Positions 1-8,707 of a stretch of DNA of 8,707 nt are shown piece by piece. Under the pieces are notes generated by a model that saw only the letters and a list, made by a program, of their open reading frames with translations, was not told where the DNA came from and ran no database searches. Position 1 is the first letter of the stretch, and each line of letters opens with the position of its first letter. The stretch comes from Candidatus Electronema aureum (GTDB lineage: Bacteria > Desulfobacterota > Desulfobulbia > Desulfobulbales > Desulfobulbaceae): contig NQJD01000062.1 of assembly GCA_004284765.1 (NCBI GenBank), positions 1 through 8,707 of the forward strand. The letters are read 5' to 3'. The position numbers and the translations under genes are program-made.

Positions 1-726
1 ATTCGCCCTCTGAAAACTGAGACCAAGTCGGAAGTCAACTTTTTCAATATTATATTGTTTTTAATGGTAAATTCAATGTGTTTTTTAGGGAGCCGTTCGC
101 TTTGCCACTCATGGTTCACCATTACCCAATATGTGAAAGATCTTTCTGATATGGTTATCCTTGATTCTCTGTTGAGTCAGCAGGATCGCTTTGGCAACCA
201 GCACAAGAAAGCATATATCTACAAGATAGAAGGCGACAAGATCAAAAAGCATAAAGTAAAAGCCGCCAAAAACAGCTCTGGGAAAGCTATCGGCTGGAGA
301 ATCGGCATAGAGGAAAAAGCGTTGATCGATCAGGGCGGGGTTCTTGTTCAAGAGTTCTTGATGAAGGATAATGACTGCGGAGTCAAGAAGACAAACATTC
401 AGATGAATGCCAAAACGATTGAGAAGGTACGACACATCAGCCCTTCAAGCTATTTCAGGCTTGTAAAGCTCAGGACATCTGTGCAAGATGAGCAGGCCTT
501 ACCTGTAAGCAAACGGGTGATTGAGAACTATTTCAAGACTGAGCTGTTATTCACAGACAGCGACATGAAATCATTTTACTCAAATTTAGAAAAGGTTACT
601 TCTTCTTTGCAGAAGAGTTGTAAGGCAGGTCTGCTGAAATTAGATGCAGACGTGCATATTCAGTTGCAACGTAAAGAAGCTCCAACTTATTGCGAGCTTG
701 ATCAAGCGTCTGCTACATTCCTGTAG
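1..726 (+). CDS. Hypothetical protein, 5'-partial (open to the left window edge); possible atypical-kinase-like C-terminal lobe
   Basis: Frame 1 has no stop from nt 1 to TAG 724-726. The 223-aa track ORF (TTG at 55) is therefore probably the tail of a longer protein. The ordered motifs LSDMVILDSLLSQQDRFGN, FLMKDNDCG and SSYFRLVKL recall the catalytic loop (D-R-x-x-N), the metal loop (D-N-x-x-G) and the following helix of Fam20/CotH/HipA-style atypical kinases. This is pattern recall, not a search result. Confidence 0.5.
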   Translation: MRPLKTETKSEVNFFNIILFLMVNSMCFLGSRSLCHSWFTITQYVKDLSDMVILDSLLSQQDRFGNQHKKAYIYKIEGDKIKKHKVKAAKNSSGKAIGWRIGIEEKALIDQGGVLVQEFLMKDNDCGVKKTNIQMNAKTIEKVRHISPSSYFRLVKLRTSVQDEQALPVSKRVIENYFKTELLFTDSDMKSFYSNLEKVTSSLQKSCKAGLLKLDADVHIQLQRKEAPTYCELDQASATFL

Positions 727-967
727 CCTTTCATCAGCAGTACATCGATATTGCTCACGTTCCAGCCTACTTGCTCTGCTGTGTGCAGGTTGGAACGTGT
801 ATATTCTCCTCCTGCGCACTCTCTTGCAATTCTGTCGTAGTCCTCAATATAACCTTACAATGATGTAACCAACCTATCTCGCATCTACCTCCCTCCTTTG
901 CCAAGCCTTTCCAGTAACCTTCCTGAATCATAGAATCTTATCAGAATAACGCCGAAAATGTGCGAGT

Positions 968-983
968 TGGCACGCTTTATGAA
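968..983 (+). promoter_or_regulatory. Candidate sigma-54 (-24/-12) promoter upstream of the nifV-nifA fusion ORF
   Basis: TGGCAC (968-973) is a perfect -24 element. After the canonical 5-nt spacer comes ATGAA (979-983) against the consensus TTGCA, so the -12 GC reads GA. The predicted +1 is near 994, about 44 nt before ATG 1038, which leaves the GGAGG Shine-Dalgarno inside the leader. Confidence 0.3.
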
Positions 984-1037
984 TGTAGTTGTCTGAACAG
1001 TTTCTTTTTTGTGAAGAGAGCCAAGCGGAGGCAGTGG

Positions 1038-3965
1038 ATGCACAGGTGCGAACTCATTGACACCACCCTGAGAGAAGGAGCGCAGGCACCGGGCGTTGCC
1101 TTCACCGCAGCGGCCCGCCTGCGCATTATTGCTGGGCTGGCGCAAGTCGGCATTGACGAGCTTGAGCTGGGCGCAGCTTCGCCGCTGCATCCGTGGCTGC
1201 CGGAGCTGCTCCACGAGGCCCGCGATTTGGTTGCCCAATCCTGCTGTCTCGCTCTCTGGTGCCGCTGCAAGGACGACGACATCGCCTTTGCCGCTGCCTG
1301 TCATCCCGACGTGCTGTCGCTGTCCATCCCCGTGTCTGACCGCCACATCCGCGAGCGTCTGCGCAAAGACCGCAGCTGGGTGCGCGAGACGCTGATTCAT
1401 TCTATCGAGCTGGCCTTGTCGCTGGGCATTCCTTCCATTTCTGTTGGCTTAGAAGATGCCTCCCGCGCCGAGCTGGACTTTGTTTGCGCAATGGCAAAGA
1501 CCGCAACGCAGCACGGCGCACGCCGCATCCGCCTCGCAGATACGGTGGGCATCTGCTCACCAGGCAGCATCCGCACGCTGGTGCTGGCCGTGAAAGGCGC
1601 GGTCAACCTGCCTATTGGGGTGCATTGCCACAATGATTTCGGCATGGCCACCGCGAATTCCATTGCCGCGCTTGAGGCAGGAGCCGTCAGTCTCGATGCA
1701 GCCGTGCTTGGCTTAGGCGAGCGGGCGGGCTGTTGCCGTCTTGAGGAAGCCGTCGGGTATCTCGCCTTGGTGCAGGGCAATCGCCGCTACAAGCCTGAGC
1801 ATCTGCCTGCGCTCTGCCAAGCCGTGGCTGAAGCAAGCGGCAGGAGCATCGCCGCCAGCCATCCTTTGGTCGGCGCAGATATCTTCACCTGCGAGACTGG
1901 CCTGCATCAGCACGGGCTGGCAATCAATCCGGCCACCTATGAGCCGTATCCGCCAGAGCGAGTTGGCAGCCAAAGAACCCTTCGTTTCGGCGAGAAGACA
2001 GGCAGGCGGGCCGTGGCTCTCCAGTTGGCAAAGCACGGCCTGCATCTTGAGGAAAGCGAAATCCAACAGCTTACCCGGCAGGTTCGTGCCTGCGGCAGCG
2101 TCCTCAGCGAGGGTGAACTGCTCCGCTTTGCGGCGACGGGGAGGAATGGCACAGCACACAGCAGAGGACTGATGAAGGGCACTGGTGATCTTATGGTGAA
2201 CATCACCAGTGAGGAGCGAGGCTGCACACTGGTGTCGAGCGTGTCTCCTCACCAGTGTCGAGAAGCGGACATCACTAGTGAGGAGAAGGCGACCACACCA
2301 GTGTCCTTTGCCAATGAACAGCAAACAGGGCCGCAAGGCTGCACAATAGAGGTATCATCCATGAACAATGAGAGCTGCATCTTTCCCACTTCCCGCTTTA
2401 CTACCGAGGCCTTGGAGGTCAAGGCACTGTACCGTATTGTTAAGCTAATCGATTCGGCAGTCCATCTCGATACCGTTCTGGCCGCTATTCTCAAGGTCTT
2501 GCACGACACCTTGCGCATGGAACGCGCGACCTTAGCCCTGCTTGATGACGACGGCCAGCGGCTGTCCATCTGCGCTTCCTATGGCCTGACTGTCGAGGAG
2601 GAACAGCGCGGGGTCTATAACTTAGATGAGGGCATCTGCGGCAAGGTCTTCAGCTCTGCCTCGCCCTTTATTGTCCCGGACGTGAGCAGCGAGCCGCTCT
2701 TCCTCAACCGCACTGGCGCACGCCCGATGTTCAGCAAGACGAAGATCGCCTTTATCGGGGTACCGGTACTGCTGGGCGAACAGCCAGTGGGCGTGCTGAG
2801 TGTGGATAGACTCTTTGGCATGGAGGTTTCGTTAGAGGAGGATGTCCGTTTCCTGACCGTGCTGGCAACGCTGATCGCCCAATTCCTCAGCCTCAACCGA
2901 GCGATCAGCCGCGACCGCCAGCAGCTTGTCGAGGAGAACATCAGCCTGAAAGCCCAGCTCCACGACCGCCACCGCAAGCACTACATCATCGGCCATTGCA
3001 AGGCGATGCAGGAGGTGTTCTGGAGCATTGAGCGGGTAGCACCCAGCCAAGCCACGGTCCTGCTGCTGGGTGATTCCGGTACTGGTAAGGAGATGGTTGC
3101 GCAGGCCATTCATGAGGCGAGCACGCGCCGCGACAGGCCCTTTATCAAGATTAACTGCGCCGCCCTGCCTGAGTCCTTGTTGGAGAGCGAGCTGTTCGGG
3201 CATGAGAAAGGAGCCTTCACTGGCGCGGGCGGCACACGTATCGGGCGATTTGAGATGGCGGATAAAGGTTCGCTCTTCCTTGATGAGATCGGCGAGATGC
3301 CCTTGCTGCTCCAGTCGAAGCTGCTGCGGGTTTTGCAGGAGCAGCAGTTCGAACGTCTTGGTTCCAACCGCACGATCAAGGTAGATGTGCGCATCATTGC
3401 CGCCACCAATGTTAGCTTACAGCAGGCCGTGATCAACGGCAGCTTCCGCAATGATCTCTACTATCGCCTCAACGTGGTGCCGATTATTCTGCCTTCCCTC
3501 AAGGAGAGGAAAGATGACATCCCGGTCTTGGTTGACCACTTTTTGAAACTGAGCAACGAGCGCAATAAGAAGAAGCTGCGGATGAGCAGGGATTTCCTTG
3601 AGGCGATGACTGGTTATGACTGGCCCGGCAATGTGCGTGAGTTGCAGAATCTGGTTGAGCGTTTGGTGATCCTCTCTGCCGGAGACCTGCTGCGCTTGGA
3701 AGACCTACCCGACTACTTCTTTGCGCCCAAGCAAGTGATCGCTTTGCCTCTCACGCAAGCTGTTGAGCCAGTGGTAAGCCAACCACCCGCCGCCCCGCAG
3801 CGGCGTAAGTCGTTAGAAGATGTTGAGCGCGAGCAGGTGGAGGAAGCCTTGCTCCGCCACGGCTGGGTGCAAGCGCGGGCAGCACGAGAGCTGGGCCTGA
3901 CGCAACGGCAGATTGGCTACAAGATACAGAAGTTTAAGCTGATCAGGCCGGAGTTTGCGAGGTAG
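1038..3965 (+). CDS. Fusion protein: NifV-like homocitrate synthase (HMGL-like / DRE-TIM metallolyase) domain plus a NifA-type sigma-54-dependent transcriptional activator (GAF, AAA+, Fis-type HTH)
   Basis: The frame is open across 960-3965. I place the start at ATG 1038 because GGAGG at 1027-1031 sits 6 nt upstream and the DTTLREGAQ motif then begins at residue 8, as in NifV/HCS N-termini. N-terminal half motifs: [69 protein letters not shown]-terminal half motifs: NifA-like GAF (ALYRIVKLI...GEGICGKV...FIGVPV...GVLSVDR), Walker [24 protein letters not shown], Walker [16 protein letters not shown], and [28 protein letters not shown]. The stop is TAG 3963-3965. Confidence 0.85.
1050..2129 (+). 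other. nifV: NifV/homocitrate-synthase-like catalytic (HMGL-like) domain of the fusion ORF
   Basis: Residues 31-390 on track-ORF numbering. The DRE-TIM signature order is preserved: LREGxQ, ED.SRA, HxHxD.G, GLGERAG, GxH..G. There are deviations from the canonical NifV motifs as I recall them: GEQ becomes GAQ, GERAGNA becomes GERAGCC, and FTHEAGIH becomes FTCETGLH. Confidence 0.75.
2180..2303. repeat. Phased array of six CACYRGTG octamers in alternating orientation within the inter-domain linker
   Basis: CACTGGTG 2180-2187, CACCAGTG 2204-2211, CACTGGTG 2227-2234, CACCAGTG 2250-2257, CACTAGTG 2273-2280, CACCAGTG 2296-2303. Start-to-start spacing is 24, 23, 23, 23 and 23 bp. CACTGGTG and CACCAGTG are reverse complements, so each neighbouring pair can form an 8-9-bp hairpin. 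Flanks also repeat: acatCACYAGTGaggag at 2200 and 2269 (69 bp apart, giving ITSEE twice in the protein), and GTGtcgag at 2232 and 2255. Confidence 0.8.
2412..2879 (+). other. GAF sensory domain (NifA-type)
   Basis: Residues ~485-640: [51 protein letters not shown]...[11 protein letters not shown]...[16 protein letters not shown]...[22 protein letters not shown]. This matches the NifA N-terminal GAF pattern. Confidence 0.75.
2982..3674 (+). other. Sigma-54 interaction AAA+ domain
   Basis: Walker A GDSGTGKE (3069-3092), GAFTGA sigma-54 contact loop (3210-3227), Walker [32 protein letters not shown]. Confidence 0.9.
3822..3944 (+). other. C-terminal Fis-type helix-turn-helix DNA-binding domain (NifA-like)
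   Basis: [39 protein letters not shown] closely follows the NifA C-terminal pattern GWVQAKAAR.LG.T.RQ..Y.IQK. Confidence 0.85.
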
Positions 3966-3984
3966 GCCCAGCTCTCGTGCTGCC
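3878..3984. repeat. 21-bp perfect inverted repeat bracketing the last codons and the stop of the fusion gene
   Basis: GGCAGCACGAGAGCTGGGCCT at 3878-3898 (encodes AARELG of the HTH) and its exact reverse complement AGGCCCAGCTCTCGTGCTGCC at 3964-3984. The two arms are separated by 65 nt. The right arm overlaps stop codon TAG 3963-3965. Confidence 0.9.
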
Positions 3985-4115
3985 TCTTCCGGCGCAAGTT
4001 CCTCGCGGGCGATGGCGTGTTATTTTTTTTCGCCCTTGATCATGATCGATGTGGCTGGCATCAAGCGCGTCCCGCTTCTACAAAGATACCCTTTGCCACT
4101 GTCCCCTGTCAAACC

Positions 4116-4153
4116 AAAGCAGCCCGGACTGCTTTGCAATCCGGGCTGCTTTT
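4116..4153. terminator. Bidirectional Rho-independent terminator between convergent genes
   Basis: AAAGCAGCCCGGA (4116-4128) pairs perfectly with TCCGGGCTGCTTT (4140-4152) around an 11-nt loop. The GC-rich 10-bp core is followed by TTTT on the + strand and by TTTGGTTTG on the - strand. It lies between the fusion-gene stop (3965) and the HdrA-like remnant stop (4173-4175). Confidence 0.7.
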
Positions 4154-4172
4154 CCCCTCTGAAGCCGCTCAG

Positions 4173-4470
4173 TTAGGTAGCGATCTTCTCCCCAAACGCC
4201 CTGATCTGGGCCATGATGCCGTCTAAGGTGAAGCGGCCCATGTCAATGGCCATCGTTGGACAGCGGGCGGCGCAGACACCGCAGCCCTTGCAGGAGGCGG
4301 TGATGGTGCGGGCCTTGCGCTTCCTGAATGCCGGTGGAGAGCGCGAGCAGGTCGGCGGTCAGCTCCAGCTCCTCGCCCAGCAGCGGGTCGAAATCAAAAT
4401 AACGCACTGTAGGATTGCTGGCTTCCTGGGATGCTTCTGGTCGGAAATGCGCAAAATATCGCCCGTGAAT
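4173..4470 (-). pseudogene. Degraded HdrA-like (FAD-dependent pyridine-nucleotide-disulfide oxidoreductase with C-terminal 4Fe-4S ferredoxin motif) gene remnant
   Basis: My minus-strand translation gives two pieces. One frame (4470 down to the stop at 4243-4245) reads IHGRYFAHFRPEASQEASNPTVRYFDFDPLLGEELELTADLLALSTGIQEA..., where D-L-L-A-L-S-T-G-I resembles the DLVVLATG strand of HdrA-type flavoproteins. A second frame (4358 down to TAA 4173-4175) reads ...KARTITASCKGCGVCAARCPTMAIDMGRFTLDGIMAQIRAFGEKIAT*, a CxxCxxCxxxCP cluster motif at a typical HdrA C-terminus. There is no start codon or N-terminal FAD domain, the frame changes, and the two pieces are far closer together than in full-length HdrA. 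Confidence 0.55.
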
Positions 4471-4481
4471 TCATATCCTCC

Positions 4482-4520
4482 TTGTTCTGGAGCGTATTTC
4501 ATAGTACATTAAAGTGTACA
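4482..4520 (+). promoter_or_regulatory. yefM-yoeB promoter with paired GTAC-core operator palindromes
   Basis: TTGTTC (4482-4487), 17 nt, then TACATT (4505-4510) form candidate -35/-10 elements. AGTACA (4503-4508) and TGTACA (4515-4520) have centres 12 bp apart. This matches the paired TGTACA-core palindromes at 12-bp spacing that I recall for the E. coli yefM-yoeB operator. Confidence 0.5.
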
Positions 4521-4543
4521 TGTTCACTTGGGAGGGTAAATGT

Positions 4544-4795
4544 ATGGAGACGATTACTTACACCACTGCACGGGGCAGTCTTGCTAAAACAATGAAAAAA
4601 GTCTGTGACGATCATTCGCCGGTGATTATCACCCGAAAGACTGCGCCGCCGGTGGTGATGATGTCGCTGGAGGATTTCTCTTCTTTGGAGGAAACTGCCT
4701 ATCTGCTGCGAAGTCCTGAAAATGCTCGGCGGCTGCTCAGATCAATTGCTGAACTGGAGAACGGTAAAGGCTGTGAGAAGGAGCTGGAGGATTGA
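4544..4795 (+). CDS. yefM: Type II antitoxin, Phd/YefM family
   Basis: [32 protein letters not shown]...[30 protein letters not shown] aligns along its length with E. coli YefM (MRTISYSEARQNL...[17 protein letters not shown]). GGAGGG at 4531-4536 sits 7 nt before ATG 4544. The track start at 4514 would add 10 unaligned residues. Confidence 0.9.
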
Positions 4796-5046
4796 AGCTG
4801 ATATTTTCAGAAGAGGCGTGGGAGGACTATCTGTACTGGCAGCAGGCCGACAAAAAAACGTTGAAGCGTATCAACCTGCTGATTCGTGAGATTCAGCGCA
4901 CACCTTGTGCCGGAATCGGTAAACCGGAGCCGCTGAAGCACGGTCTGTCCGGGTACTGGTCCCGCCGGATTACGGATGAACACCGCATTGTCTATAAGGC
5001 GGAAGAGGGTGCGGTGTTCATTGCTCAACTTCGTTATCATTATTAA
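4792..5046 (+). CDS. yoeB: Type II toxin, YoeB family ribosome-dependent mRNA interferase
   Basis: [70 protein letters not shown]...LRYHY closely parallels E. coli YoeB, including the residues equivalent to catalytic E46, R65, H83 and Y84. The TTG start (4792) overlaps the yefM TGA (4793-4795), indicating translational coupling. AAGGAG lies at 4777-4782. Confidence 0.9.
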
Positions 5047-5288
5047 ACCTTCTCTCCGTTTGTTTCCTTCTCAACTACCTTCATCTTATCTGCTACGGCC
5101 TGAAATTTGCCCAAACCGTACTTGACCATGACCTCGTCGCTGACCCGGTCAAAGCCAAGCGCAAGAATCACTACGCCTGTTGTTCTTGATCGATAGAGTA
5201 TATCCAAATAAATAGGGAAGTTTTGTTTATTCTGCTTGTGAAAAAAAATATGAAGCCTATTCTGCAATGGGAGAACATTTCTCCGCAT
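5043..5288 (-). CDS. Hypothetical 81-aa ORF, unrecognised; possibly a gene fragment
   Basis: This is support from an open frame only. Its stop overlaps the yoeB stop in a convergent arrangement. I see no convincing Shine-Dalgarno and recognise no family motif. The N-terminal half is low-complexity and basic. Confidence 0.2.
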
Positions 5289-5351
5289 GTCCTATCATCA
5301 GGTGCGTGAAGAAGCGTTACCAGATAAATAAATCAGTCCCCCTTTTCACAC

Positions 5352-8300
5352 TCAATCCTTAATACAACGTATACTAGCACCTGCCGCAGCAACATCACTA
5401 CTCATTCGTACAGAATCAGTAGAAACGTCAATTTCTACTACGATAAAACGAGCATAACCTGCGTAGTAAGACGATGATGACCAATACGTTGCCCTTTGAT
5501 TTTTTTGAATCACCTGACCAGTATCGCTACGTCTCATCCCAGCTAACGGCAACCGCAATATATCACCTGAAGGCCATCCTAACGAATTAATAGCTGGCCA
5601 GGAATCTAATTCTATCTGCCATTCCTGTTCGGTCGGCAACCTGAAACCGGCTGGACAAGGATTGTTTGTACCATCTTTTCCTTGCCATAATGACGAATTT
5701 TGAAGTTTTCTCCATTCAAACGGGTAATCTCCATTAACAATAAACATACCATGACCGGGAATGTTTGTAGCTGATATCGTTGTAGTTATTGGACTGTCAA
5801 ACTTTTCATGTCCGTCATGTCCCCGGCCCCATTGATAAAGATCACCATAGGCCTGCTCATCATCATAATTTGTTGCCACTCGTGAAGCCCCAAGATTTCG
5901 ATCCATCCAGATTCTGGATGTCAAAGAAGTTACCGTTGGGATTGTAGGCTCCTGTATTGTTATGGTTAGTTTCTTTTCTGTCCAAGGGACACTTTCAGAG
6001 GAACCAATACTTGATGTTACGACAGCAAAATATGTTTTTCCCACTGTACCTTGGAAACTCGCATTTGTTGTTGCTGTTTCTATGGTAAAACCATTTGTAT
6101 GTGAATCAAAACTTTTAGGGTCTATTCCACTTTTATCAGAAATGTAAACTTTATATCCATTTGCAAAAGGTGATGCGTCCCAGCTTAGATAAACAACTGC
6201 TGAATCGTTCGATGTAAGAGCTAAATTCTTTGGGGGCTGAGGCGTTACTATTTTTTTTGAAACGACATTTACAAAAAATAGCTCTTTTTCAGATTCTCCG
6301 CTTGGTGTGGTCACATTTACTCTTCCCCGGATAAATACATGGTTAGCTCCTATTGGAATTTCTGGTGCAATAAAAGAAGCTGTTGTCCCATTATTTAAAA
6401 TGGAAACCCCCTCAGGTGAAGTAATTCTCCAATCGTATTCGGTTCCTGATGGTGGTGTGTAGGGTTCTGAATCAAAATTAAGGTCACCATCATCTAATTT
6501 CAATAAAATTTGTTCTCCAGGTTCTGCTGTCTGGAATTTCTTAACCAGACTTAACGATAGTTCTTTCTGTAAAATTTCCTGATCAAAAGTCGATCCATAC
6601 TCATAGGTATTATTCAGCGAACTTGTGTGAATTATTCCGAGCGGATCATTTTTATATTTCTTATATTGAACCCATGTGGATATCCCCAAAAAATCGTTGG
6701 TCACATTGGGGTTGTCCATTTTTACTGCAAGGCAACCGTTATAAGTGTCTCCGTAGTTATATAGGTTGAATTTACTCCCGCCAATTCCTTGAGAGATGCC
6801 GTAATAAATCGAATTATTAAAAACACCGTTCTCTCCCAGTGAACGAAATTGTATCTGACCTTCATCTATAATCAATCCATCGTTCGATAAGTTTTCAAAT
6901 TCTACACAGACAACGATAAAGTCTTTGATGGTCGAGACCTTTTTGATACGGATGTCCATCATAGCTGTAGATGAATTCTGTTGAGCAGGTGAAAGAATAA
7001 TCGCTTTTGCTTGTAAATCTTGCACATTCCTGTTCACCATCTCGATGGCATCATTAACTATTTTATCAAATAGCACTTTATCAACATTTCTATTGTTTAT
7101 GAAGTGCTGTTTTAGTTCCGACCATGTTGCCGGATGCCCATATTCAGCTTGCTGTGTTACAAACGCAAGTTTTCCTGCGGCATTATAACGCGCATTAAGA
7201 TAATCCAAAGCGGCACTATATGTATCAATCTCATCTTGCTTGCTATAAAGCATCCATGCTGCTATTCCATTCAAATAGACTTGGTAAACCTCTTGCGAGA
7301 ATTGACTGACGCAGTCCAAAGCACTGAATTTAGAAATATCGCGTTCCAAAAGACACTCTTCATACACCCTGGATCCTTTCAGAAATCCATCAACAGCACC
7401 GGCAGCCCACAGTTCATCTTTTCCTATGAAATATTCTTTAATTTTATCCTCCGTCATCGAAGACAACTCGCCTTCTGCTTTATTCTCAATATTCTTTAAT
7501 AAGTATTTTGTACCATTAGGATTTGCATTAAGTGATGAAATAGCAGCAAAAGCATCTGCTATAAATTTTGCAGATTTTTCCGCTTCCTTTTTTCTTTCTA
7601 AAACATTAAGAGATTCCCATACCATTGCACGATGTTGAAGATTCATTAAAGGCTCTACATGAAAATGCCAAAAATAATGATTTAATCTATACCAGGCACT
7701 CATGGGTGCATCTCCTTCAAGAATATCTCTATTGCATGGAAAATCTGTCAAACAGCCAGCCAAGGGAGAGTTGCCATGATAATAATCATAAATACCAGAA
7801 TTTTTTAAAAGTTCAGCCTTAGGGGCATCAATAGAATGCTGAATACTGCCCGTCTCATTTGCATTAAACTCCTTGCCGACTAACGTTTTAAATTGGCTTC
7901 TAAAATTTTGATCGTTTGGATCCACTTCATATATGGAATAGCTGAGTTTTTTAAGTGCTTCATCATCAGTTGTTTTGATCTGTATTCCGTTATCGGGCAG
8001 TCCGTCAGAATCCAAGCTTTGCATAATCATGGCTACTTGTTCGTAGCTGCTCATCTCATCAACAAAAACGTATTTATCTGCTCGTACTACCCCAATTGTT
8101 TGTCCACCAATAAGAAACTTTATTGTATCGCCTTTATTGTAGCGATATTCACACTTTTCTGTTGTTCTTCCGCTGAGACCAGAGCTGGTCTCATATTGCA
8201 TATTCGATACACAACTATCGATAAATTTACCTGTTTGGATTTGTGAACTTATGATAGGAATTATTTTGAATAGTAAGGAGCTTGATGCAGCAAATCCAAC

Positions 8301-8357
8301 CCTGAATGGACAGATTACAAACAATAACAATATAAATAACCAACTTTTTTTACTCAT
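5352..8357 (-). CDS. Large secreted multidomain protein: signal peptide, unknown ~600-aa N-terminal region, Ig/PKD-like module, FN3 module, C-terminal FISUMP (Fibrobacter succinogenes major paralogous) domain
   Basis: The 1001-aa ORF has AGGTGA 4 nt upstream of ATG 8357. The N-terminus MSKKSWLFILLLFVICPFRVGFA/ASSS is Sec signal-like. YDWRITSPEGVSILNNGTTASFIAPE...VNVTTPSGESEKELFFVNVV is Ig/PKD-like. PPKNLALTSNDSAVVYLSWDASPFANGYKVYIS is FN3-like (~5960-6242). The last ~190 aa (5355-5936) read IWMDRNLGA...YGDLYQWGRGHDGHE...NPCPAGFRLPTEQEW...LPLAGMR...ATYWSSS...ASIRCIKD, which fits the FISUMP pattern. Confidence 0.85.
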   Translation of the reverse strand: MSKKSWLFILLLFVICPFRVGFAASSSLLFKIIPIISSQIQTGKFIDSCVSNMQYETSSGLSGRTTEKCEYRYNKGDTIKFLIGGQTIGVVRADKYVFVDEMSSYEQVAMIMQSLDSDGLPDNGIQIKTTDDEALKKLSYSIYEVDPNDQNFRSQFKTLVGKEFNANETGSIQHSIDAPKAELLKNSGIYDYYHGNSPLAGCLTDFPCNRDILEGDAPMSAWYRLNHYFWHFHVEPLMNLQHRAMVWESLNVLERKKEAEKSAKFIADAFAAISSLNANPNGTKYLLKNIENKAEGELSSMTEDKIKEYFIGKDELWAAGAVDGFLKGSRVYEECLLERDISKFSALDCVSQFSQEVYQVYLNGIAAWMLYSKQDEIDTYSAALDYLNARYNAAGKLAFVTQQAEYGHPATWSELKQHFINNRNVDKVLFDKIVNDAIEMVNRNVQDLQAKAIILSPAQQNSSTAMMDIRIKKVSTIKDFIVVCVEFENLSNDGLIIDEGQIQFRSLGENGVFNNSIYYGISQGIGGSKFNLYNYGDTYNGCLAVKMDNPNVTNDFLGISTWVQYKKYKNDPLGIIHTSSLNNTYEYGSTFDQEILQKELSLSLVKKFQTAEPGEQILLKLDDGDLNFDSEPYTPPSGTEYDWRITSPEGVSILNNGTTASFIAPEIPIGANHVFIRGRVNVTTPSGESEKELFFVNVVSKKIVTPQPPKNLALTSNDSAVVYLSWDASPFANGYKVYISDKSGIDPKSFDSHTNGFTIETATTNASFQGTVGKTYFAVVTSSIGSSESVPWTEKKLTITIQEPTIPTVTSLTSRIWMDRNLGASRVATNYDDEQAYGDLYQWGRGHDGHEKFDSPITTTISATNIPGHGMFIVNGDYPFEWRKLQNSSLWQGKDGTNNPCPAGFRLPTEQEWQIELDSWPAINSLGWPSGDILRLPLAGMRRSDTGQVIQKNQRATYWSSSSYYAGYARFIVVEIDVSTDSVRMSSDVAAAGASIRCIKD

Positions 8358-8520
8358 GTTTTCACCTGATAAAATGATTTTTCTTCATTTTTTTGAAAAA
8401 GGGAACATGTTAATGAGAGGATTAAATACCTAATGTGCAACTCTTAAAAAAGATGCCCGATCCATTGGGCGCATCCTGTAGAATAGTGGTATCTAAGCCC
8501 TATTCACAAGGAGTGCGACA

Positions 8521-8707
8521 ATGGATCGAGACGATTTTGTTATTGCTGTCTTTCTGCTTGTCTGTGAACAATACGGTGTCATCAGGCAGCAATGTCGGCT
8601 GCGGCGGGGCGGATTTAACCCTGCCTTAACAGATGAAGAAGTCATCACTATGGAAATCTGCGGCGAGTATTTCAAACTCGAATGTGATAAGGACATCTTC
8701 GCATACT
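8521..8707 (+). mobile_element. 5' part of a DDE-type IS transposase gene (IS4/IS5/IS982-like N-terminal region), running off the right edge
   Basis: AAGGAG at 8508-8513 lies 7 nt before ATG 8521. My translation MDRDDFVIAVFLLVCEQYGVIRQQCRLRRGGFNPALTDEEVITMEICGEYFKLECDKDIFAY has no stop before the window ends. The pattern (F.I.VF.LV...RRGG..P.LTDEEVITMEI.GEY) is typical of the N-termini of these transposase families. It is absent from the ORF track because it has no stop in the window. Confidence 0.55.

Follow-up and report, generated by a model that had tools for sequence, protein, structure and literature searches.

In the cable bacterium Candidatus Electronema aureum GS, a NifV-like homocitrate synthase domain and a complete NifA activator were found to be encoded by one 975-aa open reading frame (ORF). 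This arrangement is quite probably a recent, incidental read-through fusion that arose via two indels and not an evolved signalling architecture. The window, i.e., the whole stretch of DNA analysed (8,707 nt), corresponded to the closed genome of this strain. Since all of the relatives examined keep nifV and nifA separate, the fusion looks like a recent accident and not like an evolved design.

The fused reading frame and its two modules

The ORF ran without a stop codon from position 1038 to 3965 (+) and held the NifV-like part, a linker and NifA in a single frame. Inspection of the translation bore out the first-pass annotation on this point, and all of the motifs that it had quoted were present. 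Either a GTG at 960 or an ATG at 1038 could serve as the start. A Shine-Dalgarno sequence, GGAGG (1027..1031, +), was read directly 6 nt 5' of ATG 1038 and was kept in the related loci L009, L010, and L012, and the stand-alone homologue P0111 began with the same MHRCELID as the fused ORF at ATG 1038.

The DNA of the ORF in the closed genome (OW818638.1) was identical to that of two independent Logan assemblies built from separate SRA runs (L007 and L008; 0 mismatches in 4.16 kb), and the fused protein was found in two identical NCBI records, CAK8720913.1 and TAA73758.1, one of which was labelled as a MAG. Therefore, the fused ORF is the true GS sequence and not an assembly artefact. It is highly improbable that a false indel near 2143, together with a mis-assembled repeat, conceals a genome with separate genes. 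It is true that the junction involves a short GAG repeat as well as a 23-bp tandem repeat, both of them error-prone contexts, and that Nanopore reads were used for the closed genome (PMC10030654). Against an artefact stand the identities just described, the agreement between the closed genome and an earlier short-read MAG (100% ANI, SNP rate <0.1%; PMC10030654), and several substitutions that also separate this region from L009, beyond one indel. An indel between about 2130 and about 2360, which had been named beforehand as evidence against the fusion, does exist as a difference between the relatives and GS, but the fused state is the true one in GS. All four GS records may trace to one enrichment culture, during whose maintenance the mutation might have appeared.

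The NifV-like module (1038..2143, +; aa 1-369) was delimited by Pfam, NCBIfam, and PDB matches as an HMGL-like TIM barrel (PF00682, aa 4-246, E 1.9e-59) followed by HCS_D2 (PF22617, aa 278-353). No LeuA_dimer was matched by Pfam in the 975-aa product, which thus carried these two domains without a LeuA-type regulatory domain. The module matched homocitrate synthases (HCS) of the PDB with E-values from 4.5e-46 to 2e-38 and was 94% identical to P0111. The top N-terminal model in NCBIfam was NifV (TIGR02660), yet the score of 325.1 bits was below the cutoff of 462.9. The residues R12/E13, E139, H196/H198, H290, and Y301 were invariant across 124 clade members and aligned to those of solved HCS structures, in agreement with the earlier observation that the metal-binding and catalytic residues are retained. 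From the HCS/IPMS literature, we take E13, H196, and H198 to be metal ligands, and E139 and H290 to be the catalytic Glu and His.

Three departures from the canonical motifs (GAQ, GERAGC, and TCE) had also been pointed out. They were present in the translation but were not related to the fusion, as they also occur in stand-alone NifV-like proteins: the Cys of FTCE was found in 123 of the 124 closest stand-alone homologues, GERAGC in 32, and GAQ in 19. Judged by these homologues, the departures characterise stand-alone NifV-like proteins throughout the clade. This divergent clade may synthesise homocitrate from acetyl-CoA and 2-oxoglutarate, a specificity that cannot be read from sequence. A metagenome scan with a NifV alignment yielded at least three sequences of about 60% identity, and no nifA was seen downstream of those listed.

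The C-terminal half was a complete NifA module (2361..3965, +, ending in TAG) according to Pfam and TIGR01817. It comprised GAF (aa 477-615), Sigma54_activat (aa 650-816, E 2.1e-73), AAA_lid_14 (aa 822-898), and a Fis-type HTH_8 (aa 925-966), and the GAFTGA loop, which contacts sigma-54, was present in the translation. The domain content proposed earlier (HMGL-like, GAF, Sigma54_activat, and HTH_8) was thus matched in full by profile searches of the 975-aa product. The NCBIfam NifA model scored 550.4 bits with the whole protein and 552.1 bits with the C-terminal half, both above its cutoff of 528.85. The database name of the fused protein, "Nif-specific regulatory protein", conceals its enzyme half.

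The native ribosome-binding site AGAGG (2348-2352) and ATG (2361-2363) of nifA (together 2348..2363, +) were identical in L009, L010, and L012 and are now internal to the fused ORF. In these three loci nifA was separate and its product started with MNNESCI, and cluster mates of 528-539 aa began at or near the nifA ATG at 2361. Because nifA keeps its own Shine-Dalgarno sequence and ATG, free NifA is probably still made by internal initiation. The inter-domain Cys motif of NifA was not seen by eye in the GS translation. The window contained no genes for NifL or PII and no further nif genes, structural ones included, as had been noted in the first reading. Related nifV-nifA or nifA loci adjoined nifB (L002), nifH (L174/L175), or nifB and a nitrogenase-family Oxidored_nitro gene (L177).

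The junction and its proposed origin

Alignment to L009 and L010 placed a 2-bp deletion at 2143..2144 (+; GGGGAGGAGAAT to GGGGAGGAAT), at which nifV leaves its ancestral frame. The deletion lay 27 nt before the ancestral nifV stop, a TGA at 2170..2172 (+) that, by alignment and frame reading, is now out of frame (+1) and bypassed. An ORF in the +1 frame (1741-2172) ended in MAQHTAED*, the same C-terminus as that of P0111. When the 2 bp were restored in silico, a 378-aa NifV was obtained that ended in AQHTAED*, like P0111.

The linker (2144..2360, +) was delimited from reading frames, GC content, and relatives, and consisted of some 73 codons of frameshifted nifV tail and translated former nifV-nifA spacer; in the overall layout of the ORF, it was put at about 90 aa. 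Across 2140-2360, frame 0 contained no stops and the other two frames contained four and five. At codon positions 1, 2, and 3, the linker had a flat GC content of 0.53/0.53/0.58, whereas coding DNA averaged 0.65/0.42/0.72; none of the coding windows of this size resembled the linker. The homologous DNA was intergenic in L009, L010, L012, and L001. These results showed that the linker is a translated former spacer of non-coding origin, without the codon-position bias of coding DNA.

An imperfect 23-bp tandem array with CACYRGTG cores in alternating orientation occupied 2203..2305 (+) of the spacer, and its copy number varied among strains. TRF reported it as two overlapping entries of period 23, each with about 2.5 copies, at 70% matches. 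The array gave an RNA fold z-score of -3.5, and among 177 loci its motif was confined to the nifV-nifA spacer. The spacer measured 142 nt in L009 and L010, 188 nt in the window, 220 nt in L001, and 232 nt in L012. No terminator-like site was found in the nifV-nifA spacer, and no Rfam family was matched in the window. A spacer with this variable repeat was a feature of Electronema-type loci, and the NifV C-terminus and the spacer were hypervariable among strains.

Relative to L009 and L010, the window carried an extra 46 bp, equal to two 23-bp units (2214..2259, +, by alignment; the exact edges are ambiguous within the repeat). With these 46 bp, nifA leaves frame +1 and comes to share the frame of the shifted nifV, and their removal in silico gave a 421-aa NifV with a stop 14 nt before the nifA ATG. 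Comparison with L009 and L010 thus showed the mutational path, namely the 2-bp deletion plus the 46-bp repeat difference.

The proposed origin starts from nifV-like and nifA genes that, in cable bacteria, are usually neighbours on the same strand. In the GS lineage, two length changes would have occurred in the variable region formed by the nifV 3' end and the spacer: the 2-bp deletion and the two-unit difference in the repeat, the latter being silent if alone. With both changes, ribosomes would pass the old nifV stop, translate the 73 codons that were once tail and spacer, and reach nifA in the matching frame, with the 975-aa NifV-linker-NifA polypeptide as the predicted product. The fusion would be tolerated as neutral or slightly deleterious, an accident of gene-boundary erosion. 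With the joining frame as the sole stop-free one and two length changes needed, the in-frame join represents a coincidence of roughly 1-10%; selection for the fusion would be another way to account for it.

Relatives, operon and genomic setting

Eleven distinct cable-bacterial loci (within L001-L005, L009-L015, and L173-L175) carried nifV and nifA as separate, adjacent genes, and GS was the only exception among the cable-bacterial loci that were compared. The 12 other members of its 90%-identity protein cluster were stand-alone NifA proteins, full or partial (326-539 aa), and a stand-alone NifV of 378 aa. No second HMGL-sigma-54 fusion was found in three large protein searches: there was no full-length match among 5.8e9 clusters, extra domains were absent from all of the 120 best matches to the N-terminal domain, and HMGL was absent from the long multi-stretch matches checked among the best 150 of 1.84e9 representatives, although clustered databases can mask rare fused variants behind unfused representatives. 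The combination of HMGL-like and Sigma54_activat was not found as a recurrent family in any other genome or lineage, and searches of the literature turned up neither the nifA or nifV of cable bacteria nor a natural NifV-NifA fusion. Hence, the suspicion that this architecture is rare proved well founded, and the fusion was shown to be unique to strain GS among the sequences sampled. Programmed read-through or an ancestral fusion was also considered and rejected: nifA was in frame after a single stop in L002, L004, L014, and L011, L173 was out of frame, and L174/L175 had a second stop.

The first-pass annotation had gone further, suggesting that the NifV-like domain could feed a metabolite signal directly into NifA, or else that a true bifunctional enzyme-regulator is encoded. 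Such an adaptive fusion, in which the domain would bind 2-oxoglutarate, acetyl-CoA, or homocitrate and control NifA allosterically, or in which a homocitrate synthase and an activator would have been selected at 1:1 stoichiometry, is unlikely. The intact metal-binding and catalytic HMGL/HCS residues and the intact NifA domains would fit it, as would the conserved adjacency of nifV and nifA in cable bacteria, which suggests a functional link, the joining frame being the sole stop-free one, and a window with no NifL or PII gene. Nevertheless, the fusion was a singleton whose nearest relatives (91-98% identity) and stand-alone cluster mates had separate genes, the junction was formed by a 2-bp deletion and a 46-bp repeat difference, the linker was translated repeat and spacer DNA without a coding signature, the internal start signals of nifA were unchanged, and the motif departures were common to stand-alone homologues. 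Moreover, adjacent co-oriented genes are commonly joined in a neutral way by stop loss. These comparisons give no support to a sensor function. It is very unlikely that the 975-aa NifV-NifA is produced and functional in GS as a tethered homocitrate synthase that binds 2-oxoglutarate and acetyl-CoA, through which carbon status or FeMo-co precursor synthesis would directly modulate nif transcription. As an extension of this very unlikely reading, the number of 23-bp units, whose length is not divisible by 3, might act as a contingency switch for the fusion.

A sigma-54-type promoter-like element, TGGCACGCTTTATGAA, was located 5' of nifV (968..983, +) and may function as a promoter; its -24 element matched TGGCAC perfectly, and its -12 element was atypical. 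It was the sole match in the window with at most two mismatches to TGGCAC-N5-TTGCW. L009, L010, L012, and L001 all kept TGGCAC-N5-TTGAAT in upstream regions that had otherwise diverged, and L011 had TTGTAT. This conserved promoter-like element, together with the spacers of 24-33 nt in some species, suggests that the nifV-like gene and nifA of cable bacteria form one operon and would be co-transcribed. The position of the nifV-like gene directly 5' of nifA, behind such a promoter, suggests autoregulated co-expression of the regulator and the homocitrate synthase. Candidate NifA UAS sites (TGT-N10-ACA) at 984 and 2256 were discarded, as they were not conserved in the relatives.

Accessory DNA of low GC content surrounded the fused locus, along with IS elements and the frameshifted remnant of a ferredoxin-type gene. 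The high GC content of nifVA was considered and rejected as a sign of horizontal transfer: the core genes of the closed genome had 54-62% GC, and it was the flanks that were low-GC accessory and IS DNA. This setting, the many IS elements of the closed GS genome (PMC10030654), and the hypervariability of the NifV C-terminus and spacer would fit an incipient loss of function, with NifV and/or NifA impaired under relaxed selection for nitrogen fixation, in an IS-rich genome and in ammonium-replete sediment enrichments. We regard it as quite unlikely: both modules were of full length, without internal stops or frameshifts and with the invariant residues kept, the ATG of nifA remains available as a start, and NifDHK has been reported in all of the cable bacteria genomes analysed (PMC10030654).

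Meaning of the fusion and comparison with known systems

As the apparent product of recent indels in one strain, the fusion is weak evidence for a new sensing mechanism. If made, the fused protein would be a natural experiment on the tolerance of NifA to a large N-terminal enzyme domain, which could be of interest for the engineering of nif regulation.

With NifV and other homocitrate synthases (TIGR02660; solved structures 6KTQ, 3IVS, and 2ZTJ), the GS module shares the HMGL-like TIM barrel and HCS_D2. It differs from them in a score that falls short of the NifV equivalog cutoff (325 vs 462.9 bits), in its membership of a Thermodesulfobacteriota clade whose FxHExGIH motif has Cys in place of His, and in a replaced C-terminal tail that runs on into NifA. 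The C-terminal 534 aa have the same order of GAF, AAA+ (with GAFTGA), lid, and HTH_8 as the stand-alone NifA of Candidatus Electrothrix and Electronema, being 70-89% identical to cable-bacterial NifA proteins of 537-551 aa and at least about 90% identical to the cluster mates. However, in GS the GAF domain is preceded by a 369-aa enzyme domain and a 73-codon linker, an extension absent from every other NifA found.

Fusions of adjacent operon genes of the Rosetta-stone type offer a further comparison. Unlike those cases, the GS event needed a frameshifting 2-bp deletion and a permissive copy number of the 23-bp repeat, and it is confined to one strain; because of this confinement, it offers little evidence for a physical interaction between the partners. 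As in the Rosetta-stone-type fusions, co-oriented neighbours were joined via a translated former spacer, and the joining left the domains themselves and the start signals of the downstream gene intact.

The fused reading frame and its presence in independent assemblies

A stop-free frame was found on the + strand of the window from 960 (GTG) or 1038 (ATG) to 3965. Translation likely starts at the 1038 ATG. GGAGG lies just before it (1027-1031), and P0111, a stand-alone 378-aa NifV, shares the same 16-residue N-terminus. In the 975-aa product, Pfam detected HMGL-like (aa 4-246, E 1.9e-59), HCS_D2 (aa 278-353), GAF (aa 477-615), Sigma54_activat (aa 650-816, E 2.1e-73), AAA_lid_14 (aa 822-898) and HTH_8 (aa 925-966) domains. 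The C-terminal half was recognized as NifA by NCBIfam TIGR01817 (550 bits, curated cutoff 528.85), and the top NCBIfam model for the N-terminal half was NifV TIGR02660 (325 bits, under the cutoff of 462.9). The solved homocitrate synthases 6KTQ, 3IVS and 2ZTJ also aligned to this N-domain (E 4.5e-46 to 2e-38). The first-pass annotation, which had read a NifV-type region and a full NifA module in one frame, was accurate as a description of the sequence.

Exact-sequence look-up located the 975-aa protein on OW818638.1, a 2.94-Mb contig of the closed genome GCA_942492785.1, and on contigs of independent Logan assemblies of SRR14559658 and SRR14559659. The entire window falls within the closed-genome locus (L006, 8964-17670), and the two Logan contigs (L007 and L008) showed 0 mismatches to it across ~4.16 kb. 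The closed genome is reported to have 100% ANI to the short-read MAG obtained earlier for strain GS, the bearer of the fusion, with a SNP rate <0.1% (PMC10030654). That an assembly error joined two separate genes is therefore very unlikely, given these identical independent assemblies, the ANI and the two NCBI records of the protein (CAK8720913.1 and TAA73758.1; also UniRef100_A0A521FYB6). The fusion is already a public database entry, though under the uninformative name 'Nif-specific regulatory protein' (Candidatus Electronema aureum as the organism). NifDHK is reported to be encoded in all cable bacteria analysed (PMC10030654).

Gene arrangement in relatives and origin of the fusion

In all of the retrieved cable-bacterial loci having both genes, a separate nifV-like gene (369-407 aa) lay immediately 5' of nifA on the same strand, with a gap of 24-232 nt. 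These were L001 (JGI 3300056860), L002/L003 (GCA_026645415), L004/L005 (Electrothrix sp. YB6), L009 (ERZ15184958), L010 (ERR2683217), L011 (JGI 3300048585), L012 (SRR28468920), L013 (Electronema sp. PJ), L014 (E. gigas), L015 (Electronema sp. JM), L173 (E. scaldis) and L174/L175 (Electrothrix sp.). The nifA homologues of L176 and L177 had no nifV upstream, and no nifA was found 3' of the NifV-like genes in the other Desulfobulbales and Desulfovibrionales loci examined. The pairing is therefore a trait of cable bacteria, and the fusion a trait of strain GS.

The nearest loci with separate genes were L009 and L010, and DNA identity between the window and L009 was 95% for nifV and 91% for nifA. 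The flanks of the junction were almost identical in the alignment with both loci, from which the window differed by two length changes. The first is a 2-bp deletion (GGGGAGGAGAAT to GGGGAGGAAT) between 2143 and 2144, 27 nt 5' of the nifV TGA (2170-2172), and the second is an extra 46 bp in the spacer (~2214-2259). In L009, nifA lies one frame off nifV (frame +1), and the net change of +44 nt (-2 + 46) places it in frame 0 in the window. The ancestral NifV end, ...AQHTAED*, is still present in the +1 frame (ORF 1741-2172; compare P0111). In silico, restoring the 2 bp yielded a normal 378-aa NifV, and removing the 46 bp with the deletion kept yielded a 421-aa NifV ending 14 nt before the nifA ATG; both reversions confirmed the frame logic. 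The repeat polymorphism is silent by itself. Where the repeat length is permissive, one mutation of consequence suffices for fusion, namely the 2-bp deletion. The NifV tail past ...ELLRFAA was hypervariable between strains (AAGRRIAQHTAED*, AAAGRS*, AAAGSNG*, AAAAAARVR*, AAANSV*), and the nifV-nifA boundary is evolutionarily fluid.

The 73 linker codons (2144-2360) consist of the frameshifted nifV tail and the former spacer. Their codon-position GC was flat (0.53/0.53/0.58; mean of the rest of the ORF 0.65/0.42/0.72), and both GC3 and the GC3-GC2 difference were below those of every 73-codon coding window in the rest of the ORF. Within 2140-2360, frame 0 had no stops, frame 1 had four and frame 2 had five, roughly a 1-10% coincidence depending on the null; such an open frame is notable, yet unremarkable in a case selected for being open. 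The extra 46 bp correspond to two copies of the unit of a 23-bp tandem repeat that is imperfect (2203-2305, TRF). In loci of the Electronema type, this repeat occupies the whole spacer between nifV and nifA (L001 4183-4402; L012 1436-1667; L009 3628-3769), and among 177 loci its motif was found nowhere but in that spacer. Its copy number varies between strains, with spacers of 142 nt in L009/L010, 188 nt in the window, 220 nt in L001 and 232 nt in L012. The repeat cores, CACYRGTG, CACCAGTG/CACTGGTG, alternate in orientation, because of which the RNA of the linker region was more structured than shuffles (z = -3.5); no terminator-like site was found within 2144-2360. The repeat could represent regulatory sites, an attenuator or a REP-like element.

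Additionally, nifA was in frame with nifV and parted from it only by the nifV stop in L002 (5965-6001), L004 (5974-6001), L014 (4608-4665) and L011 (4821-5001), where one nonsense-to-sense change or read-through would join both genes. This may be chance, because the pattern is broken by L173 (frame +1) and L174/L175 (second stop).

Surroundings and predicted expression

The GC content of nifVA (59%) was within the core-gene range of L006 (54-62%), and the flanks of the window (37-45%) are accessory or IS DNA. Directly 5' of nifV, a 223-aa ORF (55-726, +, 43% GC), also called in L006, L007 and L008, matched no Pfam family; in L009 its place is taken by a different gene, of 474 aa. Between nifA and the antitoxin gene lies the frameshifted remnant of a ferredoxin-type protein C-terminus (4173-4502, -) with the ferredoxin motif CKGCGVCAARCP, which reads …LSTGIQEAQGP / TITASCKGCGVCAARCPTMAIDMGRFTLDGIMAQIRAFGEKIAT and shares 93% DNA identity with L009. 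This remnant probably represents a piece of a pseudogene, which makes a 90-aa gene called over it on the + strand doubtful. A YefM/YoeB toxin-antitoxin pair follows (4514-5046, +, 4-nt overlap), also present 3' of nifA in L009; the YefM/Phd antitoxin has 93 aa in the listed ORF and 83 aa in the L006 gene call, and the YoeB toxin has 84 aa. The low-GC (38%) gene of a 1001-aa protein (5352-8357, -) forms, together with an IS (DDE transposase), an insertion relative to L009 (L006 14315-18377). Its C-terminal Fib_succ_major match was weak (31.7 bits, under the 33.9-bit Pfam cutoff). By eye, its N-terminal hydrophobic stretch resembled a signal sequence. No Rfam family matched in the window.

Of all sites in the window, the promoter-like element TGGCACGCTTTATGAA (968-983, +) came closest to a sigma-54 promoter. 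The block TGGCAC-N5-TTGAAT is kept 5' of nifV in L009, L010, L012 and L001 (TTGTAT in L011; ATGAA in the window), although the surrounding intergenic DNA has diverged. A conserved GCCGAAWWTGTSC precedes the block, whose -12 has GA/GT, not the canonical GC. Given this conserved block and spacers that can be as short as 24-33 nt in Electrothrix, nifV and nifA probably form one sigma-54-dependent operon. In GS, ribosomes initiating at 1038 would continue into nifA and produce the 975-aa protein. L009, L010 and L012 share the native SD (AGAGG, 2348-2352) and ATG (2361) of nifA with the window, so NifA may be produced in free form as well.

The NifV-like domain and comparison with known proteins

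The first-pass annotation had listed departures from canonical motifs in the N-domain and proposed a metabolite-sensing input to NifA or a bifunctional enzyme-regulator. The departures are unrelated to the fusion, as the same variants occur in stand-alone homologues. Among 124 sequences (the window and the 123 NifV-like homologues nearest to it, each of them a stand-alone protein), the Cys of FTCE was present in 123, GAQ in 19 (GEQ in 94) and GERAGC in 32 (GERAGN in 91). E139, H196, H198, H290 and Y301 were invariant, and R12, E13 and Q16 did not vary wherever covered (122/124; two with a gap). FxCExGLH was found in 30/36 Thermodesulfobacteriota matches, and archaeal and other homologues retain FxHExGIH. 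The near-invariant Cys is ORF aa 285 (nt ~1890; clade loci L013-L051 and L093-L122), where three aligned solved homocitrate and isopropylmalate synthases carry His. The catalytic His, which we take to be that of GIH, is retained, and at least one active family member, the IPMS of M. tuberculosis, lacks the first His. The N-domain has the look of a working enzyme from a divergent clade of NifV-like proteins rather than of a degenerate sensor. A sensor-regulator is possible, the intactness of both halves being its sole positive support.

No full-length match to the whole fusion was found among 5.8e9 clusters, in which the best matches were stand-alone NifA proteins of Electrothrix and Desulfobulbaceae (537-551 aa, 70-89% identity across 53-55% of the query). 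The best 120 N-domain matches all had 274-425 aa and HMGL-like plus HCS_D2 only. In an exhaustive HMMER search of 1.84e9 representatives, HMGL was absent from the six long or multi-stretch matches scanned among the top 150, which had sigma-54 domains in tandem or carried FHA, PAS or receiver domains as other inputs. The remaining 12 members of the 90%-identity cluster were the NifV P0111 and stand-alone NifA proteins of 326-539 aa, complete or partial. The architecture is thus a singleton among the sequences searched, in clustered libraries where unfused representatives can mask rare fused variants, and no mention of a NifV-NifA fusion was found in the papers that could be searched on cable bacteria and on nif regulation.

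Adjacent co-oriented genes are well known to fuse via stop loss or frameshift; a second case of this pairing was found nowhere in the searches. We rated the protein as a NifA carrying a most likely accidental N-terminal enzyme domain. Its N-terminal half is most similar to NifV/homocitrate synthase and would work like it, but scores below the curated NifV threshold, and its C-terminal half is a bona fide member of the NifA family.
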